Assembly: GCA_964436385.1 (NCBI GenBank)
Contig: CAYTCO010000003.1
Span: 5,342 to 69,341, forward strand
Reading direction: 5' to 3'
Length of the DNA stretch: 64,000 nucleotides
Source: an uncultured Gammaproteobacteria bacterium
GTDB lineage: Bacteria > Patescibacteriota > Microgenomatia > Levybacterales > GWA1-39-11
In this document: positions 1 through 64,000 of the stretch, piece by piece
Position numbering within the stretch: position 1 is the stretch's first letter
Layout of the letters: every line of letters starts with the position of its first letter
Translations under genes and position numbers: made by a program
Notes under the pieces: generated by a model
The model's input: the letters and a program-made list of their open reading frames with translations, nothing else
Database searches by the model: none
Told to the model about the DNA's origin: nothing

Positions 1-1
1 G

Positions 2-835
2 GTCTGGGGTATAAATTTTGATGTTGCTGTTTTGACGAATATAACTAACGAGCACTTAGATTACCACAAAAGTTACGAAAATTACGTCGATACAAAGCTT
101 AAGCTATTTAAGAAATCCAAAATTGCAGTCTGCAATAGTAATGGTGTTTGGTTTGAGAAGGTAACACAAATTGTACCTATGGAAAAACTTTTTTCTTACT
201 CTTTGCATGGTGCCTCAGATTCTGATCTGACAGTTTTAAATTCCCCGTTTAAAATTAAAACTGCACTTATTGGCGATTTTAACTTAGAAAACATCTTAGC
301 AGCTAGTCTTGCCTGCATGAAGCTTGGGGTCGATAGCAAGACAATTGAGAGTGCAATTCAAAGCTTTGAAGCACCTATCGGTAGACAAGAAGTATTTTAT
401 GCAAAAAATAAGGCTCGTGTAATGGTAGATTTTGCTCATACCGCAAATTCTTTTGACGGTATATTGCCTGAGGTTAGAAAGACAACTAAAGGCAAAGTTA
501 TACACGTATTTGGAGCTGCAGGAGAAAGAGATCGCGGAAAAAGATCCGAGATGGGTAAAGTCGCCTCCTATTATGATGATCAAATAATCCTGACCGCTGA
601 AGATCCTAGGCGGGAGAGGGTTGCGGACATAAATAGTGAAATAATGAAGGGGATTTTAGATACTCAAAAAGTACATGAGATAGAGGATCGCGAAGAGGCT
701 ATACGTTACGCGATATCAATTGCACAACCGGATGACACAGTTATTATTACGGGCAAGGGGCACGAAAGATCTATGAACATGGGAAATGGAGAAGTGGATT
801 GGAGTGATCAAGCAGCAGTTAAAAGATATATATGA
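2..835 (+). CDS. Mur ligase family protein (MurE/MurF-type), C-terminal part; 5' end lies upstream of the window
   Basis: The frame is open from position 2. GINFDVAVLTNITNEHLDYH matches the Mur-ligase TNIxxDHLDxH motif, and VFGAAGERDRGKR...TAEDPRRE matches the MurE/MurF C-terminal domain. It sits at the head of a dcw cluster. Confidence 0.6.
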   Translation, partial: VWGINFDVAVLTNITNEHLDYHKSYENYVDTKLKLFKKSKIAVCNSNGVWFEKVTQIVPMEKLFSYSLHGASDSDLTVLNSPFKIKTALIGDFNLENILAASLACMKLGVDSKTIESAIQSFEAPIGRQEVFYAKNKARVMVDFAHTANSFDGILPEVRKTTKGKVIHVFGAAGERDRGKRSEMGKVASYYDDQIILTAEDPRRERVADINSEIMKGILDTQKVHEIEDREEAIRYAISIAQPDDTVIITGKGHERSMNMGNGEVDWSDQAAVKRYI

Positions 836-2301
836 GTTACAAGCCAATGATATTGCCTGAAGTAAGTAATGTTAAGAAAATCTTTTTCGTTGGCATTAAG
901 GGAGTGGGTGTTGCCCCTTTGGCGATAATTGCCAGCGAAGCGGGTCTTGAAGTAGCAGGGTCTGATGTAGAGGCTGAATTTATAACCGATAATTACTTGA
1001 GGAAGAAAGGAATTGAAATAAGTGTAAATTTTGAAATCGAGTCCGTATCAGGCTTTTTTAGCTCAACGGATAAAAAAAATTGCTTATTAGTCACAACAGG
1101 TGCACACAAGGGTTTTGATAATCCTCAGTCAGCGTGGGCAAAGGCTAACGGAATTCCAGTCGTATCTCAAGGACAGGCCTTATCATTATTTATGGAGGGA
1201 GACATATTTGACCGATCATTCAAAAGCATAGCTGTTGCAGCATCTCACGGTAAAACAACGATTGCTTCTCTTCTTGCAACGACTCTAAAGGGATATGGCA
1301 ATGACCCCACTTACGTTGTTGGGACAGGTGAGGTTTTCCCGCTTGGATCCCCTGGCCATTATGGTCAAGGTGAATATTTTGTAGCTGAGGCCGATGAATA
1401 CTCTTCAGAGCCTGTTTATGATAGGATTCCTAAATTTTTATACATCAACCCATTCCACGCAATTTTTAACAACATTGATTTTGATCATCCTGATCAGTTC
1501 GATTCCATTGACGATGTTAAAAAAGCATTTTTACAATTTGCACAAAATATAAAAAGCGGTGGAAAGCTCTTGGTAAATAATGATGACAAGTTTCTTGCTC
1601 AATTTAAGGATAAAATTGAAAAAGACATTAAAGTTATTACTTATGGTGAAAATGGGGAACCCAATTACAAAATAAATAAAATAGTGCCTATTGGTCTATC
1701 GAGTCGTTTTAATGTTCTTAAAAATGGCGTTGAATATGGTCATTTCGAGCTTTCAATCCCAGGTGCACATAACGCAAAAAATGCTTTGGCCGTTATTGCT
1801 CTTCTTTCCGAGCTTGGGTTTGAGCCTGAAAAGATCAGAATTTGCCTTAGGGAATTTAAAGGTACAAAAAGACGAAGTGAATTAGTTGGCGAAATGAATA
1901 ATGGCGCGATTGTTTTTGACGATTATGCCCATCATCCTCATGAAATAAAAACAACAATAAATTCAATTAAAGAGGCATATCCCGGAAAGAATCTTATATG
2001 CATTTTCCAACCCCATACTTTTTCAAGAACAAAAGCACTCTTGACTGATTTTTCCTCCTCTTTCGAGGAAGCCAAAAAGACAATCCTTCTTCCAATTTTT
2101 AGATCGGCAAGAGATACTGAGAAGGATACAATTTCTAAAGAAGAATACGAAGATGGTTTTAAGGGAAAAGACGTAATTTTTCTTGAAAATTTTTCTGATG
2201 TGGTAGAATACGTAGGGCAAAACTTCGCCTCAAAGGACAATATTATTGTTACTTTTGGAGCTGGAGATGTATACAAGATAGCGGAAAAATTAATCGTATG
2301 A
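832..2301 (+). CDS. murC: UDP-N-acetylmuramate--L-alanine ligase
   Basis: The N-terminus IFFVGIKGVGVAPLAIIASEAGLEVAGSD is the MurC Rossmann-like signature. The protein is 489 aa, carries a Mur ligase P-loop (AASHGKTT), has a 4-bp overlap with the upstream gene, and lies in a dcw context. Confidence 0.85.
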   Translation: MSYKPMILPEVSNVKKIFFVGIKGVGVAPLAIIASEAGLEVAGSDVEAEFITDNYLRKKGIEISVNFEIESVSGFFSSTDKKNCLLVTTGAHKGFDNPQSAWAKANGIPVVSQGQALSLFMEGDIFDRSFKSIAVAASHGKTTIASLLATTLKGYGNDPTYVVGTGEVFPLGSPGHYGQGEYFVAEADEYSSEPVYDRIPKFLYINPFHAIFNNIDFDHPDQFDSIDDVKKAFLQFAQNIKSGGKLLVNNDDKFLAQFKDKIEKDIKVITYGENGEPNYKINKIVPIGLSSRFNVLKNGVEYGHFELSIPGAHNAKNALAVIALLSELGFEPEKIRICLREFKGTKRRSELVGEMNNGAIVFDDYAHHPHEIKTTINSIKEAYPGKNLICIFQPHTFSRTKALLTDFSSSFEEAKKTILLPIFRSARDTEKDTISKEEYEDGFKGKDVIFLENFSDVVEYVGQNFASKDNIIVTFGAGDVYKIAEKLIV

Positions 2302-3626
2302 GTAGAAAATATATCATTTCAGGGGGCGCAATGTTAAACGGAACCATTAGAATATCCGGGTCTAAAAACGTGGTTACGAAGGCAGTGATCGCAGCCTGCT
2401 TAACTAATGAACCAGTTACGCTTAAAAATGTTTCTGAGATATCTGACAATCAGGCGCTTTTAGAAATAATTGAGTCAATTGGAGGAACTGTTGAGCGGGG
2501 AGATGGCCAGGTTACGATAACTGTAGGTGACATAACAAATCATGAACTGTCTCTAGAAGAGGGTGCAAGGGTAAGAACCTCATCGATGTTTTTAGCGCCA
2601 TTGCTTTTACGTGTTAAGAAGGCAATTGTTCCAAATCCGGAAGGTTGTAGATTGGGTGCCCGTTCTATAGAAAGACATATCGAGGGACTCGAGATGATGG
2701 GGGCAAAAATAGAGTACAGGTCGGAGGACGGTTATTACCATGCATCAACTGAGGGTTTAGTTGGTACAACTTATCGTTTTGACAAGAACACTCATACCGG
2801 TACAGAGACTCTTATCATGGCAGCAACCCTAGCAAAAGGCACTACAACTATTGAAAATGCCGCTGAAGAGCACGAGATTGATGATTTAATCAAGCTCTTA
2901 AATAGCATGGGAGCAAAGATTCAAAGAGTTGAAAATCGAAAAATTGTAATCGAAGGTGTTGAAAAATTACATGGTACGACGTATGAGATAGTTTCAGACG
3001 CAAATGAATTTGTGACTTTTGCAATACTCTCAGTTCTTTCCGGTGGAAATATCACACTAACAAATGCCCCCCTTGATAATGTCGGTATTTTCCTTGAAGA
3101 ACTTAAAAAATGCGGCGTTGATTTTGAAAAGAAAGATGATGGTATTAGGTTCTTTGCACCTGATGGGATAAAACCTTCTGACGTCGTAACTGCATGTGAG
3201 CCTGGATTTAAAACCGACTGGCAGGGTCCCTGGGCTATTCTTATGACGCAGGCAGAAGGTGTGTCGACAATACATGAATCAATTTATGAGAACAGATTTG
3301 GTTATGTACCGGAACTTAAGAAAATGGGTGCAAAGATAGAGTCTTACGATCCGCAAGTGGATAATCCTAAGGACTTTTACAATTTCAATTACGACCCAAA
3401 TTCTAGTTATAGGCAGGCAATAAGAATTACCGGCCCTCAAAAACTTCATAATGCAATCCTTAAGATAACTGACCTTAGGGCAGGTGCAACACTCGTAATA
3501 GGGGCATTGCTTGCAGATGGGGAAAGTGTACTATTTGGAATAGAGCATATTGAACGAGGTTATGAGAAACTATTACGTCGTCTTCAGGATGTTGGCGCTA
3601 AAATGGAAGAAGCAGAGGAGGATTAA
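2298..3626 (+). CDS. murA: UDP-N-acetylglucosamine 1-carboxyvinyltransferase
   Basis: GTIRISGSKNVVTKAVIAACLT matches the MurA/EPSP-synthase-fold N-terminus. The protein is 442 aa and overlaps murC by 4 bp. Confidence 0.85.
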   Translation: MSRKYIISGGAMLNGTIRISGSKNVVTKAVIAACLTNEPVTLKNVSEISDNQALLEIIESIGGTVERGDGQVTITVGDITNHELSLEEGARVRTSSMFLAPLLLRVKKAIVPNPEGCRLGARSIERHIEGLEMMGAKIEYRSEDGYYHASTEGLVGTTYRFDKNTHTGTETLIMAATLAKGTTTIENAAEEHEIDDLIKLLNSMGAKIQRVENRKIVIEGVEKLHGTTYEIVSDANEFVTFAILSVLSGGNITLTNAPLDNVGIFLEELKKCGVDFEKKDDGIRFFAPDGIKPSDVVTACEPGFKTDWQGPWAILMTQAEGVSTIHESIYENRFGYVPELKKMGAKIESYDPQVDNPKDFYNFNYDPNSSYRQAIRITGPQKLHNAILKITDLRAGATLVIGALLADGESVLFGIEHIERGYEKLLRRLQDVGAKMEEAEED

Positions 3627-3627
3627 T

Positions 3628-4362
3628 TTGAATAATGTAACTGCAATTATATTAGCAGCTGGTCGTGGTACGCGTATGCAGTCTACGGACACGAATAAGG
3701 TTGCAATGAAAGTTCATGGTGAGCCCTTACTCTCAAGGTCTATTCGAATATTAAGAAGTAGTGGGATTTCAAGTATCGTTGTGGTTGTTGGTTTTGCAAA
3801 GGATTCAGTCATTGCGCTTCTTGATCAAGATATTCTGGTTGCAGAACAAAAAGAGCAACTTGGTACAGGGCATGCTGTGTCATGTGCGATTCCATTCGTT
3901 CCCGACACGAGTCATCATTTGTTAATCATGAATGGTGACGACTCATACCTTTATACACCCGAAATATTTCAGTCTTTTTATGACACTCATGTATCTAGAG
4001 GGGCTAAAATAACTCTTATAACAATGGATTCAGATAATCCTACAGGTTTTGGAAGAATTGTTAGAGACAAAAATCAGGAAATTGTCGGAATTGTTGAGGA
4101 AAAGAACGCAACCGATGAGCAAAAAGAAATTCAAGAAATAAATCTCGGATGTTACATAATCGACAAGAAATATTTAGAAGAGAATATAAAAGACATAAAG
4201 AAAAACGTAGTATCGGGCGAATTTTATATAACAGACATAATAGATATAATTTCTCACCATCATGGAAAAATTGCCGGATACAAACTTACACACGGTAGGT
4301 GGCAGGGTGTGAATACAAGGGAAGATTTAGAGGAAGCAGAAAATATTCTATCCAATGAATAA
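3628..4362 (+). CDS. Sugar-1-phosphate nucleotidyltransferase (GlmU N-terminal uridyltransferase-like)
   Basis: A TTG start at 3628 lies 7 nt after a GGAGGA RBS and gives MNNVTAIILAAGRGTRM, the canonical nucleotidyltransferase G-rich loop. The ORF track extends to 3550 but would then overlap murA. The protein is about 245 aa. Confidence 0.6.
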   Translation: MNNVTAIILAAGRGTRMQSTDTNKVAMKVHGEPLLSRSIRILRSSGISSIVVVVGFAKDSVIALLDQDILVAEQKEQLGTGHAVSCAIPFVPDTSHHLLIMNGDDSYLYTPEIFQSFYDTHVSRGAKITLITMDSDNPTGFGRIVRDKNQEIVGIVEEKNATDEQKEIQEINLGCYIIDKKYLEENIKDIKKNVVSGEFYITDIIDIISHHHGKIAGYKLTHGRWQGVNTREDLEEAENILSNE

Positions 4363-4993
4363 CGACTTCAACTATAAGAATTTTTTTAGCACCCCTGGAA
4401 TTTTGGAGTCTTTTCTAAGCAATTACAATACTCCTTGGGAAGCTCTATTTGATCTTAAAACTTTCATTGGGGAATTCAAAAAAAATGCCCATAGCTTGGG
4501 CTTTTCCGAAATTAAAGAAGATGTATTTGTCGGTCGAAACGTTACGATTGATGATACTGCAAGGATAAAAGACCATGCTATTATCGGCCATAATTCAATA
4601 ATTGGGCACGCTGCCTTTATAAGGGGGGGAAATGTCATTTGCGACGACGTAAATGTTGGTCACGCAACAGAGGTAAAACACTCAATTATTCTCTCAGGTA
4701 CCGCGCTTGCTCATCTGAATTATGTTGGGGATAGTATTATCGGAAGCGGTTGCAATATTTCAGGAGGTGCAACTCTTGCAAACTGGAGATTTGATAGAAA
4801 GCCTGTCACTATTAGAAAAGGTGATGAAAGAATATCAACTGGAAATGAAAAATTCGGAGGAATTGTAGGGGACGGATGCTTTGTGGGCGTGAGTGCTGTT
4901 CTTAACCCTGGGACTGTTCTTGGAAAAGAGTGTCTTGTTTTTCCTCTTGTCTCCGTTTCGGGCACACATCCTGCTTCATCAAAAATTAAATAA
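4355..4993 (+). CDS. Left-handed beta-helix (hexapeptide-repeat) acetyltransferase (GlmU C-terminal domain-like)
   Basis: It contains tandem hexapeptide repeats (HAIIGHNSIIGHAAFIRGGNVICDDVNVGHATEV...IGSGCNISGGATL). It overlaps the preceding nucleotidyltransferase gene by 8 bp in a different frame. Confidence 0.6.
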   Translation: MNNDFNYKNFFSTPGILESFLSNYNTPWEALFDLKTFIGEFKKNAHSLGFSEIKEDVFVGRNVTIDDTARIKDHAIIGHNSIIGHAAFIRGGNVICDDVNVGHATEVKHSIILSGTALAHLNYVGDSIIGSGCNISGGATLANWRFDRKPVTIRKGDERISTGNEKFGGIVGDGCFVGVSAVLNPGTVLGKECLVFPLVSVSGTHPASSKIK

Positions 4994-5073
4994 TTGTTTG
5001 TTAGGCAAGTTTAGTTGTAAAATATAGTCTCGATGGGTTAAAATCCAACGTTGAACTGATAAACTAATTTTTT

Positions 5074-6081
5074 ATGGACAAAGTTTTTGGATTCGCGATT
5101 CTTTCACTTTTTATAACCTCAATTCTTATTGTTCCTTTTATAGACTTTCTCTATAAAATGAAACTTCAAAGGCAGAAGCAAAAGACGAGAGACATCTTTA
5201 ACAATAGAACTTATGTCTTTGATAAGCTTCACGAATGGAAAGTAGGAACTCCAATCGGAGGAGGAATTTTAATTATTTTTGTTGTTACAATCTTAACTCT
5301 TTGGGCATATGGTCTTTTTAGAGTTGACGTAAAGTTGTGGGAAATAAGCGTTCTTCTGTTTGCTTTTATAGGATTTGGGGCTCTTGGATTTTACGACGAT
5401 TTAAAAAAGATTTTAAATGCAGAAAGAACGGGTTTTTTCGGGTTAAGATTTTTGCACAAATTTGCTATTCAATGGGTTCTGGCTATAGTAATCGGTTGGG
5501 TACTTTTTATGAACGGTCATACTTTTGTTCATATTCCGGCCTTTGGAGTAGTATTTTTGGGTCCATTATATATCCTTTTTGCAGCATTTGTCATAGTGAG
5601 CTTTACAAACGCTTTCAATATCACAGATGGTCTTGATGGTCTTTCTTGTGGAGTTCTAATCATATGCTTGAGTGCTTTCTTGGTTATTTCAAGCGCTTTA
5701 CTAAATGAGTTTTTGGCTATCTTCATAGCCATTCTTCTTGGTGCTGTTGGTGCATTTCTTTACTTTAATATTTACAAGGCAAGGCTATGGCTTGGAGACG
5801 TTGGCTCACTTTCGTTAGGAGCGGTCCTTGCTGTTATTGGTCTTCTAACAGGAAAGGAGATTGCTGTGACAATTATTGGAGGGGTTTATGTAGTTGAGGT
5901 AGGTTCATCATTGATCCAAATACTTTCTAAAAAGTTCTTAAAAAGAAAGGCATTTCCTATTGCACCGCTGCATCTTTATTTCCTGAAAAAAGGTTGGGAA
6001 GAACCTAAAATAGTAATGAGAGGCTGGCTTATGGGATTCGCATTTGCACTTATTGGTCTCTACCTTGCATTTATCCAATAA
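5074..6081 (+). CDS. mraY: Phospho-N-acetylmuramoyl-pentapeptide transferase
   Basis: It has the NAFNITDGLDGL motif and about 10 TM segments in 335 aa. Confidence 0.85.
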   Translation: MDKVFGFAILSLFITSILIVPFIDFLYKMKLQRQKQKTRDIFNNRTYVFDKLHEWKVGTPIGGGILIIFVVTILTLWAYGLFRVDVKLWEISVLLFAFIGFGALGFYDDLKKILNAERTGFFGLRFLHKFAIQWVLAIVIGWVLFMNGHTFVHIPAFGVVFLGPLYILFAAFVIVSFTNAFNITDGLDGLSCGVLIICLSAFLVISSALLNEFLAIFIAILLGAVGAFLYFNIYKARLWLGDVGSLSLGAVLAVIGLLTGKEIAVTIIGGVYVVEVGSSLIQILSKKFLKRKAFPIAPLHLYFLKKGWEEPKIVMRGWLMGFAFALIGLYLAFIQ

Positions 6082-7221
6082 ATGAACAAGCTCGCCCTGT
6101 CCCTTCTTTGTGTCATCTTTATACTAACCACCCTTGGTTTGTTTATTCTCTATGAAAGTTCTTCATACACAGCTCAGTTGGAATTAAAAGACAAGTATTA
6201 TTTCATAAAAAATCAAAGTGTTTGGATATTTTTGGGAATTGCAGCTGCATTTTTTATGTCTAGATTTAAAGAATCTGTCCTTTACAATTTGTCATTGCCA
6301 TTACTTCTTGGGACGCTTGGACTACTAGTATTGGTTTTTTTCCCAGGAATAGGACTCGAATTGAATGGATCAAATAGATGGATCAACTTAGGTGTTTCGG
6401 TTTTTCAACCATCAGAGTTTCTTAAAATTTCACTTTCTTTGTATCTTGCATCGTGGTTGTCAGTAAAGGAAAAGGGAAGGCTTATGGCCTTTTTGATTTT
6501 GCTTGGAGTTGCAAGCGGACTCGTGCTATTACAGCCAGATCTTAAGACATCATTTATCATAGCTGCGACATCTTTTATCGTTTATTATGTATCGGGTGCA
6601 TCCATGAAAGAAGTTGCTCCGGTTCTTATTGTCGGTCTTATACTAATAATTCTTGTTGCAGGAGCCTCTCCCTATCGGTTAAAACGACTTACTGCGTTTC
6701 AGAATTTTGATGTTGAAAATCTAAGTACAACCTCATATCACACAAAGCAAATCGTGATAGGGCTTGGGAGTGGCGGGTTAACTGGTGTCGGTTTTGGAAA
6801 CTCTATTCAAAAATATAGTTATCTTCCGGAACATACGACAGACTCTATATTTGCTGTTTTTGCTGAGGAAGCAGGATATATTGGAAGCATAATATTAATT
6901 TCTCTATACATAGCGTTAAGTGCAATTGGTATTCTAATTGCGGTTAATGCAAAAACACAATTTGGTAAGTTATTGGCGTCAGGCATTACGGTTTTTCTTA
7001 CAATCCAGACTTTGATAAATTTAGCCTCACAAGCGATTGTGATTCCGCTTACAGGTGTGCCTTTGCCTTTTATTTCTTATGGTGGAAGCTCAATGCTTAT
7101 TAATTATGCAGCTATTGGTCTTTTGTTTAATATTGCACTTGATAAGCGACCAAGCCAAAGAAAAGGAAGCGCATTGGGTCGCATGAGGCAGAGAACGTTT
7201 GGGAGGTTACGGCGGTCATGA
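6082..7221 (+). CDS. ftsW: SEDS-family peptidoglycan glycosyltransferase (FtsW)
   Basis: It has the GVPLPFISYGGSS motif and is polytopic. It sits between mraY and murG. Confidence 0.7.
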   Translation: MNKLALSLLCVIFILTTLGLFILYESSSYTAQLELKDKYYFIKNQSVWIFLGIAAAFFMSRFKESVLYNLSLPLLLGTLGLLVLVFFPGIGLELNGSNRWINLGVSVFQPSEFLKISLSLYLASWLSVKEKGRLMAFLILLGVASGLVLLQPDLKTSFIIAATSFIVYYVSGASMKEVAPVLIVGLILIILVAGASPYRLKRLTAFQNFDVENLSTTSYHTKQIVIGLGSGGLTGVGFGNSIQKYSYLPEHTTDSIFAVFAEEAGYIGSIILISLYIALSAIGILIAVNAKTQFGKLLASGITVFLTIQTLINLASQAIVIPLTGVPLPFISYGGSSMLINYAAIGLLFNIALDKRPSQRKGSALGRMRQRTFGRLRRS

Positions 7222-8324
7222 AAATCATAATAACAGGCGGTCATTTTAGCCCCGCATACTCTATCATTCAAAAGCTCAAGACGGAGCACGAAATTCTTGT
7301 TATTGGTAGAAAGCACGCATTTGAGGGGGATGACAGTCAAACATACGAATATAAGCTGTGCCAAAAGCTAGATATTCCCTTTAGAATTCTGACAACAGGA
7401 CGCTTGCAAAGAAAGTTTTCTTCAAGAACTATACCTTCTTTTGCAAAGTTTCCGGCAGGAGTCTATCAGGCTTTGAGGATTTTAAAATCCGAAAAGCCTG
7501 ACGTTGTTGTAACTTTTGGAGGGTACGTTGGGCTTCCGGTTGCTATGGCTTCAAAAATTCTTGGAATTCCAGTTGTTTTGCATGAACAAACCCAAAAAGC
7601 AGGACTTTCTGCTCGCCTTATCTCAAAAGTGGCAGATGTAATACTAATATCATTTGAGTCTTCAAGGAATTATTTCAACAGTAAGAAGACGGTTCTAACT
7701 GGAAATCCGATAAGACCTGAATTTTTTGAAAAGAATTCTTCTATTAAGGTTAAAAAGCCTGCAATCTATATCACTGGGGGAAGCACCGGTTCACACTTCA
7801 TAAACGATGTTGTCTCAAAAATTAGACAAGATTTGACAAAGGACTTTCATGTATATCATCAAACAGGAAATGCCAAGGAGTTTGGTGATTTTGAAAAGCT
7901 TGTTAAGGTTGCTGACGACAAATATGAAGTCTCTGAGTTTTACTCTCCGCAGGATGTTTATACACTTCTTTCTGAATGTGACTTGGTAATTTCAAGATCT
8001 GGAATTAATACCATTACTGAACTTTTACTCTGCAATACTACGGCGCTTCTAATACCCCTTCCCTTTGGACAACAAAATGAGCAGAAGGATAATGCAAAGT
8101 TCTTCTCTCAACTTGGAATGGGTGAATATATGGACCAAGATGACGTATCTCCTTTGAGCCTACTTTTGAAAATCCGTGCTATGATAAAAGATAAAGACGT
8201 CTACAGAAAGAATGCAAAAAATGCAGAAAAGTACGTCATTTCTGATGCTTCTGAAAGAATTGTCGAGCAGATACTGATGTATGGAGGAAGAGGTAAAAAA
8301 GGAAACGAAAGTAAACCGCTTTAA
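7218..8324 (+). CDS. murG: Undecaprenyl-PP-MurNAc-pentapeptide-UDP-GlcNAc GlcNAc transferase
   Basis: The N-terminus MKIIITGGHFSPAYSI is the GT28 signature. The protein is 368 aa and has a 4-bp overlap with ftsW. Confidence 0.8.
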   Translation: MKIIITGGHFSPAYSIIQKLKTEHEILVIGRKHAFEGDDSQTYEYKLCQKLDIPFRILTTGRLQRKFSSRTIPSFAKFPAGVYQALRILKSEKPDVVVTFGGYVGLPVAMASKILGIPVVLHEQTQKAGLSARLISKVADVILISFESSRNYFNSKKTVLTGNPIRPEFFEKNSSIKVKKPAIYITGGSTGSHFINDVVSKIRQDLTKDFHVYHQTGNAKEFGDFEKLVKVADDKYEVSEFYSPQDVYTLLSECDLVISRSGINTITELLLCNTTALLIPLPFGQQNEQKDNAKFFSQLGMGEYMDQDDVSPLSLLLKIRAMIKDKDVYRKNAKNAEKYVISDASERIVEQILMYGGRGKKGNESKPL

Positions 8325-8793
8325 CAAGCGAGTGTCTTTGTTTCGAAGACGAAAAAAGCCAAAGATCAGAACAACGGTCAAAGCCCATACGCACAGAAAT
8401 TACACCCGTTTGATAATAAATATATCTTTAGTGTTGCTTGGAATATTTATACTTGTTGTTTTGTTATTTATACTAAGGCAAGTCGTTTTGCCTAATTTTG
8501 TAGGGCATGATGATGTTATTTTAAATCCCCAAGGTAGTGTTCCTCCTGACAATAATCAGGTAAAAAATATCATTCTAAATACCGGGCTTGTCGTTGATAA
8601 TGTAGAATTTGCTTCAAATTCGGCAGTCGTTACATTTACTCTAAATAAGGTGACGAGAGTAATGTTGTCACTTGAAAAAGACATTGCAGGGCAGATGGAT
8701 ATTGTTGAGGCTGTCGATCAGCAGATAATTGAAGATGGCAAACAAGCAATATATATAGATTTGAGGTACAATAAACCTGTTGTCAAATTTTAG
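8281..8793 (+). CDS. Single-pass membrane protein, possible FtsQ/DivIB-like division protein
   Basis: It has a basic N-terminus, one TM helix (LIINISLVLLGIFILVVLLFIL) and a roughly 100-aa extracytoplasmic domain. The call rests mainly on its position between murG and ftsA; no POTRA motif was recognised by eye. Confidence 0.3.
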   Translation: MEEEVKKETKVNRFNKRVSLFRRRKKPKIRTTVKAHTHRNYTRLIINISLVLLGIFILVVLLFILRQVVLPNFVGHDDVILNPQGSVPPDNNQVKNIILNTGLVVDNVEFASNSAVVTFTLNKVTRVMLSLEKDIAGQMDIVEAVDQQIIEDGKQAIYIDLRYNKPVVKF

Positions 8794-8848
8794 TTTCAGG
8801 TTTTGGCTAGACACCATAAACCTGTTGTCAAATTTTGACAACAGGTTT
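8768..8848. repeat. 24-bp direct repeat, the second copy embedded in a perfect palindrome (15-bp arms, 1-nt centre)
   Basis: ACAATAAACCTGTTGTCAAATTTTA at 8768-8792 (3' end of the ftsQ-like ORF) is repeated at 8813-8837. AAACCTGTTGTCAAA-T-TTTGACAACAGGTTT at 8818-8848 is a perfect inverted repeat. Confidence 0.55.
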
Positions 8849-8867
8849 CATCCCTTTGGGATGTAAA

Positions 8868-8938
8868 CCAGTCGTAAAGTTTTAAAAGTAACCATTAGGC
8901 TTTGTCCTATCGGCTATAAGCCACTGGTTAAGTTTTGA
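8868..8938. promoter_or_regulatory. Two copies of a roughly 18-bp motif CCAsTsGTwAAGTTTTrA upstream of ftsA
   Basis: CCAGTCGTAAAGTTTTAA at 8868-8885 and CCACTGGTTAAGTTTTGA at 8921-8938 lie in the 185-bp ftsQ-like/ftsA intergenic region. They are a candidate regulator-binding site pair. Confidence 0.3.
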
Positions 8939-8978
8939 TATTGTAAATTTATAACACTTTTACTAAACTAGTTTAAAT

Positions 8979-10280
8979 ATGAAGAATGTCGATGTTGTCG
9001 TGGGTATTGATATTGGGTCGTCAAAAGTAGCAACTCTTATAGCGCGCGCCGATGATGATGTAATAAATATCTTAGGTGTAAGCGAAGTCCCCTCAAAAGG
9101 AGTTAAAAAAGGCCAGATAGTAAATATTGAGGAAGCATCAGACGCTATTAACTCATCGTTAGATAGCGCAGAGCGAATGGCCGGTCATTCAATAGACCGT
9201 GTATTTGTCTCTGTATCTGGTGTTAACATTGAATCACAAAATTCAAAAGGAGTTGTTGCCGTAAGCCAGCCCGATGGTGAAATTTCAGAATACGACGTTG
9301 AAAGAGTTTTGGAAGCAGCAGGTGCAGTAAGTCTTCCCTCAACGAGAGAAATTATCCACGTTATTCCAAAGACTTTCACGGTCGATGGTGAGGGTGGAAT
9401 AAAGGATCCAGTTGGAATGTCGGGAGTAAGGCTTGAAGTTGACACTCACATAATTACAGCTAATTCCGCAGGTGTTAAGAATGTCGAAAAGATTCTCTCA
9501 TCTGAGGCAGGGGTTAATGTTCAAAGCCTTGTTTTTGCAGGTCTTGCCTCATCCTTATCAGTCCTTTCTGATACAGAAAAAGAGTTGGGGGTAGTTCTTG
9601 CTGATATTGGGGCAGGAGTTACAAATATTGCAATTTACGTAGATGGGTCCCTTTCTTATACAAGTGTTATTCCAATTGGCGCTCGTCACATTACAAATGA
9701 TTTGGCAATTGGACTTAAGATTTCACTTGAAAGCGCTGAGAAGATCAAGCTTTACCTTTCTAAGCACTACACAAGAAGAGTTAGAATTCCAAATAATGAA
9801 GAAAATAGAAAGAATAGACAAGAAGAAGATGAGCTAAATCTTGACGAACTTCATCTTCCAGAAGACGTTAAGAAGGTTTCTGCAAAGACTTTGGTTGAGG
9901 GAATAATAAAGCCTAGGCTAAACGAACTCTTTACAATGATTGCTTTGGAGATCAAAAAGAGTGGATTTGCAACCCAGACACCGGCAGGGCTTGTTATTAC
10001 AGGTGGTGGAGCAAAGACAGTAGGAGCTGAGGAAAGCGCAAAGAGAATGTTATCAATGACTGTTAGAGTAGGTACTCCTCAAAATATTGCAGGTCTTATT
10101 GATGACGTTGAGTCTCCAACTTTTGCAACAGCAGTTGGGTTACTTGAATACTCCAAGAGCTTTAGAGGTGAGGGTGTTTCTGGTCCCGGTCTTGCCGGTA
10201 TGCTCCCAGGATTTAAATTCGAAATTCCATCGGTTAATTCTCTCACTAAGCTTCTCAAAAAATTCCTGCCAAAGAAGTAG
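8979..10280 (+). CDS. ftsA: Cell division protein FtsA (actin-like ATPase)
   Basis: VVGIDIGSSKVATLIAR is the actin-fold phosphate-1 motif. The protein is 433 aa and sits immediately upstream of ftsZ. Confidence 0.85.
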   Translation: MKNVDVVVGIDIGSSKVATLIARADDDVINILGVSEVPSKGVKKGQIVNIEEASDAINSSLDSAERMAGHSIDRVFVSVSGVNIESQNSKGVVAVSQPDGEISEYDVERVLEAAGAVSLPSTREIIHVIPKTFTVDGEGGIKDPVGMSGVRLEVDTHIITANSAGVKNVEKILSSEAGVNVQSLVFAGLASSLSVLSDTEKELGVVLADIGAGVTNIAIYVDGSLSYTSVIPIGARHITNDLAIGLKISLESAEKIKLYLSKHYTRRVRIPNNEENRKNRQEEDELNLDELHLPEDVKKVSAKTLVEGIIKPRLNELFTMIALEIKKSGFATQTPAGLVITGGGAKTVGAEESAKRMLSMTVRVGTPQNIAGLIDDVESPTFATAVGLLEYSKSFRGEGVSGPGLAGMLPGFKFEIPSVNSLTKLLKKFLPKK

Positions 10281-10348
10281 AAAAAAATAGTTAAAATTAG
10301 TTGTTTGAAAAGTAATTTTAACTGTGTTAGTATTGGACTTATCTTCAT

Positions 10349-11515
10349 ATGTTAATTAAGCCTCAAACAGCAAGCTTCGCAAAAATAAGAGTCATGGGAA
10401 TAGGTGGAGGAGGCGGAAATGCTACCAATTCAATGATCCTAGATGGTCAAATTGAAGGGGTAGATTTTATAGCAGTCAACACGGATGCTCAAGCGCTTCT
10501 CAACTCTCAAGCACAATCAAAACTTCAGATAGGTGAAAATATTACTCGTGGACTTGGATCTGGTGGAAATCCTGATGTTGGTCGTGCAGCAGCTGAGGAG
10601 AGCGTTGAGAGAATAAAGCAGTACTTAGAGGGATCAGATATGGTTTTTCTAACCGCTGGAATGGGTGGAGGAACAGGAACCGGAGCCTCATCTGTTATTG
10701 CAAGAGTTGCAAAAGAGGTAGGTGCTCTAACCGTTGCTGTTGTTACAAAACCATTTAACTTTGAAGGAACACGAAGAATGGTTGCAGCGGAAGATGGAAT
10801 TGAGGAGTTGAAGGAATATGTAGACACACTTATTGTTGTACCAAATCAAAGAATTCTAGATAGTGTAGACAAAAAGTTATCACTTCTTGAGGCATTTAGA
10901 GTTGCGGATTCAGTCCTTGGACACGGTGTTAAGGGCATATCAGATCTTATTACACAAAGCGGATACGTTAATGTCGATTTTGCCGATGTTAAAGCCATAA
11001 TGAATGACGCAGGAACAGCTCTAATGGGACTTGGAGTTGGGGTTGGAGAGAACAGAGCACAAATCGCAGCAAGACAAGCTATTTCATCTCCTCTTCTTGA
11101 GGTGAGTATGGATGGGGCACGCGGAGTTTTATTTAATATTGCAGGTGGAGAAGATCTATCACTTCAAGAGGTTGAGGAAGCATCTAGAATTATTACCCAA
11201 GCAGCAGATCCGGATGCAAACATCATCTTTGGAGCAACTATAGACAAAGGCGCATTTGATTCTATAAGAATTACACTTATTGCAACAGGCTTTGATGAGT
11301 CAAGAAAAAGACTTCAGCAAATGGTCCAAAGTACGATGGAAGAACAGGGACAAGATTACGGAAACGCAAATATGCAGGACAATAACCCTCAACAGGATCC
11401 ATATGGAGGAGGAAACATCAGTAATCCAACATTTCAGGCTGAAGAACCATCCCGTCGGGATGACGACGAAGAATCAGTCTTTGATATCCCCGCATTTCTG
11501 AGACAGAAAAATTGA
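10349..11515 (+). CDS. ftsZ: Cell division GTPase FtsZ
   Basis: It has the tubulin signature [20 protein letters not shown], and an acidic C-terminal tail ending DIPAFLR. Confidence 0.9.
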
Positions 11516-11621
11516 CGTTTAGTTTTCATATTTCCTACATATTACCCCGTGATTAAGTGATTGACAAGAGTCCTAAACTATATCATCTTGGTTCATTTTT
11601 TGGTAGAATGAGGCAACATAA

Positions 11622-13334
11622 ATGCGATACCAAAAATTCACAGTAAATAATTTTAAAGCAATAAAAAATGCTGAAATTGACCTTACGCAAGAAGGTTTGG
11701 TGTTGCTACTTGGTCTTAACGAATCTGGAAAAACAAGCGTACTTCGAGCAATTGAGGCATTTGATTCATCTAATGACATTGAAGATGCTGATGCAAGGCT
11801 AAGATTTTATAAAGGGATTCGCAACAAGAAGGAAGTAGATTCAACAGCCTCTGTTACGGCACAGATTTTAATTGAAAAAAGCGACAAAGATAGCCTTGTT
11901 GTATTGCTTACGCCCCATATTACGCAAGGAATCAATCCGAAGGATTTACAAATTGATACTCTCCAGATTTGCCGTTTGTTCGAATATAAAAACGCTGAAT
12001 TTGTAAAAGACGACTATCAATTAATGGGAGGTTTAGAAAAGCAACTCACTCTTGCGAATAAGACAGTTGAGAGTAATTTATGTAAAGAAATACTAAAAAT
12101 TCTTCCTTCCATTCAGTATTTTGAGGATTTTAAAGACCAAATTCCCGATTTCATAAGCATAGAAGCTAGTACACAGTACTACGACCCCGATTGGGCTAGC
12201 ACTATCGAGGGAATGTTTTTTCATGCTGACCCGAAAATCACTGTTACTCAGTTTTCAAACCTCGTTGATAAAAATCCACGTCAAACCGTTCTCAATAAAG
12301 TTAATAAAGCCTTAAACAAACAATTTACTGAGAGGTGGAACAAAAAACTAAAGGGTACAAAATCTATTCATAAGGTTGAGCTTGTATATTTCCCAGAGAA
12401 AAAGCTATTTACTTTTGAAATTGTCGGGGCTGATGGCGTAACTGTATTCGCAATTGAGGAAAGAAGCAAAGGCGCATTGTGGTATTTAACATTTCTTCTT
12501 AAAACTGAATTTAGAAAAAGAAAATTGCGTGCCGAATCTGGTAAAACGCTGTATTTGATTGATGAGCCTGGCTCTAACCTTCATTCTTCAGCACAAACAA
12601 ATATGGTAGAGGATTTTAGAACACTCGCAAGTGATTCCAATGTAATCTATACAACCCATAGTCAATATCTTATTGATAAAGAAAATCTTTCAAATGTGTA
12701 CATAGTGCAGGCTGCAAAAGGAGTAGTAAAGGTAACAAAATACCAGCAATACTTACAAGGGAAGAATATTGAAACATCATATTACCAACCAATAATCGAT
12801 GCTCTAGAAATACAGCCATTTACGTTGGATGCTCCTTGGAAAAAAGTAGTGTTAGTTGAAGGAGTCTATGATTATTGCGGATTTAGATTTATGTTTGAGC
12901 AAGTTCTTAAAAAGAAACTTGATTTCGTTATTATGCCTGGTACAGGAGCGTCCACGCTTAAAACTCTCATATCGTTGCATGTTGGATGGGGAGCATCAAC
13001 CTTTGTTTTACTTGATAATGATGATGAGGGAAGAGCAAACAAAGCGAGTTATCAGGTTAAATTTCCGCATATTGAAAAATCAATGCACGTTTTGGATTTT
13101 ATAGGGGTGGCAGGAGATTGTGAGTTTGAACAGATTTTCACTGATAAAGAGCGTAAGGACTTGTCAGCATTGGCGGGCTTCTCAGGACCAGTTACAAAAA
13201 AAGTATTTCAACAAACTCTTGCGAGCATATCCACTTCTGCAACATTATCAAAAAAAGCTACAAAACTAATTTCTTCAGCAACAGAAAAAAGATTTAAGAC
13301 GATACTCTCCTTTATCGAAAAAACCCTCGCATAA
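11622..13334 (+). CDS. OLD-family ATP-dependent endonuclease (ABC-type ATPase + Toprim), class 1 (stand-alone)
   Basis: It has a Walker A (LLGLNESGKTS), Walker B/D-loop (LYLIDEPGSNLH), a C-terminal Toprim-like VVLVEGVYD and VLLDNDDEG, and is 570 aa. No UvrD-like partner gene is adjacent. Confidence 0.65.
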   Translation: MRYQKFTVNNFKAIKNAEIDLTQEGLVLLLGLNESGKTSVLRAIEAFDSSNDIEDADARLRFYKGIRNKKEVDSTASVTAQILIEKSDKDSLVVLLTPHITQGINPKDLQIDTLQICRLFEYKNAEFVKDDYQLMGGLEKQLTLANKTVESNLCKEILKILPSIQYFEDFKDQIPDFISIEASTQYYDPDWASTIEGMFFHADPKITVTQFSNLVDKNPRQTVLNKVNKALNKQFTERWNKKLKGTKSIHKVELVYFPEKKLFTFEIVGADGVTVFAIEERSKGALWYLTFLLKTEFRKRKLRAESGKTLYLIDEPGSNLHSSAQTNMVEDFRTLASDSNVIYTTHSQYLIDKENLSNVYIVQAAKGVVKVTKYQQYLQGKNIETSYYQPIIDALEIQPFTLDAPWKKVVLVEGVYDYCGFRFMFEQVLKKKLDFVIMPGTGASTLKTLISLHVGWGASTFVLLDNDDEGRANKASYQVKFPHIEKSMHVLDFIGVAGDCEFEQIFTDKERKDLSALAGFSGPVTKKVFQQTLASISTSATLSKKATKLISSATEKRFKTILSFIEKTLA

Positions 13335-13343
13335 ATATTACGC

Positions 13344-13380
13344 CATGTCGCATTTCCACTATTGTGCGACATGATTTTGA
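13344..13380 (+). terminator. Hairpin followed by ATTTT downstream of the OLD nuclease gene
   Basis: CATGTCGCA (13344-13352) pairs with TGCGACATG (13365-13373) across a 12-nt loop and is followed by ATTTTGA. It lies 10 bp after the stop codon. Confidence 0.4.
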
Positions 13381-13710
13381 GGCTGGAATATAGAGCTATT
13401 TTAGCGCCTGAGGCTGGACGTATTACTATAAGACATTTTTATAACTCCTTTTGATGGTTTTTCGTATCGTCTCTTCATGTGTGATTTACTGGCGGGCAGG
13501 CGGTACATGGTGGGTGTTTCGTTATTGGCACACTTTTGTTGGCAGTTATAACAAAGCACATCCCCAGCGTGGCCAAATGAGGGTTTAGGGTCCAGGGGTA
13601 GGCAGTTCAAGCCCGTGGTGCGTAGAAGATTTTTTAGAATAACCCCGAAGCTAGAATATACGGTATCTCCTTTCAGGCCAGCCGATTTTTTTTAGGAAAT
13701 TTCTTGTAAA

Positions 13711-13719
13711 TGCTATAAT
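13711..13719 (+). promoter_or_regulatory. Extended -10 element TGcTATAAT
   Basis: TGCTATAAT at 13711-13719 ends only 6 nt before the annotated GTG start at 13726. This implies either a leaderless or very short leader, or a different true start. Confidence 0.25.
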
Positions 13720-13725
13720 GCTCAT

Positions 13726-14091
13726 GTGTTTGGACAAGAGTTAATTAAAAAACTTCCCGAGGATATACAAAAACTTGGAGCAATCGGCACGGTTTCGTAC
13801 ATTGGTGCATTGCTTTGTATGGTTGCAGCTTTTTTAACTGATTTTAGTACAGGTAAGGGATGGGCACTTATTGTTGCAGGGGTTGCACTGCTTACACTAT
13901 CAGGAGCAATTTATCTTAAAGAAACACTTGCACGGACTGCAAACCGTAAAGAAGCACTTACTACATTGAGAGAGGTATACAACCGCCTTGCTGAACAAAG
14001 CACTAAAGGTACAAATGAGCAAACTGTGTCAATAACAATGACTATCGCCGAGCTTCCAAAACGAATATTAGAAGTGCTTCACAAATTATAA
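13726..14091 (+). CDS. Hypothetical membrane protein (2 predicted TM helices)
   Basis: It has a GTG start and hydrophobic stretches (IGTVSYIGALLCMVAAFL and WALIVAGVALLTLSGAIYL) followed by a charged C-terminal tail. No recognisable motif. Confidence 0.4.
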   Translation: MFGQELIKKLPEDIQKLGAIGTVSYIGALLCMVAAFLTDFSTGKGWALIVAGVALLTLSGAIYLKETLARTANRKEALTTLREVYNRLAEQSTKGTNEQTVSITMTIAELPKRILEVLHKL

Positions 14092-14120
14092 TAATTTTGC
14101 TTCTTACTGCAAATGACGGA

Positions 14121-14648
14121 CTACTTAAAAAATTGTTTGAAAAAATTAGCAATACCGTTATATATTGTAGAGAAAAAGTTACCTTGCTGTTGGGGCATGA
14201 TTTTCGGCTCATCATCATAATAATTTTCTTCGCTTGGTATAATTGAATTAGGCTTTAATGTAGGTTTGGGTTCTTCGGTGGGGGTATTTGTATAATAGGT
14301 GCGTTTGGGAGTAGATGCTGATGTAGGCGTAACAACAACCTCTTTAATAACTTCTATTACTTGAGGTACTGATGTGGGGGCTATTGGATTAGGCGCAGTA
14401 TTTTTGCTATCCCAATAACTTTTGCATCTTTGAGCATAATCATTCTTCAAAGATAAATATTTCTGATAGCAAGAATCAAGAATATCGTATGTACCACTAT
14501 ACGAGGTATAAACACAAGCTTTATTGCTCTCATATGGTGGTACGGGTGGTATTACGCACCCTTCTTGTGCCAAAATAGGTAGTGCAGAATTAGAAAATAA
14601 AAAGATGAATAAAAGTACAGTTATGACTTGCTTAATAAAATTTTTCAT
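14121..14648 (-). CDS. Secreted Cys-containing, Pro/Thr-rich protein of unknown function
   Basis: It has an N-terminal signal peptide (MKNFIKQVITVLLFIFLFSNSALPILAQEG), 4 Cys in the first 60 mature residues, and a PT-rich linker. Confidence 0.45.
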   Translation of the reverse strand: MKNFIKQVITVLLFIFLFSNSALPILAQEGCVIPPVPPYESNKACVYTSYSGTYDILDSCYQKYLSLKNDYAQRCKSYWDSKNTAPNPIAPTSVPQVIEVIKEVVVTPTSASTPKRTYYTNTPTEEPKPTLKPNSIIPSEENYYDDEPKIMPQQQGNFFSTIYNGIANFFKQFFK

Positions 14649-15294
14649 ACAACTTGCCTAGGTGTTTAGTAAAAAGTGCATACTCTTCTTCTGCCATCTT
14701 ACTGTTTTCGGTAATTCGCTCATTCAGTAATTCTATATCCTTGTTTAGTATCATAATTTCGTCAAGCATTTTTTCTGATTTTGCTGTTACATACCGTTCT
14801 TTCGAATATAGTTTATTTTTTTCTTCAAGCAGTTTTTGTTTTTCTTCATATTGTACCCATAATGGCTCGCTGTCTTCCCAGTATTCCCAATACGGGCTGG
14901 CATAAAACTTTTTATATGTACTTATGTAATCGTTCTTTTTTTCGTATTCAGTCCCCGCAGTGTAATTAAATGTCATTTCGATTAAAGACCTAGGAGGTTC
15001 CAATGCCTCAAGTTCGCTTATCTTTTCCTTTAAAGCTGCTTTTGCTTTTGTTACTGTATTTCTTTTCTCCAGGTTAATCAGTTTAATCGCATCATACCCC
15101 TCATCTTTTGTAAGGTTATAAAATTTTGCATTAAAATTACCGTTGGTTATAGGAAAAGTAATAATCACAAGGAATACGAATAAACCAATTACGAGTAAAG
15201 CTATCTTTATGAAAAGTCTATAGCTTTTTATTTTTTTGTATATTTTGGTAAAAAACTTAATCATATAACGACTGCTCATGCTTCCTATAACCAT
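14632..15294 (-). CDS. N-terminally membrane-anchored coiled-coil protein of unknown function
   Basis: It has one TM helix (LFIKIALLVIGLFVFLVIITFPI) followed by heptad-like E/K-rich sequence. It overlaps the downstream secreted-protein gene by 17 bp. Confidence 0.45.
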   Translation of the reverse strand: MVIGSMSSRYMIKFFTKIYKKIKSYRLFIKIALLVIGLFVFLVIITFPITNGNFNAKFYNLTKDEGYDAIKLINLEKRNTVTKAKAALKEKISELEALEPPRSLIEMTFNYTAGTEYEKKNDYISTYKKFYASPYWEYWEDSEPLWVQYEEKQKLLEEKNKLYSKERYVTAKSEKMLDEIMILNKDIELLNERITENSKMAEEEYALFTKHLGKLYEKFY

Positions 15295-15391
15295 ACTGTA
15301 TGCATTATCTCATAAATACGCAATACTAATGCGGTTTCGGTGTACGAATATCTAAAATACCATTGTGATAATTTGGTAAGAATATACGACT

Positions 15392-15574
15392 CTAGCTTCT
15401 ATTTTGGTCAATGATTTTTTTTGATTTCATTTCTTCTGCCTTTTGCTTTCCCCTATTTTTTGCCATCTCAAGTAACTTTAGTCTATCCTTTTCTTGAAGA
15501 GTTTTCATCATCTTCTCGTAAATTTGCTCAGCCGTCATTTTTCTTGGATTAAATATGCCAATCAGTTTTTTCAT
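15392..15574 (-). CDS. Small basic (Lys-rich) hypothetical protein
   Basis: The ORF is 60 aa, and its start overlaps the stop of the FtsK-gamma gene by 1 nt, suggesting translational coupling. Confidence 0.3.
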   Translation of the reverse strand: MKKLIGIFNPRKMTAEQIYEKMMKTLQEKDRLKLLEMAKNRGKQKAEEMKSKKIIDQNRS

Positions 15575-15786
15575 TAATTAAGGAATTTATGTTTTATAAC
15601 TTTTATCTTAGTAGACTCTCCCGTTTCGACATAACCCATTTCCTCTAATTTTTTGATTACTTTCTGTGCTCCTAGATAGCCTATTTGAAGCTTCCTTGAG
15701 ATAAATGGCCAAGAAATATAGTCCTCTTTAATAACTATTTCAACGGCACGGTCAATTTGAGTACCATTCTTTCCTTTTCTGCCCAT
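15574..15786 (-). CDS. Stand-alone FtsK/SpoIIIE gamma-domain (winged-helix) protein
   Basis: RAVEIVIKEDYISWPFISRKLQIGYLGAQKVIKKLEEMGYVE matches the FtsK gamma-domain pattern A.E.V...xxxS.S.LQR.LRIGYNRAARLID.LE..G.V. The protein is 70 aa. Confidence 0.55.
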   Translation of the reverse strand: MGRKGKNGTQIDRAVEIVIKEDYISWPFISRKLQIGYLGAQKVIKKLEEMGYVETGESTKIKVIKHKFLN

Positions 15787-15788
15787 AC

Positions 15789-16154
15789 TTAACGATTAGC
15801 CGACACTTCATCTATAATCTTCTTCATGTCTTGATTCATCGATTCAATTTGCAAGTCAGCGTTTTTTCTTTTCACATTGAATTCGTCTAGCTTCCGTGCC
15901 TCTTCTTCAAAATTGCATGTGCTGAGATGAGTAGCACACGCTGTTGCTGTATTGTAGGCTTCAGAGCACGATTCTGCGAGGTTCTGTGATGCTTCCATGC
16001 TACCAATAGCGTTCGATAGAATCCTTGCGGTCAGCTTCTCACTTGAACTTAATTCTGCCCTGGTGTAGATAAATACCACTAAAGCACCTATGAACAAGCA
16101 GGCCATTCCAATTAGTAGTTCTTTTTTAGACAGAATCTGAATTTTCTTTTTCAT
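15789..16154 (-). CDS. Hypothetical single-pass membrane protein with a Cys-containing soluble domain
   Basis: It has one TM helix (LLIGMACLFIGALVVFIY), then an approximately 85-aa domain containing CSEAYNTATACATHLSTC. Confidence 0.4.
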   Translation of the reverse strand: MKKKIQILSKKELLIGMACLFIGALVVFIYTRAELSSSEKLTARILSNAIGSMEASQNLAESCSEAYNTATACATHLSTCNFEEEARKLDEFNVKRKNADLQIESMNQDMKKIIDEVSANR

Positions 16155-16488
16155 GCTGTTTTATATGCCCATCAACCTCATCCGATATTCTTTTATCCTT
16201 CTCCCTTCTTTTTTTAGCATCATCCTCTAGGGCTGAATAATGCATCCTATCATATTTGTCATAAACCATTTCCTGACCAGCAAGAAAACCCGTAATTGAA
16301 AATATGATTATAACCGTAAAGACCGAGAAAAAATCCGACTTACCCAGTGCAAAATAAACGAAAACTAATCCCCCAAAAAACAGAACTCCAACTACAAATT
16401 TTGTGTGCTTATACCCTCTCATATTATAAATAAGCTCAAGAACATCATAACTCCGACTAACTTTTATTTCAATAGGAATTAAGGCCAA
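16126..16488 (-). CDS. Hypothetical membrane protein (2 TM) with a charged C-terminal tail
   Basis: It is the first gene of a minus-strand operon that diverges from the XRE gene. It has two hydrophobic helices followed by a K/E/D-rich tail. Confidence 0.4.
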   Translation of the reverse strand: MALIPIEIKVSRSYDVLELIYNMRGYKHTKFVVGVLFFGGLVFVYFALGKSDFFSVFTVIIIFSITGFLAGQEMVYDKYDRMHYSALEDDAKKRREKDKRISDEVDGHIKQHEKENSDSV

Positions 16489-16500
16489 ATGCTCGCTCTA

Positions 16501-16520
16501 GGCTAGTGGAGTCTCTAGCC
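16501..16520. promoter_or_regulatory. Short inverted repeat GGCTAG-N8-CTAGCC in the divergent promoter region
   Basis: It lies in the 53-bp gap between the minus-strand operon start (16488) and the XRE regulator start (16542). It is a candidate operator. Confidence 0.25.
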
Positions 16521-16541
16521 AATAGCTATCAAAATTAGGAC

Positions 16542-16760
16542 ATGGGTAAAACACCAAAGATTTACGAGAAGCTAGGAAGAAAGATTCAGAAGGCCAGAAA
16601 AGAAAAAGGTATAACCCAGGAGAGATTAGCCGAGCTTTCAGATATATCGAGAACTCATATGGGGCATATTGAGCAGGGAAGAAGACAACCTACTCTGGAT
16701 GTTATACAGAAAATTGCAAAAGCATTGAAAATGAAAGCAAACGAACTAATCCCCTTCTAA
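16542..16760 (+). CDS. XRE-family (Cro/CI-type) helix-turn-helix transcriptional regulator
   Basis: ITQERLAELSDISRTHMGHIEQGRRQPTLDVIQKIAKALKMKANEL is the classic HTH_3 pattern. The protein is 72 aa and is divergent from the membrane-protein operon. Confidence 0.8.
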   Translation: MGKTPKIYEKLGRKIQKARKEKGITQERLAELSDISRTHMGHIEQGRRQPTLDVIQKIAKALKMKANELIPF

Positions 16761-17116
16761 TACTATAAGTCTAGTAATTGTTAAGATAGTGTTAGGTGTG
16801 ATTTTAAGCTTTATTTATGCCTGATTACGCTTAAAAATAAATCAACTTTTCCTACGTATTATAAGTCATTTATCTATACCAACGGAGTGTTTTAAGGATG
16901 ATATTTTGAAATCGTCCTTGACAAATACAGTTTTAGTCGGATAGGGTAAATATTAATCCAGGTTGAGAACTGGCATTGTAAAGGGCTAAGTCTGACACGC
17001 AATGTTAAACAAAGATGGGTCAGAGGGAGTAAAGGTAAGAGTATATAGGTCAGCAAGCATACAATCTCACAGTGTGCAGAGATGAGGCACGGGGTTGTAC
17101 TTCAAGAGGGAGCAGA

Positions 17117-17166
17117 GGTCATATATGACCCAATGGCTTGGAGTTTTACAAACACTTACAAACACT
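17117..17166. repeat. 14-bp perfect palindrome GGTCATATATGACC followed by a tandem 2 x TACAAACACT
   Basis: The palindrome is at 17117-17130 and the tandem 10-mers at 17147-17156 and 17157-17166. They lie inside a 568-bp non-coding gap (16761-17328) next to the integrase gene. Confidence 0.4.
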
Positions 17167-17328
17167 CACGAAATAATGAGTCAATTTGCACTAACTCTAA
17201 TGGGGGGAAGGGGGGAGGTTTGCTCCGCAAACAAAGATAGAAAAAAAGCCATTTTTAATTCTATTAAAAAATGCTTAAGAAAGAAAAAAAGTAATAAAGT
17301 AATTTTAAACTTAAAGCTACTTAAAACT

Positions 17329-18396
17329 TTAAATAATAGGGAGAGTTGCGCTTTCAAGTGATTCTTCGGGAGCAAGTGATAATAAAATATTGTATGAATT
17401 ATTGTCTCCATTGATTTTAAAATTAAATCTACTATCTGCTCCAAACTTAAACTTATTTAAAAGCTCCATGAATTCATCTATTCTATCTTGTGGATTTTCA
17501 TACTTTCTTAGCAACGGATGTTTTCTGACTGCTTTTTGAAGTGTTGTATCTGCTAAATGTATATACGTTTCGTATGTTACCCGTATGTCTTTGTGTCCCA
17601 AGAGTTTTGCAACAATTGTTATATCAATTCCAGATTGAAGCAAGTGTGTTGCGAATGTGTGACGAAGAATGTGTGCATGTAGTCTCTCAAATTTACTTAT
17701 TCCAGCAAGTTTTCCTCTTAATCTAAGATTTTCATTAAATGTTCCTGGCAATATTTTATTTCCTGTGCTTCCAGTAAAGATAAGTTCCTCAGAATCTCTC
17801 TCTTGGATAAGCCCCCTTAGAGAATTTTTTAATTTATCGCCATCAAAGTAAACATTTCTATTATCTCCATTTTTAGTTTGCACCAAATAAGCTTTACCGT
17901 TTTCAATATCAAGCCTTTTTATTTGAAGTGAAGCAGCTTCATCAAACCTACAGCCAGTTATGGCCAAAAATTCAGTTAGAGTTAGATATTTGTCATCAAG
18001 GCTACTGTTATTCTTTCCATTCCTGTTTTTGTATTCCACTTTAGTGGACAATAAGCTTACTAGCTCGTCTTCTGAGAGAATCGTTATATCTGGATGTGTT
18101 TTGGGTAGATTCTTTGTGCCTTCAGTGAATCCGAACGGTAGTTTATGATATTTGCAATATTTATCTATCAATAGGAACACATTCCGATATGTGTTTACAG
18201 TGGAGTTACTACGCTTGAGCGTATACTTCTGCGCGTACAAGAAGTTAATAACGTTCTCGTTGGTCAACTCAAGATTATTTTCCTCAAGCCAAGCCGTTAT
18301 TATTCTAAAACGGTTACGATATGTACGGATTGTATTACCGACAATTCCTTGATTAATTGTCAGAAACTTTATGAACTCTTCTTCTTTGATTTTCAT
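17329..18396 (-). CDS. Tyrosine recombinase/integrase, Xer-like
   Basis: The C-terminal HILRHTFATHLLQSGIDITIVAKLLGHKDIRVTYETYIHL closely matches the XerC/XerD box II/III (R..H..LLGH...Y). The protein is 355 aa with an N-terminal SAM-like core-binding region. Confidence 0.85.
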   Translation of the reverse strand: MKIKEEEFIKFLTINQGIVGNTIRTYRNRFRIITAWLEENNLELTNENVINFLYAQKYTLKRSNSTVNTYRNVFLLIDKYCKYHKLPFGFTEGTKNLPKTHPDITILSEDELVSLLSTKVEYKNRNGKNNSSLDDKYLTLTEFLAITGCRFDEAASLQIKRLDIENGKAYLVQTKNGDNRNVYFDGDKLKNSLRGLIQERDSEELIFTGSTGNKILPGTFNENLRLRGKLAGISKFERLHAHILRHTFATHLLQSGIDITIVAKLLGHKDIRVTYETYIHLADTTLQKAVRKHPLLRKYENPQDRIDEFMELLNKFKFGADSRFNFKINGDNNSYNILLSLAPEESLESATLPII

Positions 18397-18801
18397 GCTT
18401 ACTGATTTGATTCAATAAGCAAGGGCTGAAAAATTTACAATTCTTTTTAAGTAGGGGAAGTATCTACAAGAGAATCGTAATTAACATAATTATATCAAAT
18501 TTGAGGCTAAAAATCAATCCCCAAAATATTTTATACTTGACTTGCCTCAAAAATTGCCCTGCTTTTTGAATGCAAATTGGAGAAGTAATTAATTTTTGAT
18601 GTATAATATTTGTGTATTTCTGAGTCGGAAAAGTAATTAGTATATGAGGCTAGTATCTTTCTTGGTTCATGAGTCCCCGCTTTTTTACGTCAGAAAAATT
18701 AAAAAGCCGAGGCTCGACCGAACGGGCGGCCCCGCAGTTCTACGACAAAAGAACTAAACATCTTGACAACTAGACTTAATTTGTTATAACATTGTTATAT
18801 T

Positions 18802-19017
18802 ATGGTACAGCAATTAATCTCTATAGGTAATTCTGTTGGGGTAATCATTCCAAAAAATGTGCTTAAAGAGAAGAATATAAAATTGGGTGATACGGTTGAA
18901 TTTGACATCAAGTCTGTTAAGCCAAAAACTACAGATGTAGATGTTCGTTTCATGAAGATGGTTGACGAGTTTGTTGAAGACCACAAAGATGTTCTTCAAA
19001 AACTCGCAACTCGATGA
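18802..19017 (+). CDS. AbrB/MazE/SpoVT-fold antitoxin (Phd-like partner of Doc)
   Basis: ISIGNSVGVIIPKNVLKEKNIKLGDTVEF is the swapped-hairpin AbrB-type motif. The protein is 71 aa and overlaps the Doc gene by 4 bp. A promoter-like TTGACA-N17-TATAAC lies upstream, around 18763. Confidence 0.65.
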   Translation: MVQQLISIGNSVGVIIPKNVLKEKNIKLGDTVEFDIKSVKPKTTDVDVRFMKMVDEFVEDHKDVLQKLATR

Positions 19018-19403
19018 AATACTTATCTACCCCTCAAGTTTTGGCGATTCACGATCAAATGGTAAAAAGATTTGGTGGCTCAATGGGCATTAGAGATTTA
19101 GACCTGATTGAATCTGCCGTTGAAAGACCAAAAACAACTTTTGATGGAGCTGATTTGTATTCCACAATCTTTACAAAGGCAGCTGTATTTATGCACTCTT
19201 TGTTGAAAAATCATGCGTTTGTTGACGGAAATAAGAGAACATCTTATGCTTCCTGTGGTATCTTCCTGAAACTAAATGGCTACGAGCTAGAAAATATGCA
19301 TAATGCAAGCTTGGAATTTACCATGAAGGTCGAAAATGATTCCATTAAGATTGGGGAAATCTCTGAATGGCTTGATAAACATTCAGTTAGACTACCTAAG
19401 TAG
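19014..19403 (+). CDS. Doc/Fic-family toxin (death-on-curing)
   Basis: It has the Fic/Doc motif HAFVDGNKRT (HxFx(D/E)GNKR). The protein is 129 aa. Confidence 0.75.
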   Translation: MKYLSTPQVLAIHDQMVKRFGGSMGIRDLDLIESAVERPKTTFDGADLYSTIFTKAAVFMHSLLKNHAFVDGNKRTSYASCGIFLKLNGYELENMHNASLEFTMKVENDSIKIGEISEWLDKHSVRLPK

Positions 19404-19466
19404 AGGCAGTCTTTACGCGTAGGAAAATTTGCTTGAAACTCAGGAGTATGTTTATTTCCTAGTAAT

Positions 19467-20234
19467 ATGAAATTGATGTCTTACAACATTTTGGATGGGG
19501 CGGTTAATACTTTGTCCCAGATTATTGATGTTGTAAATTCAGAAGCCCCTGATTATCTGACACTTAATGAAGCAAATACTTTTGCAAATGACAATAGTAA
19601 AATTCTTAAAGAATTTGCTCATGCCACTGGCTTTCCTTATTTTGAAATAGCACTTTCTGGTGAGATGGATTATAACGTTGCTGTTTTTTCAAAATACCCA
19701 TTCATTAAAATTGATAAACTTCAGCCCTTAGCAAGAGCATGCATTGTCGCCAAGATAGAGTCCCCAATTGGCATAATTTCTATTGCAAGTCTTCATTTAA
19801 CTCCGTATTCTGAAGACCTCAGACATCCTGAGATAGATAAAATCCTTGAGTTCCAAAAAAGTGAAGAAAATAGAATTTTGATGGGGGATATGAACTCACT
19901 TTCTAAAAATGACAATTATAATGTTGAGATTGTTAAGAATTTTAACGTTAAGCAGACTAAGAAATTCACAACCGATGGAGTTCTTCGATTTGACGCAATT
20001 GACAAGATCATGTCCGTAGGATACTTTGATTCTGCATTCGAGCTGGGTGAAAATCATGAAACCACAGTACCTACAAAATCAAACCAGGATCCGGCGCACA
20101 AATTCATGAGGCTTGATTATATTTTTGTATCAAAGCCATTAGTTAAAAAACTTAAGTCCTATGATGTTGTAAAAAATGGGCTAACAGATATTGCCTCCGA
20201 CCACTACCCAATAACTCTAAACCTCAATGCTTGA
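19467..20234 (+). CDS. Endonuclease/exonuclease/phosphatase (EEP) family protein
   Basis: The N-terminal MKLMSYNIL and C-terminal SDHYPITLNL are EEP signatures. Confidence 0.6.
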   Translation: MKLMSYNILDGAVNTLSQIIDVVNSEAPDYLTLNEANTFANDNSKILKEFAHATGFPYFEIALSGEMDYNVAVFSKYPFIKIDKLQPLARACIVAKIESPIGIISIASLHLTPYSEDLRHPEIDKILEFQKSEENRILMGDMNSLSKNDNYNVEIVKNFNVKQTKKFTTDGVLRFDAIDKIMSVGYFDSAFELGENHETTVPTKSNQDPAHKFMRLDYIFVSKPLVKKLKSYDVVKNGLTDIASDHYPITLNLNA

Positions 20235-20892
20235 ATTTAAAAACGTAAAAATCACGAAATCCAGTAGGAGGTCGATAGCCATCATGGTTCATCCCGATGC
20301 CACTGTTGAGGTAAGAGCTCCTAAATTTATTCCTGAATTTGCAATAAAAGCATTTATTAAAAGTAAGGAAGATTGGATAGAAAAGAGGGTAGAATTCGTC
20401 AGAAAAAATAAAGCTCTAAAAAAGCAATTTGTTAATGGAGAGCGGTTTCAATTATTAGGAAAAGACTACACTTTGCTTATTGGCAACTACACTGCGATTG
20501 AAATAAAAGATGGAAATATATTATTCCCTTTGGGTATGGTCTCTCACGGACGCGAAATGCTTGAGAAGTGGTATGTGCGTCAAGCAAAAGTAATTATAAA
20601 AAATTTAGTTGATGAATATTCAAAAAGCATGGGCACTTCATACAACGGGCTGACATTTTCTGATACTTCTTCAAAATGGGGATCTTGTACGCATGACAAT
20701 AGACTTCAATTCAATTGGAGACTCGTTATGACTCCACTTCTTGTTGTTAGATATGTCGTTATTCACGAGCTTGCACACACTTTTGAAAAAAATCACTCAG
20801 CGAAATTTTGGAATAAAGTCAGAAGCGTCAACCCGTCATACAAAGCTCAGATAAAATGGTTAAAATTGCATGGAGGAATGCTAAAATTCTAA
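20227..20892 (+). CDS. YgjP-like (DUF45/M48-related) zinc-dependent hydrolase
   Basis: It has the HELAHTFEKNHSAKFW motif (HExxH followed by NHS..FW). Confidence 0.6.
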   Translation: MLEFKNVKITKSSRRSIAIMVHPDATVEVRAPKFIPEFAIKAFIKSKEDWIEKRVEFVRKNKALKKQFVNGERFQLLGKDYTLLIGNYTAIEIKDGNILFPLGMVSHGREMLEKWYVRQAKVIIKNLVDEYSKSMGTSYNGLTFSDTSSKWGSCTHDNRLQFNWRLVMTPLLVVRYVVIHELAHTFEKNHSAKFWNKVRSVNPSYKAQIKWLKLHGGMLKF

Positions 20893-20894
20893 CT

Positions 20895-21368
20895 ATGGAT
20901 TCGAAAGTTAAAAAATCATTGGAGGAAAATGGAATCGAATATAAAGTTTTTGAATGTGATCCATCATTTGCTGACACGTATGCATTTTGCGAAAAGTACG
21001 GCTTCTCACTTTCTCAATCAGCAAACACAATTATAGTCGCGTCAAAAGGAGACGACACAAAGTATGCAGCATGCGTTGCTTTGGCAACGACAAAGCTAGA
21101 CGTTAACAAAAAAGTTTGTGAACTTTTAGGGGTCAAAAGAGCTTCATTTGCACCTTTCGAGGCAACACCAGAAATTACAGGCATGATGTTCGGTGGAGTA
21201 ACCACCTTTGGTCTTAAAATGCCTATATATGTTGACTCAAAAGTTATGAATGAGAAAGAAATTGTTATGGGTGGAGGCAACAGGTCAACAAAGGTATTGT
21301 TAAATCCTCAAGAATTGAAGAAGATTCCCGGTCTCGAAGTGGTCGAAGGTCTTGCAATCCCCAAGTAA
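20895..21368 (+). CDS. YbaK/ProX-type aminoacyl-tRNA deacylase domain protein
   Basis: The internal start MDSKVKKSLEENGIEYKVFE is chosen to avoid overlap with the upstream gene. The Gly-rich core (MMFGGVTTFGL...VMGGGNRSTKV) is typical of YbaK. Confidence 0.55.
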   Translation: MDSKVKKSLEENGIEYKVFECDPSFADTYAFCEKYGFSLSQSANTIIVASKGDDTKYAACVALATTKLDVNKKVCELLGVKRASFAPFEATPEITGMMFGGVTTFGLKMPIYVDSKVMNEKEIVMGGGNRSTKVLLNPQELKKIPGLEVVEGLAIPK

Positions 21369-21389
21369 AGTTCTCTATAATCCCATCAA

Positions 21390-22955
21390 GTGAACAAGAA
21401 TTTATTGACAGGAATTCTGCTCTTCCTTTTTTCAATTACCCTTAGCCTTTACAATTTAACAGCGTCTGGACGTTGGACTGATGAATTTTTCTACGTTAGT
21501 AAGGGGCATCACACAATTGAGCTTTTGAAAAAGGGCCTTGTAACTCACCCCTATTTTTTAGTTGAGGGCGCAGACCACCCATTAACTGCAGTATACGTAT
21601 ATGGTTTGGCCTCTTATCTTGATTTAACATACATAGATCACGCGCATATTGTTCCCGAAGTGGGACTTTATCAGCCTCACTTCGATTACGATTTGTTTTT
21701 TACAAGATTAATAGCCGTTGTTGTTTCTGCCCTCAGTGTGTTGTTAACCTATATCTTTTGCTTGAGGTTCTTCTCTTATTTTGTTGCCGTAGCATCCTCA
21801 AGTATTCTTATGACACTTCCACATTTCTTGGGATATTCCCAAAAAGTAAGTCTTGAGAGTTGGTGCGTGCTTACTTTTTCACTTGCCGTTGTATTTTGTT
21901 TTGAGTACTTAAGAAGCAAAAAATTAATATACGCAATATTAATAGGTATTTTTTCTGGAGTGACGTTAACGGTCAAGCAATCAAATATTTTAATTTTCCC
22001 ATTTCTAGTGCTTACCTTTTCCTACTACAAATATTTCTTGAAAGATAAAAATCTTTCTTATAAAAGCGTATTTGTCGTGGCATTAACAACGATTATCACA
22101 ATTTTTATTACTTATCCTATGCCATTTTTAAATCCCCAAACTTTCTGGCACACAACATATGACGCTTGGTTTGTTAATGGCGGTAAAATTCCAGAATTAA
22201 TTTTTGGAAAAATGATCGGTGCCCCCATTGTGTATTACTTTATTGCAATCTCTATAACAACGCCATTAATTATTTTGATTTTATTGCTTACAGGAGGATT
22301 TGAGATAATAAGAACTAAGAGAAAACCCCTTTATATAACTTTACTAATTTGGTTCGTCGTTCCATTTTTCATGATGTTTTTTGCTGCTCGCCAACACATG
22401 GTGAGATACATTATTCAGGTCTATGTCCCGATGGCTATAATTTCAGCGATAGGGCTTAAAGCTATTGCCCCTATTTTTATTAAAGACAAAAGATTCCATC
22501 TCTTAATTCTCGTTCCAGTAGTGGTTTATTCGATGGTTATTATTTTTCAAACAACTCCATATTATCTAACTTACTACAACGAGTTAATAGGGGGAACAAA
22601 GAGGGTATACAGTGAAAAACTTTTTTTGCTCGGTTGGTTTAGTGAGGGCTTAAAAAGCGTTTCAAATTATATTAAGAATAATGTTACGCCAGGAAGCAGG
22701 ATTGGATACGCAGTTAACGCAGGATTTGGTGCGGTTGATCAGATTCCGGGGTACACGCATCTAAGATATGACAAAAATTTAGAATATGATTATGTAGTTG
22801 TGACTGTATTTGATGTAACACGGGGAGGGTTTGATGAAAAAACTCTTCTTCCCAAATACAAAGCAGTTTATGAGGAGAAAGGAAATGGGCTTGTAGTTGC
22901 CAGAATTTATAAAAACAGATCAAAAGTTGGACCCGATACGAAGCTCCTTTATTAA
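21390..22955 (+). CDS. GT-C fold membrane glycosyltransferase (ArnT/PMT-like, GT39/GT83-like)
   Basis: It has about 12 TM helices and a DE-containing first extracytoplasmic loop (RWTDEFFYVSKGH). It is adjacent to a GT2 polyprenyl-phosphate-sugar-synthase-like gene. Confidence 0.5.
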   Translation: MNKNLLTGILLFLFSITLSLYNLTASGRWTDEFFYVSKGHHTIELLKKGLVTHPYFLVEGADHPLTAVYVYGLASYLDLTYIDHAHIVPEVGLYQPHFDYDLFFTRLIAVVVSALSVLLTYIFCLRFFSYFVAVASSSILMTLPHFLGYSQKVSLESWCVLTFSLAVVFCFEYLRSKKLIYAILIGIFSGVTLTVKQSNILIFPFLVLTFSYYKYFLKDKNLSYKSVFVVALTTIITIFITYPMPFLNPQTFWHTTYDAWFVNGGKIPELIFGKMIGAPIVYYFIAISITTPLIILILLLTGGFEIIRTKRKPLYITLLIWFVVPFFMMFFAARQHMVRYIIQVYVPMAIISAIGLKAIAPIFIKDKRFHLLILVPVVVYSMVIIFQTTPYYLTYYNELIGGTKRVYSEKLFLLGWFSEGLKSVSNYIKNNVTPGSRIGYAVNAGFGAVDQIPGYTHLRYDKNLEYDYVVVTVFDVTRGGFDEKTLLPKYKAVYEEKGNGLVVARIYKNRSKVGPDTKLLY

Positions 22956-23603
22956 TAGTTTTACAAATTTAATGCCGGTTGGAATTGAATTTGCAGTGCT
23001 CATGCCTCCTATCCTGTCTCCTTCCTTAGTTGGAATTTCATAAATTTTTCCACCAAGTTTTAGGGTTCTTATTGTCATTTGAAATTCTATTGCAAAACCC
23101 TCTTCATCAAGATGGAGCTTTTTAAAAAACTCTTTATTAATTATTCGATAGCCGTTAATAGTGTCGGTGACCTTCCCTCCCCAGAACATTCTCACCGCAA
23201 TTGAGAATGCTTCATTTGCCCATTTTCTAAATTTTAAAACCTTATCATCTTCCTCATTTCTTGAACCTTTCATGAATCGAGAGGCAATAACAAGATCGTG
23301 ATCTTTTATTTTTGGCAATAGTTTTGCTATATCCTTCGGATCTTCATTTCCATCAGGACTGAAAAATATAATAAATTCTCCCCTTGCCTTCTTTGCTGCT
23401 ATTTTAAAAGCGTTACCGCGTCCAGCAACGGTTTGACTTATCACAGGTATCTTATGTTTCTTTAAAAATTCGACAGTTCCGTCAGTTGATTTGTAGTCTA
23501 CTGCAAAAACTTCATCAACAAGTTTTAGGGGAATATTTTTAAGTACTTCTTTAACTCCAGAAATTTCGTTTCGGGTTAAGATGACAAGTGTTGTTCGTAC
23601 CAT
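22920..23603 (-). CDS. Family 2 glycosyltransferase (polyprenyl-phosphate sugar synthase-like, ArnC/DPM1-like)
   Basis: It has a GT2 N-terminus (LVILTRNE...AVDYKSTDGT) and DxD-like FFSPDGNED. The protein is 227 aa. Confidence 0.6.
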   Translation of the reverse strand: MVRTTLVILTRNEISGVKEVLKNIPLKLVDEVFAVDYKSTDGTVEFLKKHKIPVISQTVAGRGNAFKIAAKKARGEFIIFFSPDGNEDPKDIAKLLPKIKDHDLVIASRFMKGSRNEEDDKVLKFRKWANEAFSIAVRMFWGGKVTDTINGYRIINKEFFKKLHLDEEGFAIEFQMTIRTLKLGGKIYEIPTKEGDRIGGMSTANSIPTGIKFVKLLIKELRIGSNF

Positions 23604-24547
23604 TTTATAGTTTTTACAATCCCTTCACTGAGGGTTGTTGTTGCTTTAAATTTAATTTTTTTCGTAGCATATGATGTATCGCAATTCCTTCTTGGTTGAC
23701 CATCTGGTTTTTTTGTATCAAATTTTATTGGAACATTCTTGCCTGATTTTTCAAGAAGTATTTCAGCAAGCTTTTTGATTGTAACCTCTTCCTCAGAACC
23801 CAAATTAAGTGGGTCACAAACTGAATACTTTTCAGAAATTTCAAGAAGGCCTCGTGCTACATCCTCAACATATATAAAAGATCTTGTTTGCTTTCCGCTT
23901 CCCCAGACAACAAAAGGGTTCTCGCCACTATAAATCCTTTTTAGCATTGCCGGAATAACGTGGGAGGTTGAGGGATCAAAATTGTCTCTTGGGCCATACG
24001 TGTTGTAAGGCCTGCCGATTCCAACCTTCAAGCCGTACTCTTGGTTATAAAATCGTCCCATCAACTCAACTACTCGCTTTGCCCAACCATAGCCAAGATT
24101 TGTAGGCTCCGGATCATCAACAAATCCCTCGCTTTCACGAGTTGGGATTGTTGCGTGGCGCGGGTATACACATGCAGAGCTCGTTAAAAGCACACGTTCA
24201 ACTTTATTTTTGACTGCAGCTTCCAGGATATTTCTGGTAAGAATAACGTTTTCAGAAAACATTGTTGCTGGGTGTCCGATGTTATAGTCAATTCCTGCAA
24301 CTTTGGCAGCCAAATGCAAAATTACGTCTTGTTTTTTTGTTGCTTTAATAGCATTTTCGGGGATTGAAAGATCAGTTTTGAGAATTGAAACTTCCCTTAG
24401 GACCTTTGAGATATTTGTATTTTTAGTGCTCCTTGAGGTAACAGTAACTTTTGCTTCGTATTCAACAAGTTTTTCTGTAACAAAAGAACCCACAAAGCCC
24501 GTACCTCCAGTAACCAAAACTTTTTTACCTTTCCAAAATTTAGACAT
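23576..24547 (-). CDS. NAD-dependent nucleotide-sugar epimerase/dehydratase (SDR)
   Basis: It has the VLVTGGTGFVGS Rossmann motif and is 323 aa. Confidence 0.7.
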   Translation of the reverse strand: MSKFWKGKKVLVTGGTGFVGSFVTEKLVEYEAKVTVTSRSTKNTNISKVLREVSILKTDLSIPENAIKATKKQDVILHLAAKVAGIDYNIGHPATMFSENVILTRNILEAAVKNKVERVLLTSSACVYPRHATIPTRESEGFVDDPEPTNLGYGWAKRVVELMGRFYNQEYGLKVGIGRPYNTYGPRDNFDPSTSHVIPAMLKRIYSGENPFVVWGSGKQTRSFIYVEDVARGLLEISEKYSVCDPLNLGSEEEVTIKKLAEILLEKSGKNVPIKFDTKKPDGQPRRNCDTSYATKKIKFKATTTLSEGIVKTIKWYEQHLSS

Positions 24548-24566
24548 TCGAATAAAAAAGATTGTA

Positions 24567-25313
24567 TCACACCTTATTTAGACTTTTTCGACGGAGATCT
24601 TCGATTTCCTTTCCTGAGAGTTCCCTATATTCTCCAAGTTTTATTCCGGTAATATCCAATGTTCCAAGCTTTATCCTTTCAAGATCAAGTAAAGTTAAAT
24701 TGAGCGCATCACACATCCGTCTAATCTGCCTCTTTCTCCCTTCAAAAATTGTTAGCTCAACTATCGTGCCATCCTTCCTTCTTTGAAGAACGGTTGCTTT
24801 AGCTTTTGCGGTTACCCCATCATCCAACTCGACGCCATTTGTGAGACTTTCTAAATGATCATTGGTAACTTGGCCCTTAATTTTTAAGAGATAAGTCTTT
24901 GGTACATGGTAACGAGGATGAATAAGCATATTTGTTAGCTCGCCATCGTTTGTCAAAATTAATAATCCATGAGTATCTCGATCCAGTCTTCCTATTGGAA
25001 ATATACGTTCGTCGGTTTTAATAAGTGAGACTACATTCCTTCTGTTGAATTCATCCGATGATGTCGAAACAATCCCTTTTGGCTTGTTAAGTAGAAAATA
25101 AACCTTCTTGGGTTTAATTAGTTTTTTTCCATTTATAGTTATTGAGGCATTTTTTGGAATTCTTTGCCCATGCTCTTTTATCCGTACGTCATTTGCCATG
25201 ACAGCATTTGAGCTAACAAATTTTTCTATACTTCTTCTTGAGGCAATCCCAAGAGAAGAAAGTAGCTTATCTGCCCTAATGGTTTCTTTATTAGCCTGTG
25301 ATTTTTGATGCAT
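24567..25313 (-). CDS. rRNA pseudouridine synthase, RsuA/RluB family
   Basis: It has an S4 domain (IRADKLLSSLGIASRR) and the catalytic GRLDRDTHGLLILTNDGEL. The start was chosen at the internal Met (MHQKSQ...). Confidence 0.7.
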   Translation of the reverse strand: MHQKSQANKETIRADKLLSSLGIASRRSIEKFVSSNAVMANDVRIKEHGQRIPKNASITINGKKLIKPKKVYFLLNKPKGIVSTSSDEFNRRNVVSLIKTDERIFPIGRLDRDTHGLLILTNDGELTNMLIHPRYHVPKTYLLKIKGQVTNDHLESLTNGVELDDGVTAKAKATVLQRRKDGTIVELTIFEGRKRQIRRMCDALNLTLLDLERIKLGTLDITGIKLGEYRELSGKEIEDLRRKSLNKV

Positions 25314-26376
25314 AAGGGATTTTGTGAACAATGTACGCAATACTAAAAGATAATAGCGTAATAACTGCAAAGAACATAGGATCAAACCAAACTTGTTTCA
25401 AAGAGTCGTGAGGAATTTGGGGTCTTACAAATAAATTCCAAAAATAATCCAATATCAAAACGTGAATAAAAAATACAAAAAAAGATAGTTTTGAGAATTT
25501 TATAAAAAATAATTCAAGTCCCCTTTTCCTCTCAAAGAAATACACACCAGCTATAGATAGTAAAAGAGTGTAGACGTAATTGAGTGGTCCATGCTGGTTG
25601 TAGATAAAGGTTGTGGTTTTTCGTAGAGTTGTTAACTCGATAACGTGAAAGAATATGATTCCAAGAAGTACTAAAGTAACAGTTGAAATAAGAAATAGAT
25701 ATTTTTTTGCATATTCTAAAATCATCTCCTTGTAATGACTAGCTGTCATTCCTGTTACAAACATTGCAAAAACAAGAATAGCAATTCTTAATGTCTGATT
25801 AATTTCAAGTGGTTTTATGTAATAGTCGATTGCAAGAAGAATAATCTGGATAACCCATATTAGTGCAATTACCCAAAGTTTTTTTAGAAAGTTAAGTGTT
25901 CTGTGAAGCAGTGGAAAAGTGAAGTAAAAGATAACAAGGGTTGGAATGAAATAAAGGTGATAAGATGCTTTTCCATTGATGAATATATTGAGAAATTCAT
26001 AAGAAAATATTTTTTTTATATCCATGCTGTTTCCTAGTAAAAAGTAGAGGAGGCTCCAGAATAAAAATGGTGTTGCCACTCTTGATATTCTTTTCTTAAA
26101 GTATGTTGTGTAGGGGACCTCTCGGTTGTTTAGTTCCAAAACAAAACCTGATATAAGAAAAAACATTGGTACTGCAAAGCGTGCCATTTGATTCAAAAAT
26201 AGCGAAAATGCGCCATCAACAACATTGTGATCCAAGTTAGCAAGTGTTTTTGTAGTTGTATGTATTAATATGACCGCCAATATAGAAAACACTCTCAGTG
26301 CGTCAATGGGATAGAAATAAGTACTTTTTTTTGTGTGATCCATTAGAAACCCGCTTGCTTGCGAAAAGTTAGCCAT
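25291..26376 (-). CDS. Acyltransferase-3 family membrane O-acyltransferase
   Basis: The N-terminus YPIDALRVFSILAVILIHTT and about 10 TM helices are typical of the OatA/acyl_transf_3 family. Confidence 0.6.
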   Translation of the reverse strand: MANFSQASGFLMDHTKKSTYFYPIDALRVFSILAVILIHTTTKTLANLDHNVVDGAFSLFLNQMARFAVPMFFLISGFVLELNNREVPYTTYFKKRISRVATPFLFWSLLYFLLGNSMDIKKIFSYEFLNIFINGKASYHLYFIPTLVIFYFTFPLLHRTLNFLKKLWVIALIWVIQIILLAIDYYIKPLEINQTLRIAILVFAMFVTGMTASHYKEMILEYAKKYLFLISTVTLVLLGIIFFHVIELTTLRKTTTFIYNQHGPLNYVYTLLLSIAGVYFFERKRGLELFFIKFSKLSFFVFFIHVLILDYFWNLFVRPQIPHDSLKQVWFDPMFFAVITLLSFSIAYIVHKIPYASKITG

Positions 26377-26717
26377 AATTTTCCCCAGAAAGAAGCTTTT
26401 TCGATTTGCCTTGAAAGAAAACGGTTCTTTTCGCGGTTCTTGAGATACTTCTCTCTTTTGTAAAAATCCTCAGTCCCTTGCAATGGAGGATCCATCCAAG
26501 CTGAGACCACAACCCATTCACCAATGTCATTTTTTTTACCTACAACTGTCACTCTATGATTTCCAAAGTTTTTAATAAATTCTGTTGTGTGCTTTTCTTT
26601 TCCTGGGTTGTTATCATCTGGTTGTTTAACTGCTTGCCATACCCAGTCACCCGTAATTCCTCGTTGTTTCATGCGTTCTATTGCGTGATTTGTAAAAACA
26701 ACGTCGTTTATTCTCAT
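26343..26717 (-). CDS. DUF4258-like small protein
   Basis: The N-terminal MRINDVVFTNHAIERMKQRGIT resembles the DUF4258 family. The C-terminal extension overlaps the acyltransferase gene start. Confidence 0.35.
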   Translation of the reverse strand: MRINDVVFTNHAIERMKQRGITGDWVWQAVKQPDDNNPGKEKHTTEFIKNFGNHRVTVVGKKNDIGEWVVVSAWMDPPLQGTEDFYKREKYLKNREKNRFLSRQIEKASFWGKLWLTFRKQAGF

Positions 26718-26754
26718 AACTAAATTATACCATTTTGGTATACAATATAATTCT

Positions 26755-27615
26755 ATGGTGGGTGATAAATACTCTGCTACTTGGGTTTCTCATACTTCAA
26801 TTTCAGACTTTCTAAAATGTCCCAGGGCTTATTTTCTAAAGCATGTTTATAAAGATCCGGTAAGCAACAAAAAAATAAAACTTATGTCTCCGCCATTAGC
26901 TCTTGGACAAGCAGTCCACGAGGTTATAGAGGGCCTTTCGATATTGCCGGTTGATAAACGCTTTCAAACGCCTCTAGTAAAACTTTTTGAAAATTCTTGG
27001 AAAAAAGTTAGCGGTAAATCAGGCGGATTTATAAATGCGGATACAGAGGCCCGATATAGAACGAGAGGAGAAGAGATGCTAAAAAGGGTAACTGATCACC
27101 CCGGACCTATAAAGAATCAAGCCGTCAAGATAAAAATGGATTTGCCAAACTATTGGTTATCAGAAGATGAAAACATTATTCTTTGCGGAAAAATAGATTG
27201 GCTAGAGTATCTACCATCAACCGACAGCGTTCACATCATAGATTTCAAAACGGGGAGAGGAGACGAAGAGTCGGAATCTCTTCAGCTGCCTATATATTTG
27301 CTGCTTGTTGAGAATTGTCAGAAAAGAAAAGTTGAGAAGGCAAGCTATTGGTATTTAGAGCGAAATGACGATCTGAGTGATTGCCCTCTTCCAAAAAGTG
27401 AAGAGGCATACAAAAAAGTACTTGATGTTGCAAGAAAAGTAAAGCTTGCAAGAACTCTAAAGAAATTTGCGTGTCCGACAAACGGATGCCGCAACTGCAA
27501 ACCTTACGAAGCCGTAGTAAGAGGTGAGGCTGAGAAAGTCGGACAAGACGAATATGGGACCGAGATCTACGTTTCTAAGGGTGATCAGGAAGAAGACTCC
27601 AGCATAATTTTATAG
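26755..27615 (+). CDS. Cas4/AddB-like PD-(D/E)XK nuclease with 4-Cys (Fe-S) cluster, stand-alone
   Basis: It has N-terminal FLKCPRAYF, the IIDFKTG motif, and C-terminal CPTNGCRNC, giving the 1+3 Cys arrangement of Cas4/AddB nuclease domains. No cas genes or array are nearby. Confidence 0.55.
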   Translation: MVGDKYSATWVSHTSISDFLKCPRAYFLKHVYKDPVSNKKIKLMSPPLALGQAVHEVIEGLSILPVDKRFQTPLVKLFENSWKKVSGKSGGFINADTEARYRTRGEEMLKRVTDHPGPIKNQAVKIKMDLPNYWLSEDENIILCGKIDWLEYLPSTDSVHIIDFKTGRGDEESESLQLPIYLLLVENCQKRKVEKASYWYLERNDDLSDCPLPKSEEAYKKVLDVARKVKLARTLKKFACPTNGCRNCKPYEAVVRGEAEKVGQDEYGTEIYVSKGDQEEDSSIIL

Positions 27616-27887
27616 AAATGTTTGACAAGAAATTTCGTAAGCTATAAAGTATATATATGAAGAAGAAAGCGAAAAGCAAAAAAACGGCAAGAAGAACTAC
27701 TTCAAATACTAAGCTTTTGTTTTTAAGTCTTATACTTCTTTTTATAGTTTTTGAAGCACTTTACATAGTTAAAGGTCAAATATCACCACAAGCACCTCAA
27801 GTTGCAGGTGTAAGTACTCAAAAATAAACCGCATATCCCTCAGTCAGCCTTGATCTAATACTTTCTTTGAGCTAAAATTGAACTCGT

Positions 27888-30692
27888 ATGTTAAAGCCAG
27901 TAAATTCCTCAATTTCTTTTTCCCAAATGGAGGATAGCGTTACCAAGTATTGGAAAGAAAACAATATTTTTGAAAAATCCATTAAGAGTCGACCGGAGGA
28001 TAGGAAGTGGACATTTCTTGACGGACCCCCATTCGTTACGGGTATGCCTCACTATGGCTCTCTTTTGTCTTCACTTCCCAAGGATCTTTTCGGAAGATAC
28101 TACACGATGAAAGGTTATAGGGTTAGGCGAGTTTGGGGATGGGATGGCCACGGATTACCAATCGAGAACAAGGTTGAGGGTAAATTGAAGGTTAAGAAAA
28201 AAAGAGATATCGAAGAAATTGTAGGAGTTAAGACTTTTATAGATGAATGTAAAAAATACGTCGAAGAGGTGTCAGGGGAGTGGGAGTGGTATATAGACAA
28301 GATTGGTAGATGGGTAGACTTCGAAAACGCCTACAAAACTTGGGATACACCCTATATGGAGTCTGTGATGTGGGTATTTGCACAAATGTATAAGGGTGGA
28401 CATATTTATAAGGGGCTTCGCGTTTCTCTTTATTGTCCTCATTGTTCAACCCCTATCTCAAATTTTGAAGTAGCAATGGATGCAGATAACTATAAAATGA
28501 TTTCTGATTATGCGACCACCTATAAATATGCTCTTGAAGGTGAAGAGAATACTTACTTTTTGGCGTGGTCAACAACACCATGGAATAAGCTTGTTACTCC
28601 AGCATTGGCTGTAAACCCTAAGCTTACTTACGTAAAAGTGAAGCAGGGTGATGAATTTTACATATTGGCCAAGGATACAACAAAAACCTTGAATGGTGAC
28701 TTTGAAATAATAGACACAATGCTAGGCGAAAAGCTCAACGGAATAAAATTTGTACCTCACTATGATTTTTACAAAATTGATGAAGATAAAAAGGCTTTTG
28801 AGATAGTCCTTGGAGATTTTGTAACAGCAGATGAAGGTACCGGAATTGTAACAATTGCTGTATATGGCGAGGAGGACTTAATGGTTATGGAAAAAGAGGG
28901 TATACACTTGGCTTTTCTGGTCGATGATGAGGGGATAATAGATCAGTCAGTACCTAACTTTGGAGGAATGTTTTATTATGACGCCAATAAGGCAGTAAAT
29001 GAAGACCTGACCTCACGTAATCTTGTGTACAAAGATGAAATGGTCCCTCACAACGTCCCCCACTGTTGGAGATGTGCGACTAGGCTTTTTTATAATCCTC
29101 AAAACGCATGGTATGTAAATATAAAAAATCTGAAGGAAAAACTCGCAAAAACAAACGAGAAAGTTAATTGGTTCCCAAATCACTTTAAGAATGGAAGGTT
29201 TTTGAAGAGTCTTGAGAATGCACCGGATTGGAATATCTCAAGAAGCAGATACTGGGGAAGTCCTGTTCCCGTATGGGAATGTGAATGCGGTGAACGTTAC
29301 GTTCCTGAATCGATCAAAGAATTAGAACAGTTATCAGGTGTAACTATAACTGACTTACATAAGCCTGAAATAGACAATGTTACGATAAAGTGCAAAAAAT
29401 GTGATCAGACAGCATATAGAGTACAAGAAGTACTCGACAGCTGGATTGAGGCTGGAAGTGCGTCTTTTGCCGAGAGGCATTATCCATTTAACACAGACGA
29501 AAAGCTAGAAGACTTTTTCCCACCAGATTTCATTGCTGAATATACTGGACAAATAAGAGCCTGGTTTTACGTCCTTCACGTAATTGGAGGGGCTCTATTT
29601 GATTCACCAGCATTCAAAAATGTAGTCGTTGAAGGTGTTATCTTGGGTACTGATGGACGCAAGATGAGTAAGAATTATGGTAATTTCCCTGACCCCAAAA
29701 AACTTATTGAAGAATTTGGTGGGGATGCCTTGAGAATGTATCTTTTAGGTTCACCTGTTATGAATGGAGAGGATATTAGGATCTCTGAGGTTGATTATAG
29801 GGATCAAGTAAGAGGTACACTTTTAATACTTTGGAATATCTATAACTTCTTTGTCACTTACGCAATTGCAGATAACTGGTCATCTTTTGACTCCAAGCTC
29901 TCAACTCCTAACTCCCAAAATGTTTTGGACCGTTGGATTATTTCCAAGATAAATCGCTTAGTAGGTGGGGTTACGGAAGATCTAGATGCGTACAACACTG
30001 TCGGCGCAATAAATAAAGCAAAAAGATTCGTTGACGAGTTTTCAACTTGGTATATTCGACGTTCACGCGACAGGGTTGGCGCGAGCGTGACTGATGAAAC
30101 TGACAGAGATAGTTTTTACAGTACTACTAACTTTGTTTTGATAACTCTTTGCAAAACAATTGCGCCAATAGCCCCATTTATATCAGAGGAAATTTTTAGA
30201 AATTTAACGAATCTTGAATCTGTTCATTTGGAATTGTGGCCTGAAGCAGATGGAGAGCTTGATGACGACCTTGAGCTTGAAATGTCGCTTGCTCAATCTC
30301 TATCAACTGTCATTAATTCATTTAGGAAGGACAACTCGATAAAGGTGAAGATTCCAATTAAAAAACTTTCATACTCAGGTAAAAAATTATCTGAAGACGT
30401 TTTGAATATTGTTAAGCAGGAAACAAATATAGAAGATCTCCAATTTGAAGCTGAAAAATCCGAGTACAGTGTTTCTGGTGATACCTCGGAGGCAAATCAA
30501 AATATTGAGGCAGGCCATGCACGAGACATAATACGAAATATACAGAAGAGACGAAAAGAGCTTGGTACAACAATGACCCAAATGGTAAAGGTCAGTCTTC
30601 CCTCTTGGCCCGAAGAATACGAGGAAGAAATAAAGAAAAAAGCCCTCATTTCTGAGCTTGTAAAAAGTGACAATTTTGAGGTGACAATTTAA
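27888..30692 (+). CDS. ileS: Isoleucyl-tRNA synthetase (eukaryote/archaeal-like type 2)
   Basis: It is a class I aaRS with PHYGS (HIGH-like), WDGHGLP, KMSKN, and the CWRC zinc knuckle. It is 934 aa and lacks the bacterial type-1 C-terminal Zn domain. Confidence 0.8.
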   Translation: MLKPVNSSISFSQMEDSVTKYWKENNIFEKSIKSRPEDRKWTFLDGPPFVTGMPHYGSLLSSLPKDLFGRYYTMKGYRVRRVWGWDGHGLPIENKVEGKLKVKKKRDIEEIVGVKTFIDECKKYVEEVSGEWEWYIDKIGRWVDFENAYKTWDTPYMESVMWVFAQMYKGGHIYKGLRVSLYCPHCSTPISNFEVAMDADNYKMISDYATTYKYALEGEENTYFLAWSTTPWNKLVTPALAVNPKLTYVKVKQGDEFYILAKDTTKTLNGDFEIIDTMLGEKLNGIKFVPHYDFYKIDEDKKAFEIVLGDFVTADEGTGIVTIAVYGEEDLMVMEKEGIHLAFLVDDEGIIDQSVPNFGGMFYYDANKAVNEDLTSRNLVYKDEMVPHNVPHCWRCATRLFYNPQNAWYVNIKNLKEKLAKTNEKVNWFPNHFKNGRFLKSLENAPDWNISRSRYWGSPVPVWECECGERYVPESIKELEQLSGVTITDLHKPEIDNVTIKCKKCDQTAYRVQEVLDSWIEAGSASFAERHYPFNTDEKLEDFFPPDFIAEYTGQIRAWFYVLHVIGGALFDSPAFKNVVVEGVILGTDGRKMSKNYGNFPDPKKLIEEFGGDALRMYLLGSPVMNGEDIRISEVDYRDQVRGTLLILWNIYNFFVTYAIADNWSSFDSKLSTPNSQNVLDRWIISKINRLVGGVTEDLDAYNTVGAINKAKRFVDEFSTWYIRRSRDRVGASVTDETDRDSFYSTTNFVLITLCKTIAPIAPFISEEIFRNLTNLESVHLELWPEADGELDDDLELEMSLAQSLSTVINSFRKDNSIKVKIPIKKLSYSGKKLSEDVLNIVKQETNIEDLQFEAEKSEYSVSGDTSEANQNIEAGHARDIIRNIQKRRKELGTTMTQMVKVSLPSWPEEYEEEIKKKALISELVKSDNFEVTI

Positions 30693-30695
30693 GTC

Positions 30696-31778
30696 ATGAA
30701 TCGTTTCTCAATTCATAGAGTAGATTTTTCTCTACTTATTCCTGCTGTTTTGCTAGTTGCAATAAGCTTATCTGCTCTTTTTTCGATTGATATTTTATAT
30801 TTTAGACAGCAATCTTTCTTTCTAGTTGCCGGAATATTTCTTTACTTTTTATTTTTGAACATAGATTATAAGTTTTTTGCTCTTTACCCCAAATATATTT
30901 ACGCATTTATAATAGCTGGATTTTTATTGGTTTTGACTTTTGGAACGGTTGTTAATGGGTCTAAGAGTTGGCTTGACATTTTCGGAGTAAGGATACAGGT
31001 AGAGGAACTTTTGAAGCCATTTTTTATTATAGTGATCGCTCATTTTTTAGCTTTCTCAAAATTTCCACTAATTCTGAAGTATCCGCTAGCAATACTTCTG
31101 ACTGTTCCTATTTTCTTTTTAATCATGAGACAGCCTGATACAGGTACTGCACTTATGTATTTAGCTTCATTTGCCGGTATGCTTTTGATGTATGGTTTTC
31201 CAATCTACTATTACGTTTTGTCCTTAGTTGCCGCGATATTGCCTATGCCAGTCATATTTAGCATGCTAAAACCCTACCAAAAAGAACGTCTTACAACTCT
31301 TTTCAACCTCACGGCTGATCCGTCCGGTTCATCATACAACGCCATCCAATCGCTTATTTCGATTGGAAGCGGAGGGTTTTTTGGAAAAGGTTTGGGTGAG
31401 GGGACTCAGTCGGTGTTAAGATTTCTTCCTGAACGTCAAACAGATTTTATTTTTGCCTCAATTTCTGAAGGACTGGGCTTTTTGGGCGGGGCAAGCATTA
31501 TTTGTCTTCTATTTTACCTTCTTTTTAGAATTTATAGGATTGCTTCAAGACTTACTGACCCCTATGCCTACTTGATTGTTATAGGTGTTTTTTTCCTCCT
31601 GCTTACACAAACAGTAACAAACATTGGAATGAATATGGGAATAATGCCAATTATTGGTGTTACACTGCCCTTAGTTTCATATGGAGGAAGCTCTCTTATA
31701 ACAAGTTTTATTCTACTAGGAATCGTTTCCTCAATCGGATATGAGAATAAAAAGCTACAAACGCTAGAAATTACCTAA
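30696..31778 (+). CDS. rodA: SEDS-family protein (RodA-like)
   Basis: It has the GVTLPLVSYGGSSL motif and is polytopic. It is the second SEDS paralog in the window, outside the dcw cluster. Confidence 0.6.
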   Translation: MNRFSIHRVDFSLLIPAVLLVAISLSALFSIDILYFRQQSFFLVAGIFLYFLFLNIDYKFFALYPKYIYAFIIAGFLLVLTFGTVVNGSKSWLDIFGVRIQVEELLKPFFIIVIAHFLAFSKFPLILKYPLAILLTVPIFFLIMRQPDTGTALMYLASFAGMLLMYGFPIYYYVLSLVAAILPMPVIFSMLKPYQKERLTTLFNLTADPSGSSYNAIQSLISIGSGGFFGKGLGEGTQSVLRFLPERQTDFIFASISEGLGFLGGASIICLLFYLLFRIYRIASRLTDPYAYLIVIGVFFLLLTQTVTNIGMNMGIMPIIGVTLPLVSYGGSSLITSFILLGIVSSIGYENKKLQTLEIT

Positions 31779-31803
31779 GATTTTTGGTACAATACTTTCC
31801 ATT

Positions 31804-32118
31804 ATGAATTTTGCAGTAATTAAAGCTTCCGGCAAACAGTACAAGGTAACTCCTGGTCTTGTCTTGGAGGTAGACAAAATTGAGGGTGATAGCGGAGCAG
31901 CTCTTACCTTTGAAGAGGTGCTTTTGAGCTCAGATGGAAGCAGTGTGTCAGTCGGTGCCCCATACGTTAAGGGTGCAGTTGTTACAGCAAAAATTGTTTC
32001 TCAAACGCAAGGAGAAAAAGTAAGAGTGGCTAAGTTTAAGGCAAAAGCAAAATACAGAAGAGCAACTGGATTTAGATCAAAGCTTACAAAAATCGAGATA
32101 TTAAATATTAAATTGTAA
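31804..32118 (+). CDS. rplU: 50S ribosomal protein L21
   Basis: MNFAVIKASGKQYKV is the L21 N-terminus. The protein is 104 aa and sits upstream of L27. Confidence 0.85.
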   Translation: MNFAVIKASGKQYKVTPGLVLEVDKIEGDSGAALTFEEVLLSSDGSSVSVGAPYVKGAVVTAKIVSQTQGEKVRVAKFKAKAKYRRATGFRSKLTKIEILNIKL

Positions 32119-32128
32119 ATATTAATTT

Positions 32129-32374
32129 ATGGCACATACAAAGTCGGCCGGTTCGGTCAAAGGAAACAAAGATTCAATTTCAAAGAGACTAGGAGTTAAG
32201 GTTTATGGTGGCCAAAAGGTTATAAACGGCAATATAATTGTTCGTCAAAAAGGAACCAATTTTCATCCTGGAATAGGAGTAAGTATGGGAAAGGATTTTA
32301 CCATTTATGCTATATCTGACGGGACTGTCCAGTTTAAAATTGCCCGTGGAAAAAGAGTCATAGAAGTAGTATAG
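32129..32374 (+). CDS. rpmA: 50S ribosomal protein L27
   Basis: [21 protein letters not shown] is the L27 signature. The protein is 81 aa. Confidence 0.9.
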
Positions 32375-32420
32375 TATTGACTTAATATGGATAAGCAAAG
32401 CTTGTTCATAAACTTTATTT

Positions 32421-33245
32421 ATGGATGACAAAATGACAATGTCTATTGTCGAACTGGATCTATCACTCCTGCAGCCAAACCCACTTCAGCCAAGAGGACT
32501 TATATCACCTGAATCACTTACTGACCTTGTTAACTCAATCCGAGAGCAGGGAATTTTAGAGCCTATCGTTGTAGCCGAAACACCAGCTGGGTTTCAAATT
32601 ATTGCAGGTGAAAGACGCTGGAGGGCTGCTAAGATTCTTGGCCTCATTAGAGTTCCAGTAGTAGTTAAAAAAACGACTCCTCAACAGATGCTTGAGATGT
32701 CAATCGTTGAGAACGTTCAAAGAGAAGATCTTAACCCAATTGAGCGTGCTCAGGCTTACAAGAGACTCATTGACGAGTTCAATCTTTCCGTAACAGAGGT
32801 TGCTAAAAGAGTAGGTAAATCACTTCCTTATATTTCAAACACTATTAGGCTTTTGACTTTGCCTGATGCAATAAAAGATGCACTTGCTGCCGGGGTTATT
32901 ACCGAAGGTCACGTAAGACCGCTTATATCTATTGGTGATCCCAGGCTTATGCTTGCTGCTTTCAAAAAAATATTGGTTGAGGGTATTTCTGTTCGCGGTG
33001 CTGAAGACGTTGCCAGGCAGGTAAAAGCTGAAATTCAAAAGAAAGAGCCTCAAAAGAAGAGCGACAAAATTTACATACCAGAACAGGATGAGATGGCAAA
33101 AACGCTAAGTGAAAGACACGGTTGGAATGTTAAGTTTGATCAATCAAGGGCATTGGGCAAAATTGTTATTACAATTAAGGGTTCTGAAGACAGAACAGGC
33201 GAAGAATTAAAGAAAATCTACAATAGGCTTCTTGAAATCGCTTAG
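32421..33245 (+). CDS. parB: Chromosome partitioning protein ParB (Spo0J)
   Basis: It has the ParB box GFQIIAGERRWRAAKILGL and an HTH, and is 274 aa. Confidence 0.8.
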   Translation: MDDKMTMSIVELDLSLLQPNPLQPRGLISPESLTDLVNSIREQGILEPIVVAETPAGFQIIAGERRWRAAKILGLIRVPVVVKKTTPQQMLEMSIVENVQREDLNPIERAQAYKRLIDEFNLSVTEVAKRVGKSLPYISNTIRLLTLPDAIKDALAAGVITEGHVRPLISIGDPRLMLAAFKKILVEGISVRGAEDVARQVKAEIQKKEPQKKSDKIYIPEQDEMAKTLSERHGWNVKFDQSRALGKIVITIKGSEDRTGEELKKIYNRLLEIA

Positions 33246-33287
33246 AGTACCCCTAATACGCCGTTATAACGGCCCAAATTGCGTTTT

Positions 33288-33851
33288 TTACTCCAAAGTT
33301 GTGTGTTTGACCACCCTCATCTTATTAGGAGGCCAATAAACGAAAAATGATTTACCTATAATTTCCTGCTTTGTAACAAATCCCCATTCACGAGAATCCG
33401 AACTAAACTCGCGGTTATCACCCATAGTAAAATATTGACCTTCAGGAACGACAACTTCATCACCCTCACCCAAGAAGGAGCCCCCATTGGTTCTGACAGT
33501 CGGCTCCAAGAAGGATAATTGATCTAATAGATGACCATTAAGAGCAACTTTTCCGTCAGTAACTTTTACGCGATCACCAGGAAGGCCTATTATTCTTTTT
33601 ATATAATCCTTCTCCTTGTCAGGGGGAGCATGAAAAACTACAATATCTCCTCGATTTAAGTCTTCAAATCTTAAGGATACTAAATTTGTTAAAACATATT
33701 CTCCATTTGCAAAAGTAGGATCCATAGAATGACCATTTACTTGGTAAGGTCGGAACAAGAAGGCATATATAACAACGAATATTGCACCGGCTATGACGAG
33801 CGTTTGTATTAGATCAAAAAGTATGTAGTATATCTTTCTAAGAATTTCCAT
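33288..33851 (-). CDS. lepB: Signal peptidase I (S26)
   Basis: It has the box B catalytic Ser (NGHSMDPTF), box E GDNREFSSDSREWGFV, and an N-terminal TM anchor. Confidence 0.8.
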   Translation of the reverse strand: MEILRKIYYILFDLIQTLVIAGAIFVVIYAFLFRPYQVNGHSMDPTFANGEYVLTNLVSLRFEDLNRGDIVVFHAPPDKEKDYIKRIIGLPGDRVKVTDGKVALNGHLLDQLSFLEPTVRTNGGSFLGEGDEVVVPEGQYFTMGDNREFSSDSREWGFVTKQEIIGKSFFVYWPPNKMRVVKHTTLE

Positions 33852-34078
33852 AAAGCGTTAACTTGGCGCCCCTAATTTATAATTTTGGCTTGTATAGTAG
33901 TTAATGTCAATCAAAGAGTTAATTTTCTGTTACAATACAAAAAATTAATGGTTCAAAAAACGCATTTTAGCAATCAGTATCGTTAAGTGCTAAAATGAAC
34001 CTGAATTTAATTTAGCCCGTCAAATCAATCCAAAGTGAAATATTGTTAATATATAAAACTAATATTTAATATATCAAA

Positions 34079-35104
34079 TTGAAACAGAAGCTTAGAATAA
34101 CATTTCTTACTAGATTATATCATCCGCACGTAGGTGGTGTCGAGAAGCACTTGGAAGTGTTATCTAAAATGCTTGTAAAAAGAGGGTACATAATAACCAT
34201 CATAACGGAGAAATATGACAACAAGCTTAAATCCTTAGAAACCTATGACGGTATAATGGTATACAGGGTTCCTGTTTCAAAAAATGTCTTTTTTAAAAAG
34301 TTTTTTGTATGGGTATGGATCTGTAAGAATTTAAGTCTTATTTATAACTCTGATGTTGTTCATGTCCATGACATATTCTATTGGATTTTGCCATTTCGCC
34401 TTCTTCTGATTCATAAGAAGATTTATACAACCTTTCATGGTTACGAAGGTTTTCCTGTATCTTGGCGGTGGGTTCTGCAAAGGAAAGTCATAGAAAAGCT
34501 TTCTAATGGAACAATTTGCATCGGCGATTTCATGAAAAAGTGGTATTTAGCTGCTCCAACCTATATTAGCTATGGTGGAGTGAAGCTAGCAAGAGAAATT
34601 AAAGCAAAAAATGACAGGAGTGCAGTTTTTTTTGGAAGACTTGACGATCAAACCGGAATCCTGGAATATATTTCAGCTTATAAGAAAATAAAACAAAAAT
34701 TCCCAAATTTTTCTCTTACTGTTGTTGGAGAGGGCAAATATGTGAAAAAAATACCAAAAGATGTAAGAATCTTGAAATTTACCAAAAATGTAGAAAAATA
34801 CATCTCTGAAAATAGAATAGTTTTTGTTTCTAGGTATTTATCAATGCTTGAAGCTTTAATTCAAAAGAGGGAGATAGTAGCAGTCTATGACAATCCGGTT
34901 AAGAAGGATTACCTTTTAATGTCTCCTTTTGCTAAGTTTGTGCACATCTCAAAAAATGCGACTGAAGTAGAAGCGCATGTCGTTAGGATTTTATCAGAAG
35001 GCGAAAACAAAAAACAAATAGAAGAGGGTTATTTATGGGCAAGAAAAAACACTTGGGAAAATGTTTTGAACACTTATTTCCGTCTTTGGGGAATTAATAA
35101 GTAG
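34079..35104 (+). CDS. Family 4 (GT-B) glycosyltransferase
   Basis: The N-terminus ITFLTRLYHPHVGGVEKHL is GT4-like. The protein is 341 aa. Confidence 0.5.
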   Translation: MKQKLRITFLTRLYHPHVGGVEKHLEVLSKMLVKRGYIITIITEKYDNKLKSLETYDGIMVYRVPVSKNVFFKKFFVWVWICKNLSLIYNSDVVHVHDIFYWILPFRLLLIHKKIYTTFHGYEGFPVSWRWVLQRKVIEKLSNGTICIGDFMKKWYLAAPTYISYGGVKLAREIKAKNDRSAVFFGRLDDQTGILEYISAYKKIKQKFPNFSLTVVGEGKYVKKIPKDVRILKFTKNVEKYISENRIVFVSRYLSMLEALIQKREIVAVYDNPVKKDYLLMSPFAKFVHISKNATEVEAHVVRILSEGENKKQIEEGYLWARKNTWENVLNTYFRLWGINK

Positions 35105-36759
35105 AAAAGTAGAAGAAGTATTCCGACTAGACTTAGTGTATTTCCCAGTTTGACAGACAGTGTATCTTCATATTTCAAAATCACATTATACTCTCCCTTT
35201 TTTAAATAAAATTGGATATGGTTAGATTTTGTTGAATCGATCCATCTAATTAGATGATCTTGTTCATTAACATACAGTTTCCAACCTGGAAAATAGTAAG
35301 TATTCTCGACGAATGATGAGTCGGAAAAAGCGGTTACCCTATACTTATGAAGGATAGGAGTTCTTTCTATTTTGCTAACAGTCGAATTTCCTGAGCGAAC
35401 TGTTATGGGAGAATCAGGAATTGTTTTTTCCCAAAGATTTTTTTCATTTCTATCCTTAGGAGTTGCAGGCTGCAGCCCTTCGCCTTCATGCGTTGAGTAT
35501 GGCAACCTTGATAGTAAATTCTCATCAGTGATATCTGTTAGCATGGCTCTTGTGCCCCAATTTAGTATTGTTGTAAGCATAGCTAAAAAAATCAGAATAT
35601 AGATAATCCATTCACGTTTGATGTACGAAGAACTAATTGCTCCTATAATTGCAACGATAAAAGACATAGGAAGCATAAGTCTGTAGGAAAATTGAAAACT
35701 GGTCATGAATGGCACGGCCTTCCAAATTGGCAAACTTACTGGAAAAAGCAATGCAAAAAGAATAAAAAATATTGTAAAGGACATGATTATCCTCTTTTTG
35801 TCGACTCTTTTAAGTTTTCCTTTAATAAGTAGCCAGCCAGTAAAAAAAAGTAATCCGATTTGAACAAATCCTATTGGGTATGAAAGCTGCCCAATAGGGC
35901 CCTGGTACAAAAAACCGCCTCTCCATGGAGAAATTAAAAAAAGCATAATGCTCTCAAACGAAACTTCAGATGCCTTGCTTTGAATTGTGTGTGTTATCCC
36001 CTCAACAACAGGGAGCCAAAAAAAGGAACTTAAGAGAAGTCCAATAGAAAGTCCACCAAAAGAAACAAGGAAATTTTTTTGCTTTCTTTTTAAGAAAAAC
36101 GGGAAAGCAAAAAGAAAGGGGGTTGTTATAACTGAAATTGCCTGATGAGAAAGAAGAAGTCCTGCATAAGAAAGACTAATTAAGACAACGTTTCTTCTTA
36201 GTAATCCTAGTAAAACTAAAGGCAGGATTGAAAATGCAAACAGCTCACCTAAAGCTACTCTAAAATGCATATCGACAAGGTGATAGGGGGCGAACAAATA
36301 CAAAATACTGCCAAGAAGTGAAGGCGTTTGTTTTAAAAAATGCCTAAGTAACAGATGCATGCTTAATCCAGATAAAATAAAGATTCCAGCAATGACAATT
36401 TTTTCACTTGCTATGAAGCTAAAGCCTAACAATTTAAATAATGCGATAGAGTAATAGGGAAGCGGATAAGTAAAAAGAAACAAAGGGTACCCGTAGTTAG
36501 CATTAAGAAGAGAAGCCCAATGAACCGGGAAAATTCCAAAAGTTAACGAATGCCACAAGTCCATCGACTTTGAAATATTAATAGCAAAGTCCCCACTTTG
36601 ATGAACACCTTGCCTTAAAAGAGAAACAAGGGGAAGGAGTGAAGCAAGGATAAGAAAATATAATTGAAAGTTTTTCTTTTTTCTAAAAATAAGAAGAAAC
36701 ATTGCAAAAACAATAAAAGCAAATAAGCTTATTGATACGGTCCAATACGTTGTTGTCAT
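35074..36759 (-). CDS. Polytopic membrane protein, possible GT-C glycosyltransferase/polymerase
   Basis: It has about 13 TM helices followed by a roughly 150-aa C-terminal soluble domain. No diagnostic motif, so the call rests on context only. Confidence 0.3.
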   Translation of the reverse strand: MTTTYWTVSISLFAFIVFAMFLLIFRKKKNFQLYFLILASLLPLVSLLRQGVHQSGDFAINISKSMDLWHSLTFGIFPVHWASLLNANYGYPLFLFTYPLPYYSIALFKLLGFSFIASEKIVIAGIFILSGLSMHLLLRHFLKQTPSLLGSILYLFAPYHLVDMHFRVALGELFAFSILPLVLLGLLRRNVVLISLSYAGLLLSHQAISVITTPFLFAFPFFLKRKQKNFLVSFGGLSIGLLLSSFFWLPVVEGITHTIQSKASEVSFESIMLFLISPWRGGFLYQGPIGQLSYPIGFVQIGLLFFTGWLLIKGKLKRVDKKRIIMSFTIFFILFALLFPVSLPIWKAVPFMTSFQFSYRLMLPMSFIVAIIGAISSSYIKREWIIYILIFLAMLTTILNWGTRAMLTDITDENLLSRLPYSTHEGEGLQPATPKDRNEKNLWEKTIPDSPITVRSGNSTVSKIERTPILHKYRVTAFSDSSFVENTYYFPGWKLYVNEQDHLIRWIDSTKSNHIQFYLKKGEYNVILKYEDTLSVKLGNTLSLVGILLLLFYLLIPQRRK

Positions 36760-36794
36760 AGAGGTATTGTACTAGCTCTGCTAAAATAAACAAA

Positions 36795-37697
36795 ATGAAA
36801 AAAGCATTTGTCGCAACAGTGTTAAATGAGCAGGATCAAGCAAAACTATTCATAGAATCTCTTCTATCACAATCAGTTAAGCCAGATGAAATAGTTATTG
36901 TAGATGCTGGTTCAAATGATGACACAGTGAGCATCATCAATAACTTATTTGAAAAGCAAAGAAATAAAAAGTATAGAGTCCTTACAAAACGAGGCAACAG
37001 ATCTATCGGTAGAAATTGCGGAATAAAAAATGCAAATTCCGAAGTGATAGCTGTTTCCGATTTTGGTTGTGTACTCGATAAGAATTGGTTTGAGAAAATT
37101 ACTAAGCCATTGCAAAATACTAAAAACGATGTTGTTGCAGGGTATTACAGACCCCTTACGTCAAATGTATTTGAAAAGTCACTGTCTACCTATACGTGTT
37201 TTCCAGAAGACAAAATAACAAAGGACTTTCTGCCATCTTCTAGGTCAATTTCATTTAGGAAGGAGGTTTGGAAAAAAGTTGGTGGATATCCTGAGAGATT
37301 AAATACCTGCGAAGATTTAGTCTTTGCAGTAAATTTAAAAAAAGCAGGTTTTAACTTTGTTGTTGAAAAGAAAGCGATCGTTCTCTGGTCTCAAAAGAAA
37401 AATATCAATGAAGCATTCTGGCAACTATATGGATACGCTTTGGGAGATGGTCAGGCTAGGCATATTAGATCTCAAACTCCATTGCTTTATGCTAGATACT
37501 TATTTGCCTTAGTCTTATTAATCATGGGTTATATAAATTTATTATTTATACTCTTCTTCTTGTATTTATTGTGGGCCATTATTAAAAATTATAAGTATGT
37601 AAGAGAAATTCAGGCATTAATATTCCTACCCTTACTTCAATTGATCGCCGACATTGCAGTTTTGTTGGGTACAACCATTGGTCTACTAAGAAGATAA
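36795..37697 (+). CDS. Family 2 glycosyltransferase with C-terminal TM segments
   Basis: It has a GT2 N-terminus (VATVLNEQD...IVIVDAGSNDDT) and two C-terminal TM helices. Confidence 0.6.
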   Translation: MKKAFVATVLNEQDQAKLFIESLLSQSVKPDEIVIVDAGSNDDTVSIINNLFEKQRNKKYRVLTKRGNRSIGRNCGIKNANSEVIAVSDFGCVLDKNWFEKITKPLQNTKNDVVAGYYRPLTSNVFEKSLSTYTCFPEDKITKDFLPSSRSISFRKEVWKKVGGYPERLNTCEDLVFAVNLKKAGFNFVVEKKAIVLWSQKKNINEAFWQLYGYALGDGQARHIRSQTPLLYARYLFALVLLIMGYINLLFILFFLYLLWAIIKNYKYVREIQALIFLPLLQLIADIAVLLGTTIGLLRR

Positions 37698-39161
37698 TTC
37701 TCCCTTTTTCACAGTCTTCTTTACAAGTTTTAGAATAAGCATGAAAGCATCCGGGGAAATAGCAACCACAAGTAATGTATAGGTTGCTGTCACAATCAAA
37801 AGTTTTAAAACAAAGAATACGAAGCTGCTTGGCATGAATACATTTACGAAGTGGGAGATTAAAAATGTAACTCCAAAGATGATTAAATTTTTAACTGTAA
37901 TTCCAAGAAAGTTAACGTATACTTTTTCTTTATGACAAATAAATATGTATGTCACAAAAAGTAAAAGATTGCTGATAAAAAATCCGATTGAAATGCCTGT
38001 AAAACCGTATTTAAGAAGTAATAAATAAGAAATTATTATTTCAATAATTGTTATTGTTGTTCCGAAGAATAATAGTTGTTTTATTTTCCCAATTGCAAGA
38101 AGAGCTTGACCTAGCAAGCCAACACCATTAAGAAAGAAGATGCTTCCCACATACCAATACAATGCGGGTAGAGCAGGAAGCCATTTGTCGTTAAGAAAAA
38201 AATGTATAAAGTCGCGACCAAAGATTATCGTAATTGGAATAATTAAAGTTGCGGTTACGCTTATCAGCTTAAAAGCTTGTTCAAGCGAAGTTTTAATATT
38301 AGGTTTATTGTCCTGGAGTCTTGAGAATGACGAAAATGAAACACGTCCTAGATTATCAATAAATACTCTTGGTAACGATGAGATATTAAAACTCCAATCT
38401 AATAGACCAGTGTCACTAAAGGGAAGTCTTGTGCCCCCAATGACTGGAATTACAGCACTTCGAAATATAGTCAGAAAGAATCCTAATTGAAAAAACTTTC
38501 CAATATCTAGAAAATCCCTTATGCTCTTCAAATTGAAAGTTAATCTGGGTAACCAAGGTTTAAAAGAAAACGTAACTAGAGTTTCGGCAATAGTCATTGC
38601 TACAACTGCCCAAATAAAACTCCAGATATTAAATCCAAATGAGGCTAGCAGAATTGCAACGAAGTAGTAAGAGACCATTCCAGATAGATCAATTATTGCT
38701 ATATCGCGGTACCTGAGGTTTCGTTCAAGAACCGCACTAATTATTGTTTGAAGTGGTTTTATGAGAAGCGTTAGAGATAGAATTCTAAGCATTAAGATTT
38801 CCGCTTGCCCAAATTGATGATAAACCAAGTGAATAAATTGGGAAGATATATTGAGAACTACAATTGCTAAAAGCGTGAGGATCAATTTAGTGAAGAATAT
38901 TGTCGATAATTGTAGTTGGGTTGGTTCTTTCTTTCTTTGAATTATTGTAAGACTAAGTCCTATATCTGTGAATATCTCAATTGTCGAAAGCAAAAAAGAA
39001 AGAATCGCAAAGACTCCAAAAGACGCGGGTGACAGTAATTTAACCAGAAGTAATTGACCAGAAATTGCAATCACTTTCATTCCCATCTCTCTTGTTATTA
39101 GCTGTATGGTTCCATGGATGGTCTTCTCTTTAATTTCTTTTATTTTCCGCTTAGATTTCAT
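37686..39161 (-). CDS. MOP/Wzx-like oligosaccharide flippase
   Basis: It has about 12-14 TM helices and the polysaccharide biosynthesis protein architecture. It lies in the glycan locus. Confidence 0.5.
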   Translation of the reverse strand: MKSKRKIKEIKEKTIHGTIQLITREMGMKVIAISGQLLLVKLLSPASFGVFAILSFLLSTIEIFTDIGLSLTIIQRKKEPTQLQLSTIFFTKLILTLLAIVVLNISSQFIHLVYHQFGQAEILMLRILSLTLLIKPLQTIISAVLERNLRYRDIAIIDLSGMVSYYFVAILLASFGFNIWSFIWAVVAMTIAETLVTFSFKPWLPRLTFNLKSIRDFLDIGKFFQLGFFLTIFRSAVIPVIGGTRLPFSDTGLLDWSFNISSLPRVFIDNLGRVSFSSFSRLQDNKPNIKTSLEQAFKLISVTATLIIPITIIFGRDFIHFFLNDKWLPALPALYWYVGSIFFLNGVGLLGQALLAIGKIKQLLFFGTTITIIEIIISYLLLLKYGFTGISIGFFISNLLLFVTYIFICHKEKVYVNFLGITVKNLIIFGVTFLISHFVNVFMPSSFVFFVLKLLIVTATYTLLVVAISPDAFMLILKLVKKTVKKGELSS

Positions 39162-39184
39162 GCATTGGAAGGCAAGTGAGGGCT

Positions 39185-39832
39185 CTATTTTTTAAAAGGT
39201 ACTGAATTGTTTTTACTGTCGTTTTTAGTTTCTTTGGACTTTATTTGTGCCATGCAAGCTGTAAGAATGTGGCCTACCATTAAATGAATATCTTCAATTG
39301 GGCCATAATGATTTGATTGAATTATCAAATCGATGTCTACTAATTTTGACAATTTGCCTCCAGTTTTAAATCCAGTTAACCCAACGGTTACGGCACCAAC
39401 TTTACGAGCATATTTTACTGCTTTTAAAACATTGGAACTGTTTCCGCTTCCGGATATTAAGATCACAACATCGTTTTCTTCAAGTAAGTTCTGAAGTTGT
39501 TGAATGAATATTGAGTCATAGCCAACATCGTTTGCGTAAGCAGAAATAAGAGCAGTGTTGTCAGTTAGTGAAATAACTCTTATTCGTTTTTCTTTCTGAT
39601 TGTACATCCTGCTTAGGGTACCTTTACCGAGGTCACACGCAATATGAGATGCTATGCTTGCGCTTCCACCATTGCCAAGAATATATATTCGTTTGTTCTC
39701 CCTGTAGGCTTTATTTATAGCTTCAACTATTAAAGCAATTTTTCCTTTATCAAGTTGTTTTATCGCAAGCTTTACTTCCTTAATGTAGGAATCTACAAAA
39801 CTTCGGGTAATTTCATGAGTTGTATTTTTCAT
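39185..39832 (-). CDS. gmhA: Sedoheptulose-7-phosphate isomerase (SIS domain)
   Basis: ILGNGGSASIASHIACDL is the SIS/GmhA motif. The protein is 215 aa. Confidence 0.7.
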   Translation of the reverse strand: MKNTTHEITRSFVDSYIKEVKLAIKQLDKGKIALIVEAINKAYRENKRIYILGNGGSASIASHIACDLGKGTLSRMYNQKEKRIRVISLTDNTALISAYANDVGYDSIFIQQLQNLLEENDVVILISGSGNSSNVLKAVKYARKVGAVTVGLTGFKTGGKLSKLVDIDLIIQSNHYGPIEDIHLMVGHILTACMAQIKSKETKNDSKNNSVPFKK

Positions 39833-39834
39833 AT

Positions 39835-40818
39835 TTAGTCACTTACGAAAATAATTTTACTTCCTTGATTTTCGAAAGAAAATTCTATTGGTGTTAGCTT
39901 TGGCAAAGATTTTATAATACTAGCATGTTTTTTTTGATCAGCATAGAAAAGTAGGAAGCCACCACCGCCAGCGCCTAGCAATTTTCCACCTTCAGCACCA
40001 TTTTTGATAGCAGTATCGTACCACCTATTAATTTGATTGGAGCTTATGCTTTTGGCGAGTGACTTTTTTAGTTTCCAATTTTCATCCAGAAGTTTTCCAA
40101 AATTCTTTAGCTTGTTGTTCTGAAGAGCAAGTGTCATTTCTTGCGCAAGTTTAACCATCTTATCCATGCTTGCTCTTTTTTCAGTTGAGCTTTTAATATT
40201 AGAGATTTGCTCAGTAAGTATTGTATTTGAGGAGCGGGTTTTGCCTGTATATAGTAGGAGTAAATTTTTTTGCAATTTATTTTTGGTGAGATTGCTGCAA
40301 ATGATAGGAATATTTCCAACTTTTCCACTGGGGTAAAAAACGAAATTTTGCATTCCGCCAAAAGCAGCTATATATTGATCCTGTTTTCCAATTCTTTTTT
40401 TTAATGTTTCAATTTCTATCCTACATGCCTCTTGGGCTAACCGCTCTGCTGAGACATGCTTTCCAACATACGCATAGAACGCATTTAATAAGCCAACTAT
40501 ATAGCTGCTTGATGATCCAAGTCCTGTTCCCTCAGATGGGATGTCTGAAATTGAAGTTATTTCTATGCCACCTTTTATACCAACGGTTTTCAGACACTCC
40601 TTTATGTACTCATGTTTAAGCTTGGATACGGTTGAAACAATTTCTGTTTGTGAGTAGCTTGCTCGTATTTTGTTGTCAAATTTTTTATTAACAGCAATAT
40701 ATATATACTTATCTATTGCAGTCGAAAGAACGGCACCAGGAGAGTTTTTGTAATAGTCGTATATATCACTACCACCTCCGACAAAACTAATCCTTAAAGG
40801 TGTTCGTGAGATTATCAT
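39835..40818 (-). CDS. hddA: D-glycero-alpha-D-manno-heptose 7-phosphate kinase (GHMP kinase)
   Basis: The GHMP N-terminus PLRISFVGGGSDI and GTGLGSSSS are present. It is adjacent to gmhA and hddC. Confidence 0.65.
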   Translation of the reverse strand: MIISRTPLRISFVGGGSDIYDYYKNSPGAVLSTAIDKYIYIAVNKKFDNKIRASYSQTEIVSTVSKLKHEYIKECLKTVGIKGGIEITSISDIPSEGTGLGSSSSYIVGLLNAFYAYVGKHVSAERLAQEACRIEIETLKKRIGKQDQYIAAFGGMQNFVFYPSGKVGNIPIICSNLTKNKLQKNLLLLYTGKTRSSNTILTEQISNIKSSTEKRASMDKMVKLAQEMTLALQNNKLKNFGKLLDENWKLKKSLAKSISSNQINRWYDTAIKNGAEGGKLLGAGGGGFLLFYADQKKHASIIKSLPKLTPIEFSFENQGSKIIFVSD

Positions 40819-41516
40819 TTTTCAAATAGTTCTTTAGCTTTTCTAAGTCTTTCTGGAGTGCCTATATCCATAATAAATTCTTTCGTATTATAACAGAAAA
40901 TATTTTTCTTACTCCTTAAGACAAATGGCAAAAGATCATGCGCAAAATCAAATGGTGTTGGCAATACAAGATACTTTTTAATGCTAGGACTTATAAGATA
41001 TAGAGCTGCTAAATTGTGAGGATCTTTTGGAATATTCGTATGAGGCTTTCTAAGTATTTGTGTAAGTTTAAAATTTTTGTCAAATAAAACAAGGTCACTG
41101 TCTTCTGGATGTTTTGAAAGATGAATTGCTGCAGTAACCATAGAATTATTTTTCAAATGATATTTATGCATTTTTTTAAAATTCACATTTGTTATTACAT
41201 CACCATAAAGTAGTAGTGTATCTTCAGTAATAAATTTTTGTATTGGCACTAAGGCTCCGCCTGTGCCGATTAGCTTTTCCTCAAGCGAATATGAAATTTT
41301 CATTCCAATTTTTTTACCATCACCGAAGTGTTTGATTATTACATCTGCAAGATAATGCACAGTTATGCAAACTTCGGTTATGCCGTTTTTCTTAAGATTT
41401 TCAAGAAGCACCTGAAGAAGTGGTTTTTCATTGATTAACACCATTGGTTTGGGTATTACTTTTGAAACTTCAGGAAGTCTTGTACCTTTTCCTCCACAAT
41501 TTATTATCGCTCTCAT
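40815..41516 (-). CDS. hddC: D-glycero-alpha-D-manno-heptose 1-phosphate guanylyltransferase-like nucleotidyltransferase
   Basis: It has MRAIINCGGKGTRL. The protein is 233 aa and overlaps its neighbours by 4 bp. Confidence 0.6.
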   Translation of the reverse strand: MRAIINCGGKGTRLPEVSKVIPKPMVLINEKPLLQVLLENLKKNGITEVCITVHYLADVIIKHFGDGKKIGMKISYSLEEKLIGTGGALVPIQKFITEDTLLLYGDVITNVNFKKMHKYHLKNNSMVTAAIHLSKHPEDSDLVLFDKNFKLTQILRKPHTNIPKDPHNLAALYLISPSIKKYLVLPTPFDFAHDLLPFVLRSKKNIFCYNTKEFIMDIGTPERLRKAKELFEK

Positions 41517-42100
41517 ATTAATTCAATTAAATCATTTACCCCATTAATAAACTTTTCCTCGATAAAATCTGGCGACAATTTATTTTTGTCTACGTAATTT
41601 TTCTTAGAAAACAAGACAGTTCTTGCATTTATTTTTCTGCCAAATTCAACATCTCTAAAAGAATCTCCCATAACGCCTAAAATTTTCGTAATTGCGTAAT
41701 CCTTTTGAGATTCAAGAAACATAGAAATCCCTGGTTTTCGACAAGAGCACAAAATGGAATATTTTTTATTGGAACCTTCTGGGTGATGAGGGCATGAATA
41801 AATACCATCAATATAGGCTTTCTTTTGAGCAAGTTTTTCGACAAGAAAAGAATTTGTTTTTTTTATGTTTTGGATGGACGCGTAGCTATGCGCTACTATA
41901 GGTTGATTAGTAACAATAACAACTGCTATTTTTAGTCTATTAAGCTTTGCAATGCCACGCGCTACTGTCGGAAGTATTTGTAGTTGATCGGATGTGTGAG
42001 GGTATCCAACGTCCTTATTTATCGTTCCATCACGGTCTAAGTACACAATGGCTTGATAGTTCTTAAGATTTCTAAATATCTGTTTTACTCCCTCAAACAT
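41513..42100 (-). CDS. gmhB: D,D-heptose 1,7-bisphosphate phosphatase (HAD family)
   Basis: It has the HAD motif I YLDRDGTIN and Zn-binding Cys (CPHHPEG...CSCRKP) typical of GmhB. Confidence 0.7.
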   Translation of the reverse strand: MFEGVKQIFRNLKNYQAIVYLDRDGTINKDVGYPHTSDQLQILPTVARGIAKLNRLKIAVVIVTNQPIVAHSYASIQNIKKTNSFLVEKLAQKKAYIDGIYSCPHHPEGSNKKYSILCSCRKPGISMFLESQKDYAITKILGVMGDSFRDVEFGRKINARTVLFSKKNYVDKNKLSPDFIEEKFINGVNDLIELI

Positions 42101-42105
42101 GATTT

Positions 42106-42819
42106 CTATTTTTTAACAATTATTTCTACTGAACCTACAGCTACGTCTGTGGAATATTTTCTTGCAAATTCCTCTACCCATTTTACATTTAATGCAAAGC
42201 TGGGTTTTTTATTGAAGCCAATGACTCCCAGATTAAGTGCTAGATGTTCATCTCTAAATGAGTAATTAAATATTAAAAAGTGATCAAATCCAGCTTTTGT
42301 TACCATTTCAGACAAGGAGTCCTCATCGAATAATGATTTGTGAAGTTGTTCTTGCCACCAGCCGTCTGCTTGCTCAGGATTGCCGTGAGTGTATCTGTAT
42401 GCCTCATTTACATCAAACTTTTTATAAAGTATTCCAGGTGTTCTCTTTAGATATGAATCGGCAACTATTCTAAAGTCAGGCATTCCTAGGTAAATGAGTA
42501 TTCCGTTCGGTTTAAGAGTTCTTTTAGCATCGGTAAGATGTGGAATTCTCTGATCTTTATACAAATGTTCAAAAAATGCATTGCTAAAAACCGTTTGAAA
42601 ACTCTTGTTTGGAAAAATCGTAAGTTTTGTTGAGTTTTGAGCAATATCGGTTGCTTTTGTTGCTCTTACATCCAGGTTAATAAAATTAGTAAGTCTTATG
42701 TCACCACATCCAACATGTAGTCCTGAGTTGCTTTTGATAAGAGATTCTAGCCTAAAATTCTTATTTATTAAGCAACGTACGTTTGAAAATACTTCCTCAA
42801 GCAGTCTTCTGGTTCTCAT
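42106..42819 (-). CDS. Class I SAM-dependent methyltransferase
   Basis: It has the motif I LHVGCGD. The protein is 237 aa. Confidence 0.5.
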   Translation of the reverse strand: MRTRRLLEEVFSNVRCLINKNFRLESLIKSNSGLHVGCGDIRLTNFINLDVRATKATDIAQNSTKLTIFPNKSFQTVFSNAFFEHLYKDQRIPHLTDAKRTLKPNGILIYLGMPDFRIVADSYLKRTPGILYKKFDVNEAYRYTHGNPEQADGWWQEQLHKSLFDEDSLSEMVTKAGFDHFLIFNYSFRDEHLALNLGVIGFNKKPSFALNVKWVEEFARKYSTDVAVGSVEIIVKK

Positions 42820-43727
42820 ATTTTTCGGGCGTAAATTTCTACCATTGATCCTTTATTAAATATATTCAATAAAGGGTGAAGATATTGGCAAAGAGTATCC
42901 TCAAAAAACTTATTCTTGATAGACTTTTCGGTTTTCTTGTTTTGATTTTGATTTTTTGTATTTATTTTGTGGGTTACTTTCCTTAACTCTGATTTTGGCT
43001 CTCTTAACGCTCTATATATGCCTCCAAAATCCATAGGGTAGCCGTATGTTGTAGTTCTAATTACTTTAAAGCCTGCTTTTTCTAATAAAACTTCAAGCGT
43101 TTTTGGCGAAAAATAAAGAATGTGTTCTGGGGGTATTAAGTAGTTGAATCTCTCTTTTAAAACTATCGAAAGCCAGCTCTCAATGTTGGGAGTAGAAACA
43201 CAGAGAATCCCGTCCTTCTTAAGAAGTTTATTAATTTTTTCAAGAACCAAATATGGATCAACAAGATGTTCTATGACTTGTTGTAGAGAAATAACGTCAT
43301 AAGTCTCCGAAGTCTTATGCTTTAGAATGTCCTTTTGTTCAGCAGGTAGTTTTAGTTTTTTTGAAGCATAAACTATTGGGCTTTTTGCTGTATCAATTCC
43401 TTTAACATTCCACTTTTGCTTTCTTGCTTCGTCAATAAAAAAGCCCGCACCACAACCAACGTCTAAGATACTACCTTTTTTAATGCCCATTGCGTTCAGA
43501 TTTGAAAGACTTCGCCTAGCATCTATTCGAAGCAGTTTTTCAAAAACAAATCCATCTGAAAATTTAAACTTCTTGTAAAAGATGTCGAGCTCTTTTTTCC
43601 CAGGGAGTGGAGCAATAAAAACAAATGAACAATTCAAGCACTTAACAATTGAGTAATTGTTAATTGCATACAATTTCTTAAACCGTTTCTTGCTGCATAT
43701 TATGCAATTTGGAATTTTTACTGTCAT
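42816..43727 (-). CDS. Class I SAM-dependent methyltransferase with N-terminal Zn-ribbon
   Basis: It has CIICSKK...CLNC followed by ILDVGCGAGFF. Confidence 0.6.
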   Translation of the reverse strand: MTVKIPNCIICSKKRFKKLYAINNYSIVKCLNCSFVFIAPLPGKKELDIFYKKFKFSDGFVFEKLLRIDARRSLSNLNAMGIKKGSILDVGCGAGFFIDEARKQKWNVKGIDTAKSPIVYASKKLKLPAEQKDILKHKTSETYDVISLQQVIEHLVDPYLVLEKINKLLKKDGILCVSTPNIESWLSIVLKERFNYLIPPEHILYFSPKTLEVLLEKAGFKVIRTTTYGYPMDFGGIYRALREPKSELRKVTHKINTKNQNQNKKTEKSIKNKFFEDTLCQYLHPLLNIFNKGSMVEIYARKI

Positions 43728-44587
43728 TTGTATAATTTTCTAAGCTGCCTGTATTTTACTCTTAGGAAGTGTTTGATGTTAAGAAGCTTAATGTATTGAT
43801 TCTTAAACTTTTGCTTGTCAGACTCATTCACAAACATGTGTCTGTATTTGCTTAAGTTTTCTTGTAGGTAGACAGGCAGAGATTTAATATCTGCGAAATC
43901 AAATTTGTCTCCGTGATTTAAGAAATCCCTTTTTTGAATAATTGCAATCATAATTTTTTCTTTCGTATTGTATTTGTCGTTATTAAATTCTTGATGAGAT
44001 CCTGTTGCCATTTTTTCTCTAATTTTCTTAATCCCACCCATATACGAAAAATGCCAGCCGCCGTTTTTTATATTTACAGAATTTGGGCTATGTCTTATCA
44101 CATAAGCATCTTGGTATGTCAAAAAATCTTTGTAAGTTAGCATTTTAGGACCATACCAGATGCGATTTGTACTTGCAAAATTTAGAAAATAATAAAAGAA
44201 AGTTTGCTCGAAAACCTTTAGTTTTCCTGGTCTGTTTTTATATTTAAGTATTTGCTCTGGATTTGGTATTTCGTCCAAATTTGAGATAAGAATGGTGTCG
44301 TTTCCTTGGGCCTTGGAAAGGCCTCTTGTGGCGGCAGCCATTAGAAAATGCTCGATTATCCAAGGGTGTGAAACGTTTGGACTGTCGCGGACAACAACAT
44401 GAATAATCTTATCTCTGAATTTTATATACCTTTTTGCGTTAATCTTGTAGTAGAGTGGTTTCTTAAGATTTGTATAAGTTCTGTCGCTTTCAATTAATAC
44501 GAATTTATCTACCACTTTATCCAAAACGTTGAGACGTATTTCTAACAAGTCCAACTCATTATAAAAAGTAAAACAATCGTAAACCAT
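43724..44587 (-). CDS. GT17-like (bisecting GlcNAc transferase family) glycosyltransferase
   Basis: The N-terminus MVYDCFTFYNELDLLEIRLNVLDKVVDKFVLIESDRTY matches the Glyco_transf_17 signature (F.F.NELDLLEIRL...VD.FV.IES). Confidence 0.5.
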   Translation of the reverse strand: MVYDCFTFYNELDLLEIRLNVLDKVVDKFVLIESDRTYTNLKKPLYYKINAKRYIKFRDKIIHVVVRDSPNVSHPWIIEHFLMAAATRGLSKAQGNDTILISNLDEIPNPEQILKYKNRPGKLKVFEQTFFYYFLNFASTNRIWYGPKMLTYKDFLTYQDAYVIRHSPNSVNIKNGGWHFSYMGGIKKIREKMATGSHQEFNNDKYNTKEKIMIAIIQKRDFLNHGDKFDFADIKSLPVYLQENLSKYRHMFVNESDKQKFKNQYIKLLNIKHFLRVKYRQLRKLYK

Positions 44588-44605
44588 ATTTTTTTTTACA
44601 GCTAT

Positions 44606-45559
44606 TTAAGAGATCAAATCCAATACAGTTTTTTCAACAGCTGCCCTAGATGAATACTTGGCTTTCCAGCCTGTCGATTTTAAATTTGATGTGTTTAGTC
44701 TTATAACTGGAACATCACCAGGCCAGCCAAATTTACTTTTGGCTCTTTCAATTCTAACTTTCTTAAGTCCCATTAGCTTTATAACTGAATTTGCAATCGA
44801 GTTAACTGAAATAAATGAATCTGACGAAACGTTATAAATTTCAATTCCTTTTTTGTTAGTTTTAGTAACAAGCATGATGGCTTTTAAAAGATCTGTTACG
44901 TAAACGTAAGATTTGCTTTGTAGTCCATCTCCAAGTATCTGTAAATTCGACGGATCTGTTTTTAATTTGTTTATAAAATCAAAAATAACTCCATGAGTTG
45001 CTCTAGGACCGATTATATTTGCAGGTCTAAGTATCCATGATCGAAAGTTAAAAAGATTAGAATACGCACAAATTAAGCCTTCTGCTGACAATTTAGTTGC
45101 ACCATACATTGATTGAGGAAGCAATGGGCCATAGTTTTCAGATATTAACTTTTGGCCTACATCGCCATAAACACCGCTCCCGGAGAGAAAAACTATGTTT
45201 TTTACACCCCTATCTTTCATTACTTCTAAAAGGTTAAAAGTTGAAATAGTTGTATTGTCTATGTCAATTTGAGGATTAGAAAAGCCCTTTGATACATCAG
45301 CATTTGCAGCTAGGTGAAAAACTACATCTGTTTCCTTTGGCAAAGATTTAGAAAGCAGTTTTTTATTCAACAAATCACCTTTTATAAATTTAAAATTCTT
45401 GCTTTTTATACATCCAGATAGAAAATGCTTTTTCCCTGTAGATAAGTTGTCAAAGACTGTAACCTTTCTTTTTTCCTGCACTAGGACATCCGCTAAATGG
45501 CTCCCTATAAAACCAGCCCCTCCAGTTATAAATATAGTCTTGAAGTTTTTATTTAGCAT
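44606..45559 (-). CDS. NAD-dependent nucleotide-sugar epimerase/dehydratase/reductase (SDR)
   Basis: It has IFITGGAGFIGSHL and a YxxxK-type core. Confidence 0.7.
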   Translation of the reverse strand: MLNKNFKTIFITGGAGFIGSHLADVLVQEKRKVTVFDNLSTGKKHFLSGCIKSKNFKFIKGDLLNKKLLSKSLPKETDVVFHLAANADVSKGFSNPQIDIDNTTISTFNLLEVMKDRGVKNIVFLSGSGVYGDVGQKLISENYGPLLPQSMYGATKLSAEGLICAYSNLFNFRSWILRPANIIGPRATHGVIFDFINKLKTDPSNLQILGDGLQSKSYVYVTDLLKAIMLVTKTNKKGIEIYNVSSDSFISVNSIANSVIKLMGLKKVRIERAKSKFGWPGDVPVIRLNTSNLKSTGWKAKYSSRAAVEKTVLDLIS

Positions 45560-45624
45560 TTAGATTAGGGGCAGAAATTTGTCGATTAATTATAGCATGA
45601 GAAATTTCATACAAATTAAAGTAT

Positions 45625-46668
45625 GTGATATTATATCCTGACCTTATGAGAACCTTAATTACCGGTGGAGCTGGCTTCATTGGAAGCCACGTAGCGAATT
45701 ATTTAGTAGAAAATACAAAGCACAAGGTGTATGTGGTTGACGACCTTTCTGGTGGTTTTTTGCATAATCTTCCTAATGGGGTTGTTTTTCAAAAACTTGA
45801 TCTTCGCGACAGAAACCAAACCGAAAAATTTATAAATAAAGTAAAACCTCATATTATTTATCATCTCGCGGCAGATGCAACTGAGGGTAGAAGTCAATTT
45901 ACTCCTATTTCAGCAACTGAAAGAAACCAGCTTGCGTATATGTATCTTCTTATTCCAGCTATAAAGAATGGACTAAAAAAAATGATTTTAACGAGTTCAA
46001 TGAGTGTATATGGAAGTCAAAAGGCTCCATTCTCAGAGGATATGAAAAGGCTACCTGATGACATATATGGTATCTCAAAAGCAGCAATGGAGCAGACTAC
46101 CGAGGTATTATCAAAAGTTTATGGATTTGATTATGTAATAATAAGGCCGCACAACGTATACGGTCCAAAACAAAATCTCACAGACCCTTATAGAAATGTA
46201 ATTGGTATTTTTATTAACTGCCTGTTAAATAACAAGAATTACTACATCTATGGAAATGGGAAACAAAAAAGAGCATTCACTTATATAGATGATTGTGCAC
46301 CCTATATTGCAAGAAGTGCATTTGAAAAAAAATGCATTAACCAGATTATTAATCTCGGTCCTTCTCAGGCGTATACAATCAACGAAGTTTCAAAACTTGT
46401 TCTTAAAAATTTCTTTGAGAAAGAGATTCCTGCCAAATTAAAACCGAAATACTTAGATTTAAGACCTCAAGAAGTAGTGGAGGCATTTTGTACAATTGAT
46501 AAGGCAAAAAAGCTATTGGGATATGAAACGAGTTATAGTCTTTCGCAAGGGGTAGAAGAAATGGTTAAGTGGGCAAAAGAACTAGGACCTCAGAAATTCA
46601 AATATTTAGACAACCTAGAACTTGAGAGTAATAAGCTGCCCATAACATGGAAGAGGAAGCTTATTTAG
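45625..46668 (+). CDS. NAD-dependent nucleotide-sugar 4,6-dehydratase/epimerase (SDR)
   Basis: It has LITGGAGFIGSHV. The protein is 347 aa. Confidence 0.7.
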   Translation: MILYPDLMRTLITGGAGFIGSHVANYLVENTKHKVYVVDDLSGGFLHNLPNGVVFQKLDLRDRNQTEKFINKVKPHIIYHLAADATEGRSQFTPISATERNQLAYMYLLIPAIKNGLKKMILTSSMSVYGSQKAPFSEDMKRLPDDIYGISKAAMEQTTEVLSKVYGFDYVIIRPHNVYGPKQNLTDPYRNVIGIFINCLLNNKNYYIYGNGKQKRAFTYIDDCAPYIARSAFEKKCINQIINLGPSQAYTINEVSKLVLKNFFEKEIPAKLKPKYLDLRPQEVVEAFCTIDKAKKLLGYETSYSLSQGVEEMVKWAKELGPQKFKYLDNLELESNKLPITWKRKLI

Positions 46669-46669
46669 T

Positions 46670-47563
46670 ATGCGAGAGAATATATACTGCATTGTCCTTA
46701 ATTGGAACGGCAAACATTTCCTAAAAAATTGTCTTGAATCAATACTTTCCTCTGATTACAAAAATATAGGGATTGTTCTTGTTGATAATGCATCAACAGA
46801 CGGTTCCGTAGCTTTTGTTGAGAAGAATTATAAAAGAGTAAAAATAATCGCAAACAAATCCAATTTAGGATGGACAGGGGGAAACAATAAAGGCGTTAAG
46901 TATGCCTTGAAGCAAAAAGCTGATGCAATATTTGTTTTAAATAACGACACAGTTATAACAAAAAACTGTATAAGCCAATTGTCTAAAATACTTTTTTCAA
47001 AGGAATCGATTGGAATCGTTGGCCCTAAAATATATTTGCTTGATGAAAAAGGAAAAAAAACCAAAACAATTTCTTTTGCAGGTGGTAGATTTACCAAAAA
47101 CAGATACTTTGGTGTTCATGTAGGAAATAATAAGAAAGATACGGGTAAGTTTGAAAAAGTGAAGGAATCTGAATATATAACCGGAGCAGCAATTCTTATA
47201 AAAAGGAAAGTATTTGAAAAAATTGGATTCTTTGATGACAAGTACTTTATTTATTATGATGAATCAGATTTTTGCTTGAGAGCAAGAAAAACTGGATTTT
47301 CTATTTACATTCAACCAAAGGCTGTGGCTTATCATGCATTTTCTGGAACTGTTGAAGTTAATTCTCCATTCCAGAAGTATTACACAACAAGAAACCACTA
47401 TCTCTTTGTGGAAAGAAATGCACCTATGAGAGTTAAGTTGAGGGAGTGGTTGAGGACCCCAAAGACTGCTTATGAGTTTATTAAAAAAGACTTCGACAGA
47501 TATTCACTTCTCGGGATTCGCGATTATTATTTGAGAAACTTTGGAAAAAGGAGGTATTGGTAA
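46670..47563 (+). CDS. Family 2 glycosyltransferase
   Basis: It has the GT2 pattern (CIVLNWNG...VLVDNASTDGS) and a DxD region. Confidence 0.65.
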   Translation: MRENIYCIVLNWNGKHFLKNCLESILSSDYKNIGIVLVDNASTDGSVAFVEKNYKRVKIIANKSNLGWTGGNNKGVKYALKQKADAIFVLNNDTVITKNCISQLSKILFSKESIGIVGPKIYLLDEKGKKTKTISFAGGRFTKNRYFGVHVGNNKKDTGKFEKVKESEYITGAAILIKRKVFEKIGFFDDKYFIYYDESDFCLRARKTGFSIYIQPKAVAYHAFSGTVEVNSPFQKYYTTRNHYLFVERNAPMRVKLREWLRTPKTAYEFIKKDFDRYSLLGIRDYYLRNFGKRRYW

Positions 47564-48666
47564 TGAAAATTGCCGTATTTCACGAATTGCATAATGGTGG
47601 AGCAAAAAGAGCAGTAACTGAAATCGGAAGACATCTCAAAGAGACTGATGTGGTCGATCTTTATGTCTCTGGCCAAAAACCAGATAAGGAGGAAAAAGCA
47701 TCGTTTAGAAGAGTTTACAGTTTCCCTTTTGCGTCAAAAGTATGGAGACGGGGAGACTGGATTGCAAAACTTTATAAAGATACTTACGAGTATGTAAAGC
47801 TTTTGAATCATCACAAAAAAATTGCCGAGAAACTCAATAAGGGAAATTACGATTTAGTGTTCATACATCCTTCGCAGTTTACTCAAGCTCCTTTTATTTT
47901 GCTGTTCGTAAAAGCAACAAGGATATATTACTGCCAGGAACCATTAAGAATAGTTTATGACAAAGCATTAAATGATTTATCCCATATCCATGGTGCAAGA
48001 AAGGCTTATGAGTTAGCAGCAAGAACAATTAGACGAGTTATTGATAGGGTGAATTTAAGTCGAGCAGATTACATATTTTGCAATTCAGAATTTTCAAAAG
48101 ATTCAATAAATAGGGCATACGGAGTTAAGGCTAGGGTAAAATATTTAGGAGTTGACCATAAATTTTTCAAACCTAGCAAAGCAGCAAAAAAGGTAGATGT
48201 TCTTTACTTTGGATCACACGAAAGAATTGAGATGTACGAATTGTTCAAAAATGCAATTAAGGGATTGCCGAAAAGAATTAAGATACATGAGCATTTTCCC
48301 GGGCACAATTGGGTTTCTGACGAGTCACTTCGCAAAATGTATCAGGAATCAAAATTGGTCATTACACTGCATAAGAATGAGCCATTTGGGCTTATCCCGA
48401 TTGAGGCTGCTTCGTGTGGAACAATTACAATTGCCCTTGATAGCGGAGGCCATAAAGAGTCAATAATTGATGGAAAAACTGGTTACTTGATAGGGCAAGA
48501 TCAACATGCCTTATCTAATAAATTAATGTCAGTTTTGGCAAATGATTCGAGAAGAAAACTTATGGAAAGCCAGGCAAGAGCAAATGTAGCTGAGCGGTGG
48601 ACATGGGAAGTAAGTGTCAAAAACATTCGTAAAGAATTATTAAAAATTCATGAAAAAAAGAATTAA
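47557..48666 (+). CDS. Family 4 glycosyltransferase
   Basis: It has the GT4 C-terminal motif EPFGLIPIEAASCGTITIA. Confidence 0.65.
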   Translation: MVMKIAVFHELHNGGAKRAVTEIGRHLKETDVVDLYVSGQKPDKEEKASFRRVYSFPFASKVWRRGDWIAKLYKDTYEYVKLLNHHKKIAEKLNKGNYDLVFIHPSQFTQAPFILLFVKATRIYYCQEPLRIVYDKALNDLSHIHGARKAYELAARTIRRVIDRVNLSRADYIFCNSEFSKDSINRAYGVKARVKYLGVDHKFFKPSKAAKKVDVLYFGSHERIEMYELFKNAIKGLPKRIKIHEHFPGHNWVSDESLRKMYQESKLVITLHKNEPFGLIPIEAASCGTITIALDSGGHKESIIDGKTGYLIGQDQHALSNKLMSVLANDSRRKLMESQARANVAERWTWEVSVKNIRKELLKIHEKKN

Positions 48667-50851
48667 GCTATCCATAATTTATGTTTATTTCAATACTCCA
48701 AAGGAGATTGTAGATTCTATCGCCTCATTAAAAGAAGCAACATCCATAAATAATTTTGAAGTAATTGTTGTTAATAATAACTCCCCAAAAAATCTTCCAA
48801 AAATGCCCCATTTAAAAAAGATAAAAGTAATTAAGAGCAAAAGAAATTTGGGATTTGGGGCAGGTTGCAACTTAGGAGCAAAGAAAGCCTCAGGTAAATA
48901 TTTGTTATTCATAAATCCAGACACTATATTTAAAAAAAGCTCGATAGATATTCTTTTAAAAAAAATTTCTTCAAACAAGAATATAGGAGTTGTAGGACCA
49001 AAAATGGTCTCAGAAGCCGGAAAGACTCTGCCCACTACAAGCACATTCATAAGCCCATTTAATGCCTTATTTAAGTTTTCTTTCCTTGGAAAATTTTTAA
49101 CTAAAAACGTAGTTACAAAAGGACAAACCGATGTTTTAAGTGGAGCGTGTCTTCTTATAAAGAAAAACGTTTTCGAAGAGGTAGAAGGCTTTGATGAGAA
49201 TTTCTTTATGTATTTTGAAGAACAAGATTTATGTAAGAGAATTGCTGATCTTGGATACAAAATTGTTTATGAGCCCAAATCTCAAATCACTCATTTTATC
49301 GGTAGAAGCTTAAGTAATAAAAAAACTATAGAGGAATACTTCCGAACTAGTAGATATAAATACTCGAAGAAACACTTCGGAAACAAGAAAGCAGCCATTA
49401 TTGAATTCATCTTAAGAAATCTGAGCATAACAAATGTTGCCATTTTTGTAATTTTCTGTTTGTCACTTTTTCTAAATACATTCCGTATGTCTGAGTTAAT
49501 GCTTCTGATTGGGGACAGCGCTCGTGACTTTATTGCTGGGCAAGCAATGATTGAAACCGGCAAGATTCCACTGGTTGGAATTCCTTCATCTGTTACATGG
49601 CTTCATCAAGGCCCAATTTCAGTTTGGCTTATTGGACTTTCGTTTTTATTCTCAAACACAAACCCTGTCGCTCCAGGTTATTTATTTGGCTTCCTAGGTG
49701 CTATAAGTACTGCTTTAGTTTATCTTCTTGGAAAAACGTATTTCAACAAGAGAGTAGGTGTACTGTCTGCTTTGCTTTTTGCCACAGCACCAATGATTAC
49801 AGTAAATAGCAGAATGCCCTATCACACTTCACTGATTCCGCTTTTTACGCTTATTTTCTTTCTGGTCTTGCATAAATCTATTAGTAAAACGAAATTACTT
49901 CCGTTGATGTTCTTTTTTCTCGGTATTCTGCTTCAGGTAGAACTATCAAACATTGTTGTATTTGGATTGGTTTTTATCACATTACGTATTTTGAAAATTC
50001 ATGCCTCTAGATTAGAAATTGTTAAATCAATTATTGGATTTATAACTGGAATCTCTCCCTTCATTTTGTATGATCTAACTCGCGGTTTTTCGTATTCTTT
50101 ATTCCCCCTATGGATTCTTAACCGTTTGCGTCTTTTTGCTGGTATCGGAACTGACAATGCTCCAACTTCATCAGGTTTGCCAAATGCAATTAATACTTTT
50201 TATCATCAGATTTCGGCTTCAATTTTTCCGAACATTCCTTACTTTGGACTGGTTATTTTTATGGTCTCACTAATTATTTTGGCATGGTTTACTTATTCCA
50301 AAAGAAGCAAAGGCAATCTATTACTATTACTTTGGATTACTGTTCCATCTATTGCGTTTTTATTGCATGCGTCACCAGGAACGGCTTACTTTGCACTGTT
50401 GTATCCTGCCATTTCATTAACCTTTGGTTTCTTTTTAGATAAACTAACATCAAAAACACAATTGTCATATCTTTTTATCGCGGCTATAGTTGCATCTAAC
50501 GTATTTTTATTGATTAAGAATGATTTTTACGTAACTAGCAAAAATGGACCACATCTTATGCCTCCTTCTGGTTATTCTTTTGGAAATACGTGGGTTTTTG
50601 TTAATGAAACATCACATGCGATTGTCGGAAACGCGGCCGGAAAAGAATTTAAAATAACACCACTAGGTTTTCTTAATGAGTACAAAACCAGTATGGATCC
50701 ATATAAATTTCTTATAACAAGAGCGGGAGGAAAATTAAACGATAAAGCTAAAATCAACTATTTAATTACTGTTGAGGGCATAACAAAGGACAAATCTAAA
50801 ATTATATACTCAAATTTTCAAGACCAAGTTGAAAGGTATGAATCTAAATAA
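48650..50851 (+). CDS. Fusion protein: N-terminal GT2 glycosyltransferase + C-terminal polytopic GT-C-like domain
   Basis: Residues 1-250 form a GT2 (IIYVYFNTPKE...VVNNNSP, DxD). Residues about 260-733 contain more than 10 TM helices. Total length is 733 aa. Confidence 0.5.
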   Translation: MKKRIKLSIIYVYFNTPKEIVDSIASLKEATSINNFEVIVVNNNSPKNLPKMPHLKKIKVIKSKRNLGFGAGCNLGAKKASGKYLLFINPDTIFKKSSIDILLKKISSNKNIGVVGPKMVSEAGKTLPTTSTFISPFNALFKFSFLGKFLTKNVVTKGQTDVLSGACLLIKKNVFEEVEGFDENFFMYFEEQDLCKRIADLGYKIVYEPKSQITHFIGRSLSNKKTIEEYFRTSRYKYSKKHFGNKKAAIIEFILRNLSITNVAIFVIFCLSLFLNTFRMSELMLLIGDSARDFIAGQAMIETGKIPLVGIPSSVTWLHQGPISVWLIGLSFLFSNTNPVAPGYLFGFLGAISTALVYLLGKTYFNKRVGVLSALLFATAPMITVNSRMPYHTSLIPLFTLIFFLVLHKSISKTKLLPLMFFFLGILLQVELSNIVVFGLVFITLRILKIHASRLEIVKSIIGFITGISPFILYDLTRGFSYSLFPLWILNRLRLFAGIGTDNAPTSSGLPNAINTFYHQISASIFPNIPYFGLVIFMVSLIILAWFTYSKRSKGNLLLLLWITVPSIAFLLHASPGTAYFALLYPAISLTFGFFLDKLTSKTQLSYLFIAAIVASNVFLLIKNDFYVTSKNGPHLMPPSGYSFGNTWVFVNETSHAIVGNAAGKEFKITPLGFLNEYKTSMDPYKFLITRAGGKLNDKAKINYLITVEGITKDKSKIIYSNFQDQVERYESK

Positions 50852-52646
50852 ATTTCTTATAGCAACCTTTGTTACATTCGGATTTATTTCCTCGCTAGTC
50901 CTATTGGCTACATCAAAAGCATCCCATTTTCTTCCTGGACTAACACTTAATGCTATTTTTCTTTGCTCAATTTTTTATAAATCCAAGAATAATCTTAAGA
51001 AAATTAGGCTTACGAAACCAAGCTTAGGCAGTCTGTTTAAAAAAACTAATACAATAATTCGTTCAAATTTCTTAGTTTTTCTGCTCATAAGTATTTATGT
51101 CTCTCTTGGTATGGTTTCATTAACTTGGGGTTCGCCAAACATTAGTCATCCGTTTCCTTACCATATGGATGAATGGCACCAACTCCAATCTCTAAGGTCT
51201 TTGTATGAGAATGGATCAAATAACGTTGATGGAGCAGCTTATGGAACATTTTTGAATTATATTTTAGCTGGTTTTTATGTAGCTTTTTTTACGCTTCTAG
51301 GCATTATTAACCCACAGGCTATTTCAAGTTCTGTAGACAATCTTTCTTCGCAGACTCTAATTTTTGGAATACTGAGAATGAGTGTATTGCTTTATGGAAT
51401 TGGCGCATTAACTATTTTTAGTTATATCTGCAAAAAATATTTTAGTGTTGATAACAGGATTGGAGTTTTTTTGTTTATTTCAGTTCCGGTTTTTCTAATA
51501 ATAAGTAATTATTTTAAGTATGACATTACATTAATATTCTTTATCTTGTTAGCATTTTTGTTTACCTTAAGATTTGGAGAAAAACCAAATATGGAGAGCT
51601 ATATTCTTATGTGCATAAGCTGCACAGCTTCATTTTCAATCAAAATGAGCTCAATTGCACTTCTTCCTTTGCCATTTATAGCCCTGGCCTTATATATTTC
51701 AGATAACAAGGAGAGAATAAGATACGTTCTCATAGGACTTGGTGTAATAGCCGCGACTACAGTTACTGTTGGAATGCCAGACATTTTTTCAAAGATCACT
51801 GAATACAAACTTCTTTTGTCATCAAACACTGATAGCATTTACAAATTCAATGAACTCTATAAATTAAAAGAACCATTTGCTTTATATGCTGTACTTCGCA
51901 TGTTCCCAACGCTTTTTGGGTACGGGTTATTCATTTTATCGATAGTTTCTATCCCGGCAGTTCTGATACTATCTATAAAAAATAGTAAATTAAGAAAAAA
52001 AATTGTTATTCTTGTAGCAATTCTTGTCCTTTTTGCAATAACTCTCTTGCAATTAAAGTGGCATATGGGTGGGAATAGGTCTTTGGTATTAGTTCCGTTT
52101 CTTATAATTTCATCTCTTTTATTTCTTAAACATTTTGTAAAAAACAAATCGATATACCTACTGCTAACAGTTTTTTTGGTTGTAATGCAAACTGTCCAGA
52201 TCATCGGTTTTTTGCAAATCAAATTTGACAAGCCAATTCAAGAAAGAGCCTCGACAGTTATTAACTCTAAGATAGGGAGAGGAAGCACAATTGGCTTGGA
52301 GAACATTCCAATATATCAACTGCTACCTGATTTAATTGTTAAAGAATTCTACTTCAATCAATATAAAATGGGAGACAAAAATAAATATAAATACAAAATA
52401 ATCACTGAAAACGATGAATCTTTCCCACGTTATGTTATTTTAAGCAATGCATATATAGCACAAAATCACTTTAACTTTTCCTCCAAAGAGAATATTGCCA
52501 AGAAACTCCATAATCTTGGTTATGGTAAATTTTTTGAAGTTAAAACAAATCTACACATATTTTCTTTGTTCGGAGACGAATTTGACTACTATTTCTCTGG
52601 ACTACTGGCTATGCCATATGATATAACGGTTTATGAAAAAAAATAA
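50829..52646 (+). CDS. GT-C fold membrane glycosyltransferase (PMT/ArnT-like)
   Basis: It is polytopic and the first loop contains HPFPYHMDEWHQ (DE motif). It is 605 aa. Confidence 0.45.
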   Translation: MKGMNLNKFLIATFVTFGFISSLVLLATSKASHFLPGLTLNAIFLCSIFYKSKNNLKKIRLTKPSLGSLFKKTNTIIRSNFLVFLLISIYVSLGMVSLTWGSPNISHPFPYHMDEWHQLQSLRSLYENGSNNVDGAAYGTFLNYILAGFYVAFFTLLGIINPQAISSSVDNLSSQTLIFGILRMSVLLYGIGALTIFSYICKKYFSVDNRIGVFLFISVPVFLIISNYFKYDITLIFFILLAFLFTLRFGEKPNMESYILMCISCTASFSIKMSSIALLPLPFIALALYISDNKERIRYVLIGLGVIAATTVTVGMPDIFSKITEYKLLLSSNTDSIYKFNELYKLKEPFALYAVLRMFPTLFGYGLFILSIVSIPAVLILSIKNSKLRKKIVILVAILVLFAITLLQLKWHMGGNRSLVLVPFLIISSLLFLKHFVKNKSIYLLLTVFLVVMQTVQIIGFLQIKFDKPIQERASTVINSKIGRGSTIGLENIPIYQLLPDLIVKEFYFNQYKMGDKNKYKYKIITENDESFPRYVILSNAYIAQNHFNFSSKENIAKKLHNLGYGKFFEVKTNLHIFSLFGDEFDYYFSGLLAMPYDITVYEKK

Positions 52647-53694
52647 GACTCAGAATAATCTTAATTTAAAAGGCAAAAGCGTACTTATAACGGGTGGGAC
52701 TGGCTCATTTGGCAACTCAGTAACTAAAAGACTTCTTGAACTCAATCCTCGGCAGATTATCATTTTCAGCAGGGACGAAAAAAAACAGTATGACATGAGA
52801 AATAAGTTTGATGATAACTCAAGGCTTCGATTTGTTATTGGGGATGTGAGGGATAGAAGTAGTATCGACAAAGTCATGAAGGGAGTAAATTATGTTTTTC
52901 ATGCTGCTGCGTTAAAGCAGGTTCCTACGTGTGAATTTTTTCCCCTTGAAGCTATTAGAACCAATGCTATTGGTGCAGAAAATGTTATTAGAAGTGCAAT
53001 TGAAAACAAGGTTGAATCTGTTGTGGTTTTAAGCACGGATAAAGCGGTTTATCCGATTAACGTAATCGGTATGACCAAGGCTCTAATGGAAAAAATAATG
53101 ATTTCGGAGGCAAAGAATTTGATATCAGCAAAATCTAAAACTTTGCTTTGTGGAGTTAGATACGGAAACGTGCTTTACACAAGGGGATCTGTAATTCCAT
53201 ATTTTATCGGGTTGATAAAGCAGAACAAGAAACTTCCAGTTACACAATTTCAGATGACAAGATTTCTTCTTCCTCTTGACGATGCTGTCGGACTTGTACT
53301 TTTTGCGCTTTCGAAAGGTAAAAGTGGGAGTATGTATATTAAAAAATCTCCTGCTTGCACGCTGGAGGTGTTGGCTCAAGCTTTGTGTGAGTTATTTAAT
53401 CATGAAAAAGGATACTACGAAGTAGGTATAAGAGCTGGTGAAAAGACTCACGAAACATTGGTTGCACAAGAAGAATCAGTTAGAGCAAAGGATTTAGGAG
53501 ATTATTATCAGATTCCTCCTGAAAGCCAAGGGCTAGACTATGGAAGATATTTTTCCAGAGGCGTAAAGCCGGGGAAACAGATTGCTCCTTACACTTCCGA
53601 GAACACAAAAAGGTTAAATGTTGTGCAGGTAAAGAAAATATTACTATCAATACCTCAAGTTCAGAAAGAACTTAAGGCTATCTCAAAAAAGTAG
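52633..53694 (+). CDS. UDP-GlcNAc 4,6-dehydratase (CapD/CapE/PseB/FlaA1-like)
   Basis: It has KSVLITGGTGSFGNSV and ...TKALMEK..., the typical CapD-like short form of about 350 aa. Confidence 0.7.
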   Translation: MKKNKTQNNLNLKGKSVLITGGTGSFGNSVTKRLLELNPRQIIIFSRDEKKQYDMRNKFDDNSRLRFVIGDVRDRSSIDKVMKGVNYVFHAAALKQVPTCEFFPLEAIRTNAIGAENVIRSAIENKVESVVVLSTDKAVYPINVIGMTKALMEKIMISEAKNLISAKSKTLLCGVRYGNVLYTRGSVIPYFIGLIKQNKKLPVTQFQMTRFLLPLDDAVGLVLFALSKGKSGSMYIKKSPACTLEVLAQALCELFNHEKGYYEVGIRAGEKTHETLVAQEESVRAKDLGDYYQIPPESQGLDYGRYFSRGVKPGKQIAPYTSENTKRLNVVQVKKILLSIPQVQKELKAISKK

Positions 53695-54409
53695 CCATCA
53701 TCGCGTACTTAAAGTAATCATAGAAAACTTTCGGTTTGTAGGAAAAATGAGAAGCAGAATTTTTTCTTGATGTAAGAGTGTAGGGAATTTGACTAAAAGT
53801 TGATCCATTTTTCTTTAAGATATACATTTCTTCAAGAATTATTGAAAAGTTATTCTCCTTAAACTTCATGCCCCTTAGTTTTGATGTTTTTGCCATTCGA
53901 AAACCATTAGTGCAATCAGTTATTCCTACATTAAAAAACGCACTAGCAACGAAATTGCCGATACTTGAGACAACTCTTCTGTATTCAGGAACATTAACTA
54001 CTTTTGAACCCTTCATGTAGCGGCTTGCCTTAACTACATCAAAACCCTTTTTAGATTCCTCGATAAATTTATGTATGTATTTAGGGTCATTTGTTAGATC
54101 TGAATCCATAGTCAGGCAGTATTCAAAATTTAAACGGATTGCTTCTCGGATTCCAGTTTGAATAGCGCCACCGTAACCTTTGTTTGTTTTGTGATGTACA
54201 ACTTTTAAATATTTTTTTTCTTTCGTTCTCCACCTCTCAAGGATGTTATATGTTTTGTCACGGCTTCCGTCGTTAATCGCAATTAGCACAATTCTATCTT
54301 TTTCTTTTTTTATAAAACTTAGAACTTTTCCAATGCATTTATCTGCGACTTTTTCTTCGTTATACATTGGAATAATTACTGCGAGGAAATTCTTAGATTT
54401 TAATACCAT
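53678..54409 (-). CDS. Family 2 glycosyltransferase (polyprenyl-phosphate sugar synthase-like)
   Basis: It has a GT2 N-terminus (AVIIPMYNEEK...AINDGSRDKT) and is 243 aa. Confidence 0.6.
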   Translation of the reverse strand: MVLKSKNFLAVIIPMYNEEKVADKCIGKVLSFIKKEKDRIVLIAINDGSRDKTYNILERWRTKEKKYLKVVHHKTNKGYGGAIQTGIREAIRLNFEYCLTMDSDLTNDPKYIHKFIEESKKGFDVVKASRYMKGSKVVNVPEYRRVVSSIGNFVASAFFNVGITDCTNGFRMAKTSKLRGMKFKENNFSIILEEMYILKKNGSTFSQIPYTLTSRKNSASHFSYKPKVFYDYFKYAMMATFLR

Positions 54410-55583
54410 CTTCCATAAACGAACGTTTTAAGGGCAAGTGGCTATTTTCTGGCAGGTGTCCTTGTACTCTGTCTTCTCTTAGTCTTTTTGCTATATCTTG
54501 TGCAATTGCTTTTGATGCTCCTTTTTCTCCAAAGGGTTGTTTCCATTTCTTGCCTGAAATTTTTTCCAACTTTTTGAATATTAATTCGGGGGGATACTTG
54601 TTTGGCAAACTTGAATCAAACTTAATGCAGCCACCAGTGTCATACACTTGAGGCCGTTCTGTTGCCTTTCTCATATTTATGCATGGGACCTGCAAGACGC
54701 AAGCCTCTTCATTTAAAGTTCCAGAGTCGGTAATTACTCCCTTGGCATTTTTCATAAGGATTAGTATTTCTTCATATCCAATTGGATCGACCATTATCAC
54801 ATTTTTAGGCAATTTAAATTTTTTGTCTTTAATTACTTTCTGAGTTCTATAACTTGCGGGAAAATAAATTTTATACGGGCTTTTTGAGAGTAAATTAAGA
54901 ATTGCCTTAAAAGAAGAGTCAAAGTGAACATTTTCTCTTCTGTGACAGGTCATAAGTAGGTAATTATTTCTTTCAATCCCTCGTGCTTCGAAAAACTTAT
55001 CAGTGGCCATCTTTGTAAGTTTTTTTTCTTGTGAAAAATAATAGGTGTCTAGCAGGTCTATTACTGGATGTCCTGTAACAACTATATTTTTGGGATTTAA
55101 GCCTTCTTTTATACCCCTTTCCTTATACTCTTGAGCATATGTATATATAACATCGCTCATGTGATCGGCTAAAGTCCGATACTTTTCCTCAGGCATCCTC
55201 CAGTCATAAGAGTGCCAACAACCTTCGATGTGAAAAATAGGGATGTTAAGCTGAAGGGCTGCTATGCACCCGATAGCTGTATTGGTGTCTCCGAGAAATG
55301 CTACCGCATCCGGTTTTATGTCTTCCAAAACAGGATAAAGTTTTGCAATAAGTTTTGATACAACCTGTGCGTCGTTTTCTCCCCTGCATTTAAGATCAAT
55401 GTCAGGGTTTCTAACTCCTAGTTCTCTGAAAAATATTCCCTTTAAATTATCAGAATAATTTTGACCAGACCATATAAATATAGTTTCTATGTCGCGTTCA
55501 CGCTCAAGATGTTTGAGTATGAGTGCCGCACGAATAAGGTCGGGTCGAAGTCCAAGAACGAACGCAATTTTCTTTTTTTTCAT
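54393..55583 (-). CDS. UDP-N-acetylglucosamine 2-epimerase family protein (WecB/CapG/NeuC-like)
   Basis: The internal start MKKKKIAFVLGLRPDLIRAA gives a 4-bp overlap with the downstream gene. The HIEG-like HIEGC motif is present. Confidence 0.7.
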   Translation of the reverse strand: MKKKKIAFVLGLRPDLIRAALILKHLERERDIETIFIWSGQNYSDNLKGIFFRELGVRNPDIDLKCRGENDAQVVSKLIAKLYPVLEDIKPDAVAFLGDTNTAIGCIAALQLNIPIFHIEGCWHSYDWRMPEEKYRTLADHMSDVIYTYAQEYKERGIKEGLNPKNIVVTGHPVIDLLDTYYFSQEKKLTKMATDKFFEARGIERNNYLLMTCHRRENVHFDSSFKAILNLLSKSPYKIYFPASYRTQKVIKDKKFKLPKNVIMVDPIGYEEILILMKNAKGVITDSGTLNEEACVLQVPCINMRKATERPQVYDTGGCIKFDSSLPNKYPPELIFKKLEKISGKKWKQPFGEKGASKAIAQDIAKRLREDRVQGHLPENSHLPLKRSFMEDGIKI

Positions 55584-56428
55584 GATTTTTGAAATAGTAC
55601 TAATTGATCTAATGCAGACCGAATATCGCAAGTATACTTATTCATGTATTTCTTGTCAAAGACAGAGATTAGTTTTCGAACAACTTGTTCTCTCTTTTTT
55701 TTCTTAGCAATCTTTGCACTTACAATTCCTACCTTTCTAGCCTCATTTAAGATTTCATAGTGAGAAACGTTTCTAATTGGTGAAAAATTCATTAGCTGAC
55801 CATAGACTCTAAGATTATTTTCCCAGTCGGTTATTAATTCTTCGCAAAATTTGGCAAACTGTAGTGTTGTGCATCCAGACCAATTTTGATTTGTGTACCC
55901 ATCAATCTCCGCGTCATTTGTATTTTTAGACCTATCCAGAAGGCTATAGACTCGGTTAGGGGAAAGGCCGATGATTGATGTTCTTATATTAATAGTGTTT
56001 TTAGTGTTTGGTTCACCAAGTAATTTTGATGCTGCATAGGGAGTTTGAGGTGAAACTTTTGAATACTCATTTGCTTTAAGGTTTTGATCTGAATACACAA
56101 CGTCTGTAGATACATGTATAAGGCCTATTTTTAAATCAGAAAGGATACTGGCAAGTTGTTGGGGAAAGAGAGAGTTTGTCCTAATCAAGGTTTCTATGGC
56201 TGCATCCTTTCTTGTCTCACCTATGCAGTTTATAACTATGTTAACTTTGTTTGCATTCTTTAAAATGTTTCGAATTGATTCAATGTTACTTACATCGAAT
56301 TTAAAAAAACCCCTTTTTTTTCTGGATGTTCCCAACACATCAAATGAATCAATAGCCGAAAGGTAAGAATATACTGTATTTCCAACGAGTCCATCTATGC
56401 CTAGAATAAGTACTTTTACTTTTTTCAT
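55580..56428 (-). CDS. NAD(P)-dependent sugar reductase, RmlD-like
   Basis: It has a Rossmann N-terminus (KVLILGIDGLVGNTV) and VSTDVVYSD, similar to the dTDP-4-dehydrorhamnose reductase STDYVF. The protein is 282 aa. Confidence 0.4.
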   Translation of the reverse strand: MKKVKVLILGIDGLVGNTVYSYLSAIDSFDVLGTSRKKRGFFKFDVSNIESIRNILKNANKVNIVINCIGETRKDAAIETLIRTNSLFPQQLASILSDLKIGLIHVSTDVVYSDQNLKANEYSKVSPQTPYAASKLLGEPNTKNTINIRTSIIGLSPNRVYSLLDRSKNTNDAEIDGYTNQNWSGCTTLQFAKFCEELITDWENNLRVYGQLMNFSPIRNVSHYEILNEARKVGIVSAKIAKKKKREQVVRKLISVFDKKYMNKYTCDIRSALDQLVLFQKS

Positions 56429-57696
56429 GGAAGAGTTGTAACTTTTGGTAGAGGAATAATAAATTTCCCTCCGTTTTTAATATATGTGGAATTTTTCTTG
56501 ATAATCTCATCAGCAAAAGACCATGCAAAGAGTAACACATAATCTGCTCTTTTTTTTGTAAGCAAGGTTCCCGATTTTACTATTTGCAAACGATTTCCAG
56601 GAGTATAGCGTCCTTGTTTCAGCGGTGAATCGTCAATCACTGCATCTAACAATTTATTATCAATCTTTGAGTATCCCATGACTGTATTTCCTCGTCCAGA
56701 AGCACCGTATCCAACAATCCTCTTATTGTTAGACTTTAACTTTTCAAGAAGTTTAATAAGGCTTTGTTTTTGTTTTTTCATCTGCAAATTATAGGAAATA
56801 TAAGTTTCAATTTTGGAGAGTCCCAGTTTTTTTTCATTTTCTAGAATACTAAAAATATTCCTAGTTTTTTTTCTGGGACCGTTTTTATGCTGAATATAGA
56901 ATCTGTAAGAACCAGCATGCATTGGAATTTCTTTTATGTCAAATAATTCAAGGCCGTAAAGTTTTAAAATTTCTATCATGGAACGCGCTGAGTAGTAGTA
57001 CAGATGTTCATGGTAAATCATGTCGTATTGAAATTCATTAATAATTTTTGCAAGACTATGTACCTCAATAATGCAAATACCTTTTTTGCTCAAGAGTATT
57101 TTGATGCCTTTATAAACGTCTGAAATATTTTCAATGTGAGCCATGGTATTCGAGCTTGCAATTACATCAGCTTTGCCATATCTTTCTACTATTTTCTTTG
57201 ATACGTTTAAGTTGAAGTAATCACATAAAAGGGGGACTCCTTTCTTTTTTTTTGGTTCCACTATATTTCTGGCAGGATCAACTCCAAGAGCATTAACCTT
57301 AGATTTGACTAGGGCTTGGATCAGCACCCCATCATTTGATCCAATTTCTACCACGAATTTTGGTTTTAAGCTGCTTATTTCTGTGGCGAGAAGTTTGAAA
57401 TGATTTGAAAGAGTTTTTATCTTTGATGAGGAATAATAATACTTTTCAAATAGAGTTGAAGCATTTATAACCTCGATGGTTTGAAGCATAAAACATTTTT
57501 TACAAAAACCAAGACTTAGGGGATAATAAAGCTCATTCCTGCCAAGATTCTTTTTTTCGAGAAAACCACCAGCAAGAGGCATCGTTCCAAGGCTAATTAC
57601 CGGTTGTATTTTGGAGTTACAAAAACGACATGACTCAAATTTTTTGTATTCTCCAATGAGTTTATATTGTTTATTCAAAATTCGATTTAGGTTCAT
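56425..57696 (-). CDS. NDP-hexose C-methyltransferase family (TylCIII-like), SAM-dependent
   Basis: It has an N-terminal Zn-binding CRFCNS...CKKC, a methyltransferase core (VVEIGSNDG), and a C-terminal second Rossmann-like domain. It is 423 aa. Confidence 0.55.
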   Translation of the reverse strand: MNLNRILNKQYKLIGEYKKFESCRFCNSKIQPVISLGTMPLAGGFLEKKNLGRNELYYPLSLGFCKKCFMLQTIEVINASTLFEKYYYSSSKIKTLSNHFKLLATEISSLKPKFVVEIGSNDGVLIQALVKSKVNALGVDPARNIVEPKKKKGVPLLCDYFNLNVSKKIVERYGKADVIASSNTMAHIENISDVYKGIKILLSKKGICIIEVHSLAKIINEFQYDMIYHEHLYYYSARSMIEILKLYGLELFDIKEIPMHAGSYRFYIQHKNGPRKKTRNIFSILENEKKLGLSKIETYISYNLQMKKQKQSLIKLLEKLKSNNKRIVGYGASGRGNTVMGYSKIDNKLLDAVIDDSPLKQGRYTPGNRLQIVKSGTLLTKKRADYVLLFAWSFADEIIKKNSTYIKNGGKFIIPLPKVTTLP

Positions 57697-57728
57697 TTAA
57701 AGCCAAAAAGTATACTATAATATAGTAC

Positions 57729-58055
57729 ATGTTAGGTCTTAATACAATGATTGCTATTTCGTTTTTTGTCCTTCTGATGACTCCCGTCTTGCTATCTTGG
57801 TTTGGAAAAACAGATAAGGTTAGAGTAATAAAATACATGCTTGCAGTATTTCTTCTTGAAGTTCTAATATTATTTTCAGTAAGGCCGGTTAGAGATTATT
57901 TTGATGGCCCAGATATTGCAAGTAAAAAAATTGTTGGATATACCCAGTACTTCCAATATCCTATGTATTTTGATTACTTTTTCTTTATGTGTTTGGTTTT
58001 AGCCCCAATAGCAGTGACAGTGGCTTTGTTTTTTTTAAAAATCAATAAGAAATGA
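57729..58055 (+). CDS. Small membrane protein (3 TM), hypothetical
   Basis: It is hydrophobic and overlaps the next gene by 4 bp. Confidence 0.35.
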   Translation: MLGLNTMIAISFFVLLMTPVLLSWFGKTDKVRVIKYMLAVFLLEVLILFSVRPVRDYFDGPDIASKKIVGYTQYFQYPMYFDYFFFMCLVLAPIAVTVALFFLKINKK

Positions 58056-59911
58056 TCAAGTTTGTTCAGAACAACAAAGATTCAATCCTGCTTTTTTGTT
58101 TACTTTTTTTGCTTTTCTTTCTAACTGATATTGATACCTGCTCTAAAATTTTAAGTCAAAAATTTGATTCCCAAATGATTCTTACATGGCAATACTCATT
58201 GGCAAAAGGTTACTTTCCAATTATTGATCTTTTCTATCCCTACGGTTTCTTTCAGTATTTTAAAGATTCCAGCATTACTCTTAGTGCAATAGCAGTTTTA
58301 GTAAAAGCGCTTTTGTTTGTATTTTTTTATATCGCCTTTAAAGCGGTCTTTAAAAGTAGAATTTTGTCTTTTATTTCATTTTCTTCTCTATTTATTTTTG
58401 TAACGACGGTATCATCAATTTCAGTTTTTGGTCGTTACGGTTTACTTTTGGCTTTTTCTTTGGCAGTTGGACTGTTACTTTTCAAGGGTTATGGAATCAG
58501 CGGACCTTTTAATTTTGTTGTAGGCGCTCTTGTCGGACTAATCTTTTATGTTCTTCCCGATCAGGCGTTTCTTGCTGTGGGAGTTTATGTTGCAATCATA
58601 ATATCTAATTTTTCTTTAAATTTTATTAAATCAGTTTCTTATTCTTTCTTGGGACTATTAGTATTTGTAATACCTTTTTTTGCAACCTTAATATATACAG
58701 ATAACTTTTTTTTGTACATAAATTCGTTTACTACACTTAAAGACATTTCATCCTTTGCAAAAATTCCCTTTCCTCCCGGTATTTTTACAAACGATAACGT
58801 TTTCACTATTCTTACTTTAACTCTATCAATTTCGGTTTTGTCTTACAGGATACTTATTCTAAAAATTAAGAAAACAATACATGATATCGCCCTTTTTGCT
58901 TCAGTAGTCCCATTAATCCTATTAGAGCAAAAAAATGTTCTCAGGTCTATTGATACCCAGTTAACTTTTTATGCAATTGTTTTAACTTTCATTCTTCTTG
59001 CATATTTTTTTGAAAAGAAAAAAGGGCTCTTTCCCGTTATTTATTTGTGCATTGTCAGTGTTTTTCTTATCTTCTTTGCGGGATTTAAAGTGAATAGCGG
59101 AGATCAAAGGATAAGTAGCTTTAGTTTATGTGTCGACCAAAACTTAAGAATAGTAAATTACAAAACGCACGAGAAAGTTTTAAGTAAAGTTAAACAGCTT
59201 GGGGGAGGGCAAGTATTTAGTTACCCGCAGGATCCCGTTTTTTATGTTCTAAATGATCAAAAACCACCATACTTTTTGTCTATTTATGAAGCCTCAACAT
59301 TTGAAGGTCAAGAGCTAAGAAAAAGCTACATAAAAGAAACTAAAATTGAATATGTAATTATTAATATGGACATCAAATCAACTCAAGACAATGTCCCGGA
59401 TTTCGTAAGGGCTAAGAATGAGTTGTCTTTTATACTTAATAACTACGAACCCATTACAAGTGTAGAGAATTTTCTAATCCTAAAAAAATCTAATAATGCA
59501 GACGTTTTTAAAAAGCAGTATTCTTCGACGTTTGCAAAATCTTTACTCGATGTTGATCTTGAATTAGTCCCATATGCTGAAGCAAGAGATAAATCTAAAT
59601 ATTTAAGAAAGAAAATTTATAGTGTAGTAGGGCTAAAAGAGTTGAATGAAAAACTCTCAAGCAGTGGTTTAAGTACTGTCGGAAAACAAATGCTTGTTAA
59701 AACTTTAAAGAACGGAGAACTTATCCTGACTTTTGAAACAAATGATGGCAATACTACCATTGTTAGAATGCTTGATTGCAGCAAGGGCTGCTTGGTCAAC
59801 TTGAACGGTATACCTCTTTTCTACAGAAATCGTGTCATAAGAGATATTGCATCAAATTTGAATTTAAGCGAAGTCACTTTCTTTGAAGAAAAGAACTCAA
59901 TTTTTTGGTAA
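58052..59911 (+). CDS. Polytopic membrane protein with C-terminal soluble domain (possible glycan polymerase / GT-C)
   Basis: It has about 10 TM helices and then a roughly 250-aa soluble domain. No motif was recognised. Confidence 0.3.
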   Translation: MIKFVQNNKDSILLFCLLFLLFFLTDIDTCSKILSQKFDSQMILTWQYSLAKGYFPIIDLFYPYGFFQYFKDSSITLSAIAVLVKALLFVFFYIAFKAVFKSRILSFISFSSLFIFVTTVSSISVFGRYGLLLAFSLAVGLLLFKGYGISGPFNFVVGALVGLIFYVLPDQAFLAVGVYVAIIISNFSLNFIKSVSYSFLGLLVFVIPFFATLIYTDNFFLYINSFTTLKDISSFAKIPFPPGIFTNDNVFTILTLTLSISVLSYRILILKIKKTIHDIALFASVVPLILLEQKNVLRSIDTQLTFYAIVLTFILLAYFFEKKKGLFPVIYLCIVSVFLIFFAGFKVNSGDQRISSFSLCVDQNLRIVNYKTHEKVLSKVKQLGGGQVFSYPQDPVFYVLNDQKPPYFLSIYEASTFEGQELRKSYIKETKIEYVIINMDIKSTQDNVPDFVRAKNELSFILNNYEPITSVENFLILKKSNNADVFKKQYSSTFAKSLLDVDLELVPYAEARDKSKYLRKKIYSVVGLKELNEKLSSSGLSTVGKQMLVKTLKNGELILTFETNDGNTTIVRMLDCSKGCLVNLNGIPLFYRNRVIRDIASNLNLSEVTFFEEKNSIFW

Positions 59912-60772
59912 TTTTCGACCAACGACAATCATTTCCCCCACATAAAAGGGTAAAATTGCTTCCCTAAAACTTTTCGGCATGATAGAGTGGATAGGCTTTG
60001 CTATCTTTGCAAATTCAGGCCCGAAATTATTAAGCATGTGGTAGACATAAGAGACAGGTAGCTTTTTCACATGATTTTTACTGACCACAATCTCAAATCC
60101 ATTTTTTTCAAGTAAAAGTTCTAGGGATTCACGAGAAAAAAGATGTATGTGTTCAACTGGGGCAAATGGAGGCCAATATTTCTTAAGTAAATTCGCTGGA
60201 AGACTTGAAGAATTTGGAGTCTGAATAAGCATAAGACTTCCAGGCTTCATAAGTTTGGAGCATTTCTTAAGTAATTTAGTTGGATCCTTTACGTGTTCGA
60301 TGAGTCCCAATAGCGATACTATGTCAAAATTATCTCCAGGAATTTCATCTGTCATTATGTCCGAGCTAAAAACCCTTTTTGGAAGTCTTTTCTTGGCGAT
60401 CTCAACCGCTTCGTCTTGAAGCTCAAGACCGGTAACTTTGTAACCAAGTTTTTTTAGCATCACCAAGAAGGTGCCAGTAAAACATCCGATATCAAGAACA
60501 GACATATTTGAAGGTTTTTGATTTTGATCGGCAACGATATTTGTTAGGATTTTGATAAAGTCCTTATATACGTTTCTGTACTCTTTGTCATACTTTAGAA
60601 GAAGGGAATAGTTACCGTTGAGAAATTTACGTAAATAATGCGCTTTAATAACTTTATTTGTAGGTAAAGGCAACGTTGAGACAAGCTTGCAAGATGAGCA
60701 TCTATAGTAACTATATTTTCGATACGAAAAGTATTTTGTTTGTTTTTTCTGGCAAACGTTACAAATAACCAT
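59897..60772 (-). CDS. Class I SAM-dependent methyltransferase with N-terminal Zn-ribbon
   Basis: It has CNVCQKK...CSSCK followed by VLDIGCFTGTF. Confidence 0.6.
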   Translation of the reverse strand: MVICNVCQKKQTKYFSYRKYSYYRCSSCKLVSTLPLPTNKVIKAHYLRKFLNGNYSLLLKYDKEYRNVYKDFIKILTNIVADQNQKPSNMSVLDIGCFTGTFLVMLKKLGYKVTGLELQDEAVEIAKKRLPKRVFSSDIMTDEIPGDNFDIVSLLGLIEHVKDPTKLLKKCSKLMKPGSLMLIQTPNSSSLPANLLKKYWPPFAPVEHIHLFSRESLELLLEKNGFEIVVSKNHVKKLPVSYVYHMLNNFGPEFAKIAKPIHSIMPKSFREAILPFYVGEMIVVGRKLPKN

Positions 60773-60846
60773 GTTTTTAAGAAATAAATATTAACACGTC
60801 ATTGCTTAGCTTGTAAAGAAGAGCTAAAATGAAAACTATCTAAAAA

Positions 60847-61545
60847 ATGAGTAGTTATAAAGGTACAAAAACTCTTGAAGTCCTTGAGGGGGCGGACAAC
60901 TACAACGCTTGGATTGCTGCAATGTTAAGGCCTCATATAAAAAGTCCAATTCTTGAGGTGGGAGCTGGAACTGGCAACATATCAAGTTTTTTTACAAATC
61001 ATAAAGCTCTTACCCTTACAGATATTGACGAATCACTAGTAAAGTATTTGTCAGTGAAGTTTAAGAACAAGAGAAATGTTCATTCTGAGGTGTTTGATAT
61101 TTCAAAAAATCTATCAAAAGTAAAAAACCAATTCAAAACAGTATACTCCGTAAATGTCCTCGAACACATTAAAGATGACAATCTCGCCCTAATTAACATG
61201 AATAAACTTCTCGTAAAGGATGGTAGGGTTGTTGTTTTAGTTCCTGCTAAGAAAAACGCTTTTAAGTCTTTAGATAAGCACCTAGGCCACTACAGGCGCT
61301 ACGAAAAGAAAGAGCTTGCGTTAAAAATAAAAAAAGCTGGGTTTGAGGTTGAAAGTATTGAATATTTCAATGTTTTAGGACTTCTGAGCTGGATAGTAAG
61401 AGACTTTATAAGTGGCGGGCATCCTCATTTAAAGCCAGACCAAGTAAAATTATTTGATTTCTTTGTACCTGTGTTAAGGGCAGTTGAACCTGGCAAAGGT
61501 CTTCCTTTTGGAATCTCCTTAATTGCAGTTGGAAAAAAGTTATAA
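60847..61545 (+). CDS. Class I SAM-dependent methyltransferase
   Basis: It has ILEVGAGTGNIS. The protein is 232 aa. Confidence 0.6.
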   Translation: MSSYKGTKTLEVLEGADNYNAWIAAMLRPHIKSPILEVGAGTGNISSFFTNHKALTLTDIDESLVKYLSVKFKNKRNVHSEVFDISKNLSKVKNQFKTVYSVNVLEHIKDDNLALINMNKLLVKDGRVVVLVPAKKNAFKSLDKHLGHYRRYEKKELALKIKKAGFEVESIEYFNVLGLLSWIVRDFISGGHPHLKPDQVKLFDFFVPVLRAVEPGKGLPFGISLIAVGKKL

Positions 61546-61553
61546 TATTACAA

Positions 61554-62294
61554 ATGGAAGAAAAATTGTCCGTAATAGTTCTAACTCATAATGATGAATT
61601 AAGGATTGTTGACTGCCTCGAGAATCTGACTTTTGCTGATGAGCTAATAATAATTGACGATAACTCCGAAGACAGGACCGTTGAGCTCTGCAAACAGTTT
61701 ACAAGAAATATTCACGTAAGACCGTTAAACTCGAATTTTTCAAATCAAAGAAATTTTGCGCTTAACCAAGCAAAGTCAAAATGGGTTCTTTTTATTGATT
61801 CAGATGAGCTTGTAAGTCCGGATCTTGCAAAAGAAATTGGTAACGTTATCAAGAAAAAAGAATTTGCTGGATATTTTCTTAAAAGGTATGATTTTATGTG
61901 GGGTAAAAAACTCAAATATGGGGAAGTAGGAAGTGTGAGGTTTATGAGGCTTGCAAGAAAGGAAAGCGGTAAATGGTACGGTAAGGTACACGAAACCTGG
62001 CGGGTTGTCGGCAGAACTTCCGAGCTTAACAATAGCTTGAAACACGTACCGCACTCAACAGTCTTTGATTTTGTGAAGGATATAGATGAGTACTCATCTC
62101 TTCGTTCTGAAGAGCAACGGGAGAAGGGCAAGAAGGCTTCAGCTTTTCAAATCGTAGCCTATCCCACAGCTAAGTTCATTCAAAACTATATTTTTAGACG
62201 TGGATATAAAGACGGCGTTGCCGGTTTTGTTTATGCAATGCTTATGAGTTTTCACTCCTTTCTCGTACGTGGTAAATTATTTTTGGAAAAGTAG
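61554..62294 (+). CDS. Family 2 glycosyltransferase
   Basis: It has LSVIVLTHNDE...IIIDDNSEDRT and a DxD region. Confidence 0.65.
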   Translation: MEEKLSVIVLTHNDELRIVDCLENLTFADELIIIDDNSEDRTVELCKQFTRNIHVRPLNSNFSNQRNFALNQAKSKWVLFIDSDELVSPDLAKEIGNVIKKKEFAGYFLKRYDFMWGKKLKYGEVGSVRFMRLARKESGKWYGKVHETWRVVGRTSELNNSLKHVPHSTVFDFVKDIDEYSSLRSEEQREKGKKASAFQIVAYPTAKFIQNYIFRRGYKDGVAGFVYAMLMSFHSFLVRGKLFLEK

Positions 62295-62340
62295 TATCTG
62301 CCCCCCAAGTTATGAATAAAAAGGCAATATTTTTTCTAGC

Positions 62341-63939
62341 GTGGAGTTTTTTGGTGCTCGTATTGTATATCGCGCACTTACTTTGCAGGAGGGGGATATG
62401 CTTGCTTTCTTAGGTCTTACGATAGGGTTTTATTCTTACTCTATTTTAATTATTGGGCTATTTGGTTTTCTTAGTTTCTACCCGGTTCTTTTTCTGACAT
62501 TTTTGTTCGCCCTGCCAGTACTTTACAGATTGAAATTCTACTTCCCTAGATTGACAAAATTCCAGTCTTTACTTCTTTTAATTATTCTATTAACAGCACT
62601 TGTCAATTTGGTTGGGGCGTTGGGTCCTGAGATTGCTTTCGATGCTCTTTGGTATCACTTAACAATTCCAAGGGTCTTTTTGATGAATGAGTCGGTTTTC
62701 TTTATTGAAGGTGGACTTTTCTATTACTCCTTGATGCCAAAACTTACTGAAATGCTTTACACAGCAGCTCTTTTGCTTTCAGGTGAAATAACAGCAAAAC
62801 TAATTCATTTTTCTTTCGGTCTTCTTACCTGCGCTGCCCTTTACAAGTTAGCTCGTGAATTTGTTTCAAAAAATTGGGCTATTTTGGCAGTTATTGTGTT
62901 CTACTCCAATTTAGTTGTGGCATGGCTATCCATTACCTCATATGTTGATCTCTCACGTGCTTTTTTTGAGACATTGGCATTATTATTTATGGTTAGATCC
63001 CAAAGGAAGGAATCTGTTCGAGATCTATACTCAAGCGCTGTTTTTGTGGGGTTTGCCATTTGCTCAAAGCTGATTTCGGTTTTGTCTTTACCTATTTACG
63101 CCATCTTACTAATTAAGTACGATAAAAAACAATTATTCACATTTCTTACTTTAGCCACCATTACAGCGCTTCCATGGTTTTTAGTCTCACTTTTTTATAC
63201 TGGAAATCCGATATATCCTCTCTTTTCCATACATTCTCCAAAATTACTTCATATAGAAAATTTTGAGCTTGTTTCTATATTTAAAAACTTACTTCAAATA
63301 TTTCTCTTTGCACCCGATCCCTTGAGCCCAATTTATCTAATTATTGCACCGTTTGGGATTGCACTTCTAAAAGTTAAAAAGTTTAGGCTTGTAATCACTT
63401 ACTGCTTAGGATCAATTTTGCTTTGGTACATAGCAACCTTCAGTGGTTTATGGCACGCAACCGACCAAGCGGGTAGCGCGCGCTTTATGACTGCCTACTT
63501 GCCGGCATTAAGTGTTCTTGTGGTAGGTGCTATTAGCCTCACTAAATCAAAATACATTCAAAGGATATCTATCGGGGTAATAATTGTAATTTCTCTGATA
63601 ACTATTTGCTACAGGGGTATTGCAAATGCCAGATTTCTTCCTGTAATCTTGGGCGCCGAATCTAGGGAGGAGTTCCTTTTAGAAAATCTTAATTTTGATT
63701 TTGGCGATTTTTATGACGAAAATAAAAATATTCAAAACATTGTAGGAGACAAGAAAGTGCTTATTCAAGGAATACATAACCTTTACTACGTTGACTTCAA
63801 TTTCACACTTTCTGATTGGAAAGATAGTCATGAAGCGCTATATTTACTTATTCGGGAAGACCCAGCCTTGCCCTCAAACGAAAAAGCGAATTTTATTTAC
63901 TCAAATCAAAAAACTAATGTTAAACTGTACCGACTATGA
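62341..63939 (+). CDS. GT-C fold membrane glycosyltransferase (PMT_2/ArnT-like)
   Basis: It is polytopic over 532 aa, with Asp in the first loop (EIAFDALWYH). It follows a GT2 gene. Confidence 0.4.
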   Translation: MEFFGARIVYRALTLQEGDMLAFLGLTIGFYSYSILIIGLFGFLSFYPVLFLTFLFALPVLYRLKFYFPRLTKFQSLLLLIILLTALVNLVGALGPEIAFDALWYHLTIPRVFLMNESVFFIEGGLFYYSLMPKLTEMLYTAALLLSGEITAKLIHFSFGLLTCAALYKLAREFVSKNWAILAVIVFYSNLVVAWLSITSYVDLSRAFFETLALLFMVRSQRKESVRDLYSSAVFVGFAICSKLISVLSLPIYAILLIKYDKKQLFTFLTLATITALPWFLVSLFYTGNPIYPLFSIHSPKLLHIENFELVSIFKNLLQIFLFAPDPLSPIYLIIAPFGIALLKVKKFRLVITYCLGSILLWYIATFSGLWHATDQAGSARFMTAYLPALSVLVVGAISLTKSKYIQRISIGVIIVISLITICYRGIANARFLPVILGAESREEFLLENLNFDFGDFYDENKNIQNIVGDKKVLIQGIHNLYYVDFNFTLSDWKDSHEALYLLIREDPALPSNEKANFIYSNQKTNVKLYRL

Positions 63940-64000
63940 AAAGACTACTTGAGGCGCTAGTCCTCGCTCTTCTCGTTATTTATCCGACAGGAGTTTTTCT
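63936..64000 (+). CDS. Start of a membrane protein gene (3'-truncated by the window)
   Basis: An ATG overlaps the upstream stop (ATGA). The first 21 aa, MKRLLEALVLALLVIYPTGVF, are hydrophobic. Confidence 0.2.
   Translation, partial: MKRLLEALVLALLVIYPTGVF

What the first reader, a model, noticed from the sequence alone, without database searches (positions are those of the whole stretch)
11586..18670. Approximately 7.1-kb integrative element inserted directly downstream of ftsZ, flanked by 11-bp direct repeats
The dcw cluster ends at ftsZ (11515). An unrelated gene set follows, and an exact 11-mer TCTTGGTTCAT occurs at both ends (11586-11596 and 18660-18670). Chance occurrence of an 11-mer pair in these short flanks is roughly 1e-2. 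The repeats bracket precisely the set OLD nuclease, membrane-protein operon, FtsK-gamma, XRE and Xer-like recombinase, with the recombinase at one edge as is typical. No tRNA/tmRNA target is visible, so the element appears to use a short non-tRNA att core next to an essential division gene.
Basis: partly seen in the sequence, partly recalled or inferred. Interest (0 to 1): 0.7.

Follow-up and report, generated by a model that had tools for sequence, protein, structure and literature searches.

The report
Mobile island inserted into ftsZ tail
A 7.2-kb mobile DNA island carrying an anti-phage nuclease sits inside the last codons of the essential cell-division gene ftsZ of a Levybacteria (CPR) bacterium and supplies a synonymous replacement tail; a whole integrase family in these bacteria targets this same spot.

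Summary
The exact 11-mer TCTTGGTTCAT is at both stated positions, and the gene set is as described: OLD nuclease, small membrane proteins, FtsK-gamma, XRE and a tyrosine integrase. The 11-mer is not the attachment site.

- **Empty sites.** Five contigs from ~95-98% identical relatives have no insertion. They place both junctions at a 7-bp core, TCCCCGC (11487-11493 and 18674-18680), inside the last codons of ftsZ.
- **Restored gene.** The 7,187-bp element supplies new codons for AFLRQKN-stop. The native end is displaced to 18681-18702 and still reads the same peptide.
- **Older relic.** A third copy lies at 18729-18757.
- **Second element.** An unrelated element in another strain with an identical FtsZ protein uses the same 7-bp junction.
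- **Integrase family.** Of 63 metagenomic loci with related integrases, 49 of the 51 with enough flank carry an FtsZ C-terminal coding copy. None of 17 distant integrases does.
- **Cargo.** Cargo varies (OLD, CBASS, reverse transcriptase). One family member is a tailed prophage.

The mechanism is the classical one, as for e14/phage 21 in icd. The target and the host lineage appear to be new. No excised circular form was seen.

The parts
10349..11515 (+). ftsZ, 388 aa. It is recombinant: everything up to 11493 is host DNA and the last 22 nt are element DNA. The protein is identical to that of strains without the element.
   Evidence: ORF and translation. Tubulin and FtsZ_C domains, with identical protein in empty-site contigs. 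Alignment A1.
11487..11493 (+). attL crossover core TCCCCGC: the last two bases of the Ile codon, the Pro codon and the first two bases of the Ala codon.
   Evidence: This is the only block identical between attL, attR and the empty attB. Sequences diverge immediately on either side. The L002/L209 element has the same junction.
11494..11515 (+). Element-supplied replacement of the ftsZ 3' end (A TTT CTG AGA CAG AAA AAT TGA, reading AFLRQKN-stop). It differs from the native end at 6 synonymous positions, counted over the 27-nt copies including the stop codon.
11516..11621 (+). P' arm of the element plus the upstream region of the OLD gene. About the first 55 nt are conserved with the related element L198, including TTTAGTTTTCA at 11518-11528, the inverted partner of the P-arm motif. 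The left 11-mer copy at 11586-11596 lies here and is not conserved in L198.
   Evidence: Alignment A3. Family-wide motif. 11-mer position.
11622..13334 (+). OLD-family nuclease, 570 aa, with an ABC-type ATPase and a TOPRIM domain. This is the anti-phage defence cargo.
   Evidence: Pfam AAA_15 at 1.7e-21 and OLD-like_TOPRIM at 22.1 bits, just under its 23.2 cut-off. PADLOC AriA 1.4e-23, Old 3.5e-19 and GajA models.
13726..14091 (+). 121-aa predicted membrane protein of unknown function.
   Evidence: ORF. No Pfam, PHROG or PADLOC family.
14121..16488 (-). Leftward gene string: p120 (16126-16488), p121 (15789-16154), a 70-aa stand-alone FtsK_gamma winged-helix protein (15574-15786), p60 (15392-15574), p220 (14632-15294) and p175 (14121-14648). 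Most have hydrophobic or signal-like N-termini. Function is unknown.
   Evidence: ORFs. FtsK_gamma at 9.8e-11. No other family hits. p121 has a weak relative in element L126. The 90%-Int relative L201 has the same layout with an FtsK_gamma gene.
16542..16760 (+). XRE-type HTH regulator, 72 aa, transcribed divergently from the leftward gene string.
   Evidence: HTH_3 at 1.7e-15. An XRE family protein recurs in 13 of 23 complete elements.
17329..18396 (-). Xer-like tyrosine integrase, 355 aa, catalytically intact.
   Evidence: Phage_integrase at 4.8e-32. R150, K175, H242, R245, H268 and Y278 are conserved in alignment A2. The nearest solved structures are XerD, XerA and XerH.
18397..18673 (+). 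P arm of the element. It contains an integrase promoter-like site on the minus strand (18517-18489), the family motif GAGGCTAG (18646-18653), and the core-adjacent site TTGGTTCATGAG (18662-18673), which is conserved in this sub-lineage and overlaps the right 11-mer copy (18660-18670).
   Evidence: alignment A4: T.GG.T.ATGAGT.CCCGC is invariant in four elements whose integrases are 60-100% identical.
18674..18680 (+). attR crossover core TCCCCGC.
18681..18702 (+). Displaced native ftsZ 3' end. With the core it reads PAFLRQKN-stop in frame, and it is identical to the ftsZ end of empty-site strains.
18729..18757 (+). Older relic copy of the ftsZ 3' end (reads PAVLRQKN-stop). It is also present in empty-site strains and is polymorphic among them. 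It is a scar of an earlier event and not part of this element.

Best explanation
Positions 11494-18680 (7,187 bp) are an integrative genetic element, a small defence island, carried by a Levybacteria (Microgenomatia, CPR) chromosome.

Its own Xer-like tyrosine integrase recombined an element site (attP) with the 3' end of ftsZ (attB). Strand exchange fell within the 7-bp block TCCCCGC, which spans the Pro-Ala codons of the conserved FtsZ C-terminal peptide [10 protein letters not shown].

attP carries its own synonymous copy of the remaining codons and a stop. Integration therefore cuts off the native end of the gene and in the same step rebuilds an ftsZ that encodes exactly the same protein. 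The native end is left as a silent copy at the far junction (attR).

Its right copy overlaps the conserved core-adjacent sequence, which is probably an integrase binding site. Its left copy lies in the other arm and is probably coincidental.

Shown: the junctions, the empty sites, gene restoration, an intact integrase, and family-wide site specificity. Inferred: that this integrase catalysed the event, that the 7-bp block is the overlap region, that the element can still excise, and that OLD provides phage defence.
For: 1. Empty sites. Contigs L001, L003, L004 and L211 have ftsZ followed after 100 bp by the AbrB/Doc pair, and L001, L003 and L004 were retrieved by exact match to the window's FtsZ protein. 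Their flanks are 95-98% identical to the window. L001 7693-7719 aligns to both window 11487-11513 and window 18674-18700.

2. Repeat of the gene end. The last 27 nt of ftsZ recur at 18674-18700 (81% identical) and 18729-18755 (74%). All three copies read PA(F/V)LRQKN-stop in frame.

3. Second element. A different element in strains with the same FtsZ protein has both junctions at the same TCCCCGC (L002 left, L209/L212 right) and supplies its own synonymous tail.

4. Integrase. All catalytic residues are present.

5. Forward test. Among 80 GTDB-representative ftsZ loci, 14 carry an extra in-frame PAFLR...stop copy downstream of ftsZ. Four carry an integrase 37-39% identical to the window's immediately after ftsZ (L005, L020, L030, L044). 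Two loci show both, giving 16 loci in all.

6. Reverse test. Of 63 metagenomic loci with family integrases, 45 have the FtsZ C-terminal coding copy within 800 bp of the integrase gene. Four more have it elsewhere in the locus, only 2 with adequate flanks lack it, and 12 are too short to judge. None of 17 distant integrases has it.

7. Selection on the tail. In 21 of 22 complete elements the attL and attR copies encode the identical 8-residue peptide, although they differ at 2-8 of 27 nt.

8. Closer relatives. Elements whose integrases are 59-90% identical to the window's have the window's layout. The four tested (60-100% identity) share the core-adjacent sequence T.GG.T.ATGAGT.CCCGC.
Against: No excised circle or attP junction was found. 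Every contig carrying this element (L085-L089, from three sequencing runs) shows the integrated form. No terminally redundant contig was seen. The attP junction pattern is absent from IMG/VR. No excisionase was recognised in this element.

The 7-bp overlap is inferred from sequence identity blocks, not from mapped cleavage sites. In some family members the block shared by all copies shrinks to CCC(G/A)C.

The element could therefore be a recently fixed, no longer mobile island.
Confidence: 0.9

Rival explanations
1. One reading: the element inserted in the intergenic spacer after ftsZ, and the 11-bp TCTTGGTTCAT is the duplicated att core.
For: The exact 11-mer pair lies in the two intergenic flanks, with a chance probability of about 0.018. 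A gapped extension raises the match to about 18 of 21 nt (read directly).
Against: Empty-site contigs and the L002 strain contain no copy of the 11-mer. The empty-site alignment puts the junctions 99 nt to the left and 14 nt to the right of the two 11-mer start positions. The sequence between the ftsZ stop and the left 11-mer is absent from empty sites. The left copy is not conserved in the related element L198. Repeating the core-adjacent site in the other arm is not a family feature.
Confidence: 0.02
2. The island arrived by integrase-mediated insertion into the ftsZ tail as described, but is now a fixed, non-excising remnant (a 'grounded' island).
For: Only integrated forms were recovered in three runs. 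There is no attP junction and no recognisable excisionase. Many ftsZ loci in the family carry relic att copies and integrase-less cargo, for example L019, L022, L024 and L031, which shows that decay is common.
Against: The integrase is full length with all catalytic residues. attL and attR cores are intact and identical. Relatives about 95-98% identical in their flanks are empty or carry a different element at the same core, so turnover is recent.
Confidence: 0.3
3. The element is a miniature virus or phage satellite. On this view it exploits the tailed prophages that use the same integrase family and the same ftsZ site, and it is not a simple cargo island.
For: The IMG/VR contig L176 has the FtsZ tail coding copy (reading SEFDIPTFLRKK-stop), then a family integrase, then terminase, portal, protease and major head genes. 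The elements are small (4.5-9.4 kb) and share only an integrase, an XRE regulator and a small ribbon-helix-helix-like protein. One element (L134) encodes a filamentous-phage-type rolling-circle Rep. The window element has a string of small membrane proteins of unknown function.
Against: No capsid, packaging, replication or known satellite marker was detected in the window element by Pfam or PHROGs. Its membrane-protein genes are not shared with other family members, apart from one weak match. Recognisable cargo is mostly defence genes.
Confidence: 0.1

Closest known systems
e14 element and phage 21 integration into icd (isocitrate dehydrogenase) of E. coli
   Same: A tyrosine integrase inserts the element into the 3' part of a housekeeping protein gene. 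The element brings an alternative 3' end that keeps the gene functional. The displaced native end remains as a pseudo-fragment at the other junction (described in PMC6379469; the rest is my own knowledge of Hill et al. 1989).
   Different: The target is ftsZ, not icd. The duplicated block is about 27-29 nt (8 codons) against 163 bp for icd. The host is a CPR bacterium. The replaced peptide is the FtsZ C-terminal tail, which by general knowledge docks FtsA and other partners. It is kept identical at the amino-acid level in 21 of 22 elements.
Integrative genetic elements that restore their target gene through an attP-borne fragment, including tandem arrays (tRNA/tmRNA islands; TIGER/Islander survey, PMC7192596)
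   Same: The general logic matches: site-specific integration into a conserved gene, restoration from an attP fragment, direct repeats at both ends, and tandem arrays or relic copies when several elements use one site. Arrays are seen here in L017, L098, L129 and L205.
   Different: ftsZ does not appear in that paper's text or in its held supplements. Here a single integrase clade is tied to this one protein-coding target across many Microgenomatia genera.
XerC/XerD-dif recombination activated by the FtsK gamma domain, and IMEX elements (such as CTX phage) that borrow it
   Same: The integrase's nearest solved relatives are XerD, XerA and XerH. The element encodes a stand-alone FtsK_gamma domain protein. 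By general knowledge, FtsK gamma is the activator of XerD.
   Different: The element has its own recombinase and does not borrow the host's. The site is the ftsZ coding end, not dif. The gamma-domain gene is seen only in the window element and its 90% relative L201, not across the family.
OLD-family nucleases (P2 Old, Gabija GajA, PARIS AriA/AriB)
   Same: The cargo protein has the ATPase plus TOPRIM architecture and matches the AriA, Old and GajA models.
   Different: It is a single-gene form with no recognisable partner. It is only 26% identical to the OLD-like protein at the same position in the related element L198. No close solved structure exists.

Membership tests
Tyrosine recombinase / phage integrase (PF00589) | Catalytic R-K-H-R-H/W-Y set | tested here: met
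   R150, K175, H242, R245, H268 (W in L002) and Y278 are conserved in alignment A2. PF00589 scores 4.8e-32.
Tyrosine recombinase / phage integrase (PF00589) | N-terminal SAM-like core-binding domain | tested here: inconclusive
   PF02899 scores 21.7 bits against a 22.3 cut-off for the window protein. Most homologues carry a precomputed PF02899 hit. The alignment to XerD covers residues 5-287.
Integrative genetic element with target-gene restoration (icd / tRNA type) | An uninterrupted attB exists in close relatives, and both junctions map to one point | tested here: met
   L001, L003, L004 and L211 are empty. Both flanks meet at TCCCCGC.
Integrative genetic element with target-gene restoration (icd / tRNA type) | Direct repeat made of a target-gene fragment at both ends, with the target reading frame restored | tested here: met
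   A 27-nt repeat is present. FtsZ is 100% identical with and without the element. 21 of 22 family elements keep the peptide.
Integrative genetic element with target-gene restoration (icd / tRNA type) | Integrase gene next to one att site | tested here: met
   The integrase 5' end is 278 nt from the attR core. In 45 of 63 family loci the integrase is within 800 bp of a tail copy.
Integrative genetic element with target-gene restoration (icd / tRNA type) | Excision to a circle carrying attP | tested here: not met
   No attP junction was found in contigs of three runs, in IMG/VR, or as terminal redundancy. Raw reads could not be searched, so absence is not shown.
IMEX (integrative element exploiting host XerCD at dif) | No recombinase of its own, and integration at dif | tested here: not met
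   The element encodes its own integrase and the site lies within the ftsZ coding sequence.
OLD-family nuclease | N-terminal ABC-type ATPase plus C-terminal TOPRIM | tested here: met
   AAA_15 covers residues 1-351 at 1.7e-21. OLD-like_TOPRIM covers 407-467 at 22.1 bits, marginal against the 23.2 cut-off. PADLOC Old scores 3.5e-19 over 300-527.
Tailed prophage (Caudoviricetes) | Terminase, portal and major capsid genes | tested here: not met
   None was found in the window element by PHROGs or Pfam. They are present in family member L176.
Integrative conjugative or mobilisable element | Relaxase, coupling protein or T4SS genes | tested here: not met
   No such Pfam family was found in any of the 10 element proteins. 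Six proteins remain unannotated, so a divergent system cannot be excluded.

The most novel reading that the evidence does not exclude
The element's 70-aa stand-alone FtsK-gamma protein may be the activator or directionality factor of its Xer-like integrase. It would mimic the way the FtsK gamma domain switches on XerD at dif, so the element would carry a private copy of the host's recombination trigger. More broadly, the FtsZ C-terminal peptide coding sequence may serve as a lineage-wide landing pad for defence islands and prophages in Microgenomatia. Its integrases could then be developed into site-specific integration tools for CPR bacteria.
Probability: 0.12. Interest if true: 0.7.

Novelty: new member of a known kind. 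Interest (0 to 1): 0.5.

Why it matters
Three points would matter if this holds.

1. It shows that the most conserved short stretch of an essential division gene can serve mobile elements the way tRNA genes do, as a stable and widely shared insertion target. The stretch encodes the FtsZ C-terminal peptide. Each element must carry a synonymous copy of that peptide, which places a direct, readable selective constraint on mobile DNA.

2. It defines a coherent integrase clade with a known attB in Microgenomatia/CPR. These organisms have few described mobile elements and almost no genetic tools. An integrase plus a roughly 30-bp site in a universal gene is a plausible basis for an integration vector.

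3. The site is a hot spot that collects defence systems (OLD, CBASS, reverse transcriptase, methyltransferase). That makes the ftsZ downstream region a convenient place to mine CPR immunity genes.

Tried and rejected
- **The 11-mer as att.** Rejected on the empty sites.
- **The 11-mer as a family-wide arm-type repeat.** For 23 complete elements I searched both arms for a second copy of the core-adjacent 11 nt. Arms gave 0.43 hits per kb and element interiors 0.28. The left copy is also not conserved in L198.
- **tRNA, tmRNA or Rfam target.** None was found.
- **Circular or excised form.**
  - Contigs whose two ends both carry tail copies (L095, L096, L099, L109) have no terminal overlap.
  - All Logan contigs of this element show the integrated form.
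  - The attP pattern is absent from IMG/VR.
- **Composition.** GC content does not separate the element from the native downstream DNA.
- **Promoter and terminator scans.** Counts were at or below shuffle expectation.
- **Folding of the att spacers.** Not better than shuffles.
- **Function of the six small leftward proteins and the 121-aa protein.** No Pfam, PHROG or PADLOC family was found. The only matches are faint ones to phrog_624, JetC and SLATT that I do not trust.
- **FtsK_gamma in other family elements.** None was found by phmmer.
- **Literature.** Four full-text searches and one supplement search found no report of ftsZ as an attB.

Full report
**1. The observation**

The exact 11-mer TCTTGGTTCAT is at 11586-11596 and 18660-18670. 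It occurs nowhere else in the window without a mismatch. ftsZ (10349-11515) closes a dcw cluster.

- an OLD-family ATPase-TOPRIM protein (11622-13334);
- a 121-aa membrane protein;
- a leftward string of six small proteins, including a 70-aa FtsK_gamma domain protein (15574-15786);
- an XRE regulator (16542-16760);
- a tyrosine integrase (17329-18396, minus strand).

There is no tRNA or tmRNA gene and no Rfam match. An exact 11-mer shared by the two intergenic flanks arises in 1.8% of shuffles. However, 30 exact 11-mer pairs exist in 11000-19500, so the pair was selected after the fact.

**2. What the comparison with relatives shows**

A look-up of the window's exact FtsZ protein returned contigs from other samples. 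In L001, L003 and L004, ftsZ is followed after 100 bp by the AbrB/Doc pair that in the window starts at 18802. L211 is a further empty site, found through the AbrB look-up. These are empty sites.

Their flanks are 95-98% identical to the window. L001 7693-7719 aligns to both window 11487-11513 and window 18674-18700. The repeat finder independently reported this as the top direct repeat. The last 27 nt of ftsZ recur at 18674-18700 (81%) and at 18729-18755 (74%).

In alignment A1 the empty site reads GACAT(C/T)CCCGC-TTTTTTACGTCAGAAAAATTAA-AAAGCCGAGG…. That sequence is the window's right junction. The window's ftsZ instead ends ATCCCCGC-ATTTCTGAGACAGAAAAATTGA.

The only block common to attL, attR and attB is TCCCCGC (11487-11493 and 18674-18680). 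The element is therefore 7,187 bp long. It sits inside the ftsZ reading frame, and it supplies the last 22 nt of the gene. Both versions, and the third copy at 18729-18757, translate in frame to PA(F/V)LRQKN-stop.

The 11-mer is absent from all empty-site contigs. Both of its copies are element DNA.

**3. A second element at the same point**

L002 has the same FtsZ protein. It carries an unrelated element after CCCCGC, with its own synonymous tail (ATTTCTAAGACAGAAGAATTAG) and an integrase 39% identical to the window's.

Its right junction was recovered on L209 and L212: …ATATAAA-TCCCCGC-TTTTTTACGTCAG…. This is the same 7-bp crossover.

**4. A family phenomenon**

The organism is a Levybacteria/Levyibacteriota member. 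The best GTDB-representative FtsZ proteins are 66-72% identical.

*Forward test.* Among 80 representative ftsZ loci, 14 have extra in-frame PAFLR…stop copies downstream of ftsZ, at distances from about 50 bp to 7.8 kb. Four have a homologous integrase right after ftsZ (L005, L020, L030, L044). Two loci show both features, giving 16 loci in all.

*Reverse test.* I scanned metagenome contigs with an alignment of six integrases. This gave 63 loci with integrases at least about 37% identical to the window's.
- 45 have the FtsZ tail coding copy within 800 bp of the integrase gene.
- 4 more have it farther away in the locus.
- Only 2 with at least 500 bp of flank on both sides lack it.
- 12 are too short to judge.

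None of 17 more distant integrases (25-35% identical) has it.

Twenty-three complete elements measure 4.5-9.4 kb. They share only the integrase (23 of 23), an XRE regulator (13 of 23) and a small ribbon-helix-helix-like protein next to the integrase gene (8 of 23).

Cargo is otherwise unrelated and often defence-like:
- OLD (window, L107/L109, L198);
- CBASS CD-NTase plus SAVED (L204);
- reverse transcriptase (L005);
- a MORC-like ATPase (L019);
- a NOV_C nuclease (L044);
- DUF4238 (L095);
- a methyltransferase (L205).

In 21 of 22 elements, attL and attR encode the identical 8-residue tail although they differ at 2-8 of 27 nt, mean 4.9. This shows selection on the elements to reproduce the host peptide.

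The same integrase family also serves a real tailed prophage. L176 reads FtsZ tail coding copy, integrase, small and large terminase, portal, protease, major head.

**5. Site anatomy**

The integrase keeps all catalytic residues. Its nearest solved relatives are XerD, XerA and XerH.

Most family elements have an inverted motif around the ftsZ-like segment. GAAGCTAG lies about 22 nt left of the core, and TTTAGCTTCA lies just after the supplied stop. The window's versions are GAGGCTAG (18646-18653) and TTTAGTTTTCA (11518-11528).

In the window's sub-lineage the integrase sits at the attR end. Here the 12 nt left of the core, TTGGTTCATGAG, are nearly invariant in four elements whose integrases are 60-100% identical, while the DNA further out is not. 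The right copy of the 11-mer therefore overlaps a probable integrase binding site.

The left copy lies 71 nt after the stop, in the OLD upstream region. It is not conserved in the related element L198, although the first ~55 nt of that arm are. A second copy of the core-adjacent site in the other arm is also not a family feature. I regard the 11-mer pairing as coincidental or lineage-specific.

**6. Mechanism**

*Shown:* the junctions, the empty attB, the restored reading frame, the intact integrase and the family-wide specificity.

*Inferred:* the integrase binds sites flanking TCCCCGC in attP and attB and exchanges strands across this 7-bp overlap. Integration yields attL (host ftsZ plus the element tail) and attR (element arm plus the native tail). 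Excision would reverse this.

No excised form was detected. No excisionase is recognisable in this element. Current mobility therefore remains unproven.

The relic at 18729-18757 is also present in empty sites and is polymorphic among strains. With the arrays in L017, L098 and L129, it shows repeated use of the site.

**7. Comparison with known systems**

This is the classical strategy of e14 and phage 21 in icd (PMC6379469). It also matches integrative elements in general (PMC7192596).

I found no report of ftsZ as a target. It is not an IMEX, because it has its own recombinase and its site is not dif.

The stand-alone FtsK-gamma protein next to a Xer-like integrase is a lead for a possible activator. 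It is confined to the window element and its 90% relative L201.

**8. Verdict**

The element is a new member of a known kind. Its interest lies in the target, the coding sequence of the FtsZ C-terminal peptide, and in the size and specificity of the integrase family in CPR bacteria.

Noticed in passing
window 18703-18757; L001 7722-7776; L003 10719-10773; L209 and L211: A relic third copy of the ftsZ tail lies 27 nt after the native stop, behind a GCCGAGGCTCGA spacer. It is also present in empty-site strains. It comes in three variants (GGCCCCGCAGTTCTACGAC, GGCCCCGCATTTCTACGAC, GTCCCCGCATTTCTAAGAC). The last variant resembles the tail supplied by the L002-type element. Similar 'GGCGAGGC + tail copy' scars follow ftsZ in distant genera (L010, L013, L039). 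Their origin is unexplained. Possibilities include an almost fully deleted element, a secondary attB, or gene conversion.
   Followed up: partly
window 16900-17240: A purine- and GC-rich non-coding stretch of about 340 nt lies between the XRE gene and the integrase 3' end, in an otherwise AT-rich element. It has no Rfam match. Folding z-scores are -1.35 on the plus strand and -2.2 on the minus strand. It could be an origin, a non-coding RNA or a decayed gene.
   Followed up: partly
window 15574-15786 (minus strand); L201 4593-4955: A stand-alone FtsK_gamma winged-helix protein is encoded in an element whose integrase is Xer-like. It is conserved in the 90%-identical relative L201 but absent from the other 22 complete elements examined.
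   Followed up: partly
L176 1-11231 (IMGVR_UViG_3300031515_000003): A 27.5-kb tailed prophage begins with an FtsZ tail coding copy (reading SEFDIPTFLRKK-stop) and a family integrase that appears split into two ORFs. Terminase, portal, protease and major head genes follow. L173 and L174 show the same tail-then-integrase start.
   Followed up: partly
L204 3566-8178; L205 1355-8930: Other islands at the ftsZ tail carry a CBASS pair, CD-NTase plus SAVED effector (L204). L205 carries two divergent family integrases with an N6/N4 methyltransferase, which looks like a tandem array.
   Followed up: no
L017 11122-14094; L098 4093-11400; L129 7072-14754: Three or four tail copies occur in series downstream of one ftsZ. 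This indicates tandem or successive integrations with partial decay.
   Followed up: no
L134 element, 348-aa ORF at element coordinates 2774-3820: One family element encodes a Phage_CRI (filamentous-phage G2P-type) rolling-circle replication initiator, at 3.1e-17. Some of these small elements may therefore replicate autonomously.
   Followed up: no
window 18802-19403: The AbrB/MazE-like antitoxin and Doc/Fic toxin pair immediately right of attR is native chromosome, since it is present in all empty-site strains. It is not part of the element.
   Followed up: yes
L088 start (= window 11470): In run SRR12762304 the contig carrying the element starts 17 nt before the attL core, inside ftsZ. Several metagenome contigs (L095, L096, L099, L109) start and end about 100-200 nt outside the two att copies. 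This pattern fits assembly-graph branching caused by mixed occupied and empty populations. It is not proof of that.
   Followed up: no

What the first reader, a model, noticed from the sequence alone, without database searches (positions are those of the whole stretch)
11622..13334. Class-1 (stand-alone) OLD-family ATPase/Toprim nuclease as cargo of the element
The protein has an ABC ATPase head (GLNESGKTS; LIDEPGSNLH) and a C-terminal Toprim (VLVEGVYD; LLDNDDEG) in one 570-aa polypeptide, with no UvrD/helicase partner, so it is not Gabija GajAB. It is also not the split PARIS AriA/AriB arrangement. Stand-alone OLD proteins are poorly characterised mechanistically. Its placement at the edge of an integrative element next to division genes suggests an anti-phage or anti-plasmid role, or superinfection exclusion.
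Basis: partly seen in the sequence, partly recalled or inferred. Interest (0 to 1): 0.6.

Follow-up and report, generated by a model that had tools for sequence, protein, structure and literature searches.

The report
OLD-type defence nuclease on ftsZ-inserted element
The gene is real and encodes a single-protein ATPase-plus-nuclease of the OLD anti-phage family. It is the swappable cargo of a small mobile element that inserts into the end of the cell-division gene ftsZ in a tiny candidate-phyla (CPR) bacterium; that setting is useful, but the kind of system is already known.

Summary
ORF 11622-13334 (+, 570 aa) carries all four quoted motifs, and the catalytic residues are invariant across 35 homologues.

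Sequence profiles place it nearest P2-type Old. The full-length fold is nearest GajA and Thermus OLD. It has no helicase, reverse transcriptase or AriB-type partner, so by gene context it is a Class 1 (single-gene) OLD nuclease. It belongs to a divergent, uncharacterised subfamily of about 830 clusters.

It is the first gene of a 7.2-kb tyrosine-integrase element inserted into the 3' end of ftsZ. The element supplies a replacement FtsZ tail, and two displaced tail remnants lie beyond the integrase gene. Among close relatives, one has an empty site. Another has a related element whose first gene is an AbiP2 abortive-infection reverse transcriptase instead. This swap supports a defence role.

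In about 12 of 86 family loci the gene instead sits between hsdM and hsdS of type I restriction-modification operons.

The host is Levybacteria-like (CPR). Function, substrate and trigger are inferred, not shown. Verdict: a new member of a known kind, of moderate interest.

The parts
10349..11515 (+). ftsZ, the integration target. Its last codons (about 11499-11515, ...CAGAAAAATTGA) are supplied by the element.
   Evidence: Pfam Tubulin and FtsZ_C. The tail differs from the native ...CAAAAGAACTAA of the empty site L101, but resembles the tail at the related L098 element.
11487..11513 (+). attL: the left copy of the direct repeat, inside the ftsZ 3' end.
   Evidence: the repeat finder family D1, with copies at 11487, 18674 and 18729. 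In frame it reads IPAFLRQKN*.
11516..11621 (+). Element-borne leader between the ftsZ stop codon and the cargo gene. About 70 nt are alignable with the leader in front of AbiP2 in L098.
   Evidence: Alignment A5. The consensus scan found no sigma-70-type promoter here.
11622..13334 (+). OLD-family ABC-ATPase/Toprim nuclease gene (570 aa); the cargo.
11712..11738 (+). Walker A motif GLNESGKTS (residues 31-39).
   Evidence: G31, N33, E34, S35, G36, K37 and T38 are invariant in 35 sequences.
12459..12476 (+). ABC-signature-like motif E-R-S-K-G-A (residues 280-285).
   Evidence: E280, S282, K283, G284 and A285 are invariant. The motif lies about 30 residues before Walker B. Calling it the ABC signature is an inference from that position.
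12555..12584 (+). Walker B plus D-loop, LIDEPGSNLH (residues 312-321). The H-loop H346 is at 12657-12659.
   Evidence: D314, E315, H321 and H346 are invariant. This region aligns to 'IDEPELYLH' of P2 Old.
12849..13031 (+). Toprim core, from VLVEGVYD to LLDNDDEG (residues 410-470).
   Evidence: PF20469. E413, G414, D417, D465, D467 and G470 are invariant. hhalign to P2 Old and YbjD. Foldseek matches to primase Toprim domains at prob 0.91-0.99.
13128..13331 (+). Invariant E503 (13128-13130; candidate metal-B ligand), near-invariant K526 (13197-13199), and a C-terminal helical extension (residues 508-570).
   Evidence: Conservation and predicted helices. The PADLOC Old model aligns up to residue 534. 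The catalytic roles are inferred.
13726..16488 (.). Seven small element ORFs: 13726-14091 (+), 14121-14648 (-), 14632-15294 (-), 15392-15574 (-), 15574-15786 (-), 15789-16154 (-), 16126-16488 (-). Most have no homologues. ORF 15574-15786 is an FtsK-gamma-like winged-helix protein.
   Evidence: None of them co-occurs with the OLD-like gene in other loci.
16542..16760 (+). Xre-type HTH regulator of the element (72 aa).
   Evidence: NCBIfam and PHROGs repressor families. It is 60% identical to the Xre of the L098 element. Xre genes at 35-39% identity lie beside the OLD-like gene in L005, L006, L007/8 and L011.
17329..18396 (-). Tyrosine integrase of the element (355 aa).
   Evidence: Pfam Phage_integrase E=4.7e-32; phrog_1 integrase. 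It is 49% identical to the integrase of the L098 element.
18674..18702 (+). attR: a displaced ftsZ-tail remnant encoding VPAFLRQKN*.
18729..18759 (+). Second ftsZ-tail remnant, encoding PAVLRQKN*. Its end, GACAAAAGAACTAAAC, is identical to the native ftsZ end at the empty site, so it is the original chromosomal tail.

Best explanation
The gene encodes a single-protein OLD-family defence nuclease. [quoted passage not shown] By gene context it is Class 1 (single gene), but it belongs to a divergent, uncharacterised subfamily.

It is the first gene, and the exchangeable cargo, of a 7.2-kb tyrosine-integrase element. The element inserts into the 3' end of ftsZ in a Levybacteria-like CPR bacterium and supplies a replacement FtsZ C-terminal tail.

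Likely mechanism, by analogy with P2 Old, Vc OLD, GajA and HEC-04: the ATPase heads hold the protein in an inactive oligomer. A cue from an invader releases the Toprim site. The cue could be aberrant or replicating foreign DNA, or an anti-restriction protein. The Toprim site then cuts nucleic acid (tRNA or DNA) by two-metal catalysis, which stops the invader or aborts the infection.

Shown here: the architecture, the conserved catalytic residues, homology to Old and YbjD, the lack of a partner gene, the element boundaries, the empty site, and the cargo swap with AbiP2.

Inferred: the defence role, the oligomeric control, the trigger and the substrate.
For: Architecture and residues:
- Pfam AAA_15 and OLD-like_TOPRIM.
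- Invariant K37, D314/E315, H321, H346, E413, D417, D465, D467 and E503.

Homology:
- PADLOC Old E=3.5e-19 for the whole protein.
- Old is also the best model for residues 289-570. Its alignment is the longest shown, running from Walker B past E503.
- hhalign to P2 Old: prob 94.7%, E=5.9e-8. To YbjD: prob 86%, E=4.8e-6.
- The full-length model (pLDDT 85) is closest to GajA (E=1.2e-15) and Ts OLD (E=1.8e-14).

No partner gene:
-.

Mobile-element cargo:
- The ftsZ-tail peptide occurs exactly three times in the window.
- Empty site in L101/L102.
- The related element in L098 sits at the same site with a full-length AbiP2 RT (E=1.1e-164) in the same slot, behind a homologous leader.
- Relatives lie beside serine recombinases, Xre genes or T4SS genes.
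- Others are embedded between hsdM and hsdS.

Literature:
- old and AbiP2 share the variable hotspot of P2-like phages (PMC9122126, PMC9226505).
- An embedded ATPase-Toprim fusion, HEC-04, defends against phages (bioRxiv 10.1101/2024.01.29.577857).
Against: - There is no functional data for any member of this subfamily.
- Similarity to characterised OLD proteins is remote. Single-sequence and profile searches of PDB sequences match only ATPase motifs.
- The nuclease domain alone has no significant PDB match. GajA gives E=0.7 and AriB E=0.78, which do not discriminate.
- PF20469 falls just under its cut-off in the whole-protein scan.
- The predicted C-terminal helical extension and the intact signature-like S-K-G motif differ from what was described for Class 1 Ts OLD (PMC7049728).
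- The cargo swap rests on a single alternative element. Attempts to find more failed.
- The family is rare on viral contigs.
Confidence: 0.7

Rival explanations
1. It is a fused PARIS-type (Class 4) protein. An AriA-like sensor is joined to an AriB-like Toprim tRNase, is triggered by anti-restriction proteins such as Ocr, and cleaves tRNA.
For: - The top PADLOC hit for the ATPase is 'AriA' (E=1.4e-23).
- Fused ariAB genes exist (PMC9122126, PMC12392090).
- Relatives sit inside R-M operons. That position would suit a sensor of anti-restriction.
Against: - The 'AriA' model is 373 positions long and covers the same residues (1-351) as Pfam AAA_15, so the hit is generic.
- There is no DUF4435/AriB match in Pfam at E<=1 or in PADLOC at E<=10 for the C-terminal part. 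No AriB model appears among the best 25 for residues 289-570.
- No AriA or AriB chain is among the 60 PDB matches listed for the family profile or in the top 50 fold matches.
- The best model for the C-terminal half is P2-type Old.
Confidence: 0.08
2. The family is primarily an accessory of type I restriction-modification systems. It could be a 'guardian' that fires when R-M is inhibited, like PrrC, or an extra nuclease subunit. On this view the window copy is an orphan that works with a host R-M system in trans, or no longer works.
For: - In P0033 and P0034 (52-53% identical) the gene lies between the methylase and specificity genes with 4-nt overlaps.
- About 12 of 86 loci have HsdM, HsdS or HsdR neighbours.
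- Among immediate neighbours, N6_Mtase occurs upstream in 6 of 79 and Methylase_S downstream in 7 of 80.
Against: - Most loci, including all the closest relatives at 59-70% identity, have no R-M genes nearby.
- The 64-kb window has no R-M genes among the ORFs scanned.
- Defence genes of many kinds are found embedded in R-M systems without depending on them (bioRxiv 10.1101/2024.01.29.577857).
Confidence: 0.12
3. The protein serves the element itself rather than host defence. It could act as an addiction or stabilisation module, exclude rival elements from the same ftsZ site, or take part in element replication through its Toprim domain.
For: - It is the first gene of the element, and the element has no recognisable replication genes.
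- The nuclease-domain core resembles primase Toprim domains most closely.
- Two nested ftsZ-tail remnants suggest repeated use of the site.
Against: - The related element in L098 lacks this gene and carries AbiP2 in its place, so the gene is dispensable for the element.
- There are no primase zinc-finger or polymerase domains.
- The same family occurs alone among housekeeping genes and inside R-M operons.
Confidence: 0.07
4. It is a housekeeping DNA-repair ABC ATPase of the RecF/RecN/SbcC/Rad50 type.
For: There are weak N-terminal matches to RecF, Rad50, SMC and UvrA.
Against: - Those matches cover only the P-loop and Walker B regions and fall far below the family cut-offs.
- The gene is absent from close relatives of the host.
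- It lies inside a mobile element, and its distribution across phyla is patchy.
Confidence: 0.02

Closest known systems
Class 1 OLD nucleases (P2 Old, Thermus scotoductus OLD, Vibrio cholerae OLD, E. coli YbjD)
   Same: - A single gene of about 550-590 aa, with an ABC ATPase followed by a Toprim domain.
- A histidine at the D-loop position, a histidine H-loop, and the E-x3-[DE] and D-x-D acidic clusters.
- Carried on a mobile element, like P2 old.
- Nearest family by profile.
   Different: - The similarity is remote, at E=1e-8 to 1e-19.
- An ABC-signature-like S-K-G motif is invariant here, whereas it is described as degenerate in Class 1 (PMC7049728).
- A roughly 60-residue helical C-terminal extension is predicted, which Ts OLD lacks.
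- The nuclease domain alone does not match 6P74 significantly.
- A minority of family members are embedded in R-M operons.
Gabija GajA (Class 2 OLD)
   Same: It is the best full-length fold match (8u7i_A, E=1.2e-15). Many PADLOC GajA models match at E=1e-11 to 1e-14.
   Different: There is no GajB/UvrD-like gene downstream in the window or in any of 87 loci.
PARIS AriA/AriB (Class 4), including single-gene fusions
   Same: An ABC ATPase paired with a Toprim effector, mobile-element borne, with a link to restriction-modification in some relatives.
   Different: No DUF4435/AriB signature was found. The AriA hit is the generic AAA_15 profile.
HEC-04 and other defence genes embedded in Hma, BREX or type I R-M systems; PrrC as the classic case
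   Same: Relatives P0033 and P0034 sit between the methylase and specificity genes, as embedded defence genes do. HEC-04 is likewise an ATPase-Toprim fusion.
   Different: The window copy is not embedded. HEC-04 is not among the 25 best PADLOC matches shown. PrrC has a different nuclease domain.
The defence hotspot of P2-like phages (old/tin, AbiP2 and many others)
   Same: Here too, an OLD-family gene and an AbiP2 reverse transcriptase alternate at one defined slot of related integrative elements (PMC9122126, PMC9226505).
   Different: The element is 7.2 kb with no recognisable phage structural genes. Its host is a CPR bacterium. Its attachment site is the 3' end of ftsZ. Only two cargo variants have been seen so far.

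Membership tests
OLD family (ABC ATPase + Toprim) | N-terminal ABC-type ATPase with Walker A, Walker B and H-loop | tested here: met
   AAA_15 E=1.7e-21. K37, D314/E315 and H346 are invariant. The fold matches GajA, Ts OLD and SMC/Rad50 heads.
OLD family (ABC ATPase + Toprim) | C-terminal Toprim with metal-A ligands E...D-x-D | tested here: met
   E413, D465 and D467 are invariant. PF20469 scores 24.7 bits against a 23.2-bit cut-off when the C-terminal part is scanned alone, and 22.1 bits in the whole protein. These residues align with P2 Old and YbjD. Toprim fold at prob 0.91-0.99.
OLD family (ABC ATPase + Toprim) | Metal-B ligands (the acid 4 residues after the Glu, plus [ST]-x-E) and a Lys/Arg that stabilises the transition state | tested here: inconclusive
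OLD family (ABC ATPase + Toprim) | Dimerisation domain inserted in the ATPase | tested here: inconclusive
   A helical insert is predicted at about residues 185-245. Oligomerisation was not modelled.
Class 1 OLD | Single gene with no conserved partner gene | tested here: met
   The window has none. In the survey of 86 family loci no neighbour cluster is conserved, and the Pfam scans of the immediate neighbours (79 upstream, 80 downstream) show none either. About 12 of 86 loci are instead embedded in type I R-M operons.
Class 1 OLD | No C-terminal helical domain after the Toprim, and a degenerate ABC signature (as described for Ts OLD and its homologues, PMC7049728) | tested here: not met
   Four helices are predicted at residues 508-570 with pLDDT above 90. 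S282-K283-G284 is invariant. These are descriptive traits of the characterised members, not the formal definition of the class.
Class 2 OLD (Gabija GajA) | [quoted passage not shown] | tested here: not met
   None in the window. A tblastn search with UvrD over 87 loci plus the window found only L073 (upstream, two genes away) and L072 (7 kb away, on the other strand). No such family is listed among the families shown for the immediate neighbours.
Class 3 OLD (retron) | Adjacent reverse transcriptase and retron ncRNA | tested here: not met
   The element has no RT gene. There is no Rfam match in 11000-19500 at E<=1.
Class 4 OLD (PARIS), split or fused | AriB-type Toprim (DUF4435) effector | tested here: not met
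   No DUF4435 in Pfam at E<=1. No PADLOC hit at all for the C-terminal 205 aa at E<=10. No AriB among the best 25 for residues 289-570. The Foldseek match to AriB 8v46_D is E=0.78, not significant.
R-M-embedded guardian (PrrC-like position) | Gene located inside a type I hsd operon | tested here: not met
   Not so in the window. It is so in relatives P0033, P0034 and others.

The most novel reading that the evidence does not exclude
This protein represents a distinct OLD subfamily of about 830 clusters. The subfamily has an intact ABC signature and its own Toprim-plus-helical nuclease module. It alternates between two settings: single-gene cargo on mobile elements, and a translationally coupled insert between hsdM and hsdS. 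That second setting points to a sensor of anti-restriction or R-M failure.

It is also carried by a previously undescribed family of CPR integrative elements. These elements target the ftsZ 3' end, rebuild the FtsZ tail, and keep a swap-in defence slot (OLD or AbiP2). They would be a CPR counterpart of the P2/P4 defence hotspots.
Probability: 0.3. Interest if true: 0.6.

Novelty: new member of a known kind. Interest (0 to 1): 0.42.

Why it matters
CPR/Patescibacteria have tiny genomes and few recognised defence systems, and almost nothing is known about their mobile elements. This locus gives three concrete, testable things:
- A single-gene OLD-type nuclease from an uncharacterised subfamily.
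- A small integrative element with defined ends that uses the essential gene ftsZ as its attachment site and repairs it.
- A cargo slot that holds either an OLD nuclease or an AbiP2 reverse transcriptase in close relatives.

The link of the same subfamily to type I R-M operons offers a handle on what triggers single-gene OLD proteins, which is still an open question. None of this changes the known categories.

Tried and rejected
- **PADLOC on the C-terminal 205 aa alone** gave nothing. A longer piece, residues 289-570, was needed.
- **PDB sequence searches** with the protein, the family profile and the C-terminal profile matched only generic ATPase motifs, or weakly a small Toprim protein.
- **A 30-mer from attR** found no metagenome contig.
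- **The flanking Doc gene** led only to another occupied site.
- **An integrase-based metagenome scan** returned one short true relative, so the cargo slot could not be generalised beyond the window and L098.
- **Slot content in other relatives:** L099/L100 and L104/L105 have unannotatable genes after ftsZ, so it is unclear whether those sites are empty or occupied.
- **A conserved TTGACA-like box in the leader** looked like a promoter, but it fails the spacing rule and the consensus scan. I dropped that claim.
- **Co-variation of the downstream small genes** with the OLD-like gene was tested and rejected. Only an Xre HTH recurs.
- **Composition** gives no signal of foreign origin.
Full report
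**1. Observation**

The ORF at 11622-13334 (+) starts with ATG and encodes 570 aa. A GAGG lies 8 nt upstream of the start.

Pfam gives AAA_15 over residues 1-351 (E=1.7e-21) and OLD-like_TOPRIM (PF20469) over 407-467. PF20469 scores 22.1 bits in the whole protein, just under the 23.2-bit cut-off, and 24.7 bits when the C-terminal part is scanned alone.

A database search found 496 homologues, including full-length relatives at 50-70% identity. A profile search of 1.84 billion representatives found 828 clusters at E<=1e-30, almost all 560-640 aa and matched end to end.

**2. The protein**

In an alignment of 35 homologues spanning 38-70% identity, the following are invariant:
- Walker A: G31, N33, E34, S35, G36, K37, T38.
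- A signature-like motif: E280, S282, K283, G284, A285.
- Walker B: D314, E315.
- H321, which sits at the D-loop position that is a histidine in Ts OLD (PMC7049728).
- H-loop: H346.
- Toprim residues: E413, G414, D417, D465, D467, G470.
- E503. K526 is at least 90% conserved.

The E413/D417 spacing and the D-x-D motif correspond to the metal-A and metal-B ligands defined in Ts OLD (E377, D381, D431, D433) and Bp OLD (PMC7049728). Assigning E503 and K526 to the remaining metal-B and Lys/Arg roles is my inference.

The full-length AlphaFold model is good (pLDDT 85, pTM 0.76). Its best PDB matches are GajA (8u7i_A, E=1.2e-15; 8sm3_A), Ts OLD (6p74, E=1.8e-14), then SMC/Rad50 heads and PtuA.

Sequence profiles agree. 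PADLOC 'Old' gives E=3.5e-19 for the whole protein. Old is also the best model for residues 289-570, and its alignment is the longest shown, running from Walker B past E503 (residues 301-534). hhalign of the family profile against P2 Old gives prob 94.7% (E=5.9e-8), and against E. coli YbjD 86% (E=4.8e-6). Both alignments span Walker B to the D-x-D motif.

The top PADLOC hit, 'AriA', is not specific. That model has 373 positions and covers the same residues as Pfam AAA_15, which has 374.

The family is nevertheless remote from everything characterised. PDB sequence searches match only ATPase motifs. The C-terminal domain was also modelled alone (pLDDT 90). It has no significant PDB neighbour: T7 primase Toprim has prob 0.91, GajA E=0.7 and AriB E=0.78. 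Only generic primase-type Toprim matches appear among viral models.

Two predicted traits differ from the description of Class 1 Ts OLD. One is the invariant signature-like S-K-G motif. The other is a helical extension of about 60 residues after the Toprim (PMC7049728).

**3. Partner genes**

In the window the gene is followed by small ORFs without homologues. The other large ORFs of the 64 kb that were scanned are housekeeping genes: IleRS, RodA/FtsW and polysaccharide genes.

I fetched 80 species-level loci from the genome collection and 7 more via exact-protein look-ups. I then called ORFs and clustered the neighbours. No cluster is conserved at +1 or -1.

Pfam scans of the immediate neighbours found only these recurrent families:
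- N6_Mtase upstream, in 6 of 79.
- Methylase_S downstream, in 7 of 80.
- ResIII, in 4.
- HTH_3, in 3 upstream and 3 downstream.

A direct tblastn with UvrD over 87 loci plus the window found two hits, neither in the GajB position. The element has no reverse transcriptase, and no Rfam family matches in it. No DUF4435/AriB signal was found.

So by the published context-based scheme (PMC10568477, PMC12392090) the gene is Class 1, and Classes 2, 3 and 4 fail their defining features.

About 12 of 86 loci do have type I R-M neighbours. In two CPR relatives the gene sits between the methylase and specificity genes with 4-nt overlaps: P0033 (52% identical) and P0034 (53%). In the P0034 locus a second, canonical OLD gene follows hsdS. 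Embedding of ABC-ATPase/Toprim defence genes in R-M, BREX and Hma systems is already known, and the ATPase-Toprim fusion HEC-04 has been validated (bioRxiv 10.1101/2024.01.29.577857).

**4. The element**

The last 27 nt of ftsZ (11487-11513) recur at 18674-18700 and 18729-18755, just beyond a tyrosine integrase gene at 17329-18396 on the minus strand. Read in frame, the three copies encode [18 protein letters not shown] and PAVLRQKN*. This peptide pattern occurs nowhere else in the six frames of the window.

Close relatives with FtsZ 92% identical settle the matter:
- **Empty site.** L101/L102 have ftsZ followed within 1.3 kb by the YgjP-like gene, which in the window lies at 20227-20892. There is no integrase.
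- **Native tail.** The native ftsZ end there, GACAAAAGAACTAAAC, is identical to the outer remnant in the window.
- **Related element.** L098 has an element at the same site. Its integrase is 49% and its Xre 60% identical to the window's, and a tail remnant follows its integrase.
- **Replacement tail and leader.** Both elements supply a replacement tail ending ...AATTGA and share about 70 nt of leader after the stop codon. The empty site diverges at the end of ftsZ.

The element is therefore about 7.2 kb long; the repeat spacing is 7187 nt. It inserts in the ftsZ 3' end and rebuilds the conserved FtsZ C-terminal peptide. The same element is seen in contigs from three other samples. The second, inner remnant suggests an earlier integration at the same site.

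**5. The cargo slot**

In L098 the first gene behind the shared leader is not an OLD gene. It is a 545-aa reverse transcriptase that matches PADLOC AbiP2 end to end (E=1.1e-164). AbiP2 is an abortive-infection protein typically found in the hypervariable region of P2 prophages (PMC9226505). In the P2 reference genome that same hotspot holds old and tin (PMC9122126). The parallel supports reading the window gene as exchangeable defence cargo.

The other genes of the element do not travel with the OLD-like gene. Only an Xre-type HTH recurs, lying directly beside the gene in four other mobile contexts. Those contexts also include large serine recombinases (L005, L006, L011) and type IV secretion genes (L007/8). 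PHROGs contains related families of unknown function. The family is rare on IMG/VR contigs.

**6. Host**

The closest relatives of the OLD-like protein carry Patescibacteria names. More to the point, the named relatives of the window's FtsZ, at about 70% identity, are Candidatus Levybacteria. The host is therefore a CPR bacterium of the Microgenomates group.

**7. Mechanism**

The shown and inferred parts are listed under the best explanation. The most likely mechanism follows current work on the family:
- Oligomeric ABC heads keep the Toprim site closed until a cue arrives.
- For P2 OLD, the cues are aberrant or replicating DNA, and the substrate is tRNA (bioRxiv 10.64898/2026.07.10.737580).
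- Vc OLD nicks DNA (PMC12392090).
- PARIS and PrrC respond to anti-restriction proteins (PMC12707154).

Which cue and which substrate apply here cannot be told from sequence.

**8. Verdict**

The finding is a new member of a known kind. The CPR host, the ftsZ attachment site and the OLD/AbiP2 swap make it moderately interesting.

Noticed in passing
window 18802-19403: An AbrB/SpoVT-like antitoxin gene (71 aa) overlaps a Doc/Fic toxin gene (129 aa; TIGR01550, E=2.4e-18). The pair lies immediately to the right of the element's attR. It is absent at the empty site (L101) and in L098, so it looks like a separate small insertion between ftsZ and the YgjP-like gene.
   Followed up: partly
window 18674-18759: Two ftsZ-tail remnants lie only 26 nt apart. 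The outer one equals the native tail of relatives. The inner one may be the relic of an earlier integration whose element has since been lost.
   Followed up: partly
window 16761-17328: A stretch of about 570 nt between the Xre gene and the integrase gene has no convincing ORF and no Rfam match. It could hold regulatory sites or an unknown RNA.
   Followed up: partly
L012-L014 (e.g. L013 4177-12825): A type I R-M operon carries two different OLD-like genes: hsdR, hsdM, a family member of 564 aa, hsdS, then a canonical OLD of 590 aa with PF20469 and DUF2813. The two share only about 30% identity over 90 residues. In L012 the hsdM gene is broken into three pieces.
   Followed up: partly
L003/L004 8049-13154: In a Beckwithbacteria genome the family member is flanked by a 651-aa protein combining HSDR_N_2, N6_Mtase and Eco57I domains and by a 466-aa specificity subunit. 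This resembles a type IIB or type IIG-like enzyme rather than a classic type I system. A LexA-like gene lies just upstream.
   Followed up: no
L007/L008 9718-14395: A CPR contig carries type IV secretion genes (VirB4/TraG-like, TraC-like, a T4SS pilin) and an M23 peptidase next to the OLD-like gene. This suggests a conjugative element in a CPR bacterium.
   Followed up: no
window 13726-16488: The element's small genes mostly encode predicted membrane or secreted proteins with no homologues outside this element, plus a 70-aa FtsK-gamma-like winged-helix protein at 15574-15786. No replication or structural genes were recognised, so the type of element is unclear: satellite, mobilisable island or remnant.
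   Followed up: partly
L099/L100 and L104/L105, downstream of ftsZ: Other close relatives (FtsZ 92-97% identical) have different genes without annotation directly after ftsZ: 253 aa in one pair, and 278 aa plus a TrmB-like regulator in the other. The region after ftsZ seems generally variable in this lineage.
   Followed up: partly

Follow-up and report, generated by a model that had tools for sequence, protein, structure and literature searches.

The window analysed here is a stretch of 64,000 nucleotides from the genome of a Levybacteria-like bacterium of the candidate phyla radiation (CPR). It contains seven small genes, which lie inside an integrative element of 7.19 kb (about positions 11514-18700). 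The features of this element are as follows:

11487..11513: attL, a direct repeat (family D1) over the last ftsZ codons (..IPAFLRQKN-stop), the ftsZ end being supplied by the element
11622..13334, plus strand: OLD-family ATPase-TOPRIM protein of 570 aa, the defence cargo at the end of the element
13335..13725: 390 nt of non-coding DNA with a higher G+C content and TATAAT 7 nt upstream of the GTG of p121plus
13726..14091, plus strand: p121plus (module C), a lone protein with two transmembrane (TM) helices, on the strand of the OLD gene and convergent with the string of small genes
14121..14648, minus strand: p175 (module B), secreted, with a signal peptide and a head of four Cys (C31, C45, C60, C75)
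14632..15294, minus strand: p220 (module B), a TM anchor at the N-terminus and then an all-helical domain (AF2 model)
15392..15574, minus strand: p60 (module A, gene 4), a small basic helical protein
15574..15786, minus strand: p70 (module A, gene 3), 70 aa, a stand-alone FtsK_gamma-type winged helix
15789..16154, minus strand: p121minus (module A, gene 2), anchored by an N-terminal TM helix, with three conserved Cys in a helical domain on the outside
16126..16422, minus strand: p98 (module A, gene 1; shortened from a 120-aa ORF), two TM helices in a hairpin, with a charged tail at the C-terminus
16423..16541: divergent control region, with a promoter-like TTGAAA-17-TATGAT (16472-16444) and repeated GCTA/TAGC half-sites (16501-16528)
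16542..16760, plus strand: XRE-family HTH regulator of 72 aa (Pfam HTH_3, E 1.7e-15)
16761..17328: non-coding stretch of 568 nt, containing the one long G-run in the window (17201-17220)
17329..18396, minus strand: tyrosine integrase of 355 aa (Pfam Phage_integrase, E 4.8e-32)
18674..18700: attR, with the displaced original ftsZ end (VPAFLRQKN-stop), followed by the ancestral ftsZ-abrB spacer

All seven ORFs were found at the coordinates given in a first-pass annotation of this DNA, and each of them scored best in its annotated frame, among all six frames, with a codon model trained on host genes; with the same model, the own frame of two ORFs in the non-coding gaps was not the best. Comparison of p220 and p175 with their relatives gave pN of 0.23-0.35 and pS of 0.66-0.84, indicating strong purifying selection. 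The seven ORFs are real genes: the annotation had regarded a lack of conservation or synteny in relatives as a sign of spurious ORFs, and this does not apply here because six of the seven genes are conserved and have syntenic homologues elsewhere. The TM and signal features it described also agreed with our hydropathy and charge scan, in which a basic N-terminus precedes the TM helix in both p121minus and p220.

Two gene starts were revised. The 120-aa ORF does encode a 2-TM protein, but it most likely begins at M23 (ATG at 16422) and is 98 aa long, because its first 22 codons fall in control DNA that is conserved at the nucleotide level with loci L099-L101, and the genes of these loci begin at the equivalent ATG. 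The 220-aa protein is membrane-anchored as proposed, but its start is probably M6 (15279), as suggested by a 215-aa database call and an AGGAAG just before that ATG. The arrangement previously regarded as a seven-gene operon consists of a string of six co-oriented genes, in which two modules are separated by a gap of 97 nt between p60 and p220, and of a separate gene (13726-14091), which lies outside the string since it is on the opposite strand and convergent with it.

The element was inserted by a tyrosine integrase within the final codons of ftsZ, and it provides the replacement FtsZ tail. Direct repeats are present at 11487-11513 and 18674-18700, the FtsZ tail peptide occurs twice, and the region at attR is colinear with the empty site of L018; in both L018 and L009, abrB-doc directly follows ftsZ. 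The integrase, the direct repeats on both sides and the empty site of the relatives together identify it as an integrative element. A third copy of the repeat (18729-18755) was ruled out as an att site because the empty site of L018 has it as well. Relatives of the integrase directly adjoin ftsZ in five other genomes (L005, L020, L030, L033 and L044), with a second FtsZ tail 7.5 kb downstream in L005 and 6.4 kb downstream in L020, and the 3' end of ftsZ serves as attachment site for two integrase clades in several genomes. Three further contigs carrying the element were 100% identical to the window and colinear with it. Pfam and PADLOC matches confirmed the XRE, integrase and OLD neighbours, and no recognisable replication gene was detected in the window copy of the element.

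Integrases that target and restore the 3' ends of protein genes are described for the dusA, trmE and yicC islands (PMC8409611, PMC8978831). As in these islands, the insertion observed here affects the final codons of a conserved gene, whose near-identical replacement end is provided by the element. Here, however, the target is ftsZ, and the last residues are its conserved C-terminal peptide. A full-text literature search retrieved no paper joining 'end of ftsZ' with attB or integrase.

The terminal cargo gene of the element encodes a protein with the layout of the OLD family, an ABC-type ATPase followed by TOPRIM. It matched Pfam AAA_15 (E 1.7e-21) and, in PADLOC, AriA (E 1.4e-23) and Old (E 3.5e-19, residues 300-527), and its OLD-like_TOPRIM score of 22.1 bits was just below the cut-off of 23.2. 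Defence genes end every related element, including OLD, AbiP2, type I restriction-modification (R-M) and PDC candidates. The cargo of related elements comprised AbiP2 (E 9e-173; carried by the sister element L005), PDC-S54 (E 6e-141), a type I REase, a GajB-like helicase and a PDC-S36-like protein.

The P2 old/tin/AbiP2 locus and the P4 hotspots are defence hotspots of temperate phages and satellites, and old and AbiP2 families alternate at the P2 locus. The elements examined here resemble these hotspots, and other small mobile defence islands, in being small and integrase-bearing with one or few defence genes at a variable end, and the P2 locus in particular in that OLD is found in the window and AbiP2 in its sister element. 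On the other hand, their host is a CPR bacterium, genes for the structure, packaging or replication of a phage or satellite are not recognisable in them, and their backbone proteins have no relationship with phage families in PHROGs or with GenBank phages.

Between the OLD gene and the string lie the 390-nt stretch and p121plus. This gene is a singleton in its 90% cluster, and tblastn revealed no match to it in the fetched loci, phages or plasmids; a SLATT-type model in PADLOC matched it weakly (E 0.01). Neither non-coding stretch had an Rfam match or a significant fold signal (z of +0.8 and +1.2 for 13335..13725; -1.35 and -2.2 for 16761..17328). The G-run at 17201-17220 was considered as a KOPS-like target of p70 and rejected, as it is absent from L099 and L101 and tracks the integrase clade.

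Searches of Pfam, PHROGs, PADLOC and NCBIfam with all seven proteins yielded nothing but FtsK_gamma, and PADLOC gave no defence-system profile match beyond weak ones (E about 0.01). The proposal that no protein of the set has a family signature therefore holds for six of them and fails for p70, which matched FtsK_gamma (PF09397, E 9.8e-11) with 41.6 bits against a gathering cut-off of 30.6, in agreement with the name FtsK-gamma protein that it had received. Beyond p70, no family or fold explains the small proteins. In addition, tblastn against GenBank phages and PLSDB plasmids detected no relative, and the families of p175, p220, p121minus, p98 and p70 had none in 2.9 million IMG/VR contigs or GenBank phages.

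Module A consists of the XRE gene, a conserved control region and the genes p98, p121minus, p70 and p60, and it is known from three or four loci. In L099, L100 and L101, an XRE gene is accompanied by four homologous genes in unchanged order. Nucleotide identity to these loci is about 80% over window positions 16438-16772 and about 65% in the genes, and the XRE protein, which belongs to an 11-member cluster at 90% identity, is 92% identical to theirs. Compared with L099 and L101, identity is 33-35% for p98 (to 100-aa genes), 44-45% for p121minus (TM from the hydropathy scan), 41-53% for p70 and 54-58% for p60 (to genes at the same position). The L099 homologue of p70 scored 36.1 bits to FtsK_gamma, and the p70 profile matched solved FtsK gamma structures with E 0.01. 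In these loci, module A is followed by hsdM-S-R and flanked by a large serine recombinase abutting tRNA-His; it recurs there in two tRNA-His elements with type I R-M, without the p220-p175 pair and without OLD. We considered p70 as an excisionase and dropped this idea because the same module accompanies both tyrosine and serine integrases.

The divergent arrangement at 16423..16541 had been taken as a lysogeny switch of the classic type. An XRE-family HTH gene divergent from an operon, with repeated half-sites in a short conserved control region of an integrative element, is indeed reminiscent of the cI/Cro switch, and sequence conservation makes the GCTA/TAGC repeats candidate XRE operators. 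However, the XRE protein lacks the cleavable C-terminal domain of a cI repressor, and the first genes of the operon encode membrane proteins, with p98 in the lead, rather than a Cro-like HTH protein. The DNA-binding candidate p70 is only third, and it is diverging while XRE stays nearly constant.

The combination of a DNA-recognition domain of the FtsK-gamma type with several adjoining small membrane proteins in an integrative element brings to mind conjugation in actinomycetes, whose integrative elements encode TraB, an FtsK-like translocase with a winged-helix recognition domain, together with small membrane Spd proteins. Thus, the string might be a minimal module for cell-to-cell DNA transfer, a role that the first-pass annotation had also mentioned. 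However, p70 is a 70-aa gamma domain alone, with no RecA-type motor (alpha/beta) domain carrying a Walker A motif, and neither the ORF list nor Pfam revealed an FtsK/TraB motor ATPase, relaxase, coupling protein or T4SS between 11.5 and 18.7 kb. Membership in a transfer module is close to refuted, and we regard this explanation as highly improbable. Stand-alone FtsK_gamma genes also occur in phages, with a role described as unknown (PMC8190038). Similar to them, p70 has roughly 70 aa and comprises the gamma winged helix only; it differs in its fixed place within a four-gene set with two membrane proteins and in having no terminase fusion.

Module A could itself be a defence or abortive-infection system, with the winged helix as a sensor of foreign DNA and the two membrane proteins as the effector of membrane collapse. 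The two TM helices and charged tail of p98 give it the build of a holin or 2-TM effector. In PADLOC, the XRE protein is matched by regulators associated with defence, such as CapH and C-proteins. Module A adjoins OLD in the window; its neighbours in L099 and L101 are type I R-M, PDC-S54 and a GajB-like helicase. However, the four proteins themselves have no PADLOC match, and in all three independent contexts the module sits on the XRE and recombinase side of the element, like a backbone. The sample is also too small for guilt by association. Hence, a defence function of module A appears rather unlikely. As to a holin-endolysin or spanin lysis cassette, no lysin domain was found in the element with Pfam or PHROGs, and the one hint was that the 100-aa protein of L099 weakly resembled Rz (E 0.007).

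Module B, the p220-p175 pair, is known from three loci (the window, L003 and L087), and in all three the two genes overlap by 17 nt. The p220 relatives are 62% (L003) and 59% (L087) identical. L003 contains an integrase, a rolling-circle Rep (Phage_CRI, E 3.7e-9), the pair with its own promoter-like site, and an AlbA_2 gene; module A and OLD are absent from it. A word-index search detected two clusters for p220 and three for p175, and the p175 family amounts to about 11 clusters among 1.84 billion representatives. According to the alignment and the AF2 model, a disordered stalk rich in Pro and Thr comes after the head of p175, and an amphipathic helix forms the C-terminus. Relatives of p175 always lie inside elements, usually adjoining an integrase and an XRE gene (as in L094-L098) and often as the first gene after XRE; this placement would suit a core life-cycle role as well as one as cargo. 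Small TM proteins beside these relatives were tried as distant homologues of p98 or p121minus and rejected (hhalign probability <2%). In fold searches, the p220 model retrieved just BAR-like or coiled-coil proteins and generic helical bundles, none at E <= 1e-3, and the p175 model had no match. A JetC coiled coil was weakly similar to p220 in PADLOC (E about 0.01). No relative was found with the p220 alignment in genome contigs or with the p175 alignment in metagenome contigs.

With its signal peptide, a head held by disulfides, a flexible linker and a membrane-binding helix at the C-terminus, p175 is also built like an adsorption protein, and L003 has a Rep of the filamentous-phage type. The 6.4-7.5 kb elements targeting ftsZ, whose size suits a small virus genome, might represent a temperate virus that is small, non-tailed (filamentous or pleomorphic) and so far undescribed; the small TM proteins, p220 and p175 would then serve in its coat, in assembly and in receptor binding. 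In line with this, L005 and L020 encode strings of small Cys/PT-rich proteins with signal anchors. However, no capsid or lysis gene is present in any element, a Zot/pI-type morphogenesis ATPase was likewise missing from the window element, L003, L005 and L088, and L003, which has the pair, encodes no small TM protein that could be a coat candidate. A Phage_CRI Rep is missing from the window element, L003 being the only relative with one, and the absence of these families from viral contigs, as mentioned above, also argues against a virus. We consider this origin quite improbable.

The seven ORFs fall into three modules with separate histories. It had been suggested that all seven form one co-evolving envelope system working with the OLD nuclease, and the tight spacing and common orientation of six genes between OLD and XRE are consistent with it. 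However, module A and the pair each occur without the other and without OLD, in company of type I R-M and of an AlbA_2 gene, respectively, and p121plus is on the opposite strand, with no relative found in the searches described above. Thus, the string is not a dedicated companion of OLD, and a single seven-gene system is hardly credible.

Sie2009, Ltp and SieA are membrane proteins of prophages involved in superinfection exclusion or lysogenic conversion. The small membrane-anchored or secreted proteins described here are similarly placed near the integrase and repressor of an integrated element. However, these putative exclusion proteins show no sequence or fold similarity to those of the prophages, and p175 has its own four-Cys head, confined to the above clusters.

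Taken together, we favour, at about even chances, the view that the element is a small mobile defence island, with module A as its control and maintenance backbone and module B as accessory cargo acting at the envelope in exclusion or defence. XRE would bind the repeated GCTA/TAGC sites and control the leftward transcript, p70 would bind DNA, and p98 and p121minus would act in the membrane. The membrane-anchored p220 would expose its helical domain outside, and p175 would present its disulfide-stapled head on the Pro/Thr stalk; together they probably change the cell surface and so exclude incoming phages or rival elements. The earlier suggestion of envelope-associated exclusion or defence is plausible by association because every related element carries defence cargo. 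We also entertain a bolder, doubtful proposal: the XRE-controlled set of two membrane proteins, FtsK-gamma winged helix and basic protein might be a new membrane-acting system of CPR mobile elements, operating in abortive infection or exclusion, or forming with p220-p175 the particle and exit machinery of an undescribed class of temperate elements, 6-8 kb in size, which would insert at ftsZ or tRNA-His and disseminate defence genes among CPR bacteria.

CPR bacteria account for a large share of bacterial diversity and, to our knowledge, almost nothing is known about their mobile elements and phage resistance. This locus reveals a family of integrative elements that are very small, act as shuttles for known defence genes (OLD, AbiP2, type I R-M and PDC candidates) and share backbone and envelope modules without described relatives; no family, fold or paper accounts for their small proteins. 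With the 3' end of ftsZ as an attachment site, further elements of this kind, and the cargo they carry, can be located in a simple way. Both conserved gene sets are small, concrete candidates for expression tests, which makes their part in element persistence, movement and host protection testable.

Genes for the cell wall and cell division, including FtsA (8979-10280) and FtsZ (10349-11515), open the window. A 27-nt direct repeat was identified, the first copy of which (11487-11513) comprises the final codons of ftsZ; at the second copy (18674-18700, referred to as attR) translation still gives VPAFLRQKN*, and a tyrosine integrase sits immediately inside it. This region is an integrated element with defined borders (approximately 11514-18700, 7.2 kb), which includes an OLD gene, seven small ORFs, an XRE gene and the integrase. 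The last codons replaced by the element are those for the conserved FtsZ C-terminal peptide.

In species-representative genomes, the relatives of the window FtsZ from Levybacteria-like Microgenomates were 66-72% identical to it and place the host of the element in this group. Two of these genomes (loci L018 and L009) contain an empty site, in which ftsZ is directly followed by the same abrB-doc pair that is found after the element in the window. A related integrase was observed directly 3' of ftsZ in five other genomes (L005, L020, L030, L033 and L044), with a second FtsZ tail 7.5 kb downstream in L005 and 6.4 kb downstream in L020 (ftsZ-end positions: 11150 and 18697 in L005, 11108 and 17484 in L020, 11036-11155 in L018). 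These empty sites, ftsZ-adjoining integrases and second tails show that the ftsZ 3' end serves recurrently as an attachment site. In Levybacteria- and Gottesmanbacteria-like genomes, the integrases using it belong to two tyrosine integrase clades, 39-43% identical to each other. Immediately past attR (18802-19403), the abrB-type antitoxin and its Fic/Doc toxin partner, 65% and 75% identical to the proteins at the empty site of L018, are chromosomal and lie outside the element.

All seven small ORFs reported by the first-pass annotation are present, as listed, in the ORF list of the window.

Small ORFs of the string, with features from a hydropathy and charge scan
13726-14091, plus strand: p121plus, 121 aa; two TM helices
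14121-14648, minus strand: p175, 175 aa; N-terminus resembling a signal peptide
14632-15294, minus strand: p220, 220 aa; basic N-terminus, then a single N-terminal TM helix
15392-15574, minus strand: p60, 60 aa; no TM helix
15574-15786, minus strand: p70, 70 aa; no TM helix
15789-16154, minus strand: p121minus, 121 aa; basic N-terminus, then a single N-terminal TM helix
16126-16488, minus strand: 120-aa ORF (p98 before shortening of its start); two TM helices

Neighboring this string are the genes for an XRE HTH protein, the tyrosine integrase and the ATPase-TOPRIM protein of the OLD family. Under codon usage modelled from 19 long host genes, the annotated frame was the top-scoring one for 7 of 7 ORFs, and two ORFs within non-coding gaps did not score highest in their own frame. 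For p220 and p175, comparison with relatives gave pN of 0.23-0.35 and pS of 0.66-0.84. The seven ORFs are real coding genes, and for six of them the concern that they might lack conservation is answered by two gene sets: XRE plus p98, p121minus, p70 and p60 (module A) in L099/L100 and L101, and p220-p175 (module B) in L003 and L087.

The string separates into three modules, the third (module C) being p121plus, for which searches that returned results gave no relative. As p121plus is convergent with the other genes, it lies outside the operon, which does not have the seven members previously proposed. Module A was found without the p220-p175 pair and the pair without module A; that all seven adjacent genes form one system is hardly credible.

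Eleven proteins make up the 90%-identity cluster that contains the window XRE; two of them were traced to loci, leading to L099/L100 and L101. In both, an XRE 92% identical to that of the window is transcribed divergently from four genes that keep the window order, encoding a 100-aa 2-TM protein (33-35% identical to the window gene, p98), a 1-TM protein of 115-121 aa that has three conserved Cys (p121minus, 44-45%), a 71-aa FtsK_gamma protein (p70, 41-53%) and a 49-51-aa basic protein (p60, 54-58%). Downstream of module A, L099 and L101 have a type I R-M system in the same orientation, together with a GajB-like helicase or PDC-S54; the other flank contains three genes of no known function and a large serine recombinase adjoining tRNA-His.

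Nucleotide identity between the window and these relatives is ~80% over 337 nt of XRE and control region, and ~65% in the operon. The conserved control DNA extends over the first 22 codons of the 120-aa ORF, and its relatives start at the ATG equivalent to 16422; therefore, p98 most likely has 98 aa and starts at 16422, retaining the two TM helices but not the length first assigned. Conservation also extends to a promoter-like site (TTGAAA-17-TATGAT in the window, TTGAAT-17-TATTAT in L099) and to the repeated GCTA/TAGC half-sites. The suggested divergent control with XRE is consistent with this arrangement for the four genes. XRE would control the leftward transcript via the repeated half-sites.

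The p70 protein scores above the Pfam FtsK_gamma threshold and is a predicted DNA-binding protein. It is probably not an excisionase, because module A serves both tyrosine and serine recombinases. The p70-family alignment profile matched residues 84-133 of PDB 9mug_A ('HORMA domain-containing protein', E 6e-4) more strongly than FtsK gamma structures. Stand-alone FtsK_gamma genes, whose role is unknown, are present in phages, and a small terminase with an FtsK_gamma domain has been described (PMC8190038). None of the small-protein families was found in IMG/VR contigs (searched for p175, p220, p121minus, p98 and p70), GenBank phages or PLSDB plasmids. The element gave no tRNA or Rfam match, nor any gene for replication, capsid, terminase, relaxase or lysin. 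That it is a small virus of an undescribed kind is improbable. An AICE-like transfer module is a very improbable reading of the string.

The very compact element has two long non-coding stretches (13335-13725 and 16761-17328), in which no codon signal, Rfam match or significant fold was detected; an origin or binding sites could be located there. Across the 64-kb window, a density of 12 or more G in 15 is reached only in the G-run GGGGGGAAGGGGGGAGG (17201-17220). A matching C-run occurs in L085 (about 4314), just 3' of an integrase 68% identical to that of the window. The run was not found in L099 or L101; therefore, it travels with the integrase clade.

With regard to module B, a 5.8-billion-protein index contained one relative of p220 besides itself and two of p175. 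A further element with an integrase, L003, retains a remnant of an FtsZ tail and contains a Phage_CRI rolling-circle Rep, two genes of no known function, p220-p175 and an AlbA_2 gene; no module A gene was found in it. Its 30-codon remnant (5866-5958, between uvrC and the integrase) is oriented as the integrase, whereas this orientation is inverted in the window. The pair is also present in L087, and the 17-nt p220/p175 overlap is identical in all three loci. A profile run against 1.84 billion representatives revealed 11 true p175 relatives, sharing a signal peptide, a head that has the motif YDSCYQxYL..K.DY...CFRYWD and four Cys that are invariant or nearly so, a stretch of variable sequence rich in Pro/Thr/Glu and a C-terminal amphipathic helix. 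These relatives lie on short contigs, readable in part: an integrase and divergent XRE directly adjoin the relative in L094-L098, and strings of unrelated small TM proteins occur with it in L088 and L092. AF2 models have a TM helix and long helices for p220 (pLDDT 73), and a confident head (31-84), disordered stalk and terminal helix for p175; neither had a Foldseek match at E <= 1e-3 in PDB or BFVD. The pair would form a surface complex altering the envelope, most plausibly for exclusion of phages or rival elements.

A terminal defence gene is present in every related element.

Defence cargo of the six loci
Window: OLD
L005: AbiP2 reverse transcriptase (E 9e-173)
L044: PDC-S36 / PD-T4-1-like protein
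L003: AlbA_2
L099: type I R-M and GajB-like helicase
L101: type I R-M and PDC-S54

The GajB-like UvrD helicase of L099 (225-1916) is at the extreme start of a 341-kb contig, adjoining the type I R-M genes that the tRNA-His element carries; past the contig end there could be a GajA (OLD-like) partner. L005 (13590-16803) and L020 (13768-14743) carry strings of small signal-anchored or secreted Cys- and Pro/Thr-rich proteins with no detectable relationship to those of the window.

Module A is itself unlikely to be a defence system, and we favor a backbone role for it, in control and maintenance, within a family of small mobile defence islands. Described counterparts were sought for both conserved gene sets, for the p175 family and for the use of ftsZ as an attachment site, and none was found. 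Small integrative elements that combine a repressor-type switch with defence cargo are, as a kind, already known.
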